A DNA stretch of 64,000 nucleotides from Callorhinchus milii (taxonomy: Eukaryota), in contig NW_024704742.1 of assembly GCF_018977255.1 (NCBI RefSeq), positions 119,352,001 to 119,416,000 of the forward strand, given 5' to 3'. The translations under genes and the position numbers were made by a program. Positions 1 to 64,000 of the stretch are shown in pieces. Positions within the stretch are counted from its first letter, which is position 1, and each line of letters opens with the position of its first letter. The notes under the pieces were generated by a model. The model was not told where the DNA came from. It did no database searches and saw only the letters and a list, made by a program, of their open reading frames with translations.

Positions 1-261
1 AAGTAGGAACCCGGTTGTTAGTTGATTAGCAGATCCCTTTTCGGAGGGTAATAATCACTTCAAAAATACAATTAAAATAAAGAAATATAATTTGGTCACT
101 CAATCCGCGACTGTTTGTGGGACACAATTGGCTGCCGAGTTTCACCTACAAAATGAAGAGTCAATTCACTTTACAGTATATTCTGTGAAGTGCTTTGAGA
201 CGTCTCAAAGACGTGATTAGGCAATATATCAAATGCAAGGATTATTATGACTATTATTATT
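1..261 (+). mobile_element. tRNA-derived SINE (family A), 3' portion cut by the window edge
   Basis: Matches the body and tail of the full copies at 21581 and 35046 (ctgtttgtgggacac...gtgaagtgctttgagacgtc...tatcaaatgcaaggattattat). Confidence 0.85.
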
Positions 262-560
262 AAGACCCATTTCATGAGGTATTGATAAGCACTGAACCTG
301 TTGACATGAACATTCTAAAAGAAATGAAACAGCTGCTGCAATTCACAGTTTATTGTTTAGCAAACACATAGTTAATATATTTTTTTACCACAGGAAGGAT
401 ACTTTTAAATGAGGCTTTGCTTTTGATCACGAGGCACAAACTGCTCTCCATGTGACACATACAGTCTACAATCACGAATAGTACTATGTGATTCAATGAC
501 CACTATTTTAACAGTAGTTACTCTGTCTCTATTTGTGAAGGGAAAAGGGGGTGATATCAA

Positions 561-1090
561 CAATAACAACAACATTTATATAGATAAAGTCTCGGAGTGC
601 TTTCCGGGTGCGGGAGGGGGGCGGGATTGGATGCCAAATAAGGAAGAGGGGGAAGTGACAATAGATGAGGTTGAGGAAGTAGATTTTCAGGTGGGATTTA
701 AGGAAAAATAAGAGTTTGAGACAGAAGGATTGAGGCAGGGAATTCCAAAGATTAGGGGGGTCGTAGTGGCTGAAGGCACAGCCACCAATGGTGGCACAGA
801 GGAATCAAGGGGCCGCAACAGGCCTCTGCTAACTGAGCGAAGTGAGTGAGCAGAGGAGTGGGGTATGGGCAGGTCAGAGAGCTAGGGAGCTATTAGGGTG
901 TGAAGTGGTTTGTACGTGAGGGTGAGAATCTTGAAGTTGATCTGTTCAGAGACAAGAAGCCAGTGGAACCTAATGAGAATTGGAATGATGGGCATGTGGA
1001 GTTTGGCGTAGACGAGGATATGAGCAGCAGAGTTTTATATTAGCTGGATCTTGTGGATGGTGGAACTGGGGGAGACCAGTGAGGAGTGTG
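561..1090 (-). mobile_element. L2 LINE 3' fragment, decayed
   Basis: Begins with a (caa)n-like tail. Segments such as ggaattcca...ggctgaaggcacagccaccaatggtgg and agccagtgga align with the 3' part of the L2 at 59814-62460. Confidence 0.75.
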
Positions 1091-1864
1091 AGGACTGCAA
1101 TATCAAGAGAAATATGAATTGCAAAAAGCTGTGATTTTGATTTGAATCAATTTATACAAAATTTAATGGATGTCAGATTTCAGAACTTATCTGGAAGAAA
1201 TTACATATCTTTAGCTATCAATACTTTGTACATTTCTATAAAGTTCATGACTTTTTTGGGTGATGTGTTTGTGAGATCAACATATAAGAGGACATTAAAA
1301 ACATCTGTACTAATGTACTAATGGAATGCTTATTTTTGATGAAGATAGATCTTTGTAGTCTCCCATTGAAAATTAAACAGAACTTGCAACTGGTCATTTG
1401 TCCCTTTCACCTCAGTTAAAATCCAGTCAATATTGATAAGATGTGCTCTACAACAACAAAAAAATTACATTTGCATACTGGTTGTAAGATCCGATGTAAA
1501 ATAAGCTTGGGTACTTGCATGGTTTCATAAGACAAAACTGCTTTCATAATGTGACAATTTCAGAATGGTCCCTGTAGGAAATGGAAAACTCGAGTTTGTG
1601 CTTAGCAGAAGAAGGAACTTTACTCCTAATCTTATTTTCCATAATAGACCTGGGAACGCTTGATCTTGAAAGTGGGCGGTCAGCCAAGAGGGATGATTTT
1701 CAATGCTGAAAGGATGTCTGTGATCTGCATTGTTTTGCTGCAAAATGAATTTTTCAATGTTCTTCTAGCAAATGGCTGTGTTTCCAGATTGTAAATATTT
1801 CAAGATTGTTTCCATTTAGGGCAGAGTTAAAATTAATTCCATTACATTTAATACATAAACTGCG

Positions 1865-2200
1865 CTTACTATAGTGCCTATAATGTGAAAATTTCTCAGG
1901 CACTTACTTCATAAATAATTGCTGTGAAGTGAAGTAATATGTGTATTAATAGGAAAACATCGCAGCCAATTTGCACATCAGTGTCCCACAAACAGCTATG
2001 GAAAGTGAATGATTAATTTATGTGGGGATTGTTAGCCAAGACATCAGGAGAATCTCCCTTCTATTTCAAATAATGTCACAGCCTCTTTAATGTCTTCCTG
2101 AATAGGTAGTTGGGATTTTGGTTTAAAGTCTCATCTGAAGAACAGACACATCAAACAATGCAGAGCACTCCAGCACTGGAGTGTCAGCTAGACTGTGAGC
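1865..2200 (-). mobile_element. DeuSINE/SacSINE1-like SINE, decayed
   Basis: Contains gcagccaatttgcac...cccacaaacagc...tctttaatgtc...ggtttaaagtctcatctgaag, shared with the other copies in the window. Confidence 0.7.
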
Positions 2201-2229
2201 TCCACATGCCAATGTGGTGCTGACGGGAG

Positions 2230-3680
2230 CCAAGCAGGACACAGTCAGCCAGTCTCTCTTCTTCAGGCTCTGTCCCACTCCCCCTCAAAACCGCTACCAT
2301 CACTCCCCTCCTCAAAAAACCCACCCTTGATCCCTCTTACCTTACAAACTATCAACCCATTTCTAACTTTCTTTTCCTTGCTAAAGTTCTGGAACCACTG
2401 TTGCAAACCAACTTGGCTTCACTCCGTACTCGAGCCCCTCCAATCGGGTTTCCGCCCTGCCCACAGCAGAGAGATGGCACTTGTGACGCCCTCTCTGTCT
2501 GTGACTAGGGCTCCCTCTCCAGGCCTCCTTGTCCTCCTGGACCCGTCCACTGCATTTGATGCAGTCGATCATGTCGTCCTCCTCCACTATCTGTCATCCC
2601 TCATCCAGCTCAGTGGAAACACACTCTCCTGGTTTGAGTCCCACCTAACCAACCACCATCACTGCTAGTGGCTTTTACTCCCTCCCCACCTGGTCACCTG
2701 TGGCGTACCCCAAGGCTCCATCCTTCTGCCTTTTCCTTATTTACCAATATCATCCAGAGTCAACTTGTAAATGTATGCAGATGACATTCAAATCTACTTC
2801 TGCTTTACCTGCAACTCTATGTCAGCTGATGTCCTGTCAGCTTGCTTGTCAGAAGTGCAATTGAATGCTGACAAGACGGAAGCCATACGCCTTGGCTCCC
2901 GCCAATGTTTTCTCTCCTGTGGCTCTGACCTCCTCAACCTCAACCCCCTCAACCTCCCCAGCCTATCCCTCAGACTTACCAAACCTGTGCTTAACCTAGG
3001 GATCAGGTTCATTCTACAGCTGTCCTTCCTACCCGTTCCCTGACCAGGACAGCTTTCCTCTATCTTTGTCACATTACCTGCCTCTGACCATACCTCAATT
3101 GCTATGCAGCCGAAGCCCTCATCCATGCTTTTGTCACGTCCTGCCTCGATTATTCCAATGCCCTCCTCGCTGATCTCCCCAGCTCCACTATACACAAAAT
3201 TAAATTAATCCAAACTCTGCCACCAGGAATCTCACTCGCATCAAACTCCGTACCCCCATCACATCACGCCTTGTCTTCCACTGGCTCCTGATTACAGATC
3301 GACTTCAAGATCCTCATATTCATCTACAAATCGCTTCATGCCCTGACACCTCCCTGCTCTCCAACCTGCTTACTCTCCACTCCATTACCCGCCATCTCTG
3401 CTTGACTGACTACAGCCTCCTGCTTATCCTTTGTCCCCTCCGCTCCACCATTGGTGGCCATCCTTTCAGCCACTAGGCCCTGGAACTTTGAAAATCTCCA
3501 TCTCAATCCCTTCACGTTGTATCTCCTTTCCCATTTTCAGATCATGCCTGATGACCTTCCTCTTCAACCGTGCCTATGGTCACTTCCTTCCCGGCTTGGT
3601 GTCAGGCTCTGCCACTTTTAAGGGTTCTGAGACGCTACCCTTGTGAAGGGCGCTATAGAAATGCAAGTTGTTTTTGTTGC
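2230..3680 (+). mobile_element. L2 LINE, 5'-truncated, with decayed RT
   Basis: Translates to [32 protein letters not shown] and MYADDIQIY (non-LTR RT motifs) with frameshifts. Ends gtgaagggcgctatagaaatgcaagttgtttttgttg. Confidence 0.92.
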
Positions 3681-4469
3681 TAATGGAGACAGAATAGAAT
3701 TCTGTCGTGAAGTTATGGGGGTAATGTGAAGATCTGTTCACGCTCCTCATTAAAGGAAGCACTTGCCCTTTATAGCTTATTACATTGATCACACCTCAAA
3801 ACATTTCACAAGTAACTATAATAAAGTGCAGTGACTGTTTTTTGTTGGCAATCAGGACAGTTAATTACATCGTGAAGATTCCACAAACAGAATTGAGGTG
3901 TTATGTTCAAATTGTCTGGAGGATTATTGGGCAGGAAACCCAGAGAAACACTGTACCCTTTTCAATTAGTGTCAAGGGATCTTTAACATTAACACCAAAT
4001 GTTGCTGACACCAGTAAATCAGATCTAGGGCTAGGGTAACCCTGAGATGAACATTAGAACCAACATTGAAATGAAACAAACTAAAAGCTTGAAATTTGAT
4101 ATCAGACCAAGGTTAGGCCAACAAAATTGAAATATGCCCAGCTGGGGAAGGTTGTTTTTACAGATAAATCTGTCTGGGAACAAGAAATTGACATACTGTA
4201 TCTTTCAAAGGTCACAATAGTGGGAACTTTTGAGTTTTGAAGTTCACATGAGCTTATGCTAGATACAGTAGCTGAAATGCAATTATGATTTGAATAAGAT
4301 ATTGACAAGAAAGAAATAATGGACAGTAATTAATATGTAAAGGAAATCATTTGAAAATATTTTTAATAAAAGGAACAGCCTTGCCAATGTGATAATCTGA
4401 GTGGGGCTATAGATGCTTGAGGAATGGTCTATGATTTCACTATTTCGTCCTTAAATTTGATTATGGTAA

Positions 4470-5135
4470 CTAGGGGTCACAGTTCTAGCACTCGTGGCCA
4501 CAGTCTGAAGATTAAGGGACAGCCCTTTCGAACAGAGTTGAGGAAACACTTCTTCACTCAGAGGGTAGTGAATTTATGGAATTCTCTACCCCAGAAGGCT
4601 GTAGATGCTCAGTCCTTGAACATATTCAAGACTGAGATTGATAGGTTTCTAAAGGATAGAGGGATTAAGAGATATGGGGATAATGCAGGCAGATAATAAT
4701 GATAATAATAATCCTTGCATTTGATATAGCACTGTTCACGTCTTCTAGACGTCTCAAAGCACTTCACAGAATGGACTGTAAAGTGAATTGACTGTATATT
4801 TGTGGGCAAAATAAGGTAGCCAATTGCCTACAGCAGTGTCCCACAAACAGTCGTGGATTGAAATGACCAATTTATTATTTTTTTGAGGGATTATTACAAG
4901 GCGTGTGGAGTAAGGAAACTTGGCCAAAGTTTCACCCTGCCTGGAATCGAACCCAGGTCTCTCTCTTGCAAAGTGAGTGGTCTAACCACTGAGCTACAGG
5001 ACTCCACAGGATGGAACTACAGGGTGGAGGTAGGTTAGAAGATCAGCCATGATCTTATTGAATGGCCAGGCAGGCTTGAGGGGCTGAATGGTCTAGCCAT
5101 GCTCCTAATTCCTATGTTCCTATGTTCCTATGAAA
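4470..5135 (+). mobile_element. CR1 LINE 3' end interrupted by a SINE
   Basis: TRGHSLKIKGQPFRTELRKHFFTQRVVNLWNSLP is the typical CR1 ORF2 C-terminus. After the SINE the 3' UTR resumes (gatcagccatgatcttattgaatggc) and ends in (ttcctatg)3. Confidence 0.9.
4693..5004 (-). mobile_element. tRNA-derived SINE (family A), near full length, nested in CR1
   Basis: The reverse complement starts gagtcctgtagctcagtggttaga (A box), includes ggttcgattcc (B box) and ends with a (att)n tail. Confidence 0.9.
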
Positions 5136-6759
5136 TCCTTATATGTGATATAGTGCTTTTATTGTCAGGAAAATCTCTCAAAGCACTTCACGGGATTCAC
5201 TGTAAAAATGGAGCGACTGTAGGCAAACACAGCAGCACAATTGCACACAGCAATATCCAATTTTTGTCTATGTAAATGATGCCTTCTAGGGCTCGGAGAT
5301 TGGTAACCCAAAAATATAAGCAGATCTAATTTTCCTTGTAAACTTACACTGTACTCCAGCAATTAAATGCATTATTCTATCAGCATTCCAAAGAAAAGTG
5401 AACAGTGCTGGCCTCTTAGCCTGGATAAGAAGTGTACTGATTGCTACTGCATCAGAAGATACACTCATAAAAGCAAGTGAATCCACTCATTATAGCACAA
5501 CAAAATTGCAACACCACTTTTATTGATCTGCAACTCCGTCCTTCAACGATAATACATTTTCTCGTAATTTATGGTTCGTGAAGAAAGCCTCTTGGATCCC
5601 AAGTCATTTCCTTGTGTTTAAGGTTAATCCAACAAGCAATGAACTTTGGCATTGGAAACAAAGGAATGTTTTATCAAAGTCATTTTTTTTGTTGGGTCAG
5701 GACGTAAACTTTGGCTTAATTGATGTTATGATACCACTTTGATGATATGACTTATTAGACATATGCTTTTGAACTTTCTTTTTATCCTGTGCCAAAACAC
5801 ACATTTTGTCACTTAATAGAAAATAAAAAAAAGACACCAAAAGTGAGAGTTGGAGCCAGTTATGTGCCTTTAGTAAACACTGGAATCTACAGCAAAGTCA
5901 CACCAAGGCAATCATGCACAAATCAGGACCTGGATGTGCAGTATAAAGGCAATATCTTTAACATTTTGGTCATTATTACATATGTTACACATCTTAGTCA
6001 ACCAAAAACATATCCAAGACCTCTGAGCTCCTACATTTATTTGTACTAAAGCAGCTGATTTTATCAAGCTCTAGCTCTAGCTGTTGATAACTGACCTAAA
6101 AATAGGGTTTGGCAGATTTATTGATCAAAGTTAAGTATATGCTTGGAAAATGTTTTCTTTTCTAAAGGCACTGTAGGTTGCAGGATGCTTTACCCAGTGG
6201 GGGCTTTGGAGGCTGAGGGAGTTTCCTCCGATGTGAGTGACCTTGTCAGGCCTGGTCACAGCAGCTCCTCTAGAGAACCAACTGCAAAGCCCTGAGTGCA
6301 GCCCTGGTGAGACAGAGGCCTCAACTCGAGTTAAGAGACTTCAGAAGATTTCTCCCTGAGTATTGGAGACTCCAGCCACAGCACCATTCAGTTACTTCAA
6401 ATAAATAATAATAACAATCCTTACATTTCATAAAACAACTTTATTATATTATCAGGAATTCCACCTTGTTGGTGTCTCAGTCCGTCTCTTGTTGCAGGTG
6501 AAACATTGTCAAAATGAATGTGTCTAACGCTACCCATAGTGGCCATTGAGAAGGGAGTTTCTCCCAGTGTCCTTGCCAACAATCACCTGGATAAAAAAAT
6601 TATCAATCATTCATTTTCATAACAGAAGTCGAGAACACAGCCAGCAATTTTCTTTGCTTGAGGCAAAGTTCGACAAACGTTCGGAAAACCAAACACCAAC
6701 CTCAGGACAGTCTTTGCTGGTATTTAGTATTGCATTTTTTACCCAATTTGGCTTGTGCC

Positions 6760-6912
6760 AGTCTGTGCCTAATACTCTCTAGAATTAGGTAAGTAGGATG
6801 CATCCCTCACAATCCATGGGAATTTCCATGTGTTGTGGGAGATGTGTGGAATTTAGTTTGATTTGGATACTCTTAAACATAGTGATGGGTTTCTGCAATT
6901 GCAGTCACCTGG
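6760..6912 (+). mobile_element. Family X dispersed repeat, 3' fragment
   Basis: tgtgcctaatactctctagaattaggtaag...tttggatactcttaaacatagtgatgggtttctg matches the copy at 19270-19937. Confidence 0.7.
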
Positions 6913-7999
6913 TGACAAATTTATTTTTAATGGATCCCACTATTTCACAAGCATTTATGCCAAAGATGGTTTGTTAATTATGTGTTTTAAATCCCAAGCA
7001 AACAGCCTCAGTGACTATTTTCTCTATCATCATTGCTTTTTTTAACATAATATTGTAATGTCTTATTATATTAATATTACATTTATCTTAAAACATAAAA
7101 CTTGACTTTTACACTGGCAGCATGTCCAGCCAAACAATCCTCTGGGAGCTCAATAAAGGACAGATAAATATTGCTGGGGGTTTATATGTATTTATATAAA
7201 ATGTATATAAATATATATATATATGATATACATTTTTTATATTAGGAAGTTAATTCACATTTCCTCTCACAGTGCCAATTTAGCAGATTATTATCTAATT
7301 AGCATTTTCCACAACACTACATGTAAATGAAACAGTGTTAGATGTACTTAAAGTGCAAAATTTATTTCCAGAGAAAGAATCTACTCAGGATCTGGTCGAT
7401 AGCTTTGTCGAGTTAACAGCAACATTAGTCTTAAGGTCATATTTCCATTTGAACACTGGAGTGGTGTCTCATTCTAAGGAGGCAACACCTTTATTAACTG
7501 AATGCTTCTATTCAACGTTAACTGGTATAATTTTGGTGACAACAATTACTTTTCCTATTTGAAATAATCCCATTAAAGAATCCTGTGTTTCGCCTTCAAG
7601 ACCCCAGTAGTGAAGAGTGTGAAGTATTAGTAATGAATTTGCATGTGCTAACAGTAAAAAGCAGCTGGGTGTTAAAATATTTTAACTGCTTAAATCTATG
7701 CTTATAATATAAACACAGGAAATCATAAAAAATAGAAAATGGGGATTTTGAGACACACTAATTGGGAAGGAATGTAAAGTTGATTTAGAGATGGCGTAGA
7801 AAAAGGAGAAGGGAAGTCAAATGAGTTTACGCAGCTGCTGATATCAAAGATGGTGATAATAAATAATTTCTATTGAATGGACATTTGAAATGACTTCTAT
7901 TTCCTTTATGTTTTCTCAGCGGCAACCTAAATATATTACCGGTAAAGAAATGAATGGCTCTGTTCCTTAGAATTGGGCATAAGTCCCATTTTTAAAAAA

Positions 8000-8420
8000 A
8001 TCCTTACATTTAATATAGTTCCTTTCACTTGAGGAGGATGCCTCAAAGCGCTTCACAGGGTTTATTGTAAAATATATTTTGTAGGTGAATGCAGCAGACA
8101 TTTTGCAACCAGCCATATCTCACAAACACCCATGGAGTGAGTGATCAATCTTATTGGGGGATTGTTAACCAGGACATTGAGAGAAACGCCCTTCTCTTTT
8201 CGAATAATGCCATGGAATCTTTAATGTCCACCTGAACAGGCAGACGGGACCTTGATTTAACACCTCACCCAAAGGACGGAATCTCTGACAATGTAATGTA
8301 CCACCATCACTATATTGGAATGTCATCTTAGACTATATGACTTCAAGCCCCAAAGTGGAGCTTAAACATGCAACCTTCTGACTTGGATGCGAGAGTGCTA
8401 CCAACTGAGTCTGCTGACAC
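8000..8420 (-). mobile_element. DeuSINE/SacSINE1-like SINE, near full length
   Basis: tRNA-like head (reverse complement gtgtcagc...gttggtagcactctcgc), central gttaaa..caaggtcccgtctgcctgttcaggtggacattaaagattccatggca segment and L2-type tail. Confidence 0.85.
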
Positions 8421-8479
8421 CGAATTATTTCTTTATATGCACAACAATTATATAAAGGGCTGATGGGGGAGTGTTTCAT

Positions 8480-8870
8480 ATAGCCTATGGACCAGAAGCT
8501 CCATGGTTCCAATCCCAGCCCATGCTGAGTTTATATGTCTCAGCCAGGATTACATTGGGAAGGTAAGTTAACCTTGATCTTCCCAGGGTCAGGGAAGGGA
8601 AAACCAGTCATAGTTTCCTGCTCCTGTTCCTCCACAATACCTTCTTCTGGTAGTGGTGGTGGGGTGGGGGTGGCGGAGGGTGGTGTATCAGTCAGATAGG
8701 CAGGGGTTTGGTTCGGCTGTGACACCCTCTAGCGTTGAGTGCTCTGTTGACACTCATTGCCAAAGATTACATTTGAACAATGGACACTTAGGTGGGGCCT
8801 AGAGGGCAACTAGCACCCATGGAACCACACCCCAGCAAGAGGAGAACAGCCCAGGAGCACAGAAGGATAT
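8480..8870 (+). mobile_element. Ancient SINE-like repeat (family B)
   Basis: B-box-like ggttccaatccc, then tgctgagttt...tctcagcc, cctgctcctg and ccatggaaccacacccca. Homologous pieces lie at 15700-16190, 24780-24930 and 32395-32510. Confidence 0.55.
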
Positions 8871-9046
8871 GCCAGTGGTGAGAAAATTAGTAAAATAATT
8901 TTTAATAATTTTTTAGGAAATACTATCTCAGGATATAGTATATAATTTGAGACATGTCATTTCTATGGAACTACCAGGATGGTAGAAGGTGTACAAGATG
9001 AATCTTAGTCTTCCTTCATTAACAATTCATATGTTCTCATGTATGA

Positions 9047-9571
9047 CTAGCTACGCTTGCAACTAAAGGATCCAATATGGAATGTCGATTCATACACAGA
9101 CAGACATTTTATCTTTATCTATACTCATGTAGGAGGTCTCAGTGGGCGGACTTGACGCTTTAACAATGTAATTTTTTGTTGTTGCCGCGGCTGTGTTCTT
9201 TATTTTGCTCCCGCCGCTTGGTTACATCCGAACGCTGTGATGCAGGATGCCACAGTGCCACAGTCAGCCAGCATGGCCACCAAACTGCAGCATGTGTGTA
9301 CAATCGTAGGTGCTCTGTGACACACGATGCTACAGCACCACTTTGACTTGGCAGCCACCAGGTGTAATTGCAGCAAAAAATGTAAAACTGAATATAACTC
9401 ATGAACGATAGGAGATACCCAAAAACAAATATGCCCGTGTCACTCCCAGATCTAAGACCTTTCCAATGAGGTATAAATTAAGTCTCTACGTCAATCGGTT
9501 ATTGAGATCCTTTTTGAAGCACAGAGAGACATTGTAGTTTTATTAGTAAGAAGATTTATTAATATAGAAGA
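9047..9571 (-). mobile_element. Candidate non-autonomous Helitron-like element
   Basis: On the - strand it reads A|TCTTCTATATTAATAAATCTTCTTACTAATAAAAC...TGTCTCTCTG at the 5' end and ...GTAGCTAG|T at the 3' end (TC...CTAG inserted in an AT target). No clear subterminal hairpin. Confidence 0.4.
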
Positions 9572-9839
9572 TTGAAGGTGGAATACGAATTAAATAGACC
9601 TTGGTCTTTCTTTCGTCTAACATTTCTTATGCTCTTATTTTCTTATGTATGAGTTAGTGCAGGCTACACCTCTGTGAGGAGGAAAGAGAGGGACAATGAG
9701 GTGTCTTCCCCAGGGTGGACAGAGGAGGAGGAGGCAGCTGCTAAAATTCTTGCCCGCTCGCACCTGCCCTCACCCTAGGAACACCTCACTGCTTCATATC
9801 AAAACATCCCTTTTGAAGGTGCCATGTTGTGCAACAACA

Positions 9840-10295
9840 GCTCTCACTATCTTTCCTCCTCACCTCTTTAGTGCTAAGTGCTCCACCATCATCTCCTCTA
9901 CCATCCTGTCTCCACTCGTCCCTCTATGCCAGTTGGTCTGACCATGCCCCACTGATCACTAGCTCCTAGTCTTGGAATGCACATTTGTGGCACGGTCACC
10001 AGGTGAAACTGCAGCGTGTGTGTACATACGTAGGTGCTCTGTGACGCACAATGCAACAGCGCCACTTTGATCTGCCTTCCCTCCACACACCCAAGATGCT
10101 CCCATTTCTATTTCCCCATTCTTCACTACTCCACCTCGCTTAAGGCCTGTCTCAACATATACTTATTTGACTGCTTTCAATCATTTTTCCTCTCTCCATC
10201 CCATTTGACTTCTACCTCCCAGCTCAGATGCCTGAGCTGTGTTAAGTATTTTGAAACATCCCTTACATGAAAGGTGCCATATAAATGTAAATAGT
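9840..10295 (+). mobile_element. L2 3' fragment, decayed, interrupted at 9990-10070
   Basis: C-rich L2-like sequence ending catgaaaggtgccatataaatgtaaa. Confidence 0.55.
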
Positions 10296-10739
10296 ACTGC
10301 AAATTGTATTGTATTTTTTGTATCTTGCCCTCTGAGGTCCTTTGTTTGCCACTTGTCTGTCCATAGAACGATGCAAGAGATCGCTAACTTTCTCCAGTCA
10401 CAAAGGTAAGGTTCTTTAGTGCTATGGCAGACAAGTTATCAAGATGACTGGAAAAGCTGAGATATGATTAGGAATTCTCAATAAAACTCAACTCTACTTG
10501 TCTGCACTTTAATGTTCTTCAAAGTTTACGTAGGCTCAGTGAAGTAATACTATAACTACATTTGTCCTGCTGCACAAAAATAAATCTCTTGATCCTGGAC
10601 TCGGTGAAGGCCCAAGTCATTCAGCCAGGGAACAAGATGTGGGCGCCTTATTCCATGTCGAAATTCACCCTCTTCAAAGAGAGCCAACCAAGTTGTCAAC
10701 CTTTTGAACATTATGTCCAAGAGTTGCTAACACTTGTCA

Positions 10740-12010
10740 GATGTTCACTTTTTGAACACCTCCAGTCGGGTTTCTGTGCTGCCCATAGCACGGAAACCGC
10801 CCTGGTCAAGGTCACTAATGAGATCTTGACTATCTGCAACCAGGGCTCCCTCTGCCTCCTCGTCCTCCTCGACCTATTGGCCGCATTCGATACGGTCAAC
10901 CACTCTATCCTCCTCCACCACTTGTCCTCCCACCTCAACCTTCAAGGCCCTGCCCTTGAGTGGTTTAGGTCTTACCTCTCCCACCGTCTTCATTTTGTCT
11001 CCGCTAACGGCTTTTCCTCCAGCCCCCGCACTGTCTCGTGTGGTGTCCCTCAATGCTCTGTCCTCGGTCCCCTCCTCTTCACCCTCTATATGCTCCCCCT
11101 TGGTGACATCATCCGCAGACATGGGGTTAACTTCCACATGTATGCGAATGACACCCAACTCTACATTTCCTCTTGTACCCTCAACTCCACGACTACCGAT
11201 GTCCTGACAGCCTGCCTGTCCGACATCGAGTCCTGGACGAGAGACAACTTTCTTTAGCTGAACGGGCGCAAAACTGAGGCCCTCCACATCCGCGCCACAA
11301 CTGGCACCGCCTTCCACCACCTCCGGAACATCACCAGACTATGGCACTACCTCACCCCTCATGCTCCTGAAACACTAGTCCACGCCTTTATCACCTCAAG
11401 GCTGGACTATGGGAACTCTCTCCTCGCCGGCCTTCCCGGCACCTCCTTCCACAAGCTGCAGGTTATTCAGAACTCTGCAGCTCGTGTGCTGTCCCGCACC
11501 AGGCTTCGCGACCACATCACTCCCACCCTCGCTCGCCTCCACTGGCTCCCCATCCCCCAGAGGATCGAATTCAAGATCCTCATCCTCACTTAAAGGCCAT
11601 TCACGGCCTTGCTCCCTCCTACCTCTCTGACCTACTTTCCTCCTACTTACCTGCCCGTACCCTCCGTTCCTCTGGCTCCGGTCTGCTCCACATCCCCCGC
11701 CCCAACCGCCCTACCATTGGTGGCCGGGCCTTCAGCTTCTCAGCCCCTAGGCTCTGGAACTCCATCCCCCAGTGCCTTCACCTTGCGTCCTTCCTTTCCT
11801 CCTTCAAGGCTGGTCTCAAGACCTTTCTCTTTGACCGTGCCTTCAGCACCCTCTTGACTCTCTTCCCTCCTCACTACCTTCCTTCCCTCTCCTCACCCTG
11901 ACCATTTCCCCCCTCCTCAGGTCCTGACTTAGCTGTCCAGCGCCTTGGGACGTACTCCCGACATGAAAGGCGCTCTATAAATACAATCTTGTTGTTGTTG
12001 TTGTTGTTGT
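10740..12010 (+). mobile_element. L2 LINE, 5'-truncated, RT region with an internal deletion
   Basis: [40 protein letters not shown] and MYANDTQLY. Closely similar to the 59814-62460 copy. Ends gaaaggcgctctataaatacaatc(ttg)n. Confidence 0.95.
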
Positions 12011-12829
12011 CTATATGGTGCCAGGAACAGAAAAGCTGCTTCAGCTGTACCTCACTAATCAGTATCAATTGAAAGTGCCTGCATGCATTAGTAATGTTTC
12101 ACACAATACTCACTCTTTCTGCAGTCTCAGCTACCGTCTGGGCCAACTTCAGAACATGGACGCCTGTCGTTGTCTCAGGCTGCGCTCTGTCACTATTACT
12201 ACTTCATACAATATAATATACATATATACAGTGCTTTTCGTGCCACAGGGGCATCTGAAAGCACTTCACAATCTGAGATGGGCACCCGAGCTAGGGCGGG
12301 AATGGGGTGGGGGGAAGATGATTGAAAGCACAGTCAAAGAGATCTGGTTTGAGACATGCCTTGAAAGAAGGAGGGAGAGAAAAAATTGAAGGGGCTAAAG
12401 TTCCAGAGAGTACGAAAAGGTCCATCAGTTTCATTACCTTTCTCATATTTCCTGCCAGGTGGTAAGCAGTGATTGCTGACGTGGCACAATAAAATAAGCA
12501 GAGGTGGATATTCAATTACTGGGCCACCTCCACATCTATTCTTTAAATGTCAGTGGAGATGAAGTTAGTTCGAGGTCGGGGCTTTTCTGCACCACTAACT
12601 TAATTAAAGAAAACAAAGTCCATCTCTTCCTGAATATAACTGCAGTGATATTATCAGAGGGATAGGATTCTTGAGGTGAATTCAAGTGGCATTTAGTCAG
12701 GTGATGATGCTTATTATTATCCATGCTCCACTTACTTACATCAGGTGGTTATTCTGCCTTCTGCTTTCTACTGATGATGATAATGTTTCTGAGCTAAACA
12801 CTGCAGGAAGACTGACAATATTTCAATAT

Positions 12830-13035
12830 TATTTGAAGGCTATTAATGTAAGTGGGATTGAAAAAGTAAACCAGGAACAATATTTTTATTGCACCTAGAC
12901 AGTAGAACAAGAAGAAGTAGGTTTAGAGTTTCAGAGGGCAATTTCAGGACAGACATCAGGAAGTCTTTACCGCAGAGGGTAAAGAATAGGTTGCTTGTAA
13001 AGGCGGTGTGGCCAGGACACTGGACTCATTCAAAA
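12830..13035 (+). mobile_element. CR1 3' fragment, decayed
   Basis: gtaaaccaggaacaatattttt...agtagaacaag...ttcaggacagacatcaggaag...cagagggt is a CR1 C-terminal pattern. Confidence 0.6.
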
Positions 13036-13385
13036 ACACAGTGACTGTGTTTAGTGGGCAAACATGCCAGCCAATTTGCACACAGCAATGTCTCACAAAC
13101 AGCCATGACCAATTTTATTTGGGGGTTTGTTAGCCAGGACACCAGGAAAAACTCCCTTCTCATTTCAATTAGTGCCATAGGATTTTGACATCCACTTGAA
13201 CAAGTTCGATCCTTGGTTTAACATCTTATCTGAATGTCGGCACCTCCAACAATGCAGTACACCCTCAGCATTGAATTGGAGTTTCAGTTATATGAGTTAT
13301 ATGAGTTCCAAGTTCTGATGTGGGGGCATACACACAACCTTCTGACTCAAAGATGAGAGAGCGACTAACCGAGCCAGCCTGACAC
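13035..13385 (-). mobile_element. DeuSINE/SacSINE1-like SINE
   Basis: Same head and central segment as 8000-8420. Confidence 0.8.
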
Positions 13386-14269
13386 ATTTCTTTGGAAAAA
13401 GATTCTCTCCCAGTCTCCTAGCCAATAATTTCCTAGATAAAAAATGGGTCATTTTCTTCAAGCATTTGCTTATAAATACATTACTGCACACTGCACGAAC
13501 ACTCTGTGAAACCCTTTGACATGGTTTAACACGATAAGGCTCTCCGTCAAATGTGAGGATTATCATCTGCAGATATTGCATTTCATATAACACTTATAAT
13601 ATCAAGAAGCTCTCAAAGTGCTTTGCAAAGTTTCTGTAAAGTGGAGTGTCTGTGTATTTTAGGCAAACACTGTAGCCAATTTACATTCAAATAAAATTGG
13701 TCACTCACTTCATGGCTGTTTGTGGAACATTCCTGTGCACAAATTGGCTGCCCCATTTGCCTACAAATACACAGTCACTACACTGTGATGTCTTAATAAG
13801 GTATTTGCAATGGGTTTCCATCAAACATACATCAAGCACTGTCTTTTAAAATGAACTTTTAGCGATCGAGTGGGTGAGGACTGATCACTAAAGGTTATTT
13901 TTTTTGGCTTAGGGAAACATGAATTTTGGCTCTACTATTTGGACAAAATAGAGAGAACAAAATTAAATATAAAAAACCCTAAACCTTAATGTGTTTACAA
14001 TGAATTAGAACCTAAAATTGCTCACCTCAGGGTCAAACAGAATGGCAGTGATGGACTCTGAGTGGAGCAAACCATTTACCATGGCAGGATATTGGCGAGC
14101 CCAACAGCCAGAAATTTAAGCCGATAATTTGGAGAGATGCAGACAGTTAGAACAAGTACACTCCCTGACACATGACATGTATTGGTTTGGATAAAATAGC
14201 TTCAGATTATGTAACAATCTGCCATTTGAGAAACTCCCTGCTCCAGAAACTCCCACCACCTCATCTCCT

Positions 14270-14525
14270 TACAATGAGACATTAAACTGAGATCCTGTCT
14301 GACTGTTCAGGAGGACGATAAGGGAGTTTCTCCAAGTCTCCTAGCCAAAAATTCCTCCAAATAAAACTGATCATTCACTTCATTGTTTGTGGAATATTGC
14401 TGTGCTCAAATTGGCTGCTTCATTCACCTACAAATTACACAATCACTACACTTTATAGTATGTCCTGTGAAACGCTTTGAGACGTCCCCCTGACGTGAAA
14501 GGTGCTACTTCAAATGTAAGTATCA
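14270..14525 (+). mobile_element. DeuSINE-like SINE, central and 3' part
   Basis: atgagacattaaactgagatcctgtctgactgttcagg...gtgaaacgctttgagacgtccccctgacgtgaaaggtgcta. Confidence 0.75.
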
Positions 14526-15060
14526 TTTATTTATTTGTAGGCAAAAATGGCAATTATTTTGTTCACATTAAGGACACACAAAATAGCCATAAGTTAAATG
14601 ACCAATTGATCTGGAGGATTACTCTAGGGCAGCACATACTTACCCAGCTTCTTTTGGAAGCCATTGATCAATGCAACATCGACGCATTTGTTGAGAAACT
14701 GAACCCATAAGTGCCTACGGCAATGGGAATGAATTTCAGATGACACGAGTTTTTCTCTGATACTGTGGACACACTGCATTAATTACACTTCAAGTAACAC
14801 CATCATTGATGGCACTGACGTTAACTGTGAATCAAAGGGCAAGCAACTAATTGATTTTCAACTAAGCAACTAAGTGGATTTGTTTATACTCGCCATGTGG
14901 TTTGCAGATGAATGGTGCGTGACTTCTGAAAACCATTTTGACAATCTGAGCGCAAAGTGGTGGAGGGAGCTGTGGGGACTGCTGATAGCATCAGGCATCT
15001 GCTATTGACTCATTCTAGTGGCTTCCGACTCCTACAAGTAGCCTCTTAAGTGTAATAAAA

Positions 15061-15350
15061 AATAATAATCCTTGCATTTGATATAGCACTTTTCATGTCT
15101 CCTAGATGTCTCAAAATGCTTCACAGAATATACTGTAAAGTGAATTGACTGTATATTTGTGGGCGAAATGTGGCAGCCAATTGTGCACAGCAATGTCCCA
15201 CAAACAGTCGTGGATTGAAGTGACCAATTTTATTTACTTTTTTTCTTGAGGGATTATTATCAGGCTTGTTGAGTAAGGAAACTTGCCCAGGGTTTTGCCC
15301 AGGTCTCTCGCTTGTGAGGCGAATGCTCTAACCACTGAGCTACAGAACTC
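15061..15350 (-). mobile_element. tRNA-derived SINE (family A)
   Basis: Tail aataataatccttgcatttgatatagc through head ctctaaccactgagctacagaactc. Confidence 0.88.
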
Positions 15351-15829
15351 CTAACTCCGGTTGCACTAGTCTGATCTGGATTCAAAAAAACTCATTATCT
15401 CGATGTTATAAGTATTTGTGGTCATTTGCAAGACCCAAGTGCTACCTTTAATGATCAAAACAGTTATTATTCATGGCGTACACTGTATATTGGCACCAAG
15501 TCAAACTGCCGTGGTTTGCATCAAATCACAAATGAATAATGTTTGTTCATGTCTGAATCTACTAACCCTTGTGACTACTGAAACATTTTTTGCTCAATTT
15601 TAACCAGCATTTTGATCAAATCATTAGTAGGGTCATATGCACAAAATAGCAACTCTAACACAAGTGTTTGAAATACTGTATACAAACAAATACCCCTACT
15701 ACTGGGTTACTGAGTCCCACAGATTGCTTTTGGAATGTGTTCAGTTAGCTGATCTCAGCTGGAGTGGCAGAGGGGACACTATAATTGACTTTAGTGTTCT
15801 GAGTTAACATCAGTTTATATTTTATATTA

Positions 15830-16078
15830 AAGTTGAGTCTATTTCAGTGAGCGAGTAGTCAAGGATTTCAATGGATGGAACAGGCTCCCTAGGGAGATGG
15901 TGAAAGCAGAAAGTGTTGATTCTTTCAAAAGCAAATTAGATATTCCTTTTAGGAAATAATACCTTGGAATCCAGTATATAGTTTGGGACATGCCATGTGT
16001 ATGTGACTGCCAGGATGGTGGAAGGCGAACTGGATGGACCTTGGTCTTCTTTTGCAATTCTAATATTCTTATGTTTTT
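15830..16078 (+). mobile_element. CR1 3' fragment inserted into a family B repeat
   Basis: gtagtcaagg...tggaacaggctccct...ggtggaaggcgaactggatggaccttggtcttc...ttcttatgtt. Family B sequence lies on both sides (15700-15805 and 16083-16190). Confidence 0.7.
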
Positions 16079-16697
16079 GAGTCAAGACAGGATCAGGCTC
16101 CACTATCATCTTTTTCCTTCTCATTCCACTCCTCCAGCCCATAGTTGCTACCTAGATTCACGCATGAAGAATGGCTACTTGGCTGAATTGGGACGTCTTG
16201 GGACGTCCTCCCGATGTGAAAGGCGCTCTATAAATGGAATCTTGTTGTTGTTGTTGTTGAATTATCAAACCATAGCAATCTGTTGCAGAAGCATACCTCA
16301 ACACTACAGGGCTTTGAGAGCAGAGGGAAGGAGATTAGAAGAAAGGGTGGAGAAAGGAATGCAAAATAAATGGGCAGACACTGTACACTCTGGCTTCAGC
16401 ATTAATAATATTCTACCTACAGTTCTAGCAAATTAAGTGCACCAAATAATGACTGAGTATTGTTCATGGTTACTTTCTGCTACTCTATTCTACTTCTTGG
16501 AACAAAGCGTTTATCAATGCAAGAAGCCTCCAGCGCTGGCAAGACTTCGTTATTTTATCACGTTATCTGACACTTTCCAGAGGAAACAGTATTTTTACTG
16601 GAAACCAAGCTTACTGCAAATCTATAACAAAATTCGCATAGATTTGATTTTAAATGTTTTGAGTAATTTAATACACGGAATTAAATCCTTATTTGTG

Positions 16698-17023
16698 GAG
16701 TCCTGTGGCTCAGTAGTTAGAGCACTCGCTTTGCAAGTGAGAGACCTGAGTTCAATTCCAGGCAGGTCAGGGCGAAACCTTGGGCAAGTTTCCTTACTCC
16801 ACACGCCTAATAATAATCCCTCCAAAACTAAAAACAATAATAAATTGGTCATTTTCAATCTACGACTGTTTGTGGGACATTGCTGTGCGCAATTAGCTGC
16901 CGCGTTTGCCCACAAATATACAGTCAATTCATTTTTCAGTGTATTCTGTGAAGCGCTTTGGGACGTCCTCCCGACGTGAAAAGCGCTATATCAAATGCAA
17001 GGATTATTATTATTATTATTATT
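16698..17023 (+). mobile_element. tRNA-derived SINE (family A), full length
   Basis: gagtcctgtggctcagtagttagagcactcgc...gagttcaattcc...gggacgtcctcccgacgtgaaaagcgctatatcaaatgcaagg(att)7. Confidence 0.92.
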
Positions 17024-17109
17024 CTGTTGCCTTCCAATGAACATTTGCATTTTCTCAGAGACTTCAGATAACTGTTGTTTGTTTCTCCCTCTTTCTGTAT
17101 TTGCATTTT

Positions 17110-17560
17110 TTGTTTGTTTGATCAGTTGGGTATCTGATACATATGGAACCCACCACCATGCTTAACCACAATGAGAGTCCAACATATGCATGCCATCTAC
17201 AAATGGAATTTTCCTTGTGTCTGGATTGGAAGGTGCAATCTGTTCCCGCACGAACACATCCTACTTACCTAATCACAGAGAGTATTTGGCACAAGTTGAT
17301 GAAAGCAATGGTTGGGACCCTTGGGGACAGCAGAGTATGCATTGGGGTACTGGTGGAATAGCTTGCCTAGCTCGCCACTGAAACTGCTGCCTGGCAATCT
17401 TCCTGCTGCTTGTCCATGTAGGACCACTCTACCATTAGGGCTTTGGTGAACAGGAGCTGAGTGGGAAGAATCCCTACTTGCAATGACCAGTCTGCCCCTC
17501 CAAATCCTGCTCATGAGCCAGGCTGGCTGCCATCAGCACTGCCCTGGAGTCCTTCATGTC
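17110..17560 (-). mobile_element. Family X dispersed repeat
   Basis: Reverse complement of the 19270-19937 copy (gtatctgatacatatggaacccaccaccatgcttaa...). Confidence 0.75.
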
Positions 17561-18394
17561 TTTGTTGTCAGTATGCCTGGGAGAAAGACTACAGAACCAG
17601 GTTCTATAAGATGCTTAGATTCAGACCAGGGATGGCTTCAAGGTGACAAATTCAAGTTTTTATGTGATGATTATGAAATGTCAAATTATTCAACCACTTG
17701 GCTCTGACTTTGTGACCAAACTCTATTTGGGCACTTGTTTTCTGGGTATGCTAATATCTTGGGCATGTCAGAATGCAGAAAGCAGTTTCAGTCAGAGAAG
17801 AGTCTGAGATCAGTTGGTGGAGTGAGTGCAGTCTTGCTGCAGGGTGGCTTTGAATGAGTACTCGAAGGACATGTCTTCTCAAAGAATGTATCTTTGCTGC
17901 ATATTGTTAGTCCTTATTCCTTCAGAAAATCAGCACCATGGCCTGAGACAGTGATTCTAATTCCAAATTCATTAGTAAAACGTACAATCTTTTTGTAAAT
18001 TAAATTATATTTCAATCGAGTAGCCACTGCTTCCTTCAGCAGCAAAAGCAGAATAGCACAGACGTCTCCTTGGTAACCATAAATTGCTTTGTGTAGCGAT
18101 ATTTGTCTTGAGGGATTTTCTTTCCTCCTCTCCACAAAATGGGGGAGCTCAGCAATCATACAATGCTCCATCTTGGATTGCATAACATTGAGCGTTAAAA
18201 ATTAGCAACACCTCTATTTCAAATTGGATTCGATGAGATCTGATCTTAAGAAACATATCAATATGTTGAAAAAGCTCTTGTCTGTAAAACTGCAAAATAA
18301 CTGGCATCTCAATGCCAGATGTCTGTATGTACAGTGTACCTCCTACTGAAACTCTATGTGAATCACTGCAACTCACTAAAACTCATCAGATTGG

Positions 18395-18765
18395 CCCCTC
18401 ATTCATCTCTGGGTCAGAAGATTGTGGGTTCAAGTCACATCTCAGGACTTTGACCCCAGGACTTTTCAACAAACATTATCAGGGATGTTGTCATTTAGAT
18501 GAGATATTTAGCTAAGGTCCTGACCATTTGTTCAAGGTGGATGGTAAAGATCCTATGATATTATTCAAAAAGAGAAGGGATTTCCTCCTAGTGTTCTAAA
18601 TAACAATCCCCCAGATAAAATTAGGCATTCACTTCATGCTGTTTGTGGGACATTGCTGTGTGCAAATTAGTTCACCTTCATATGTAATCACTACACTTTG
18701 CAGAAAACTCCACTTTCTGCAAAGTTTAGGCATTATATCAAATACAAGTACAGGATTACTATTAT
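18395..18765 (+). mobile_element. DeuSINE/SacSINE1-like SINE
   Basis: ctctgggtcagaagattgtgggttcaagtc head, gatgagatattt...ggtggatggtaaagatcctatg centre and tail. Confidence 0.75.
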
Positions 18766-19269
18766 TAACTTGGCTTTGACAGCAGATTACCTTTGTTTTA
18801 TCATGAACTCAAATCTGCATTTGACAAGGTTGTTCTGTCACAATAGCAGTGAATCATAAAAACTGCAGCTTGTGTTGATGGCAGCAAAAACGGTGGCTCC
18901 AGAGGATAGAAATGGTATTAAGTTATAGCACGATCGGAGGCTATCCAGTCCATTGAGTTAAATGGGACAATTGCTGAAATCAAGAGCTGTCCATCGGATA
19001 GCTGATGAAGAAACTCTGAGGTTTGGGGCGACAGCTGTTGGAAGGTGTAACTGGAGTCCAAGCTCGGGAAAAAGCATTTGTACATCCAGCACTTGGAATC
19101 CACCTCGATTGGCTTGCAGAGAGGTAAACAGCTGTTCCTTGAATTCCACACCTTCAACTGGTGGAACCATTGATCAATGGGAAGGGACATATGTCTGAGC
19201 TGTAGGCAGAAAAATAGTGACAGTACTCTCATACATTTCATGCTAAGCTGTGTTGCCCACCAGGGAAAT

Positions 19270-19937
19270 CCTGCCTTTCACCTAGTGAGGGCTCAAACCC
19301 ACGTTTGTCAAATGTCAAATGACCAACTTGTGACTCTTCGCCTTGGGTGGAAGTAAGCCAAACAGTTCAGTTTCTTGGAACTAGCTCCAAGGTGACATGT
19401 TTGGCAATGGAAAGGCAGAATCGAGCCAAAACTCTGGTGGTCTCAGTAGTCCAGTTCCTGAGCCAGGTAGGTCTGTAATATTCCAGGGCACTGCTGATGA
19501 CAGCACAGCCAGCCTGGCTCATCGTCAGGACTTGGAAGGGCAGACTAGTCACTGGGGGCAGAGACTCTTCCCACTCAGCTCTTGTTTAACTCTGCAAGGC
19601 AAAGCCTTAACATGTAGGGTGGTCCTAGTTGGAAAAGGAGCCAGAAAGCTTGCCAGACAATACTCTCAGTGGCAAGCTCAATGGTTAGATTCTAGCAGTA
19701 CCCCAACACACACTCTGGGGTCCCCAAGCCATGGCTGTTGCCAACTTGTGCCTAATACTTTCCAGAATTAGGTAAGCAGGATACGTCCCTCTAGGAAGCG
19801 AGTATGCATTCCATTCCAAAAAACACTCTAGAATTTTTATGTGTATGTGGGATGCATGGGACTCCCAATTGGTTTGGATACTCTTAAGCATGGTGATGGG
19901 TTTCTGCATGTATCAGACACCTGGCCGACCAAAAAAC
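19270..19937 (+). mobile_element. Family X dispersed repeat, longest copy (probable SINE)
   Basis: Possible tRNA-like head gcctttcacctagtgagggctcaaaccc, a ~550-bp body and an oligo-A end (cagacacctggccgaccaaaaaa). At least 8 homologous pieces occur in the window. Confidence 0.7.
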
Positions 19938-21264
19938 ACTGCTACTGTTACACACTCTCACCTGATAATGGCGATGTGGTCAATGAAGACATTATTTTAT
20001 ATTCCTCTGGCACCAGTTGATTCCAAATGCATTTACATCAATATTGATGGGCTTGCTTTATTGCAGGCTATACGATAAATGGGATGATTTCAGTTTGACT
20101 TAGATACAGCAATTAACAGGTTTCATGTTGTAACAGATATCTACCTGGTTTATTCTTTGAGAAACAATTTTATTTAAACATAATGATTGAGGTGCAGCCA
20201 AGTGTCCTGGGGACTTGGCTTTGCATGCCTATGTGGAGCACATGTTCCTTTGCCAGACCATTGCCACCTGATATTAATAGTACTTGAAAAGAATGGCAGT
20301 ACTGCCAATACGTTGGGGCATGCTGCATCTAAATGCTTTCAACCTCTGCCATCTCACCAGGATGTCAGGACCATTTTCAATACATTTTAGCATTGAATCC
20401 AATAATGAGCTCAGGTTTTCCTGACTACTCCCAGGTTAGAGGTAATGAGCGTACTCATCAAAGCTCAAGCAGCTGGTCTGTGCAACGGATAACTCAAGCA
20501 TACACTTGTGCAGTAACCACCATCTTATATTGCTCAAAGACAGATTTAAACCAATAGAGATGAAAAGGAAGAAATTCCACTTACGTCCAGATTTACTCTC
20601 TTTATGTAGCATTTTACAACATCCAAGACTGGGCAAATTCTGGAATTCAGTTTTAACTTTGAAGCCCTCTGCAGTTCTTCAAAGAAACTTACAGAAAACC
20701 GATTTCAAAATTAAGCTGCATTTAAGAATTTGCCAAATTCAGGCCTCATAAAGAGAATAAATCTAGACCCCAGTGGAATTTCTTCCCAGAAGTTTATGAA
20801 ACAATAAATCTCTAACAAAGCTTTGAAATATAAAACCAAACAGAACTGAACTTGTAACCAGGTTTAGCTATTTTAGAATTGATGATGCACAAAGTTAGCG
20901 GGGAGGGGGTGTGGATGGGGCTGTCACAGTGCGATAGGAGTAAAAAGTGCAACCTGAGGTGTGACAATAGTGCCTTTCACATCAGGAAGACGTCCCAAGG
21001 TGCTGAAAAAGCAGTCAAATTCAGCATGATGGTTGGGCCTGGAGCGGCTCAAAATATTGGCCACTGACATATTTGCTGATAAAAGACCCTGAGTGGGCCA
21101 CCATTTCTTCAAATCACAAAGCACAGTTTTTCGCAAGAGATCATGTTAAATGTAAACACTCTACCTAATTGGGAGAGTGGTCCCAGATCGACAAACAGCA
21201 TCACACTTGCAAGGCAGTGCTCCAAATGAAATGTTATGAGCTTTTAGCTAGTTAGTTCCACACT

Positions 21265-21507
21265 TAGGGTTAGGGACACTCTGGGGTCCCCAAGCCTTGA
21301 CTCTTGCCAGCCAGCACTTAATATTCCCTGGAATTAGGTAAACTAACTGCATCCCTTCAGGGAGAGACAACACCCTATCCATTCAAAACACAGAGAACCT
21401 TTCATGTGTAGGTGCTGTACATAAGTGGAGCTTTCAGTATGGTTTGTATATTCTTAGCAATGGTGATGGGTTTCCACATGTGTCAGACACCTAGCTAACC
21501 AAAAAAT
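21265..21507 (+). mobile_element. Family X dispersed repeat, 3' fragment
   Basis: ctctggggtccccaagccttg...gtgtcagacacctagctaaccaaaaaa. Confidence 0.75.
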
Positions 21508-21580
21508 GTTAATACTTTTAAGCCATCCATATGTTTAGCCAACACATCCAAGATTCCTTCAGCATATATGTATATACACT

Positions 21581-21900
21581 GAGTCCTGTAGCTCAGTGGT
21601 TAGAGCACTCGCCTGGCAAGCGAGAAACCTGGGTTCAATTCAGGCAGGTCAGGGCGAAACCTTGGGCAAGTTTCCTTACTCCACACGCCTAATAATAATC
21701 CCTCCAAAACAAAACAATTACAAGTTGGTCATTTTCAATCCATGACTGTTTGTGGGACATTGCTGTGCGCAATTGGCTGCCGTGTTTCGCCCACAAATAT
21801 ACAGTGAATTCACTTTACAGCATATTCTGTGAAGCGCTTTGAGATGTCGAGAAGACGTGAAAAACACTGTATCAAATGCAAGGATTATTATTATTATTAT
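21581..21900 (+). mobile_element. tRNA-derived SINE (family A), full length
   Basis: gagtcctgtagctcagtggttagagcactcgcctggcaagcgagaaacctgggttcaattc...(att)n. Confidence 0.92.
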
Positions 21901-22689
21901 ATCACCAATCTAATAAGAATTAATTTTGTAGACAGGAACCAATCTGGTTCCTTTTTGAACCCCTTTGTAGCTGTTTAAGCCACCATCCGTGGTGATTTGT
22001 TGCATTTTACAAGATTGTTTCAGATGAAGAGATGAAGAAGGCCCTTGAGCCCATTGGTATCATCCTTGCAGAATATACACCCTACTGTCCTTCAATTAGA
22101 GCATCAAGATTTTTCTCAAACACCCTTCCTGACAATTTGTTCTAGCCGTTAATTACCCTCTGGGTAAATAAATAGTTGAAGTTACCTGTTTTGAAACACT
22201 AAACCTGTATCCTCTTGTTCTATTGTCTTAGTGCGTTCGAAAGCAAAACTTGAAAATATTTTGATGATATTGAAAGCTGGCAATAGATCAAGAATGGTGC
22301 AACATCAACCATCACCCTTTTTGATGATGCCTTTTGTTGCTGTTATGTCCATATTGGCAGCACATTCAATGTTTTACAATTCACAATTTACAACTGTGAC
22401 TTCGAGTGAGTGTCAGCTCTCAAGGAAGGGCTTGATAATGGCAGATATGATTGTAGCACTCATTTATAAAGGAAGTCTTGTTAGAGATTAAAGATGCCAT
22501 TCAGACTGTCTTAAGATAGTTGGATGTCCGTCTTGAGCGGATGGAAACCACAATGGAACTAATCTTGGGACACCAAAAGCGGATGATGGATTTCATGCTA
22601 CTTATTTGTAATTGGTTGTGGCTATCTTAATCCTTAAATACACAGAAGTATAGGACTTACATACTGGAGTCTCATGGTTCAGGACAGTA

Positions 22690-23535
22690 GCAACAACAAC
22701 AAAAAATTACAATTGTATAGCACCTTTCACATCAGGGGGACATTTCAAAGTGCTGGACAGTCAGGGATCTGCACCCAAACTGGGATTGGGATCAGGAGGT
22801 GTGGACAATGGGAAGGGGAGGGGCAGGAGGGTAACCAAAGGCATGGTTGAAGAGGAGGGTCTTGAGATGGGTCTTGAAGGATGAGGCAGAGGGCCTGTGG
22901 GATGAGTTCCAGAGGGTGGGGGCAGAGAGGCTGAAAACCTGCCCGACAATGGTGTGGTGAGCAAGTCGGGGGACGTGAAGCAGGCCGGAGCCCGCTGAGC
23001 CTAGGGAGTGGACAAGTTGGTGGGGGTTCTGAAGTCACAGGGGTAGGGTGGAGCAAGGCCATGGAGAGCTTTGAAGGAGAGGACTAGGACCTGTAACAGT
23101 ATCCTCTGAGTGATGGGGAACCAGTGGAGCCGGGCGAGGATGGGGTGATAGGGTCGGAGAGTTTGGTGCGGGAGGGGACACAGGCTGCAGAGTTCTGGTT
23201 GATCTGCAGCCTGTGGAAGAGTAGTTGGGGAGGCCGACAAGCAGGGAGTTTGTGTAGTCAAACCTGGATGTAATGTGGATGAGAGGCTCGGCAGCCTGCG
23301 TGAAAAACAATGGCGGAGCTGGGCAATGTTGCAGAGGTAGGGAAAAGCGGAGCAGGTCATGGCACAGATGTGGGGGATGAAGGACAGTTGAAGGTCAAAC
23401 AGGATGCTGAGGTTCTATATTGGCTCTGTGAGGTATAGAGTACATCCATGAAAGGTGATGCTGTCAGCACCCGGGGTATGGAATCACTGACAGGAGCCAA
23501 GCAGGAGGGCCTTGGTCTTGTTGACATTCAACTGT
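22690..23535 (-). mobile_element. L2 LINE 3' fragment
   Basis: (caa)n tail. The - strand translates to SRFDYTNSLLVGLP, LHWFPI and LQLNVNKTKALLLGS. Confidence 0.9.
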
Positions 23536-23641
23536 AACATATATGAAACGTAACATACACATGATTGTACAATAATTGAACTGAACAAAACATTTGTCTT
23601 ACATATAGACTTGTATTTTATGTGCTTTGTATACCAAACAA

Positions 23642-23930
23642 ATAAATAATAATAATAATCCTTGCATTTGATATAGTGGCTTATCATGTCATTGAGATAT
23701 TTCAAAACGCTTCACAGAATACATTGTAAAGTGTATTTTGTGGGCGAAATGCAGCAGCCAGCCAATTGCGCACAGCAATGTCCCACAAACAGTGTGGATT
23801 GAGTGATCAATTTTTTTTGAAGGATTATTACCTCTGGAAAGTGATCCACCAATCAACTAACAACTGGTTCCTACTTACTGCTAGGTAACAGAGGCATGCG
23901 GAGTAAAGAAACTTGCCTAAGGTTTCAGCA
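23642..23930 (-). mobile_element. tRNA-derived SINE (family A), head missing
   Basis: Family A tail and body, including ggttcctacttactgctaggtaacagaggcatgcggagtaaagaaacttgcc. Confidence 0.85.
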
Positions 23931-24129
23931 GCAGCATAAGCCACCATCAAAAAGGATAGTTTCTTAGTGTTATTACTTGAATGTATTCAACAGAAGTGGA
24001 TTTCTGTTGGATGCTTATGCAATTCCCTAACCATTGCCAGGACATTATTCCCTGCAGCAATTTCTTTAACTTCTTGTTGCTTCATCTCCATTGCACATTG
24101 GCGCTAACATTGGTCAATACCCATTACAG

Positions 24130-24480
24130 CAGAACAGAAGAAGGCTGAGGGGTGCCCTGATAGAGATCTTTAAAATTACGAGGGGTTTTGGTAGAGTCAA
24201 TAGGGAGAAATTATTTACAGTGAGTCAGTGACTAGAAGGCATCAATTCAAGATAGTTAGTAAACAAGCAAATAGGGAGATTAGGATTCATACAGAGTGTT
24301 GTTAGGTTATGGAATGTCCTGCCGAGAGCGATAGCTGGTACAGAATCCATATTAGCTTTCAAAATGGAATGGATATGGGGTAAAGGCAGGTAAATGGGAC
24401 TAAAAGGATTGCTCTTTATATGAGCCAGTACTGGCACAATGGGTTGAATAGCTTTCTTCTGTAGTGTCAATTTCTTTGGT
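24130..24480 (+). mobile_element. CR1 3' fragment, decayed
   Basis: agaagaaggctgaggggtgccctgatagagatctttaaaatt...actagaaggcatcaattcaagata...tggaatgtcctgcc. Confidence 0.75.
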
Positions 24481-25254
24481 TCCAATATTAGAGAGGCCAT
24501 TTTATGCTGCAAAGCAATATTCAAATTATTTTAATCTATCTCAGATAGAGTTTAAGGCTTTTCATTCACCAGAATTCCTCTCTGGTAAAAAAACAACTTC
24601 CTAGTGTGAAACTGAGCAACAGTGACCCAGAGGTTTCAGATTGACTCTCCTGTCTGCGCTTCATCATCTCAGCTTGGGAAGCAACTGGTTTTATAACCCT
24701 CTGAAAGATATCTGTTTCCCTGTTGCTGTATGGTCATGTCAGTCTATTCTGAAAGAATCTGACATTACAATTAGCTTTCGCACACTCAGCTCGGGTGGGG
24801 AGAAATCTGAGTGGGTCCCTGCTCCTGACTGTTATAATTCCAGTGACCTACAACTGAAAAGTGCACAAAGATAGATATTGGAGCAAAGACATGGATTACA
24901 TTTAGCTATGATTTCTCCCAAGGGCAAATAGTATGCTGAAACTCAATGGGATAAAAATGCATTTGCCAGGAAAGCGACAGTATAAATGGTATCTCTTAGC
25001 AGGAAAAAACATCTCAAGACATAAAGGTGATCTCATGTGGGAATCCCTGTGTGTGTTACATTGACCCTTGGCCTGCAGTACTGCATCAGCCTGCCTCAGT
25101 TGGTAGCACTCTCGTCTCTGAGTCAGAGGCTGTGGGTTCAAGCCCCACGTTGGGACTTGGAACACATATAGCCTAAAATGATACTCCAGCATTGAATCTT
25201 AGTATAACCTGTAGAAACTATATGCAGTTGCTTTTCTGGGGATAATAATTTCTT

Positions 25255-25443
25255 CAAAAAAATAATAGTAATAAATTGGTCACTCAATCAACGACTGTTT
25301 ATGGGACACTGCTGTGTGCAATTGGCTGACGTGTTTCGCCCACAAAATATAGTCAATTTACTTTGCAGTGTATTCTGTGAAGCGCTTTGAGACGTCTCGC
25401 AGACATGATAAAGCGCTATATCAAATGCAAGGATTATTATTAT
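25255..25443 (+). mobile_element. SINE (family A) 3' part
   Basis: ttggtcactcaatc...gtgaagcgctttgagacgtc...aaagcgctatatcaaatgcaaggattattatt. Confidence 0.85.
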
Positions 25444-28400
25444 AGTTGTGATCCCACAGCAATGAGCAACTTATGTGTCTTACTCATCATGAAGCGCTGT
25501 AGCTGTGGCTGTCATCGCTTTTGTTTTAAGTATTTCTTGTGTTAATTCCTGTTTTTGATTCTATCAAAGAAATAGCACAACAAAATTGACATCAGGCTTC
25601 GCTTGTTATAAATCTTTTTGCGACGCTAGCAAATTAGACTCCATTGGCTATTTCCCTGCTGGAATGTACAAGAACCTTCCCTTCAGGAACAATACATGCT
25701 GACTGGGGTCTGTCTGGAACCTCCAGTGACCATTAATCTCTGTATGCAGTGTCAGCGTTGCTACTTATCCTTGAAATGTGACATCTGTTAATGCTTGCAC
25801 TAAGTCCCAGTTCAGTTTGAACTATCCCATTTCATGGAGCTTTTTGTTAAAGTTTATTTGGCTTTTTCACACAGGACTTCAGAGCGCCACAGTCAGGAAA
25901 ATTGCCGGACTCCCAAAGGAATTCAAACCAATGAAACAACATCCATGGACACTACAGTCCTTTGTGTTTGTTAAACAGTAAAGATGTCACGAACAGCTGT
26001 AACCCATTATTTTCAGGAATGTTTAGATTAACCATAGGATGACTGAGCAGATTTGGTGAAATCTCAATTTGAGCTGCTTTTTGGGAATCCAGATCCCAAT
26101 CAGCTTTCTTAATAGTGGCATTGAATTTAGAGGCATCTTCTGATGTTTTCTATATGCATACCTTTAGCTGAACTTTAGACTGGGAAAGAAGTGGCGACAA
26201 GTCAAAGCTGATTCATCCTACTTTAGGATCTAATCCAAACTGCCCAATTGACATCAATACGAATCCAGCCATTGTTCTGGAGTTCATCGCTGCTACAGGA
26301 AGTATGCTGAACATCTCAAATATCTATATCTAAAAACTGCTGGTGTTCTGTATCACAATGCTGTTGACATGCAAGCTCTTAACGAGACAACCATGCTGTT
26401 CAGGTCACACAAGCCGCAAAATCGCTAACTGTCCCTTTGTAGAAACTCAAAACAAAGCGATGCAAATGTCACTTGGATTCAAAAAACAGCCTCATGAACA
26501 AATAAGGAAGAACAGGGGCAAATAGATGAGGCACAACAAGGGATATTCTGTAGAGGCTAAATAAGTCAAGCTGCTCATTTCTGGGACTCAGTAATTATCT
26601 TCAGGGAGTGTCGTTGGTAACTTATAGGATCACAATGACCTTTACATAAAATTGGTGCTTAAAAGTTGTATTCCTTCCAGAAGCTCTTTTAGCTATAGAG
26701 TGCTCTTAAAATGAGCAACTTCAATCATTTTTTTCTCTGAAGAAATTGAACACATTTTACATGCAACAGTTCTCAGGGCTTCACTGTTCAGGAGTTAATG
26801 ACCCCAGTCAGCGGGGGAAACAGCAGTTAGAAAGCAGTTGAATTGCAAAACTGTTTCCATCTTCATTGTTACACAAAGCTATTAATTTCCACATCCCTTA
26901 AAAACCATAATGCTAGCAATTTCCTCTGCTTTAAGGAATTTGTGGGAAGATAAAAGCATTGTATTTAGTTTTAACTCTTTCAAGCTTCGGGGGTAGAAAA
27001 AGCGTCCAAGCCACCAGAGAAAGTGTCTCATGCAGGGAAATCAGATCAGCTTGTGACATCTCATCCATTCCTTTCAGCTTGAAAGAAAATTCTTACAAAA
27101 AAATTCTTACTTCAAGTTTCCACAGAGCCCGAAATCCCATCTAATCCTAACCTGGAAGACCATTTTCTCTTAAAATGTGTAGAAATGTGAACAATTCTTA
27201 AATTCAATCTTATTTTTAATTAGGTTCCATTCTGAGAACTGAGGAATATACAGCTTCCAAGTTCAGCCTGGGCCCCGCTTGTTAACATTATGTGAACTAC
27301 AGAGGTATGGGAAAAGGCAGCTAAATGGGACTGATAGGATTGCTCCCTAAAAGAGCCAGCACAGACATGATGGACCAAATGGCCTTCTTCTGTGCTGTGA
27401 ATTTCTATGGTTCTACATTGTTCACTTTCGCTAAAGTGGAAACAATTCTGAACTCTCTTAAAAGCAATAAATGGATTTCAACAATCGGGGGAGGCTTAGT
27501 TATTGGAAAGTACATTGATTTCTGCAGTTATCATTTTTAAATTGAACCATGTTAAACCACGTTAAATGAAGAGTCTTACGCTTACATATTTTCACCATGG
27601 AGTGAAATTTGGGACATTTTATAATTTTCACCTTGAATGTCACATAAGGTCACAAATAACACCTCCGACTCTGAAACTACTATGCACAAAATCTTTCCAT
27701 GAGTTAATCTAAGGGATCTCATGTGTTCCCAACACACTGTAACTTGGCTTGTAACAGTGCAACAAATAAAAATTGTATGAATCTTTGAAAATGTTCAGTG
27801 TATGCAATGTTAAGGGTGTTCGCCTACAAATATAATCAATATATTGCACAGTAAATCCTGTGAAGAGCTTTGAGACAAAGTTTCCACAAAGGGCTGTATC
27901 AAATGCACGTACTATTATTGTAATCAATATGTTATCATTAAAGTATGATGAGAGGAGGCATTGAGCTGCTGAAGCTTGGTACTCGTATTTCTACTTATTG
28001 GTTTGTGGGGCAAAGGTGAATCCTTCAAACATTCACTGGCATTTGATCAGGGTGTCTATATGTTTCCATATTGATGGAGTATTTACACACAGATTGAAAA
28101 AGTATCACTTGACAAGGAGATGCCTTCCCTAAATGTATTGATTCATTCTAAAAATGCAAATAGCTAATTTCACTCTCTGCTTCACACCTCTTTTCCTTCA
28201 AGTTCAATCGTTGTAAAGTAAAACACATTTACTTTTTCAGAAACGGCTTACACCTGTCACTCACACTGACAACTGGACACAAGCACATCGCTCGGGTAAA
28301 CCTGTACTGTCCCGTGCTGGGATAATGTTACTGCCCATTTACAGTCGGTTGCAGAATATTATGACTGGCAGAAATTCAATACCTACAGAAAGTACCTCTT

Positions 28401-28585
28401 TTGCATTTTGGGAAAAAGAATAGGGGTGGAATTATAGCCTGAAGGGAAATATGCCACATAAATCACTAAAAATTGGACAGCAGCTACAAACAGCAATCAA
28501 AAAGGTAAATGAGGCTTGTCATTTATAAACAATGCTATTGTATTGTGTTGTACAGCGTAGGGAATGGAGGAAAGTCAAGTTGGGA

Positions 28586-28960
28586 GGTGTCAGCCTTTCT
28601 CACTTGGGAGGAGTCTCACTTAAAATTTTGAAGATTGTGGTTTCAAGCCCTACCCTGGGACCTGAGCTCACAAACTAGGCTGATCCTCCAATGCCTGGTT
28701 ATTGCAGTTGGTGTTCTCCAGTTGAGATGTTAAAAACTGAGGTCCTGTCTGCCCCACTCTTCTCTAAGACAGGATCCTACTTGAAGGACTGTATATAATT
28801 GCAAGTTGTTGCTGTCCATTATTGTTGTTTACTCTATTTGTAAAGAGAAAATGCTTGTCAGAAATCCTCCAGATCATCCATTTTATAATTGCTGTGTGAC
28901 CTTGCTGTGTGGAAATTGGCTGCCATGATTGCCTACAAATAGCCACTGCACTTGACAGCA
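28586..28960 (+). mobile_element. DeuSINE-like SINE, decayed
   Basis: gtgtcagcc head...gaagattgtggtttcaagccc...gagatgttaaaaactgaggtcctgtctgcc...aaattggctgcc. Confidence 0.65.
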
Positions 28961-28969
28961 ATGAGCTAT

Positions 28970-29380
28970 GTAATTTGGTATAGCGCCTTTCATGTCAGGA
29001 GGACCTCCTAAAGCACTTCACAGGACATATTCTAAAGTGCAGTTTATTTTAGTGGGCGAACACGGCAGCCAATTTGCACACAGCAATATCCCACAAACAG
29101 CCATGGAGTGAGTGACCAATTTTATTTGGGGGAATGTTGGCCAGAACACTGGGATAAACTCCCTTGAATAGTGCCATGGGATCTTTAATGTCCACCTGAA
29201 CAAGCAAATGAGCCCTCAGTATAATGTCTCATCCAAATGATGGAAACTCCAACAACCCAGCATACCCCAGCACTGCATTCAAGTGTTGGTTTAGACTATA
29301 TGAGTTCCAAGTTCCGACGTGGAACTTGAACCCTTCGGACTCAGAGCTGAGAGTTCAACCGACTAAACCAGATTGCCACA
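28970..29380 (-). mobile_element. DeuSINE/SacSINE1-like SINE, near full length
   Basis: gaatagtgccatgggatctttaatgtccacctgaac central segment with head and tail. Confidence 0.85.
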
Positions 29381-31539
29381 CAAAACCTGATATGTATGTA
29401 TGAAGAGATGCTGGCTAAATTTGGAACTTTTGCTACTCTAACAGAGGACATGATAGAGGAATTGATAGAGGTTGTAAAACTCTGAGGAGCACCGCAAGAT
29501 AAATAGTCCTTGCATTTGATATAGCGCCTTATCACGTCTTTGAAACATCTCAAAGTGCTTCACAAAATATACTGTAAGTGAATTGACTGTATATTTTGTG
29601 GGCGAAACGCGGCAGCCAAATGGGGAAAAGCTATTTCCTTAAGATGGAGATGGGTAATGAAGGGACTCAGTTTTAGGATTAATAGAAGAATCATTAGAGA
29701 CCAACACTGCCAAAGGCAATGTGTATAACACTACATAGTTTGTATCCCTCAATGTGTTGTGGAATACTGTAATTTTGACTCCAAAGTTTCAATACTGACT
29801 CTTCACTGACTTACCACAAGTCTGGAGCTGAGTGGGAAAAATCCCTGCCCTCAGTAACTGGTCTGCTCCTCCATATCTTTTTGATGAGCCAGGATGCCTC
29901 CTGTTAATGATATTGAATATAAAAAGGTCTCAGAAAGAATGAATGGTAGTTTAGTAACTGTACCTAATACTATGAGGAGAGGCCTCTCTCGTTGTATACG
30001 ATTCCCCAAATGGCCTGTTGGAATAGGAAGCAAGATCTATTTAAAAACAAGATGTTCACATCAATGTCATGTTTCAGAGTGAATGCCATGGTCAGGTTGA
30101 ATGCCAGGCCTCCCTACTGCTCAATTTCATCAGTCTGTGCACTGGCTTTAGCTTGTGCTTCAGGCTATAGATAGCATGTGCTGTGAAACCAGAGCATCTT
30201 GTGCGGGAAGGACTTGATCATTATCCTTGTCACCTTCCAGCAGGATTCCCAGAATTCTTCCCCCAACAGGTGTGAATAATCACTCGCTTCTACTGCCGGT
30301 GAATATTTATCTTTTAATGGGGTTCAACCAAAGTTCACACATGAAAGCTGCCATAGTAAGGAGCTTTGACTGGGAAATGTGAAGTAACATATTAGCCTTG
30401 TGATTGCCTTTGGATGACAGCATTTGGATTGTGCCTACTGTGCTAATAATTCATAATACAATGTAAGGTGCAACAAATTATAGTACACAACCAATGATAC
30501 AATAAGGATACTTATCATTGTCTCACAGGGCTTTGTCTGTCAGTTGAATGGGGAGTTGGATAGTAACAACTGGAGAGAAATCCGAGATCCAGTGACATTT
30601 GCCCTTCCAGCTGGAGGAGAAGGTCAGGGGGCAATTGGCCTCCAGCACAATGTACAGCACTCCGCATCCATCTCACTTGCATCACCATAATCCAGTGTGC
30701 ACACTCGCCAAGCTCTGGAGATCATTTTGGCAAACGTTTTTGCTGTTCCAAAACAACCGCAACCTTAAACGACAGAAATGTTCTCTAACGTTACTAATCT
30801 ACTTTACAGAAAAAGGATTGGAAATCCTTTTTATTCACAGCTAAAATTGCAGAAAGTATATCACTGTCTTATATAAAAAGGTCTCTAATCTGATCAGTTT
30901 GAACTGTTTTTGCTAAAGTACATATTTTAATTGTTCCTGGTCTTGCAACTGTCTATTTTGTCCTTTGTGCTTATTTTGTTATTTTGCCAACAAGGCCCCA
31001 TGTTAGACAAGCCTCATGGGCAAATGGATTACTCTGTAAAAATATACAGCGTGCAATACAGTAACTTCATATGGGAGCAGTATCTGCCAGAAAGCAAACC
31101 TTTAACCCCAGGCAGTGATATTGAGGTGTGTCACCAGCAGAGAGCAAAGTTCTGGAAAGCCAATGCACAAATGTAAGATAATGGCAAAAATAATGAATGT
31201 AGAATGTAAATGGATTGTGGAATTCTCTGCCACTAACCATTGTTGAAGCAGAGTCCATAAATCATGTTGACAGGGAATTAGACGCTTGAAAAAGAGGAAT
31301 TAATGGATGAATAGTACAACGGGTTGGACTGGGTGGTTCATGTGGAAACAAATACCTGTGTAACTTTGATGAGCCAAATGGTACTGCAGTCCTGTTTCAT
31401 GTATGCTGAACTTTAGTTTGGTTTCCAGCGTATACAGGAACATAGGGTGCCATGCCAATATTGTTAAGTGCCTTGAGATGTCCTCTTAATATGAAAGGCA
31501 CTATATGCAGTGAAATTCTGATAGCTCAACACCCAAAAG

Positions 31540-31830
31540 GAAATGTCTCTCAAGACCCTCCTCCTACTCTTACCCTCCCTGCCCTCTACCCCTCCTGACC
31601 CCAACCCCCAGCTTGGATCCAAATCCCTAACTGTCCTGTGCCTTGGGATGTCCTCCTGACATGAAAGGTACTATAATAATAATAATAATCCTTGCATTTG
31701 ATATAGTGCCTTATCACATCTTCGAGACATCTCAAAGCGCTTCACAAAATATACAGTAAAGTGAATCAACTATATATTTTGAGGGAGAAATGCAGCAGCC
31801 AATTGCGCACAGCAGTGTTCTACAAACATG
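31540..31830. mobile_element. L2 3' end (+) joined tail-to-tail with a SINE tail (-)
   Basis: ccttgggatgtcctcctgacatgaaaggtactat is followed immediately by (aat)5ccttgcatttgatatagtgcc. Confidence 0.75.
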
Positions 31831-32490
31831 GGATTGAGCTATACAAATGTTGTCGCGCAAATGACTACGTATCAGAATTGACTGCTTATCCAAAGTACAG
31901 AACAGGGTACATCAAAAGTACAAAGTACTCGAATAGCCATGATATTGAGTGAGTAGATAGTTGTGTGGGGTTGATGATGACTTATCTCAGAGGCGAGTTA
32001 TCAGAATTTCACTGTAAACGTAAATTTGTATTGTACTTTGTTGCAAAACAGGAACAGGAGGAGATAATTTAACCCATTGAGCTTGTTTCACTAATTTGTC
32101 GCAATGTCATAATGTCTCTTTAGTGGAGAGAACACCGCTTACCATGCAGAGGAAAGGAACAATTTGGCAAAAGGTGACATTCGGGGTGAATGTAGTGTTG
32201 TCAATTTTGGAGGAACCTCACTGGATGTCTAGAAGTAATTGTGTAATATTTAGAAGAACGCACTAACAGAGCAGTGTCGTATTGCTGGAAAAAAAAGGAA
32301 AGGCAGCTGTGGGGGTAGAACACAAAACAAAGGTTTTGAAATATGCAAGTGAGATGCAAGTGAGGAAAATTCTTTGGGAATAAATGTTTCACTGAAAGTA
32401 GATGATGTCCTCCACTGTTGAACATCCTGTCAACATGAGCTACATTTGCACAGAAAGAATAACTGAGGTAATGAAGGGTAATTGGTTCCC

Positions 32491-32570
32491 TGGAACCATA
32501 CCCCAACAGATGACGGTGTCTACATGAACCGTGGAACTATACCACAACAGATGACTGTCGATAGGAACCT
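32491..32570 (+). repeat. Two-copy ~41-bp tandem duplication at the 3' end of a family B repeat
   Basis: tggaaccataccccaacagatgac... at 32491 and tggaactataccacaacagatgac... at 32532. Confidence 0.7.
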
Positions 32571-34139
32571 CAAAACTGTAACCAGCCGAACACTATGTCT
32601 ACAGGAGAAGAGGAAAGGAAATGGGAGGGGACAGAAACAAAAACAAAAGCTAATTCTCAAAGTATTTTATTTAATGACATTTAGGATATTTTAACTCCAA
32701 TATTTAGCTTGCCTACAAAAATACATTCACTACACTTTACAGTACCTCCTGTGAAGCACTTTGAAACATGAAAGAAAGATTATATTTTAGTTAGAACAGA
32801 ATATAAATTATAGTGCAGAAGTAAGTGCTGACATTAGTATGCTGGAGGTTTGTGAAGAACTGTTGCAATTCTATAATGACCACTTGAAGTTTTTTTCTTT
32901 CAAGCAAACTGTCACTTGTAGCAGCAAGGTGTGAAAAACACTAAAAATATTGAGCCTTGCGTCAAAGGCTGCTTTTGCAGTAAGGAGCAGACAAGCATGC
33001 ATGAAGACACTGAAATCATTACCTCTGCTGAGTAGCACATATACCATCAATATTACTAAAATAAAGTCCTGCAGTATATGTGGACGCTTATGTCAGGTTT
33101 GCTGCTTATTTTTATTCAACCCGAGAAAGCTATGAATTAGGAATCACTATGATTTTCCTACTACTAAATGTTCATCTATGGAAACATTGGTGTGAAATCT
33201 GCAAGGCTCCCAACGTGAAAGGCTCTATATAAATGCAAATTGTAATGATGAGTTTCACAATGCAGCCAGTGTGAAAATTGTTGCCTTCAATGCACCACGA
33301 AGTACAGCAAAATTTCAACCCGATTTAGTTTTTTTTTAAAAAAACTTGTTTTTTTTAAAGAAAGGCACACTTTGTGCTGTTGGAAAGCTAGAAGGTTATT
33401 CTGGCACTCGAGGGGTTAAATTGACACATTAAAAGTACACTGTGTTCGAACAATTACAAATTTTATTAGCTGAGACTCTGAAAGTAACAGTGAAGCTGAA
33501 AAAGCAGAGTGATATGTTTGGAGCTCTCAGTGTGGTTGAAGAAGGTGAAGTATTAGTTTATGGTTAACATGTGTGATGAAAATAGCAAAGACGGCCATTA
33601 ATCTCTGGAGGCATCAAAGGACTCACACTGATGCATGACGGCTTGGAAGCCACAACTCAGACATCATCAAAAAAAATTAAAGTTAAAAAGGTCCAGCGAA
33701 TAACTCAAGAAGATCTAAAACCTGGGTCATTCTATAATTATTTGCTAAAGTTATGTCAAATCATCAACAAGCCTAAACGTGTGTGAAGTTGGTTCTGCTC
33801 CAGAGGCGCTGGAGGTAACGCCTGCTTGAAGCAACGCAAAGGGCATGAAGCATGGAACAACCTCCATGCCTGCTTTTGTTTTCTTCATATCAGATCTATT
33901 GGCTGGAGCCAGTATGTGGCTGAGCTGAGGTGCAGCTGCAGAACCACCTAAGCCAGGCCAGCTTCCCACACACCGAGCTGTAACACATAGGATCATTACC
34001 CTCAATTACACACAACACACTTCATTGCAGTAAATGTCTGTTCCAGAAGGTAAGATGCAGCAACAGAATAAAAAATTGATACTTAGATATTCAGCCGTGC
34101 AATGTTACACTGGGTCTAGATGGTATAAAGTAACCACAA

Positions 34140-34620
34140 CATTGGATACACTGTACAGTGCCTTTCATGTCGGGAGTACGTTTCAAAGCGCTTCACACAT
34201 CTGACTGAGTGGGGAGAGCATCTAAGGAGGGTGGGTGGGGGGGGGGGGGTGAGGAATGTGATCGAAAAGCACACTTAAAAAGGTGCATCTTTATGGCAGA
34301 CTTTAAAGTTGGAAAGGGAGGGGGTGAGGAGGACCGACTCCAAGATGAAGTTGTAGAAAGTGGCGTTGAATGGCTGAAAGCTTGCCTGCAATGGTAGGCC
34401 AGATTGGACGAGGAAGCTGGGGGAAGTGGTCAAGGGAAACAAGTCACAGGAGGTCGCACAGGCGGGGCTGGGATGAGACCATGGAGAGATTTGAACGTGA
34501 GGATGAGGATCTGATTTGGATTCGCTGGGGGATGGGGAGTCAGTGGATCCAAAGCTCATGGAAGAATTCTGAATGGACTGCAACTTGTGGAGGGTGGGAG
34601 CAGGGAGTCTGGTGAGCAGA
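34140..34620 (-). mobile_element. L2 3' fragment
   Basis: gcctttcatgtcgggagtacgtttcaaagcgcttcac tail. The - strand gives LPAPTLHKLQSIQNS. Confidence 0.8.
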
Positions 34621-35045
34621 GCAATGGAATAATAACTATTATTAATAATAATAATTAAATTTGGCATAACACCCTTCATGTCAGGGGGACATCTCAAAGC
34701 ACTTCACAGGATGTAATCTAAGTACAATTAATGTTGGCTGCCAACGTGGCAGCAACGTCCCACAAACAGCCGTGAAGTGAATGACCTTTGATTCTGGAGG
34801 AGATGTACGAGTTTTATTGAGTGACACAGATTGCATTTATATTCCAAGTAGATAAATATTCTTCACTGAGCGTCCCTTTGTACTGACGGATTTGACCAGA
34901 TTTGACCAAACAGTGTGTTGATGTGTGTTCCAATCACTTCACCCCTCCTATTCACTCAGGATCATGGAATTTTTTTAAAAAAAAGTAAATGACCAGGAAG
35001 TGTTCTGTAGCATGATCTATTTACAAGCAATCCTCAGTTATGTTT

Positions 35046-35395
35046 GAGTCCTGTAGCTCAGTGGTTAGAGCACACGCCTCGCAAGCGATAGACCTGGGTT
35101 CGATTCCCAGCAGGGTTGAAATGTTGGGCAAGTTTCCTTACTCCACATGCCTTGGTTTATCTAGCAGTAAGTGGGAACCCGGTTTTTAGTCGATTGGCGG
35201 ATCATTTTTGGGGGATAATAATCCCTCAAAAACAAACAAAAAATACCAACAATTTGGTCACTCAATCCATGACTGTTTAGCTGCCGCATTTCGCTTGCAA
35301 ATATAGTCAATTCACTTTACAGTATATTCTGTGAAGAGCTTTGAGACATCTAGAAGACATGATAAGTGCTATATCAAATGCAAGGATTATTGTTA
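35046..35395 (+). mobile_element. tRNA-derived SINE (family A), full length
   Basis: gagtcctgtagctcagtggttagagc...ggttcgattccc...tatcaaatgcaaggattatt. Confidence 0.9.
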
Positions 35396-35691
35396 TGTCT
35401 CCTCACACCTTTTCTAATTTGTGTGCTGTCCAAGTGAACATTAAAGATCCTGTGAAAAGAGAAGGGAGTTTTTCTCTCTCTCTCTCTCCCGGTGTCCTGG
35501 TCACTTAATCCACTACACTCAGTCACACACAATCACTACACTTTACAGTGTATCCTATGAAGCGCTTTGAGACATCGCGAAGATGTGATAAGGTGTTATG
35601 TCAAATGCAAGGATTATTATTTTTTTTGCCACGTTAGGACTGTCAGCACTTTCGCCTCTGGGTTAGAACAATGTTGTGGGTTCAAACCAGT

Positions 35692-36265
35692 GTTTTTTTT
35701 TTGTCAGCCAGGTGTCTGACACATACGGAAACCCATCAGCACGCTTAAGAGTATCCAAACCAAGCTGAGAATTCCACGCATCCCACCTACACGTGGATAT
35801 CCCAGAGATAGATTGTTGGAATGGAATGCGCACTCTTTCCCTGGAGGGACACATCCTGGTTACCCAATTCCGGAACCTATTAGGCCCAGATTGGCAAGAG
35901 CCAAGGCTTGGGGGCCCCAGAGTGTGGATACTGCTGGAGTCTAACCAGCTAAAACCGCATAGCTGGTTAAAACCGCATTGATATTGCTGCTGCTTCTCCA
36001 GCTAGGACCACCCTACCTGATAGGGCTTTGGCTTTCAGGGTTACAGGAGCTGAATGGGATCACTCCCTGCCCCCGGTGGCTGGTTTGCCCTCCAAGGTCC
36101 TGCCGCTGATACAGGCTGGCTGTGCTGTCATCAGCAGTCCATGGAATACTGTAGACCCGTCTGGCTCAGGAATTGGACTATCGAGACCACCACAGAGGGC
36201 TGGCTTGATTCTGACATTCCATTACCAGGCTTGTCACCTTGGAGCCAGTTCAGCTCAAATCCAGC
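35692..36265 (-). mobile_element. Family X dispersed repeat with oligo-A end
   Basis: (t)10gtcagccaggtgtctgacacatacggaaacccatcagcacgcttaagagtatccaaacc..., the reverse complement of the 19270-19937 copy. Confidence 0.8.
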
Positions 36266-36989
36266 GTCAGCACTTTAAAATCATAGGAATGTAGGCTGAC
36301 ACTAGTGCAGTGCTGGTGGATGGTGGTGAGGTTCATACACCTCCCAAAAGCAGATTTCACAAGAGTTTAAGGCTTCTTGTTAATGAAGATTAACCTGTCC
36401 TCAACCCTCATGTGGAATCACTGATGTGCGATGCACTACCATTCTCTGTAGATGAGGTATCTTTAACCTTCCAGTATCAAGTATGCATATGTCTGATTAA
36501 AAGTGAGACAATAAATATTTTGCCACACAAAGGAATGTGGAATGCAATCCCTCCCAAACAGCCTTAAACTAAAGGTATTAAGGGATATGGAGAAAGAGTG
36601 GATATTTGGTTTTAAAAAATATATTGGGGGCTGCCAGGATCTAATAAACAGCAGAGCAATCCAGATAATAATAATATTATTAATAAGCCTTACTTTTGAT
36701 ATAGTGCCTCTCATATTGGGGAAACATCTGAAAATGCTTCACTTGCATTTTGGATTCCTAGCATCGCTAAAATTGCCAGAAGTTTCTGTTCAGTTCTTTT
36801 TGCAGTGGGGCAGTCCCTTTACAGTGGGAGCAGTCTTCCTGCAAGCTCTTCAGTTTTCTCATCCTTCTGTTTCCAATTTCACTTCACTCTTCTTTACCTG
36901 CTCTTGTCAGATATCAAATGACTAACGCAGGACTATCTTCATGAGGGGGAAGGTTAGCAGGGTCTCCTTGGAACCAAATTGGATTCACA

Positions 36990-37505
36990 GTGAGATACTT
37001 AGCAACAGAATATTGGAATTACCTCAGCCCTCTGTGGCGGTCTCCGTGGTATGGTTCCTGAGCCAGGGGGGGTTCCCAGGACTCCAGGGATGTCAGACGA
37101 GGTAGCCTGGTTTGTCAGCAGGACTTGGAGGAGCAGGTTGGGGATAAGGATTGTTCCCACTCTGCTCCTATTAACTCTGCAAATCAAAGTCCTAAATTAG
37201 GATGGCCCTAGGCAGCAGGAAGCTTTCCACACAGTGTTCTCAATAGCAAGCTGTACAGGTTTAGCTGTTTAAACACCGGCAAGTACCTCAACCACAGACT
37301 TAGGAGTCCCAAACCTTTGCTCTTGCCAACCTATGCCTAATACTCTCTTGAGAGAGTGTGTATTCCAGAAGAGAGTACACATTCCATTTCAGACACAGCA
37401 GTTTCCAAGTGTAGGTGGCATACATATGTGGGACTTTATCTGGTTTGGATACTCTTTAGCATGGTGATGGGTTTCTGTATGTGTCAGACACAAGCTGGAA
37501 CAAAA
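36990..37505 (+). mobile_element. Family X dispersed repeat
   Basis: gttcctgagccagg...caggacttggagg...tggtttggatactctttagcatggtgatgggtttctgtatgtgtcagacac. Confidence 0.78.
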
Positions 37506-39311
37506 TTACAACTTCATTGTTTCAAAGGCATGCAATAGTTATTTAATTTCCCCTTCTTATCTTCTTTTATGTTTTTTCGAAACACTGACTGTCCAGCGCA
37601 TTGGGACGTCCTCCTGACGTGAAAGGTGCTATACAAATGTAATTTTGTTGTTGTTGTATCTTTATATACTGTTTATGTGAATATCTTGGTTGCTGTTTCA
37701 TTGACCCCATTCCCTTTTCCATCAATTTCACACCTCATTTTCACTTGATGTTTGCATTATATTTCCCCCCAGCCACTTTGCCCCATGTTTCCTTTAATAT
37801 CAGAGCTTCCCTCCTTTTGAATCCTCTTCCCTTTTTTCATGTCCGTTTGATTCTGTCAGCAATTTAGCCCCATTACGGGATGGAAATACTTTAACTTCCT
37901 CCTTTTACACTGAGGCTGAAGGCTATGAATCAGTGAATCAGCCTTCGACCCCCAGAAATCCCTATCACATGCTGGCTATACTTTACTCTGATCAATTCCT
38001 TTGCCCACCTTTGCTGTTTCCGCTACACCATTTAGGAGACTGGCCAGCGGCTTCTCTGTCCATCTTGGCCAGGACTTTTTTCTAAGGATTTTTTACCACT
38101 GATGGCTGAGCTCAAAGTGTCATTTGTTTCCCACATCCAGAAACATTAGGTGAGTATAAAGCAACAAGCAACTATATAAAATAGGCCAGTATTACAGTTA
38201 CGTCATGTATCTTTGTCCGTCCTGTTCCAGGTATGGAACGTAACTGTAGCCAGTCTGAGGAGGATCCGCTACGACAATGACAGTGTCTCGCTATGACAAT
38301 CCCTGTGCAACTTTCAAAATACAAGGGAGGAGATGTTAATTAGTTTAATCAGAGATTTTCCCTACCACTTTATAATTCAAAAAGTGACCTGCCCTTGGCC
38401 CATTTCTCCACCTCACAAGTTTCTCTCCCCTCCACTGCTTCCGCTTTACAGTCTGCTCCTCTCCACACACTGATTAAAACCACTTTACTTGTATTTTGAA
38501 AGCTGCACAGGAAATGTAAAGTTTGAAAAAAGCAAGTCAGAACGAAACCATTGTAAATATTCAAACAGAAGGACTCAGCTGCGTACTTGAAAAAAGCTCT
38601 TTTATGTGTTCAGCAGAGGTGGAACATTGTTTACTTTTCTTCCTTCTGACCTGCTCCTTAATCATTAAATGCAGTAGCTCAATCCCTTGAATCGTATGAT
38701 TTTAATTCAAGCTGTTTAGTTTTTTTCTTTCTGCTTTTCCTGGTTGAGTAGTGAAGCGAGTGCTGGCTTCTCACGCCAATAACTATTTTGGTAAAATAAA
38801 CAAGATTTATGTCGGAAGGTTTTAACTATGTGGCCTTTATATTTCAAGTCAGCCTCAGTCAGGGCAGGAGCTACTGCCACGTTTGTACTTCAAGAAAGGG
38901 TAGAGAGCACTGAAAGAGAAAAACTCTTCAAGTGCCCTGAGCTGCTCATTGTGTAACATTCATGCTGTGTATACTAGGCACCCATTTGATAGCACTAATG
39001 TGAACAATCAAGCAGTTGAGTGCCTATGCAAATCATGTTGTTTCAAAGTTGCTTTTGTTCCTAACATCTTCTGGTCGCTGAGCTTCCCCGATCCCTGGGG
39101 AAGCCCCTTGTAGGCCGGAGTTGCAAAAACTCTATTGCTGGCCTGTATAGGCATGCTGAGCTTTACCCTAGCCACCTACAGATATCAGGCAGCATTGCTT
39201 GAGGCAGCAGGAAACACGCTTTACAGAGCAGCAGTAATAAATGCATCTTTAGAGGTGATTCTTTATGCCTCTGGAGGCAAAGGCATTTACCTTTAAGCAC
39301 CACCGCTGAAG

Positions 39312-39741
39312 GTAATAATAATAATCCTTGCATTTGATATATCTCATCATGTCATTGAGATGTCTCAAAGCACTAGAAGATATATACTGTAAAGTGTATT
39401 AACTGTATTTTGTGGGGTAAACATGGCAGCCAGTTGCGCACGGCAATGTTCCACAAACAATCATGGAGTGAGTGACAAATTTTATTTGGGAGATTGGCCG
39501 GGACACCGGGAGAAACGCCATTCTCTTTTTGAATGGGATCTTTAACATCCACCTGAACAGGCAGATGGGACCTCAGTTTAATGGCTCATCCAAACGACAG
39601 CACCTCCGACAATGCAATATCCCTCTAGCACTGCATTGGAGTGATAGCTTAGACAAAGTGATTCCAAGTCCCGACGTGGGACTTGAACCCACAACCTTCG
39701 GACTCAGAGACGTGACTGCTACTACTGAGCTAGGCTGACAC
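39312..39741 (-). mobile_element. DeuSINE/SacSINE1-like SINE, full length
   Basis: Tail taataataataatccttgcatttg, central segment and head ...gagctaggctgacac. Confidence 0.88.
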
Positions 39742-40809
39742 AAAGAGCGTTGACAGGTCAAGGAGGTCTTCTGCTACCAAAAACATGCCCTTTAGCTTTA
39801 ACTTTTAACAACCCAGTAAATATTTTAGTAGGATTGACCAATATGGATTTCAACCCTAAGTTCTTCACATTTCTTCCCAAGCCTAAGAAAAGGAAAGCAG
39901 AAAAGAGTTAACAAAATAAATCGCTTGTCATTCTGTAGCCATTCTTGTTGGGTCCAAACACTGAAATCCTAAAGTTGAAAGGTATGTGGTTTTGCTGAAG
40001 TCTGAGTACAATTCACTCACAGTATTCTTAATCTTTTCTGTCATGCATATGGCGTGAGCTGCCTTCAGCCAGCATGCATTACCCTTCCTTCTTCACTTAC
40101 AGACTTGGATGTCCTTTAAGTGCACAGCTGCACATTCTCTTGTAAACTCAGTAACCAGCAGCAGTTGCCAAAGTAGAGAAGAAGCTTAAACGAAAAGGAC
40201 TTCTGTTCATTGCCTAAAAAAATCAGACCGAGAGGCATCAGAGAGATGGTCAGTGTTATGTGAGTTTCTTCCCGAACCCTCTGAGATGGTGCCTGCATGC
40301 CTGGATGAAAAGAAGTCAGAGCCAGAGCATTTTGTGCAGCACTCATTGTTCTCCAGTGAGTGGTGTGTGCTGAGTAAAGAAATAAATCAGAATCTACATG
40401 TTTAGTTTTTACATTTGCATAATCATAAAAGAGTTCTTTCATTCCCTTTGCGGGATATTCATTAAAGAACATGTGCATGCTGATTGTCTTTTGGCTACCA
40501 TTCATTTTTCACCTACTGCCTTCTCCAACTCATTCCTTTTCTTATTGCTCTTGGACAAGAGCCATGGCTTTGCAGTGGAAATAGACTTCCAACAAAGTTT
40601 AATTGTTAAGAAATGAAACTCAGTCCCTCTTCTGTGAAGGTTGCCTTCAATACATTTTCCGCCCCCACTTTTTGGTCATGCAGAGGTAAAACCAAGTCAA
40701 GGCAACTTCATGCCGCAAAGCACTGTTTTGACTTTTGTTCCAGGTCTGACAGTAAAATAAATCTGACGTGCAATGAAATTTATTTTTCAACTGTCTTTCT
40801 GACTTTTCA

Positions 40810-42530
40810 ATCCCTCTCCCCACCGCCACCAAATCCATCTCCATCTCCTACTGCCCTGGAAAAAAATCTCCCCGCAATCCTTCTACGCTGCCCTGGAGTC
40901 ATCTGAACTCCTCCCGCTCTGGCCTTTCACCGGCACTGATTTATCCTCCTCACTCACTCTCCTCCACAACTCCATCTCCACCACTCTTGATGCCCTTGCC
41001 CCACGCACCTCCCAAACTGTCTCCTACTCATGAACCCCACCTTGGTGCACCAGCCACCTCCTCTCCCTCAAGGGTCAGGTGTGGGCCACTGAACATACCT
41101 GGCTCAAGTCTGATCTAACAGTCCACTGGCAGATCTGGCTGGATCACATCAAAACAGGCTGCTCCGCCCTAGCCTCTGCCAAATCATCCTTCTACTTCAA
41201 GATAACCTTGGAGGCAAAGGACAACCCCAGGCTCCTATTCTCCTCCACCAACTGGCTCCTCGATTCACCCTCACACTCCTCGCCCATTCTCTCCTCAAGC
41301 TCTGACTGTGAGGAGATGCTGGATTTCCTCGAGTCCAAAATCGAGTGGATCCAATCAGCTGCCACTGTTTCTCCATCTCCTCCCCACACTCAGACCCTAT
41401 TCATTCCTGCCTCCACATTTTCGAACTTGTCTCCCCCTCCTCTCTCATCACTACCGTATCCAGCATAAAACACACCACCTGCTCCTTCAACCCCATCCCC
41501 ACCCCTCTCTTTACCTCCCAGCTCCACCTCCTCGCCCCTCTATTCCAACACCATCAATTCTCTCCCTATTGGCACTGTTCCGATTCCCCTCAAAACAGCT
41601 ATAGTCACCCCCATCCTGAAAAAACCTTCCCTGGTACCAGCCTTGCTTTCTAACTACCAGCCCATCTCCAACCTCTCTTTTCTTTCCAAGGTCCTTGAAA
41701 GAGTTGTTGCCTCCTAGCTTCGCTCATTCCTCTCCTACCATTCCCTTCACGAGCCCTTCCAATCCAGTTTCCGTGCTGCTCTGGTCAAGTTGACAAACAA
41801 CATCCTATCATCTGTAATCAGGGCTCTCTCTGCCTCCTTGTCTTCCTCAGCATCTCTGCTGCCTTCAATACCATGGACCATTCCATTCTCCTCTACCTCC
41901 TCTCCTCTCACCGCAACCTTCAAGGTTCTGTCCTTGAATGACTCAGGCCTTATCTCTCACATGGTCTACAATTTGTCTCCGCCAGTGGTTTCTCTTTCAG
42001 CCCCTGCACAGTCTTGTGTGGTGTTTTTCAGGGCTCTGTCCTCATTCCCCGCCTCTTCAACATGCAACCTTGGTGACATCATCCGCAGACATGGGGTCAA
42101 CTTCCACATGTACGTGGATGACACCCAACTCTATCTCCAGAGCCAACTTTCTACAGCTGAATGTCAGCAAGACTGAGGCTCTCCTGATTCACTCCCACCA
42201 GCACCTCTGCACCTCAGGCACTGGCAGCCTCAGCATCCATGGATGACACTGCAGATTACCAAGCCAGTCAGGAACCTAGGAGTCTTGATCAACCCTCAAC
42301 TGTCCTTTCTCCCCATATCCATACCATGACCCTCTCTGCTTCCCCCACCTCCGCAACATTGTCCTACTCCGCCACTGTCTTACCCCTCAGGCCACCGAAA
42401 CCCTCATGCATGCATTCGTCACCTCAAGGCTCGACTACGGAAACTCCCTTCTTGTTGGCCTCTCCAACTCTTCCCTCAACAAGCTGCAAATCATCCAGAA
42501 CTCTGCAGCTTGTGTTCTCTCCCGCACTGA
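40810..42530 (+). mobile_element. L2 LINE fragment (EN-RT linker plus RT), truncated at both ends
   Basis: [31 protein letters not shown] and [17 protein letters not shown]. Homologous to 59814-62460. Stops abruptly at ~42530. Confidence 0.92.
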
Positions 42531-43100
42531 TTCACCCTGCCGGGAATCAAACCCGGGTCTCTCGCTTGCTAGGTGAGTGCTCTAACCACGGAGCTACAGG
42601 AGTACCCCAACTAGGGGTCTCCAATACTTGGCTCTCGCCAACCTGTGCTTAATACCATTCCAGAATTAGCTTCTTCCCACTCAGCTCCTGTTAACCCTAC
42701 AAAGTCCTTGTAGGCAAGGGGTTCCTATCTGCAGAAAACTTGCCAGACAATTGCAAGCTATACAGTTTTAGCTGGTTAGACTCCAGTAGAATCCCAACAC
42801 GTGGGGTTTGAACCCACAACCTTCAGACTCAGAGACGTGCTACTACTGAGCCAGGCTGACACAAAGAGCATTGATAAAGTCAGAATTCCAGATTTCTACC
42901 ACCCTTTGAGTGAAAAAATGCTTCCTGATTTCACTCTTAAATGGCCTGGTTCTAATTTTAAGACTATGACCCCTTGTGTTGGAACATAATCCAATGAACG
43001 TTCCCCAAGCCTTGGTTCTCGCCAACCTGTGCCTTATATTCTCCAAATTAGGTAAGCAGGATGTGTCCCTCTAGAAAGAGAGTGCACACTCCATTCCAGA
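42530..43100. other. Mosaic of short repeat fragments, including two locally duplicated segments
   Basis: 42799-42882 resembles 39674-39760 including its non-SINE flank. 42882-43003 matches 44217-44338 with 3 mismatches in 122 bp. A SINE head and family X pieces are interleaved. Confidence 0.8.
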
Positions 43101-43867
43101 GATAGGGTAACAAATGGGAAAGGGCCATGTCAGTTTCAGAGCCTCGGAGCAACTCTGCTTGATTCAATGAGGTAGGAGTTTCAGACCCACCCGGGAGTCA
43201 ATCTCCAGGCAAACAGTTTCATGGGATCTCTAAAGTTCACCTGAACAGGCAAACAGGACCTTGGTTTAACGTTTTAATCTGGTACGTTTGAAAATGCAGC
43301 GCTCCCCTAGCACCTCACTACAGTTTCAGCCTAGCTTATGGTAGATCCTGGTACTTCAGTCAAATTACAGGAAAGCAGTCTGATTCATCACTGCTGTATA
43401 CCCACCAAGTCCCATTCAATGGATCATAACACGTGCAAATTGAGAGTTAACAGGATGACAACTGGAAGCCACTTGACCTTTGTTAAGAAGTGTGTTAACA
43501 AGGAACTGGGAACGGAAGCAAAGCCAGAAACACGTGTCAGAACAGCAATTTTATATCTTGGTTTAAAAATTTATTAAGAGAAAAGATAACATAATGGACT
43601 CTATGACTGGCATTAGGATTTCATTGTTGAACCAGGAAACATGTACAATGAGGTTTTTATACGAAAGTTACTCTGTTTGCATTGTAATGGAGATGACACT
43701 GACTTTATCTGTTGTATGTAATTATATGTAATTATATGGAATTGGCCTTTGTTCACTGGGTAATGCAGGATGCGTGTTAAATCTAGAAATGTCAGCTTTC
43801 TATTTCATTACCATTGAGTAATTATGTAATCAAGTACATCTAAACAGTAACCCAGATAATCTACAAC

Positions 43868-44465
43868 AATAATCCTTGCATTTGATACAGTGTTTTATCA
43901 CCTCATTGAGATGTCTCAAAGCGCTTCACGGGATTTAACTGTAGAGTGTAGGGATTGTATATTTGTAGGTGAATGTGGCAGTTAATTTGTACACGGCAAT
44001 GTCTCACAAACAGCCATGAAATGTAACATAGGAACATAGGAACAGGCCTGTTCCGCCATTTAATTAGATCATGGCTGATCTGTACCTCAACTAATCCTTT
44101 CAATTCCAATTTCCAGCTTTCTCCCCATATCGCTTAATACCCTGATCTACCAAAAATCTATCAACCTCAATCTTGAAGGTGTGGATGGATCCAGAATCCA
44201 TGGCATTTTGGGGGAGAGAATTCCAGATTTCTACCACCCTTTGAGTGAAAAAATGCTTCCTGATTTCACTGTTAAATGGCCTGGTTCTAATTTTAAGACT
44301 ATGACCCCATGTGTTGGAGCATAATCCAATGAACGTTCAGTTTTATCTGGGGGATTGTTGGAGAGGATACAAGGAGAAGCTCCCTTCTTTTTTCGAATAG
44401 TGCCATGGTATTTTTGATGGCCTCCTAAATAGGCAGACAGAAGTTCTTCTAACATCTCAACCAAG
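43868..44465 (-). mobile_element. DeuSINE-like SINE with a nested CR1 3' fragment (~44025-44327)
   Basis: SINE tail, then a CR1 tail (aacatagg)2 and TRGH-type coding region, then the SINE resumes (cagttttatctgggggattgttgg...gaatagtgccatgg). Confidence 0.8.
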
Positions 44466-44629
44466 GGATAAATATAAAACCTATCATGACAGGAAATCTC
44501 AGTAACTCAGTCAAAGATCACAATTACTCTGAGATCACTTGGCAACAAGTTGAGCCAAGAAGAGGTTTAGTTACCATCGTCAGATTTTACCAAATGTCAC
44601 CAAGGCAACACCAAGTACTTGCATAATAA

Positions 44630-44970
44630 ATAATAATAATCCTTGCATGTGAACATCTACAATGTCAAAATATCTCAAAACACTTTACAGGTAATTGCTG
44701 TAGAGTGCAGTGACTGTGTATTTGTGGGCCAACACAACCATATCCCACAAACAACCATAACGTTAATGAGATATTTATCTGGAAGATTGTTGGCCAAGAA
44801 ACCAGGGGAAACTCCCTTCTCGTTTCAATAATCTTGCCCAATAATGGCATGTGACGTTTAAAGTCCACCTGAACAGGCAGACAGGAAGACAGTTTAACGT
44901 CTCATCTGAAGGATGGTATGTCTGAAAATACAGGGCACCCCCAGCAATGTGTTAGAGTTTTAGCCTAGTT
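44630..44970 (-). mobile_element. DeuSINE-like SINE
   Basis: Tail plus gtccacctgaacaggcagacagg...gtttaacgtctcatctgaaggatgg. Confidence 0.78.
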
Positions 44971-47312
44971 TTGGGCAGATGCTGGCCCTTCTATATCATT
45001 AGATTTGCTGTTGGGCATTAAGAAGCCTCTACTATAATGGTACGAAAACCAGGGGAACACATAATAAGTCAGGCCCTGTCCAAGTCAGGAATCTACAAGG
45101 CACACACTTATTAGATGAAGTTGCCTGTTGAAAATGATTTCGAGTACACTCAGAAAAAAACTATATATTTTTTCCGTTGTTATGAATGGTGCCTTATAAA
45201 TGTTATGTTTTTTGTTGGTGTCATATCATTCAAAACTGCAGTTAAGGTAGTCGATAATGTTCTGTTTCGCTGGTCTGGAGTGCTACATATAATTAAATAA
45301 CATGGTGACCTAATCTCAGAAAATTTAAGTGCAGGTTGGCAAGAGTTGAGAGTTTCTGCCTCCTACTCATCCCTCGCACCTTCCAACCCACCATCGGAGG
45401 TCGCGCTTTCAGCCATTATGCTCCGAAACTCTGGAACACTCTCCCTCAAACCCTCTGCCTTGCCCCCTCTCTCCCCTTTTTCCCACCTGAAAACCTTCCT
45501 CTTTGACCGTGCTTACTTCCCCAACTGAAAACAAAAGTAACTTAATAAACAAAAGTAAGTATGGTTATACTTAGTTGTATTTTATAGCATTTCATATTGA
45601 ATATAGAAGATAACGCACTCAGCCTGCAATGTGTTGTAAAGTGATAAATATTAAATGGCTGAGGTAAAATCATACCTAAAACCTGCTACAGACAAACCAG
45701 AGTGTTAGAACCAAATCATGTGAGTTGACAAGACGGGACAGTAGAATTTGTTTAATTGAATAAAAGAAGGAAATGCCAGTGTGTGTAACTTAGCTTGGGC
45801 AACTGCAATCATTCAAAACAATCCTTCATTGGAAAATAGGAACAGATTATATCTTAATCTTCGAATCAGGGGAGAAGTGAATAGAGATGAGTTTAAGAGG
45901 AGATTAGGAGGGGTTGAGACTCATGTAGAAAACAAACACTGCCACGGACCAGTTGGGCCAAATGGCCAATTTCCATGCTTTAACGTTCTATGTAAAATTC
46001 TTTGTAATAAGACAGAAATGCTGTGATGTGGTAGACAACATATCTAAAATAGTTTATTTTTTTCAATTTCAATGGATCATTGTTGTGTTAAACTGATCAA
46101 AGGGAAGCAGATGTAGACGCTTCCTAAACCGCATCAGTGATCGTGCCTTTGGCATTCGGTCTGATCAAACACAATACGTGATCTCAATTCACCTTCCTTT
46201 GGTCTGTGCTGTCAGGTAATCTCTCCTGCAAAAGACAAGCAATCCCGAGGTGAGTGGCACTGTCTCCTTTTCCCCTGATCTCAGAAAACACCATATTGCA
46301 AAAAAAAATTCTGACATTTCAGAATTTCCAGTGAAGTATACCTAGCTCCATTGGGGGTGGGGGCGGGGATGGGGTCTACCCTAACCTTATTTAGGTCCAG
46401 CACTTTTGATCTGATACTGCCCACATACATGAATAGAAGTTGGCCAAAGCCAAGTATTTCATAATAATATTATCTATTAAAGCGGCCCCATAGTGTCAAA
46501 ACAAAGAAAATATGCTGAGGCTTTTGTAGTTCTATACTGTTGGGCTCTTATCTTTATCTTACGATCCACATGAATCACGATAACATTTTGATCTTAAGAT
46601 ATAAATCCTTCACCGGTCCCAATTAAATAACAATAATGATGAAGAATCAGCAGAATGGATTGCTGGCAGCAGGCACCACAGCAGCCTATGCAGGTTTCTA
46701 CAGGAAAGTCAGACCCACTGACTGCTTTTTTAGTTGCTCTTATTAACCTTTAGAGGCCTGCAGCAGGGTTTGTGCATCAAAATTGCTATTTACTTAGTTT
46801 CGTCCAAGAATATAATGAACTAAGGATTGTTCTATGGTTTTGCTCATATCTCTGATTCTGCTTTTTTCCTGAATAGAAATGTACATAAAAGCAGAGGTTC
46901 CATTTGAAACCTCAGCCATCATTAATCAAAGGTTGTTACCCTACAATGGAGCTTCCATTCTCTGCCATCAAAATGCATATTTCTGAAGTAGATGAGCAGA
47001 AATTTAATGCTTTACCACATACCATGACAACCAGCTAAATATGCATAGTCGGCGTCCTATGTAGGAGACATACTTTTTGTTGCTGATAACATTTCTGATT
47101 CACAAAGGCAGCAGGATAAGAAAGCACAGTTCCAATGTTGTGAAGGGCAGCTGTAGGACAAATCCCACAGTAATTTTGCCTGTCTGCTGGTTACATAGAG
47201 GGTAATTAACAACTGGAAGAGGTTATACAGTGGGTAATTACCAGTTGGAATGGGCTACTAAGAAGAATGGTTAGGAGCCAGAATGTTAAAGTGATTTAAC
47301 AGTTTGATACTG

Positions 47313-47612
47313 TAATAATAATAATCCTTGCATTTGATATAGCACTTTTCACGTCTTCTAGACATTTCAAAGCGCTTCATAGAATATAGTGTAAAGTGAA
47401 TTGACTGTATATTTGTGGGTGAAATGCGGCATCCAATTGCACACAGCAGTGTCCCGCAAACAGTCGTGGATTGAGTGACCAAATTATTTTTTTTTTAATT
47501 TTTCTTGAGGGAGACGTATGGAGTAAGGAAACTTGCCCAAGGTTTCACCCTGACGGGAAAGCTTGGGCAAGCTTCCTTACTCCATACGCCTGATGATAAT
47601 AATCCCTCAAGA
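47313..47612 (-). mobile_element. SINE (family A) with its head replaced by an inverted duplication
   Basis: Normal tail and body, then a 32-bp inverted repeat at 47515-47546 / 47557-47588. Confidence 0.85.
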
Positions 47613-47789
47613 GAGAGGGGAGGATGGTAGGTGAGACTTGGTGTATGGTAGGTGAGACGTAGGTGAGTAATGGGATGATGGTAGATGAGACTTCTGAAAG
47701 GATGGGCCAAGGGACCTCCTTCCTCTGTACCTCTAGATTCTATCAATGGGACTGTCTGTCTCCAGCAGCTTGACTCAGCAGTTGTAGCT

Positions 47790-48030
47790 CCCTGTGAGCC
47801 CTCCATGGCTTTGCTCCCTCCTACCTCTGCAACCCCTTAACCCCCTACCATCCTGCCTGCTCCATCTGCTCAGCGCACTCTGGCCTGCTTCACGTCCTCC
47901 ACCTTGCCCATCCCACCATTGGCAGGCGGGCCTTCTGCCACTCTGCCTTCTGTATCCTCTGGATCTCCACCTTGGGACGTCCTCCCGATGTGAAAGGCCC
48001 TATACACATGTAATTTTGTTGTTATTGTTG
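47790..48030 (+). mobile_element. L2 3' fragment
   Basis: tccatggctttgctccctcctacctc...ccttgggacgtcctcccgatgtgaaaggccctatac...ttgttgttattgttg. Confidence 0.8.
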
Positions 48031-48082
48031 TGATGTCACTGATACTTGCTGCCACAAGGACCAGAAACAAGGTCAGTCAAGA

Positions 48083-48383
48083 GTGTGTGCGTGTGCACGT
48101 GAGAGTATTGTGCAAGAGTGAGACAGTATATTTGTATATGACTGACTGTGTATGTCTGTGTGATTGTGTATATAGGTGTGTGATTGTGACTGTATTTCTA
48201 TGTGATCATTTGTGTGTGTGTGTGCTTGACAGTATGTGTGTGTGTGTGTGTGTGTATGGCTGTGACCTTGAATATGTGTGTGACTGGAATGTGTTTGTGT
48301 GACTATAGATGTGTGTTTGTGGCTATGTTTCCGACTCTGACCCTGTGCGTGTGAAAGAATACATCCACGTGTGTATTTTTGTG
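48083..48383. repeat. Degenerate (TG)n microsatellite
   Basis: About 300 bp of interrupted TG dinucleotides immediately left of the viral TIR. Confidence 0.9.
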
Positions 48384-48415
48384 AGGGAGATTTTATTAGG
48401 TGCTGCAAGAAATAC

Positions 48416-48551
48416 AGCAGCAGGTGGCAAATGGACCAATCATTTTCGGCCCGCCACAGTCCCACCCCCATTTTCCGCAAACAATGAACCCCTAAACTAT
48501 ACACCAAAAAGTAATACAGTAAGGAACAGCCCACCCCTCGCCAGCCAGAGT
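48416..48551 (+). repeat. Left terminal inverted repeat
   Basis: agcagcaggtggcaaatggaccaatcattttcggcccgccacagtccc...ccgcaaacaatgaacccctaaactatacaccaaaaagtaatacagt aligns by hand at roughly 80% with the reverse complement of 53084-53191. A further ~30 bp aligns after a short indel. Confidence 0.9.
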
Positions 48552-48603
48552 CTCTAGCAACTCTCGAAGGGCTTTATTGTATTAGTGCTACAAATGTTCC
48601 TAC

Positions 48604-48912
48604 ATGAACACTCAGTTAGAGATACAGTTTGACGATGTATATACCATCACGATGTGTAGACAATGCAACCATTGTGTCTGGATCAGGCTTGGTAGCACAG
48701 AGACCTGTGGTAAGAACTGTGTTAATGAATATTATTATTATTGTGCAGTACACGCTCAGCGAATTCGAAGAGGCGGAGGGACCTTTGCTTGTGTGAGGTG
48801 TGGGAAGAGCGTAAAGGTACGTTACTCCGTATGCGTGTCCTGCGGTGCTCAGGCCCTCCGCTCATGCCTTAAGCGGCAGAGACAAACTGATCTGCGCAAC
48901 AAATTTCTATGA
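48604..48912 (+). CDS. Small Cys-rich Zn-finger/Zn-ribbon protein of the viral element (102 aa, open frame)
   Basis: CRQC, CGKNC, CAVH, CVRCGK and CVSCG motifs followed by a basic tail. First gene inside the left TIR. Confidence 0.55.
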   Translation: MNTQLEIQFDDVYTITMCRQCNHCVWIRLGSTETCGKNCVNEYYYYCAVHAQRIRRGGGTFACVRCGKSVKVRYSVCVSCGAQALRSCLKRQRQTDLRNKFL

Positions 48913-48990
48913 CTCGCAACTATAGAGATGTAAATATTTGCCCAAACGCTCATTTGAAGATTTGCTCAGAAAAGTACGTAACCATAAAAC

Positions 48991-49932
48991 ATGGATGACC
49001 TTATTGATGAGATACTAGCGGAGTTTGAACCTGCACCACTGCAGGCACAGTTTATCGACCTGGACACACAGGTCCCTTCCCCTGTGAGGCTTCCAGCCGA
49101 CAAGCGGTGGATTGAGGTTCTATCTGATGCCAAAGACGCCTTTGCAGTCTTCTCTACCTGGAGAGTAGAAGGAGAGGACCCATTTGACATCGGTGACGTG
49201 AATGTTGCCCCTAGTATTAAGCTCAGAGCTGGCCGTATTGCTTTGGATGCCCGAATGGCGGACAAAAGAGCCACAGCTATCTTGCGCGTCTTACCAGAAG
49301 GTATACTCCGAATTAAGTTCCTCTGCAAGCGTGACAAAAAAACTGGACTGTGGAAGACAAGATTGACCCAGTACGAATAGAACGGCGAAGGGGCCAAGAG
49401 GTTGTCACGAAGGAGACTTCCCCTGGGTTCCTTTTAGGTATTGACGACGTCTACTACAAAAACGCATATCCGGTTATGGCTGTGGTGTATGATCTCTAGC
49501 CCCTCAGGAATGCTGACCCAGCCAACCTGGCCCCACTAAGAGACGGTGACCTCAATTGTGTGGCCTGGAGAGTGGTTGAGCACTTCGAAGGCATCCAGAG
49601 GACCGGGTCTTACCCAAGCACGCTGCCAAAACATTGTACGCTAGGAAGAACGAGTCCATCTACAATAATGGTAAATAGAGGGGGGTGGCAATGGATTTTG
49701 AAAGCCCATAGAGCTCATCATCCACAATGGCCATGCTTGGCCCAAGGACTTGCACTTCCCCTCCTCAAGACAGGTTCAGACATACAAAGGCAAAGTCTGG
49801 GAGGCTATCCAGGAACCCACACAAGGTCAACCGATTGCAGTCTGACTGTTGGGTTCTGGGAACAAGCAGCTAACAGTTGACCAATTTGTGCTCCAAGATG
49901 GTCGCATCTGTATTACCAAGGAAAAGCATGAG
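48991..49932 (+). pseudogene. N-terminal part (terminal-protein region plus OTU-like protease) of a putative protein-primed family B DNA polymerase; catalytic core absent
   Basis: 129-codon ORF, then frameshifted continuation ...LAPLRDGDLNCVAWRVVEHFEG...GLTQARCQNIVR*EERVH...IELIIHNGHAWPKDLHFP...LTVDQFVLQDGR. The DxxC (Cys 49557-49559) and HxxH (His 49732-49734) spacing resembles an OTU dyad. Family assignment is from memory, and no polymerase motif is present in the window. Confidence 0.6.
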
Positions 49933-50390
49933 GGTGTCGTTAAGTCCGGGTGCCCTTTCACTGATGAGTAAGGAGCTGAACTTTCAGTTGTCTGTGCCAT
50001 AAAGGACATACCTTTAGGGTGGTATGGCTGGTCAATCGTATAATATCTGCTGTTTGTCCAGTAATTGTAGACAACACCCAGACCTTCATTCTTGCTTTAT
50101 TTTGTATGCCAGTCAGTATCGGGGGAAACCACAAACTCTGTACAAACATGTTCATAGGCCTGCCTATCATATGCATTGTCAAAGGCACTCCAAGAACTAT
50201 CCTGTGGAAGAGTACACTGTATCTCAATGAATATTCTCTGAATCTGATACATGTGAAATACATGTGAAACAGAAAGACCGAGCTATTTGGGACATCTCCA
50301 GCCTGGAGCTGATCTTTCGTGGAAACTCCACATTTGTATTTGTGCTGCAGTTAACACCCCACCAGTAAGCAAATCAGAGGGGTGAACATC
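49933..50390 (+). pseudogene. Possible C-terminal remnant of a double-jelly-roll major capsid protein
   Basis: Heavily frameshifted pieces (SLMSKELNFQLS, KDIPLGW, GKPQTLY, NYPVEEY, KTELFGTSP/LELIFRG) loosely follow the order of Polinton MCP C-terminal motifs. Lies directly upstream of the minor-capsid-like gene. Confidence 0.33.
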
Positions 50391-50449
50391 TCCGGTCTAA
50401 TAGTGCACAACTTTATTGAAGGAATGGCTAGCAGGAATCATTCTGCATT

Positions 50450-50905
50450 ATGTAAGTAACATTAACCAACATCCAAGATGGAGAGGCAATCACCCTCCAA
50501 GAGTATATCAACAACCACAATGGGTCGTTTTGGGCTGGCCTCTGCTCGGTCGCTTATTGGGTCGGGTGGTACAACATTCTAGCCGGTGAAACCTTCCAAT
50601 AGCTTGCAACAGGGGAGACAACCAACATGCTCCACATAAATCCAGGACTCTACAATTTCAGCATGCTCGAACAACAACAACAAGATTACATTTGTATAGC
50701 GCCTTCCACGTCAGGAGGATGTGCTGGAAGAGCTTTTTACTAGTGGACTTTCTTGCCTGGTGCTTGTAGTCAGTAAAGCTAATGGAATCATAAATATGAC
50801 AATCCCGCCCGGCTATCAAGTACAAATTAGCCCCAGCCTACGGACATTCCTAGGCTTAGACAACGCAGGCTGACTCTCCGCAGGAAATTATGCAGGGGAA
50901 TTATG
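50450..50905 (+). pseudogene. Minor capsid (penton-like) protein pseudogene, 3'-truncated
   Basis: One frame reads M*VTLTNIQDGEAITLQEYINNHNGSFWAGLCSVAYWVGWYNI...INPGLYNFSMLE. After removing a 50-bp L2 insert and one TSD copy it continues ELFTSG...VSKANGIINMTIP...SLRTFLGL. The WYNI / IxPGxY / LGx pattern is typical of Polinton and PLV minor capsid proteins (from memory). Confidence 0.65.
50672..50721 (-). mobile_element. 50-bp L2 3'-tail insertion with an 8-bp TSD inside the minor capsid gene
   Basis: caacaacaacaagattacatttgtatagcgccttccacgtcaggaggatg is flanked by tgctcgaa (50664-50671) and tgctggaa (50722-50729). Confidence 0.85.
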
Positions 50906-50993
50906 CAGCCCCCATGCTGGCCCGGAGGCTCTACTAACAAAAATGACCAGTTTGGCTTTTAATTAGGGGCGTGAGGTACATATGGTGATGGTT

Positions 50994-51666
50994 CTATTTT
51001 GATTCGCTGCCATTGAAGAGCGAGCTCCCACCCAACTTCTTGAGAATTTCTGCATGAGCTTCGTCTCGTTTTTTTTTTTCTCCTCATCTATTTTTTATGG
51101 TAGACTGGGTTTTGTACGCTTTCTTCTGGATGTCTACTTTCATTTGGCTATGCTTCTCGGCCACGTCGAGGATCAGTTGAAACTCTTCCACAGAAATGTG
51201 TCCATCTTTGAGTGCCTGGGAGATGATTGTACACACTGATTGTATTCAGCTTAGATTCAGCAAGGACGCGAATGTCGTCATGTTTTGTGGCTTTTACTAT
51301 GAGTCGTCGGTTCCCAAACTTACTGGCGATCCTAGCAAACCTGCATACCAGGACGGCTGCTTCTAGAGCTACTGCTACTGGGGCAGCGATAATAATAGAG
51401 AAGATCCCCACTCCACATGCACCCATTCCCAGGCTAGTGGTGATAAGAGTTGCATCAATGCCTTCTAGCATGTTTATGGCTTGGCAATACTTTTTGTATA
51501 GTGCGCTGAGGCTGTCCCGTTCTCGATTGAGCTTGTTCCGCAGGTTAGTAATTTTTTTCATGTGAAATGTATAATCTTTTTCTGTGCTTTCAAGCACAGC
51601 ATATAGAGGTGGGGCTGATGGCACTGCAACTTCTTGTCCGACCTTCATTGTATGGTCCACTGTCAT
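50994..51666 (-). pseudogene. Polinton/adintovirus-type hydrophobic helical (membrane-active) protein, frameshifted near 51230
   Basis: Coiled coil (KKITNLRNKLNRERDSLSALYKKY), then a Gly/Ala-rich hydrophobic hairpin (LGMGACGVGIFSIIIAAPVAVALE), then KHDDIRVLAESKLNTIS. After a frameshift it continues IISQALKDGHISVEEFQLILDVAEKHSQMK. I recall this pattern from animal Polintons. Confidence 0.72.
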
Positions 51667-51672
51667 ATTTCT

Positions 51673-52195
51673 TTAATTAACCGTTACAGTAGGCCATTCT
51701 CTGCTCATGGTGGTGATTTTTGCTTCTTTAGTCCAGCCATTGGGCAAGGTATTTTCATTAAAGTATGCGACCAGCTGCCACTCATCTCCATCTTTTTCAG
51801 TTGCTGTTACAATCCGATCGGTCGGCAGCCACCTTTCATTACTTATGCCAATAGTTTTTACAGCTGTAGACAATACAACCATGTTCTCATCAATACCAGC
51901 ATTTAGTACTACGCCTCGGTTGAGGTGGATATTGAATGTGTTGTAAATGTGTGATAAATAGACGCTGCACCTTCGACACTCTCTTATCTTCTCTTTTGTG
52001 GAGGAGTTTTGCTTTCTGAATGAATGGCCGTAGTTGGTCTCGGGATGGTTGTGGAGTATCATATTCCCATACATAGATGTCAGCACACTCGTTTTCTTGT
52101 TTGTATAGTTGCCAAAATTTACTCGTGTCCTTAATATTGTTTTGCCGAAGATATAAGCCAATGGTATAGCCCATTATCCGGTCGAGTTCTTCCAT
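51673..52195 (-). pseudogene. XkdW-like (fibre-associated) protein, one probable frameshift near 51930
   Basis: IYVWEYDTPQPSRDQL resembles the I..W....PQPT..EL motif of phage XkdW-like proteins. Lies directly downstream of the fibre gene, and two overlapping ORFs (51890-52195, 51673-52161) join. Confidence 0.45.
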
Positions 52196-52208
52196 TCTAA
52201 CTAATATA

Positions 52209-52923
52209 TTATGTTTTTTCTAATAGGGTTATGCAGTAATTGGTATGGTTCTGTTATGGGTGAGCATATTTACACCTGTGCAGGTAAATACATGGAAGGA
52301 AGGCCAATTGCTGGCGAACACGGGACATTGCACATTAAATCATTCACCTGCCCCCCCTTTCTAGCTGTATGCCCCCAACGATAATCTTTCCGTTCCAAAG
52401 CGCTTTTCCGGAGGGAAATGCGGTAAGTGTAACGTCTATACCCGTGGTGGTTGGAAGCATCCCTGTAATTAAGTTGAAGTTCCAGCAACTTGTATCCAGA
52501 TAGTTTTTGGTGGCTACGTCCTGTGCAGATGTGGGATCTCACACGACAGTAATGAGCTGATCCGACAAGAGAATTGCAACAGAGACGGCCGCAGAGGCGT
52601 GTGTTGTGATTCCGGAGGTGCTGTGAGTGTTAAACCATTCGGCAAGGAAAGAGATTCGCTATGGATCCAATCCCCTGATGTGATCTTTGTTCCAGAAATA
52701 AGCATCGCTGTAGTGTCCAAGTAGTTTTTAGTGGCTGAATCCTGGTCGTTGTGGGGTTGGCCAAGGCTGTAATCTTCTGGGAGCCCATATTAAGTGGCCC
52801 GCTCATGGTGTCGCCTATTTTTGCGACTTTTAAACTGACCTGTGTGTCGATGGCATATGTTCTTTTGGCATAGTCACCAAGGTCAACAACTCCCGGGGTA
52901 CTTTCTGGGCCGTAAATGCTCAT
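52209..52923 (-). pseudogene. Viral fibre protein with phage tail-fibre/YadA-stalk-like repeats, frameshifted
   Basis: KIGDTMSGPLNMGSQKITALANPTT/QDSATKNYLD and a second repeat DQLITVV*DPTSAQDVATKNYLD. Confidence 0.75.
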
Positions 52924-52984
52924 TATTTATTTGTTTGTTTGTTTGTTTGTTTGTTGGTTGGTTGGTTGATTGATTGATTGATTG
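52924..52984. repeat. Compound tetranucleotide microsatellite (TTTA/TTTG/TTGG/TTGA) just upstream of the fibre ATG
   Basis: tatttatttgtttgtttgtttgtttgttgttggttggttggttgattgattgattgattg. Confidence 0.9.
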
Positions 52985-53042
52985 TCATTGCATTGTGCCT
53001 GTTACACATACCTTCAACTCGTGCATTATTCCATCTTGAGGT

Positions 53043-53191
53043 AGTTTGGCCGGGGAGGTGTGGGAAGTCCCTCCGTGCTCTCGACTGTATTATTTTTTGG
53101 TGCATAGTTTTGCGATTCATTGTTTGCGGGAAAGTGGGTGGGGACTGAGACGGACCAGAAAATGACAGGTCCATTCACACCCCCTGCTGCT
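53043..53191 (-). repeat. Right terminal inverted repeat
   Basis: actgtattattttttggtgcatagttttgcgattcattgtttgcggg...gaaaatgacaggtccattcacacccctgctgct is the reverse complement of the left TIR. Confidence 0.9.
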
Positions 53192-53864
53192 CAGCTGGTT
53201 CCAGTTAAAATTGGGATTTGTTCATAAGATCTTCAAGGTGTCTAAATGTGTTGTACGAAGTCGGCACAAGCAGAATCTGTACTTTTTTGAAGTAATTCAC
53301 CAAGTTACTTCATAAATGTATTATAATAATAATAACCCTTGCATCTAACATATTGCATTACTATGTTGTCAAAATGACTCAAAGTACCCCCACAGGATTC
53401 TTACTGTAAAATGTAATTATTTGTAGACAAATAATCTTGAATCAATATCTAATTTTCACATTAGAAAGTCACATTGCCAACGCAGTTATACTTAACCACA
53501 AGAGGAATTTCATTTCATGAATATCTATTGCATTCACGATGCTACCTCTATTTAACATCGTAAATAGCTGGAACAGGAGTAAAGCATGTCTGTCCATTAA
53601 TGTTGTTGCTTAGTTTTATTACTATTTCCAGTAAAGTTATGATTTTAAGAGCTGGCTGCAAATAATCCTGTCTATAGTAAAGCACCAGAAGGAGGCCATT
53701 CACTAAACTAGTCTGATCTGCTCAGTCATTTTATTGGTTTATCTTAATCTTATTGCTTTATCTTTTTAAACCCTGAATAAAGAAAACTTTGGAAGAACAT
53801 AACTGATATATATATCCTCAATTTCCTCATCTATTTTCTCTAATACATATGTGAAAGAACTGTA

Positions 53865-54080
53865 ATAATAATCCTTGCATTTGATTTAGTGCCTGTAACG
53901 TCAAAATTTCTCAAGATGCTTTTACGTATAATTGTTGCCACGTGCAATTTTGACCATTTTGTATGCGGAAAAGTCCACCAACAGAAACAGCCGTGAAGTG
54001 AACGACCAATTTATCTGGAGGATTTTTGACAGCGCACAAATTCCCTTCTCTTTTCGAATAGTGCCATGGGATCTTTAACA
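53865..54080 (-). mobile_element. DeuSINE-like SINE fragment
   Basis: Tail plus ttcgaatagtgccatgggatctttaac. Confidence 0.7.
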
Positions 54081-57000
54081 CTAGCTGACCACAATTCAGT
54101 GAACCCTGCTGGATGATGTGTATGTGAACATCGAGTGAAACAGAGTCAGACTCAGTTACGATGGCTTGGCCTCCAACTGCCCTCTCCATTGAATAGCTTG
54201 TTAATTGCTCATCCTCTCAGGTCAAAGACAAAGAGATTGGTGATTTGAATCCCCAATCCAGCAATACAATCTCTTTCTGGGACATTTCTTCCAACTTCTG
54301 GTCACCAACCAAGATTCTGAGTATAAACACATTGTATGAGGTGTGTGGAGCACTTTCCATTTGGAACTTTGAGTTGTCTTTGAGTCCTAATCTGAGATTT
54401 ATTCAAATTAGGATTACGGAAAGGGTCCGAAAAACTCAGGAAAACTGGACACTGGCTACTGAGACCTCTAGGCAAATGCAACCCACAGAAGATAACAACA
54501 ACAGCTTGCATTAGTTAGTGCCTCTCACGCAGGGTAAGCGTCCCAGAGTGCTTTATAGATAAAGATAAAACAGAAACAAAACAAGAATCTATAATGCAAA
54601 TTCTTGCGTGGAAATTGTTCTTATATATTTGAAAACAACCGTAATGTGAAACCTGTTGTGTTAGCATGCACACACCAACTAATGTGTGGAGAGACGAAAG
54701 GAGAGAGACTGCAAAGAGTTAGTTCGGCCTCTGTTGCAGAGCGGATTTAGGCTATTCTGGGGACATCTGGAACCCATTATGAAGAGAAATTCCGACTTTA
54801 AGCAATTCTAGCTGAAACTGGTAGTGAGGCAAGGCTTTCAATGGGAACATTGTACTGTAGCAATTTACAAAACAACTCATATAAAAGAGGGGTTTGAAGC
54901 TTTGATTTAAATAATTATTGCAAACTCACAATTCTCATTCTTTAAATAGAAGTAGTGGCTGAAAAGTGCTGAAAAAAGTAATACTTTTATGGGAAGGAAT
55001 TTGGCAAGGTACCCAAAAAACAAAAAGTACTTGGACTCTAGCCTAGTCATTCTCTGACTGCAGTGCAAACCAATCTGTGGAACAGAACAATTCAACGCTA
55101 ATGGTGCATAGAGGAGAAATGTTTATTCTGCAAAGAAATCTGAATGTTTCATTTGTCTTCAAATTGCATTGAAAACAAGTTGGTTGTCGTATTTCTTTGC
55201 AAACAAACATTATATTCAAAGTTGAATGTATATATGTTAGAAATTGTATGATTATGGTGGTATGAATCTACAGTTGGCACAGCGTCGCAATGGTGCCTGG
55301 AGAGGCACGGCTGTGTGGACATAAAAATCATTCACATTTACAAAATGTTCCCAGGAAAATGTCTATTGAAAAAAAAGGGAGCTTTGCAGTCCAAAACCAC
55401 CACTAATGAAAGGCGTGCTTGGCAAAGGAAATCTTTTATTTACAGAAGTCAAGTGAAAACTGAATGATAAATTGTATTTAACGTTTTAGTCAGCAATTAT
55501 AATTGCACTTTATTTTATACAAGAACTTTTCGAGGGAGTTTATTGAACATTCCAGGAATATTCTTGCCAGTATGAAACATATACACTTACTGCTTTGCTT
55601 TGAAGGAAACAGTCTTTGGGAATAAAATCTTCAGAAGAAAACCAACATGCATATGTTTTATGCAGACTTTGGACTTCAGAGTTTGGAGACAAATTAATGC
55701 CAGATTAAAAAGACAAAATCCCATCTGCTGGTTCAGTGTCCGTAAAAAAAGTCCTTTCAAAATCAGCTTAGTGACCCATTTTCAACCCACATCCTTTTTG
55801 TTTCAAACATACATGCAGTTTTTTAATAATGTCGGTTTGTGGGACATTGATGTGTGCAAATTGACTGCAGTGCTCACCTACAGAAACACAGTCACAGTAA
55901 ATCCTGTGAAGCACTTTCAGACATTTCGACGACATAATCAGGCTCTATATCAAATGCAAGGATTATTATTTTGTTATAATTTCATGAAAGAAACACATTG
56001 AACAATGCTTCAAAATGCTACACGTAATTTCTATGAAGGAAGCCATTCTCGTTTTATTAAAACAATCGATAGTTTTCTTTAAGGAAATAACATTATGGGA
56101 TATAGTAAATAGGTAGTTCGGGACATATGCGCATGCGACTGCCAGAAAGGTGGAAGGCGAACTAGATGAATCTTTTTCTTTTTTCGTCTAGTATTTATTA
56201 CATTCTTATGTCATTTAAGAATTTCCAACAATTCTGCATAGATTTAAATGTTAAGACAAAATGGTGAACATTTAGACTTCTGGAGAGTTACCTTCAATAT
56301 TTATTTTTTGGTCTTNAAAAAGATTTAAAATATTTGGCCCATGTTATTTTCTTTGTCTACTGGTTCCCATTTCCCCTCCTGCCCCCAGAATACAATGGGT
56401 TGGGAACTGGGAGGCAAAAAGTAGCCTCCAGTTGGCTGAAAACCAGTATTGTGGCTATTCATTTTGTCCAATTGAGAGTGGGAATTGCAAAGATTGTCAG
56501 GATCATATCATAGATGTTCCCAGGTCAATCTCTGATGTAAGTTAAAATGTAAAGCAGAGATCCACTGCTGCAGAATTTATTGCGCAATTGTGCCTGGATT
56601 GAGATAATCTGACCACGGGGCAGACAGGGTTAAATGTCTCAAACGTCTCAACTGCAGTCTGAAAATCCAAGTAAATTTATATTCACAAAATAGCCTTCAT
56701 CCACGAGCTTAGTTACCTACTCAAAGAATTCCAGCAGATTAGTGAGGGATGACCTGCTGCTTTTAAATCCACTCTGACTGCTCCTTATGCTTCCTCCATA
56801 TAAGGAGAACCACTTTCTTAAATGAAAACCAACTATTTACTAACTGCCAAAAGGTGAGGAAGCTTTGGAGTGCTTTGGTTGATCAACATTATTCACATAC
56901 AAAATGATAAGAAAAATGTAGTAATATTTTCAAAGATAAGCCGTAAATGTAAAACCTGATATGCAATAAAAAAAAGACCTTGTTATACTGTTAGCTTATC

Positions 57001-57149
57001 TAGGGACTGTCAGCCAGTCTTTTCCTAATATGAGCATGTTTTAAAATGGACCTGGGCACATTAATGATAGACACAGGTCAATTTTTTGAGTCTGAGCTTT
57101 CAAAAACAGTTTGAAGTACCTCAGCAAATTAATTTGCTTTGGGGATTAA

Positions 57150-57535
57150 AAGCACTTCACAGGATTTACTTTGAGGTGCAGGTACTTCCCAGAATTTACT
57201 GTATAGGTATAGATACTGCGTATTTGTAACCAAACACAGCAAGCAATTTGCACACAGCAATGCCCCACAAATAGCCATGAAGTGAATGACCTATTTATTT
57301 GGAGGGATTGTTGATCAGGACACCAGACATTTCCTTCTCTTTTCAAGGAGTGCCGTGGGATCTTAACATTCACCTGAACAGGTATACCTCAGTGTAACAC
57401 CTCATCTGAATGACGTCACCTCCAACAATGCAACGATGCACCCCAGGACTGTATTGGAGTGCCAATCTAAACTGTGAGTTGAAAATCCTGACACGGGGCT
57501 TGAACCCACAAACTTCTGACTCAGACTGTTACCAA
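57150..57535 (-). mobile_element. DeuSINE/SacSINE1-like SINE
   Basis: Same body and head as 39312-39741. Confidence 0.8.
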
Positions 57536-57699
57536 CATGACTGAATTGAAGAATTTTCCACATTTCTGCATGATGTTAACACGTAAGCCGATGGTTAAGA
57601 CCATGTCACTGAGAAACTACAAGCCTATGCCACGTCTGGGGAAATTTTCTAATCAATTTTGTAAAGTTTCTAATTTTTCAGCTTACTTTATGTCTGCTT

Positions 57700-57990
57700 C
57701 TCCCTGACTTCACTCGTCCCCTCTGCTCAGGTGACTCCGGCCTCTACATGTCCCTCGTCTCCTCCACTCGACTTCTACTAGTGCTTTCATCCCCAAAATT
57801 ATGGAACTCTCCGTTTCAATCCCTTCCAACTTGCCTCCTCCTTCTCCATCTTCAAATCGCACGGAAGACCTTCCAATTCAATCGTGCCTATGGTCACCTA
57901 CTCTGACTCAACATCAAACTCTGCTAGCGTAAAGCATTCCGAGATACCATCGCGGGTTAAGAGTACGAAATAAACGCAAGTTGTTATTGT
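57700..57990 (+). mobile_element. L2 3' fragment, decayed
   Basis: tccggcctctacatgtccctcg...tggaactctcc...cgtgcctatggtc...aaacgcaagttgttattgtt. Confidence 0.6.
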
Positions 57991-58794
57991 TTAACTAACG
58001 TCCGTTGATAATGAGCTGGAGAATCTGTATGTAAGGATCAAATTGAGGCTAGATTTGATGAACAAAACACAATGTTTCTTTCAATTGTGTTCTTTGACAT
58101 AATGTTTGCTTCATTTTTCTTTAAAGCATTTGTTTTAAATTCCATTGTGGAAAGTTTTATATTTAGCCACGACGATAAAACTTACAAAATACCCGGTCGC
58201 TGCACTTTACAGTAAATTCTGTGAAGTGCTTTGGGATATTCTCCCAACTTGAAAGACGCTATATCAAATGCAAGGATTATTATTATTAGAAACCAGTTGT
58301 TTAGAAGCCGTCTTATTTGCTAACCTGTATTTGGAGGTTTAGAATTATGTAGGTCAGCAGCAGTGATGCAGCAGCTTTCAGTCAGACAGATTGGTTCAGC
58401 TTAACTAACACAGATATCTTCAAATGCCATGTTAATTAAATTGGGCTAACACATCTACTTTAAATTAGCCAACCTCACTCATCAAGTGCATTTTTGCTTT
58501 GGATTTGAACGCTTAGGAAGATTAAAGACTTAGCATTTTAACAGATAATCCTGCCTAAGCCATTGATATGTATTTTGAATGATAGAATCTGATACCAATG
58601 TCTTTGTCTTATGCAAAACAACATCTGTTGAAGCAGCCAGAGCTGGATAAAATGTGCACACTGTGCCAGGTTGATGTACTTCTAAGATTTTTTAAAAATA
58701 TCTTTGTCATTTCAGATGTATTGTAGGCAATGAGCTGTATTCATGCAAACCCACAAACAGGAAGCACCCTCACCCTGCAACATGTTTTTCATTT

Positions 58795-58895
58795 TGTTTG
58801 GTCAGCTGGGTGGGTGTCTGACACATACGGAAACCCATCACCATGCTTAAGAGCATCCAAATCGAACTGAGAATTTCATACATTCCACCTACATG
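58795..58895 (-). mobile_element. Family X dispersed repeat, 3' end
   Basis: ggtgtctgacacatacggaaacccatcaccatgcttaagagcatccaaa. Confidence 0.75.
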
Positions 58896-59104
58896 TTTTT
58901 CACAATCCGGTGTTGAATGAGGTGATCAGTAGCACAATCGATGCACGTCTCAATTGTCTTGGATTTTTATGGCACTGTCCTGAAATAATGTGTAAATTTT
59001 CTTCTGATCCTGTGTTGAATTGCTTCCCACTCGTCTTTGTGCCAATGACAGCACAACCGTTTTCACTGTCTTTTGTTTTGCATTGATTCATCTAATGCAC
59101 TTAT

Positions 59105-59230
59105 TAAGGGATATGAGGCAAAGGTGGGCAATTAGACTTGAGGTACAGATCAGCCATGATCTTATAGAATGGCGGAGCAAGCTCAAGGGGCTGAATGGCC
59201 TACTCATGTTTCTATATTTCGATGTTTCTA
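59105..59230 (+). mobile_element. CR1 3' UTR fragment
   Basis: cagatcagccatgatcttatagaatggcggagcaagctcaaggggctgaatggcctactc. Confidence 0.75.
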
Positions 59231-59813
59231 CGTCTCCTGTCACTTTTTGATGTTTCTTTGAACCTCAAATACACAGCACGTGTTTGAGTCCATTTTCCTG
59301 CCTGATGTACATGATAGGACCAAAGCAAGACAGGTTTGTGTTACCCTATTGATGATGTGTTATTGCTATAGTAACCCTGCTTCTCATGAGACTGCACCTG
59401 CTTCATGTAAGAGTGGATACTGGAATAGCACTACTTCCAGTACTATTCCTGTACAATGTACTTCCCTTACTATTCTCTAATTTGGGTTGCCAAGGCAGGC
59501 GGAAACATTAATGCAAGAGGAAATAAAATGTTTGCAACGGAGGAGATATGAGAGTTCTTAAGATATATTAAGAACTGATGTATTAAGTTATAAATGGGTC
59601 TAATTTGTGCTAACCATGTGGAAACCATGAGTACAATGTGCCCTTAATTTTGTAATGGCAAAGAATAAAAAGTATAACAAATTGTCCTTTATCCTTTTCA
59701 TTCATTTATATCTACACAATTAAAGCCATTTATAATGCCGGCTGTCCACATGCTTTACACATAGTTAGCACAACCCTCAAATTAAAACTCAGGAGGTGAC
59801 AAGAATAAGGACT

Positions 59814-62460
59814 ACAACAACAACAACAACAACAAGATTTCATTTATAGAGCGCCTTTCACGTCGGGGGGACGTCCCAAGGCGCTGGACAGTTGGGTCAG
59901 GACCCGAGCAGGGGGGATATGGTCAGGGTGAGGGGAGGGAAGGAAGGGAGTGAGGAAGGGGTAGAGAGTCGAGAGGGGAGCTGAAGGCACGGTTGAAGAG
60001 AAAGGTCTTGAGACCGGCCTTGAAGGAGGAAAAGGAGGAAGCAAGGCGAAGGCACTGGGGGATGGAGTTTCCAGAGCCTCGGGGCTGAGAGGCTGAAGGC
60101 CCGGCCACCGATGGTAGGACGGTTAGGGCGGGGGATGTGGAGCAGAACGGAGCCAGAGGAATGGAGTGTACGGGCAGGTAAGTAGGGGGATAGTAGGTTG
60201 GAGAGGTAGGAGGGAGCAAGGCTGTGAATGGCCTTGTAGGTGAGGATGAGGATCTTGAATTCGATCCTCGGGGGGATGGGGAGCCAGTGGAGGCGAGCGA
60301 GGGTGGGAGTGATGTGGTTCCGAAGCCTGGTGCGGGACAGTACACGAGCTGCAGAGTTCTGAATGACCTGCAGCTTGTGGAGGGAGGTGCGGGAAGGCCG
60401 GCGAGGAGAGAGTTCCCATAGTCCAGCCTTGAGGTGATAAAGGCGTGGACCAGAGTTTCAGCAGCGTGAGGGGTGAGGTAGTGCCGTAGTCTGGCGATAT
60501 TCCGGAGGTGATGGAAGGCGGTGCCAGTTGTGGTGCGGATGTGAGGGAGAAAGGACAGCTCAGGGTCGAACAGAACCCCGAGATTCCTGACTGTCTTTGA
60601 GAGGTGGAGAGTGCAGCCTTGGATGCTGATGCTGTCAGCGCCTGAGGTGCGGAGGCGCTGACGTGAGCCAATCAGGAGGGCCTCAGTTTTGCGCACATTA
60701 AGCTGAAGAAAGTTGTCTCTCGTCCAGGACTCGATGTCAGACAGGAAGGCTGTCAGGAAATCGGTGGTCGTGGAGTTGAGGGTAGAGGAGGAGAGGTAGA
60801 GCTGGATGTCATCCGCATACATGTGGAAGTTAACCCCATGTCTGCGGATGATGTCACCAAGGGGGAGCATATAGAGGGTGAAGAGGAGGGGACCGAGGAC
60901 AGAGCCCTGAGGGAAGCCGCACGAGACAGTGTGGGGACTGGAGGAAAAGCCGTTTGTGGAAACAAAATGAAGACGGTGGGAAAGGTAGGATCTAAACCAC
61001 TCAAGGACAGGGCCTTGAAGGTTGAGGTGGGAGGACAAGCGGTGGAGGAGGATAGCGTGGTCGACCGTATCGAATGCTGCCGATAGGTCGAGGAGGACGA
61101 GGAGGCAGAGGGAGCCCTGGTCGCAGATGGTCAAGATGTCATTGGTGACCTTGACCAGGGCAGTTTCTGTGCTATGGGCAGCACGGAAACCCGACTGAAG
61201 GGGTTCGAATAATGAATGGGTGGAGAGGAAAGAGCGCAGCTGGGAGGCGACAACTCTTTCAAGGACCTTGGACAGGAAGGGGAGGTTGGAGATGGGCCGG
61301 TAGCTTGATAGCTGCGACGCATCAAGGGAGGGTTTTTCAAAGTGGGAGTGATGGTGGCAGTTTTTAGGGGAATGGGAACAGAGCCAGAATAGAGGGACAG
61401 GTTGATGATGTCTGTGAGAAGTGGGGTAAGGAGGTGGAGCTCAGAGATAAGGAGTGGAGTGGGGATAGGGTCAAGGGAGCAGGTGGTGGGTTTCAGGGAC
61501 AGGATGAGTTTGGTGACAGAGGGTGGGGAAACGGGTTCGAAGGTGTGTAGGGGAGGAATGGGTAGGAGTCGGAGTGTGGGAGGGAAGGGGTGGGGGTGGG
61601 TGGAAGTTGGAGGGGGAGTGACCGCGGAGCGGATTCCCTTGATTTTGGATTCAAGGAAATCCAGCATCTCCTCGCAGTGAAGGTTTGAGGAGATGATCTG
61701 CGCGGGGTGGCGGGGGGGACGGAGGAGTCGGGATGTGGTGGAGAACAGAAGCCTGGGGTTGTTCTTCGCCTCCAGGATTATCCTGGAGTAGAAGGACGAC
61801 TTGGTCGAGGCTAGAGTGGAGCGGTAGATTTTGAGGAGGTCCAGCCAGATTTGTCGGTGGACCGTTAGGCCAGATTTGAGGCAGGTGCGTTCAGCGGCCC
61901 GCACCTGGCTCTTCAGTGAGCAGAGGTGGGTGGTGAACCAGGGGGAGGAGCCAGAGTAGGAGACAGTAAGGGAGATGATGGGGGCAAGAGTGTCGAGTGT
62001 GGAGGAGAGGGTCTTGTGGAGGAGGGTGAGAGCACAAGACAGGTCAGTGAGGGTTGAAGGCCAGAGGGAGAGGAGTTCAGAGGACCCAAGGCAGTGGCTA
62101 GGGATTGTGGGGTTAACTTCTTCCAGGGGCGGTAGAAGATGGTGGTGGGTCTGGTGGAGGTGGGTGGGGGGGGTGGTGGAGGTGGTGAAGGAGATGAAGT
62201 GGTGGTCGGAGATGGCCTTGTCGGTAATGGTGACATCCGAGACACTGAGGCCCCAGGTGATCACCAAATTGAGTGGGTGGCCCTGACTGTGAGTGGCGGA
62301 GTTGATGTGGAGGGAGAGGTTGAGCGAGGAGAGCAGGGAGGAGAAGTCCAAGAAGATGGAGCAGGAGGGGGTGAAGTGCAGGTTGAAGTCGCCCAGGATG
62401 ATGAGGCAATCAGAGCAGAGGCAGAGAGTTATTAGTAGGGTAGAAATATCGGAAATGAAG
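59814..62460 (-). mobile_element. L2 LINE, ~2.65 kb, 5'-truncated: C-terminal APE endonuclease plus RT with few frameshifts
   Basis: IILGDFNLH, HSQGHPLNLVIT and ISDHHFISF (APE); [23 protein letters not shown] and MYADDIQLY (RT); (caa)n tail at 59814-59834. Confidence 0.97.
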
Positions 62461-62959
62461 GTTAGGGTTAGACTAATAGTGAAGCCATCAAAAGTAAGAG
62501 GTAGTAATTGCTTGGTGGATTTCAAGAGCCACGAAAGAACTGTGTGATCAAAGATCGTCACTGCCTCATCGAAGAGCCTAATGGAGATTTAATAATGTAA
62601 TTGTTATCTTGCAAGAGAAATGTTGGTCTATTGAGGGCATGAATCAGAAGCTGATGAATACAGAGTTCAATATTTATTTGGAGTGGTTAGTGCTGTCATG
62701 AGTAGAGGAGATGGTAGAAATACAGACAGAACACAGGAGAAGAGAGAAATAAGCTCTCGCTGCAGCAATTATTCCACTGATTAAAACGACTGAGTTGGAT
62801 TTTCAACAGTTTGTTTGCATCTGTCCTTGATTTTTTCCCCACAGTCTTTCACTGAAACAGCAGAACATGAAGATACAGGTTTAGGGTTACAAAGGGCAAT
62901 TTCAGGATAGACACCAGGAAATATGGTTCTTGAAATATGGCCAAGAAGGATGGTTGAGG

Positions 62960-63815
62960 CTTGGACCTTGGACTCATTTACAACACAACTCAATGCTGTG
63001 ATAAGGAGAGTGGGTAGGTATTCTGGAAGGATGAGATCAAATGGGTTGAAGGCTTTCTTTATCCAAGCCAATCGTGTGATCTTGTAAGGCAAAGGGATTT
63101 GAGAAAAGAGTTCCAGAGCTTGGAGGCAAAGTGTCGGAAAGCTCACCCACCATTGATGAGGTGGAGCGAGCAGGGGCATAAAGGAGATGTCAGAGCAGAG
63201 GGAGTTGCCTGGGGTGGGGGTGGTGAGATTAGAGCCACGGGAGATTGCAGAGGAATTGTGAGGCAATACTGTGGAGGCATTTGGAAGTAAGAACAAGGTT
63301 CTTAATGTTGATCCACTGGAGGCTAGAGAACTAGTGGAACTGGGTGAGGATGGGAGTGATGGATCCTAATGTGGGAGAGAATACAGCCTGCAGAGTTCTG
63401 GATGGTCTGGTGTTTGTGGAGGATAGAGCTGAGGAGGTCAATGAGCAGGCCATTGATGAAGTCAAGGCTGGAGGAGACAAAAGTGTAAACAACAACAACA
63501 AGATTACATTTGTATAGGGCTCTTCACGTCGGGAGAATGTCCCAGGGTGCTGTAAATGAGGTGTTTCGCTACATTGGGGGTGAAACAGTGATAGTGGTGG
63601 GTGATGTTGCAGAGATGGAGAAAAGTGGACTTGGTCAAAGGTCAGAAAGGTTTGAAGGAGTGCCGAATAAACACCAGGATCACGGGCTCTGTGAGTTGGC
63701 AAGCGCAATTGGGGAGTCCAGCATGTAAAATGAAGAGCCATGCAGGATAGCTCAGTTTTTTCTATGCTGAGAAGGTTACGACTCATCCGGAACTTGATGT
63801 ATGACAGGCGATCAG
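62960..63815 (-). mobile_element. Decayed L2 fragment with a nested short L2 3' tail at ~63488-63550
   Basis: cacccaccattgatg, gcagagttctggatg and gaagtcaaggctggag are L2 3' segments. aacaacaacaagattacatttgtatagggctcttcacgtcgggag is a second tail. Confidence 0.7.
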
Positions 63816-63841
63816 TCAGAACAGCAGTGGTCCCGGAACTG

Positions 63842-64000
63842 ATGATAATAATAATAATAATAATCCTTGCATTTGATATAGCACATTTCATATCTTCTAG
63901 ACGTCTCAAAGTGCTTCACAGGATATACTGTAAAGTGAATTGACTGGATATTTGTGGTGAAACGCAGCAGCCAATCGCGCACAGCAGTGTCCCACAAACA
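63842..64000 (-). mobile_element. SINE 3' part, cut by the window edge
   Basis: (aat)nccttgcatttgatatagcac...gcagccaatcgcgcacagcagtgtcccacaaaca. Confidence 0.85.

Follow-up and report, generated by a model that had tools for sequence, protein, structure and literature searches.

Putative ESCRT late domains in the tail of a SLATT-like Polinton protein, traced from a fossil gene copy in Callorhinchus milii

We analysed a 64,000-nucleotide stretch of Callorhinchus milii DNA, hereafter the window, together with the relatives of one gene within it. The gene belongs to a family of SLATT-like membrane proteins whose N-terminal tails carry ALIX-type and TSG101-type motifs far more often than shuffled tails of the same composition. 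Judging from these sequences, recruitment of the ESCRT machinery by the family tail is highly probable. We give about an even chance to the fuller reading, in which the window motif is the remnant late-domain tail of a SLATT-like Polinton/adintovirus accessory membrane protein of ~200–230 amino acids used for exit. The late-domain claim concerns the family and not the window locus, because the window copy is a decayed fossil.

The motif gene and its relic element

Residues 16–25 of the open reading frame starting at 51666 read PSAPPLYAVL in translation (51592–51621, minus strand), exactly as the original prediction had described. PSAP and PPLY are intact in this copy, while the position of the YPxL motif reads YAVL and gives no match. 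Two in-frame ATGs, at 51666 and 51648, lie 5' of the motif, both with A at −3, and a third, at 51561, falls within the conserved core helix. The concern that the true start codon might lie downstream of the motif does not hold, because both plausible ATGs are upstream of it and the next is inside the core. The window frame follows the relatives up to residue 141 and changes near 51244, so that the gene is frameshifted. The gene and its surroundings contain the following features.

48443..48520: inverted repeat, left arm, near the relic end (81% complementary to the right arm)
48604..48930, plus strand: Cys-rich ORF of zinc-ribbon-like type whose match is a small ORF in Polinton locus L022 (E 2e-12); Pfam Zn_ribbon_3 E 0.0036, below cut-off
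49977..50258, minus strand: fragment of a conserved ~420-aa Polinton gene, family F6 (48% identity, E 6e-23)
50450..50900, plus strand: broken homologue of family F11 with stop codons, labelled minor capsid/penton from its position; no Pfam match
51090..51245, minus strand: C-terminal helices of the motif gene, in a different frame past the frameshift (hhalign probability 98%)
51244..51567, minus strand: conserved core, residues 34–141, with a long helix, a basic flank, a ~40-residue hydrophobic hairpin and a second basic flank
51568..51666, minus strand: N-terminal tail, residues 1–33, variable in length and sequence among relatives and predicted to be disordered in a long-linker relative
51592..51621, minus strand: PSAPPLYAVL, with intact PSAP, an incidental PPxY and the site of (L/I/V)YPx(L/I) in relatives (translation and family comparison)
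51673..52219, minus strand: unassigned stretches of ORF separating the fiber fragment from the motif gene, which may be the distal part of the fiber (weak XkdW match, E 0.011)
52517..52926, minus strand: broken fiber-like gene, family F1 (L015 member: Pfam Phage_T7_tail E 1e-11), upstream of the motif gene and on the same strand
53084..53161: inverted repeat, right arm

Two inverted arms of 78 nt, 81% complementary to each other, enclose the decayed 4.7-kb Polinton/adintovirus segment in which the motif gene sits. Comparison of this segment by tblastn with the ORFs of at least 80 aa from relatives' loci of at least 3 kb revealed five matching parts: the small Cys-rich gene, the piece of the ~420-aa gene, the penton-position gene, the motif gene and the fiber-like gene. 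The PolB, integrase, ATPase and major capsid ORFs of these loci gave no tblastn match in the relic at E<1e-3, and the window element is an internally deleted relic. The proposed Polinton origin of the motif gene is borne out by the matches of the relic segments to ORFs of Polinton loci and by the presence of relatives in Polinton-type elements. The block of fiber and motif genes (51087–52926) is opposite in strand to the penton-position gene; in L004, L006, L010 and L015 all three share one strand, and the opposed strands in the window reflect either an inversion or a different layout.

Contigs from three sequencing runs of one study cover the motif, and no difference is listed among them. The frameshift is bridged without a gap in contigs of two of the three runs, a weak argument against assembly error because those runs may include the window's own source. 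Five allelic differences were found in the first part of the motif gene, four of which alter a residue; this small number fits neutral decay. A run guessed to be RNA hardly covers the motif gene, which has no bearing on expression. Frameshifted, stripped of its YPxL match and enclosed in an internally deleted element, the window copy is a dead fossil.

Several further observations were made in and around the relic. A piece of about 50 bp from a very high-copy host repeat lies inside the penton-position gene (50670–50722; summed depth ~300,000 over three runs). A 129-aa ORF at 48991–49380 has no Pfam match, and its start codon differs in one sequencing run. Fragments of host LINE-type reverse-transcriptase elements, judged by eye, occupy 41938–42652 and 59923–61667. 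The downstream frame of the window (51245–51090, minus strand) and 55 of the 75 relatives in the family alignment share a loop of the DGxISxxEF type, resembling the latter part of an EF-hand; Ca2+ binding by this loop is doubtful, because the first acidic ligands are absent.

Family context and architecture of the protein

The window protein has 17 relatives at 38–50% identity among 46 candidates. A profile search extended the family to 3,291 clusters at 50% identity, with the best 150 of the 3,291 listed, and a metagenome scan yielded 80 loci carrying relatives. Look-ups of the clusters yielded no names. A search from the core of a distant member added one further protein only; the IMG/VR scans contained no relative, and the phage collection no match. 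The long loci bearing relatives are Polintons, with pPolB, rve integrase, A32 ATPase and double-jelly-roll capsid (L015, L004, L022, L025, L026). The motif-family gene lies directly 3' of the fiber-like gene, near the contig end, in 12 of the 16 mapped loci and within two different capsid modules, and it is found in a third layout with a long PolB in L039 and L040. It is an accessory gene common to different capsid modules. A quick tree, in which 58 of 100 inner branches were open and the window copy had no placement, was not used for ancestry. In the ESM Atlas, the window piece scored below 0.9, and the relative P0184 scored 0.94 to a cluster that is 58% viral, commonest in Preplasmiviricota and possibly its own family, a lead only.

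Other genes of these loci were also inspected. L039 (1–8505) and L040 (1–10748) carry the long PolB (1,040 aa in L039), two tandem paralogues of family F24 as well as a protease-like ORF, and none of the ORFs scanned matched an integrase or capsid family in Pfam; L040 has in addition three tandem ORFs of 272–274 aa, one of which matches Exo_endo_phos. Proteins with hydrophobic ends, identified by eye, are encoded in L015 at 2024–2449, 2705–3043, 5462–6787 and 6761–7996 (families F21, F26, F15 and F6; also in L004, L006 and L010), and the occurrence of several such proteins in an L015-type element hints at a membrane-associated virion or exit step. Two named adintovirus genes were considered as identities for the motif family and rejected. 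GasderminX was set aside because in L022 a different ORF bears pX (family F4, Adeno_PX E 0.0023); neither Gasdermin nor Adeno_PX matched the window query or appeared in the 25 listed of the 51 Pfam families found for relatives. Cupiennin was set aside as a name, the gene between penton and hexon (F9) being another ORF; these name assignments follow from position. In the available text of PMC8502044, GasderminX and Cupiennin are likewise predicted membrane-active accessory genes of the same viruses, but they are separate genes.

Analysis of the AlphaFold2 model of the relative P0140, built with 75 sequences, indicated an all-helical protein (pLDDT 93), in which the hairpin is long and the two helices at the C terminus are shorter. 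Across the 75 sequences, the hairpin tip of about 41 residues contains a mean of 0.13 Lys and Arg residues, and its flanks contain 5.5 and 5.25 per 17 aa. The turn of the hairpin spans about 9 aa free of charged residues, and in the model the two helices are separated by a break of 2–3 residues. The original description of a coiled coil with a hydrophobic hairpin holds, with a ~40-residue uncharged hairpin, basic flanks and an all-helical model. Basic flanks on both sides of the hairpin fit a cytosolic location of both ends of the protein, and neither a signal peptide nor a lumenal loop is evident. The tail of P0141, a relative with a long linker, has pLDDT values of 54–62 with no peak at the motif at 10-residue resolution, and from the models the tail that carries the two motifs is predicted to be disordered and cytosolic. 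The tail of P0140, which has a short linker, reaches pLDDT 81–87, which counts against disorder and allows packing onto the protein's own helices. A four-copy complex prediction scored 0.01, which is evidence neither way.

The layout is of the SLATT type, with a two-helix hydrophobic hairpin followed by a helical region. Pfam SLATT_5 matched one of the 75 members over 138 residues (E 3.4e-6, 27.0 bits versus a cut-off of 29.5), and NCBIfam SLATT_1 matched two (best E 0.0026); no member among the 75 exceeded the cut-off of a curated SLATT profile. Because the best SLATT_5 match falls just under its cut-off, we call the family SLATT-like and not a member of SLATT. In BFVD, nine of the 50 listed matches are to proteins of large DNA viruses that bear SLATT names, with weak E values of 0.017–0.15, and helical bundles match easily. 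The best structural matches to the P0140 model are uncharacterised proteins of invertebrate iridoviruses (A0A5B8RH66, A0A068QKD3 and S6DF61; E 5e-9 to 1e-7, 25–27% identity), likely true homologues; these matches suggest gene sharing between Polintons and iridoviruses. The sequence search of the PDB returned nothing significant (best E 0.11), and Foldseek against the PDB returned nothing at E<=0.001. The VIA-align matches were generic helical bundles, BAR domains and dynein stalks among them, and their Z values, at most 12.3, are of the size that common arrangements reach. Weak matches to Chlamydia inclusion-membrane proteins (IncM in 3 of 75, best E 3e-6; TC0500 in 4 of 75) probably reflect a shared design of hairpin plus coiled coil. 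Weak matches below threshold were also seen to the RTX N-terminal domain (14 of 75) and to alpha-xenorhabdolysin or NheB hairpins.

Late-domain motifs in the tail

To compare the tails, 28 of the best 150 of 3,291 representatives were dropped for an uncovered core start and 20 for a tail shorter than 10 aa, leaving 102 diverse tails. YPxL occurs in 70 of them, YPx[LI] in 80, P[ST]AP in 37, either YPx[LI] or P[ST]AP in 83, and PPxY in 6. In 1,000 composition-preserving shuffles per tail, the mean numbers of matching tails were 1.2 for YPxL, 0.7 for P[ST]AP and 2.2 for PPxY, with maxima of 6, 4 and 9, respectively, and the cores of the same representatives contain no YPxL and a single P[ST]AP. 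Thus P[ST]AP and YPx[LI] are kept in an otherwise variable tail at frequencies far above the shuffles, which supports the late-domain reading of the motif at the level of the family. PPxY, at 6 of 102 against a shuffle mean of 2.2 and maximum of 9, is not clearly above chance, and this part of the proposed conservation failed in the alignment. The sequences indicate that the family signature is PTAP/PSAP plus YPxL, with the ALIX-type YPx[L/I] as the dominant motif.

Circularity controls were applied because the search profile had included the tail. With a motif-free profile, 63 representatives stood above the list cut-off, of which 53 carry the ALIX-type motif, 26 P[ST]AP and 5 PPxY, compared with shuffle means of 1.2, 0.55 and 1.7. 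A query with the core only gave 628 matches; among the 120 listed, 117 have tails, with YPxL in 113, P[ST]AP in 67, [PA][ST]AP in 108 and PPxY in 9, a set that is 72–100% identical to the query and counts as one clade. In the 32 tails with both motifs, YPxL comes first in 19 and PSAP in 13, the reverse of the main order in the search profile. Other ORFs of the same loci, some of them shadow frames, have neither motif in their first 45 aa (0 of 152). Among the 122 representatives with a covered core start, 39 have either a tail shorter than 10 aa (20) or neither motif (19); some of these short or motif-less tails may be truncated gene calls.

Inspection of individual positions indicated that motif substitutions follow the ligand rules of the TSG101 and ALIX classes. 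The first residue of [ST]AP is T in 26 and S in 25 of 51 cases, and S or T stands at 53 of the 66 xAP sites. Of 85 YP sites, 81 are preceded by L, I or V and 78 have L or I at YP+3. Between 8 and 48 residues separate YP from the core, and from the alignments this variable spacing and the free order are the behaviour of short linear motifs. The tails are 13% proline. The available text of PMC4880917 states the three late-domain classes with their partners and reports that ASAP binds Tsg101, and that of PMC3346829 describes YPx[L/I] as the PalA/ALIX motif.

The overlapping form in the window had suggested a more specific model, in which a selected PSAP/PPxY overlap recruits TSG101 and NEDD4. The comparison drawn by the original prediction was with the overlapping PTAPPEY of Ebola VP40. 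Besides PSAPPLY in the window itself, P0140 has an intact PSAPPLYPxL, so the arrangement does exist in an intact protein together with an intact YPxL, and in P0144 and P0185 a PPxY follows P[ST]AP apart from their YPxL. The P[ST]APPxY overlap is nevertheless present in only 4 of 102 diverse relatives and in none of 117 close-clade relatives, and from the sequences it usually arises where the stretch separating PSAP from LYP is reduced to a single proline. Because PPxY is not conserved, the Ebola-like overlap is mostly incidental; as a family trait it is largely refuted by these counts, and its selection as a joint TSG101 and NEDD4 site is scarcely credible.

A candidate exit route and the competing explanations

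The mechanism that we propose begins with the modelled protein, in which a variable N-terminal tail precedes the long helical hairpin, with its ~40-residue uncharged tip and basic flanks, and the C-terminal helices. The hairpin would be embedded in a membrane, its two ends facing the cytosol, for which the charge pattern argues strongly. The tail would then very probably bind ALIX through (L/I/V)YPx(L/I) and TSG101 through P(S/T)AP, bringing ESCRT-III to that membrane. Given this recruitment, the chance is even or slightly better that the protein connects completed, non-enveloped capsids with ESCRT budding, either at the plasma membrane or at multivesicular bodies, in the manner of bluetongue NS3, so that virions would exit without lysis, inside host membrane. 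Taken on its own, use of the tail for non-lytic, NS3-like exit is an evenly balanced proposition by analogy, and membrane-wrapped release of a Polinton-type virus is plausible on the same grounds.

According to the available parts of PMC7409164 and PMC6949946, bluetongue NS3 carries PSAP and PPRY near its N terminus, along with polybasic motifs, two TM segments and a predicted coiled coil; it links capsids to budding and serves non-lytic exit. The family resembles it in design, with N-terminal late domains (cytosolic in NS3), a coiled coil, basic motifs and a hairpin of the two-TM type. It differs in having P(S/T)AP plus YPx(L/I), a tight uncharged turn and a dsDNA virus as its source, whereas NS3 has PSAP plus PPRY and a 21-aa glycosylated lumenal loop; NS3 does not appear among the listed Pfam or BFVD matches. 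HIV-1 p6 (PTAP and LYPXnL), as far as the partial sources go, has the same pair of TSG101-type and ALIX-type ligands in a disordered tail, but Gag is the capsid polyprotein itself. The same ligand pair occurs in Toxoplasma GRA14, which is a parasite vacuole protein (PMC10159163, available part), and tiger frog virus, an iridovirus, buds through ESCRT (PMC4880917, available part). Against the exit reading, the motifs are not universal, with 39 of 122 representatives short-tailed or motif-less and P[ST]AP in about a third only, and no capsid-binding site was identified in the family protein. Should Polintons assemble in the nucleus, as adenoviruses do, cytosolic budding would need an earlier nuclear exit. 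It also counts against the exit reading that the list of vertebrate Maverick core genes in the available text of PMC8097293 does not include the motif-family gene.

ESCRT might instead be recruited for purposes other than virion exit, by a pore or membrane-damaging effector that sorts or sheds itself, thereby timing lysis or limiting toxicity, or by an adaptor that sends host membrane proteins to multivesicular bodies. The motif evidence serves this explanation equally well, as do the sub-threshold RTX and alpha-xenorhabdolysin/NheB hairpin matches; SLATT domains are described as putative pores in the available parts of PMC12220804 and bioRxiv 10.64898/2026.10.13.758929, and GRA14 puts the same motif pair to a non-egress use (PMC10159163, available part). 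We consider it unlikely, since 12 of the 16 mapped loci, across two capsid modules, have the gene beside a virion fiber gene, and since a tail with two independent ESCRT adaptors is what budding proteins show, HIV-1 p6 among them (partial source). A related but distinctly less likely explanation places the hairpin protein in the inner nuclear membrane or the ER, where it would move nuclear-assembled capsids out via ALIX and ESCRT-III like the nuclear egress proteins of herpesviruses (nuclear-envelope exit: PMC10159163, available part). It draws on the better conservation of the ALIX-type motif (80 versus 37 of 102) and on the lack of an evident signal peptide or lumenal loop in the family protein. 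A TSG101 motif points, on the contrary, to ESCRT-I at the plasma membrane or endosomes.

The motifs might also not be ESCRT ligands. YPx[LI] is compatible with the tyrosine sorting signal YxxPhi, read by AP adaptors, or could dock on the protein's own helices, as the high tail pLDDT of P0140 would allow, and PxAP could be a by-product of a proline-rich tail or an SH3 ligand. This is improbable given that composition-preserving shuffles yield about one match, that YxxPhi needs neither a near-invariant Pro nor an aliphatic residue before Tyr, that the alternation of S and T is specific (53 of 66 xAP sites), and that motif order and spacing are free, with no docking in the long-linker model at 10-residue resolution. 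We think it very improbable that the protein travels in the virion and perforates the endosome at entry, as has been hypothesized in print for SLATT proteins of Polinton-like viruses (PMC12220804, available part), with ESCRT used during entry, even with the gene adjoining a fiber gene. An integral hairpin is hard to fit into a lipid-free capsid, and a tail inside the endosome would presumably miss cytosolic ESCRT before insertion.

SLATT genes are labelled in adintovirus-related genomes by Starrett 2021 (PMC8502044), and in the available texts they are read as endosomal-escape pores in Polinton-like viruses (PMC12220804), interpreted as genes for lysis or abortive infection (bioRxiv 10.64898/2026.10.13.758929), or mentioned just by name (bioRxiv 10.1101/2025.10.09.676808 and 10.64898/2026.06.19.733378). 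The SLATT genes of adintoviruses, Polinton-like viruses and large DNA viruses share with our family the two-helix hydrophobic hairpin, the helical C-terminus and Polinton-class genomes (PMC8502044, PMC12220804, available parts). The published accounts, as far as available, propose entry pores, lysis or abortive infection and leave late-domain tails unmentioned, and the Starrett 2021 label 'SLATT' may refer to our family. A term search for 'ESCRT' gave no occurrence in the available texts of these five papers. In the literature searched, mostly the main texts of open-access papers, no report of late domains for SLATT genes of Polintons or Polinton-like viruses was found, and Polinton appeared with ESCRT only as single mentions in reviews on other subjects, with none in adintovirus or polintovirus papers among the matches listed. 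Term searches of the available texts found none of 'membrane', 'SLATT', 'egress' and 'envelope' in PMC11161782, PMC11131425 and PMC11296320, and neither 'membrane' nor 'envelope' in PMC8097293. The last source, in its available part, records that particles of vertebrate Mavericks/Polintons were unobserved as of 2021 and that the conditions of virion formation were unknown then.

We tentatively propose, at somewhat less than even odds, a broader generalization for the exit reading. Many animal Polintons and adintoviruses would carry a mobile, dedicated, ESCRT-recruiting SLATT-like exit protein. Having acquired late domains for ALIX and TSG101, this protein would pass from one capsid module to another, have homologues in invertebrate iridoviruses and give capsids a membrane-cloaked, non-lytic exit. 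The window copy is a fossil pointer to this family only. A tail with conserved ALIX-type and TSG101-type motifs, in a membrane protein encoded beside the fiber gene, offers a specific and cheap handle on how Polintons leave cells and cross between hosts, and it recasts viral SLATT-like genes, hitherto read as pores, as possible ESCRT adaptors. If true, this would be the first exit mechanism proposed for the Polinton group in the literature searched, and the unseen Polinton particles would have to be sought in extracellular-vesicle fractions. The family thus suggests a route by which "non-enveloped" animal viruses may leave cells wrapped in membrane.
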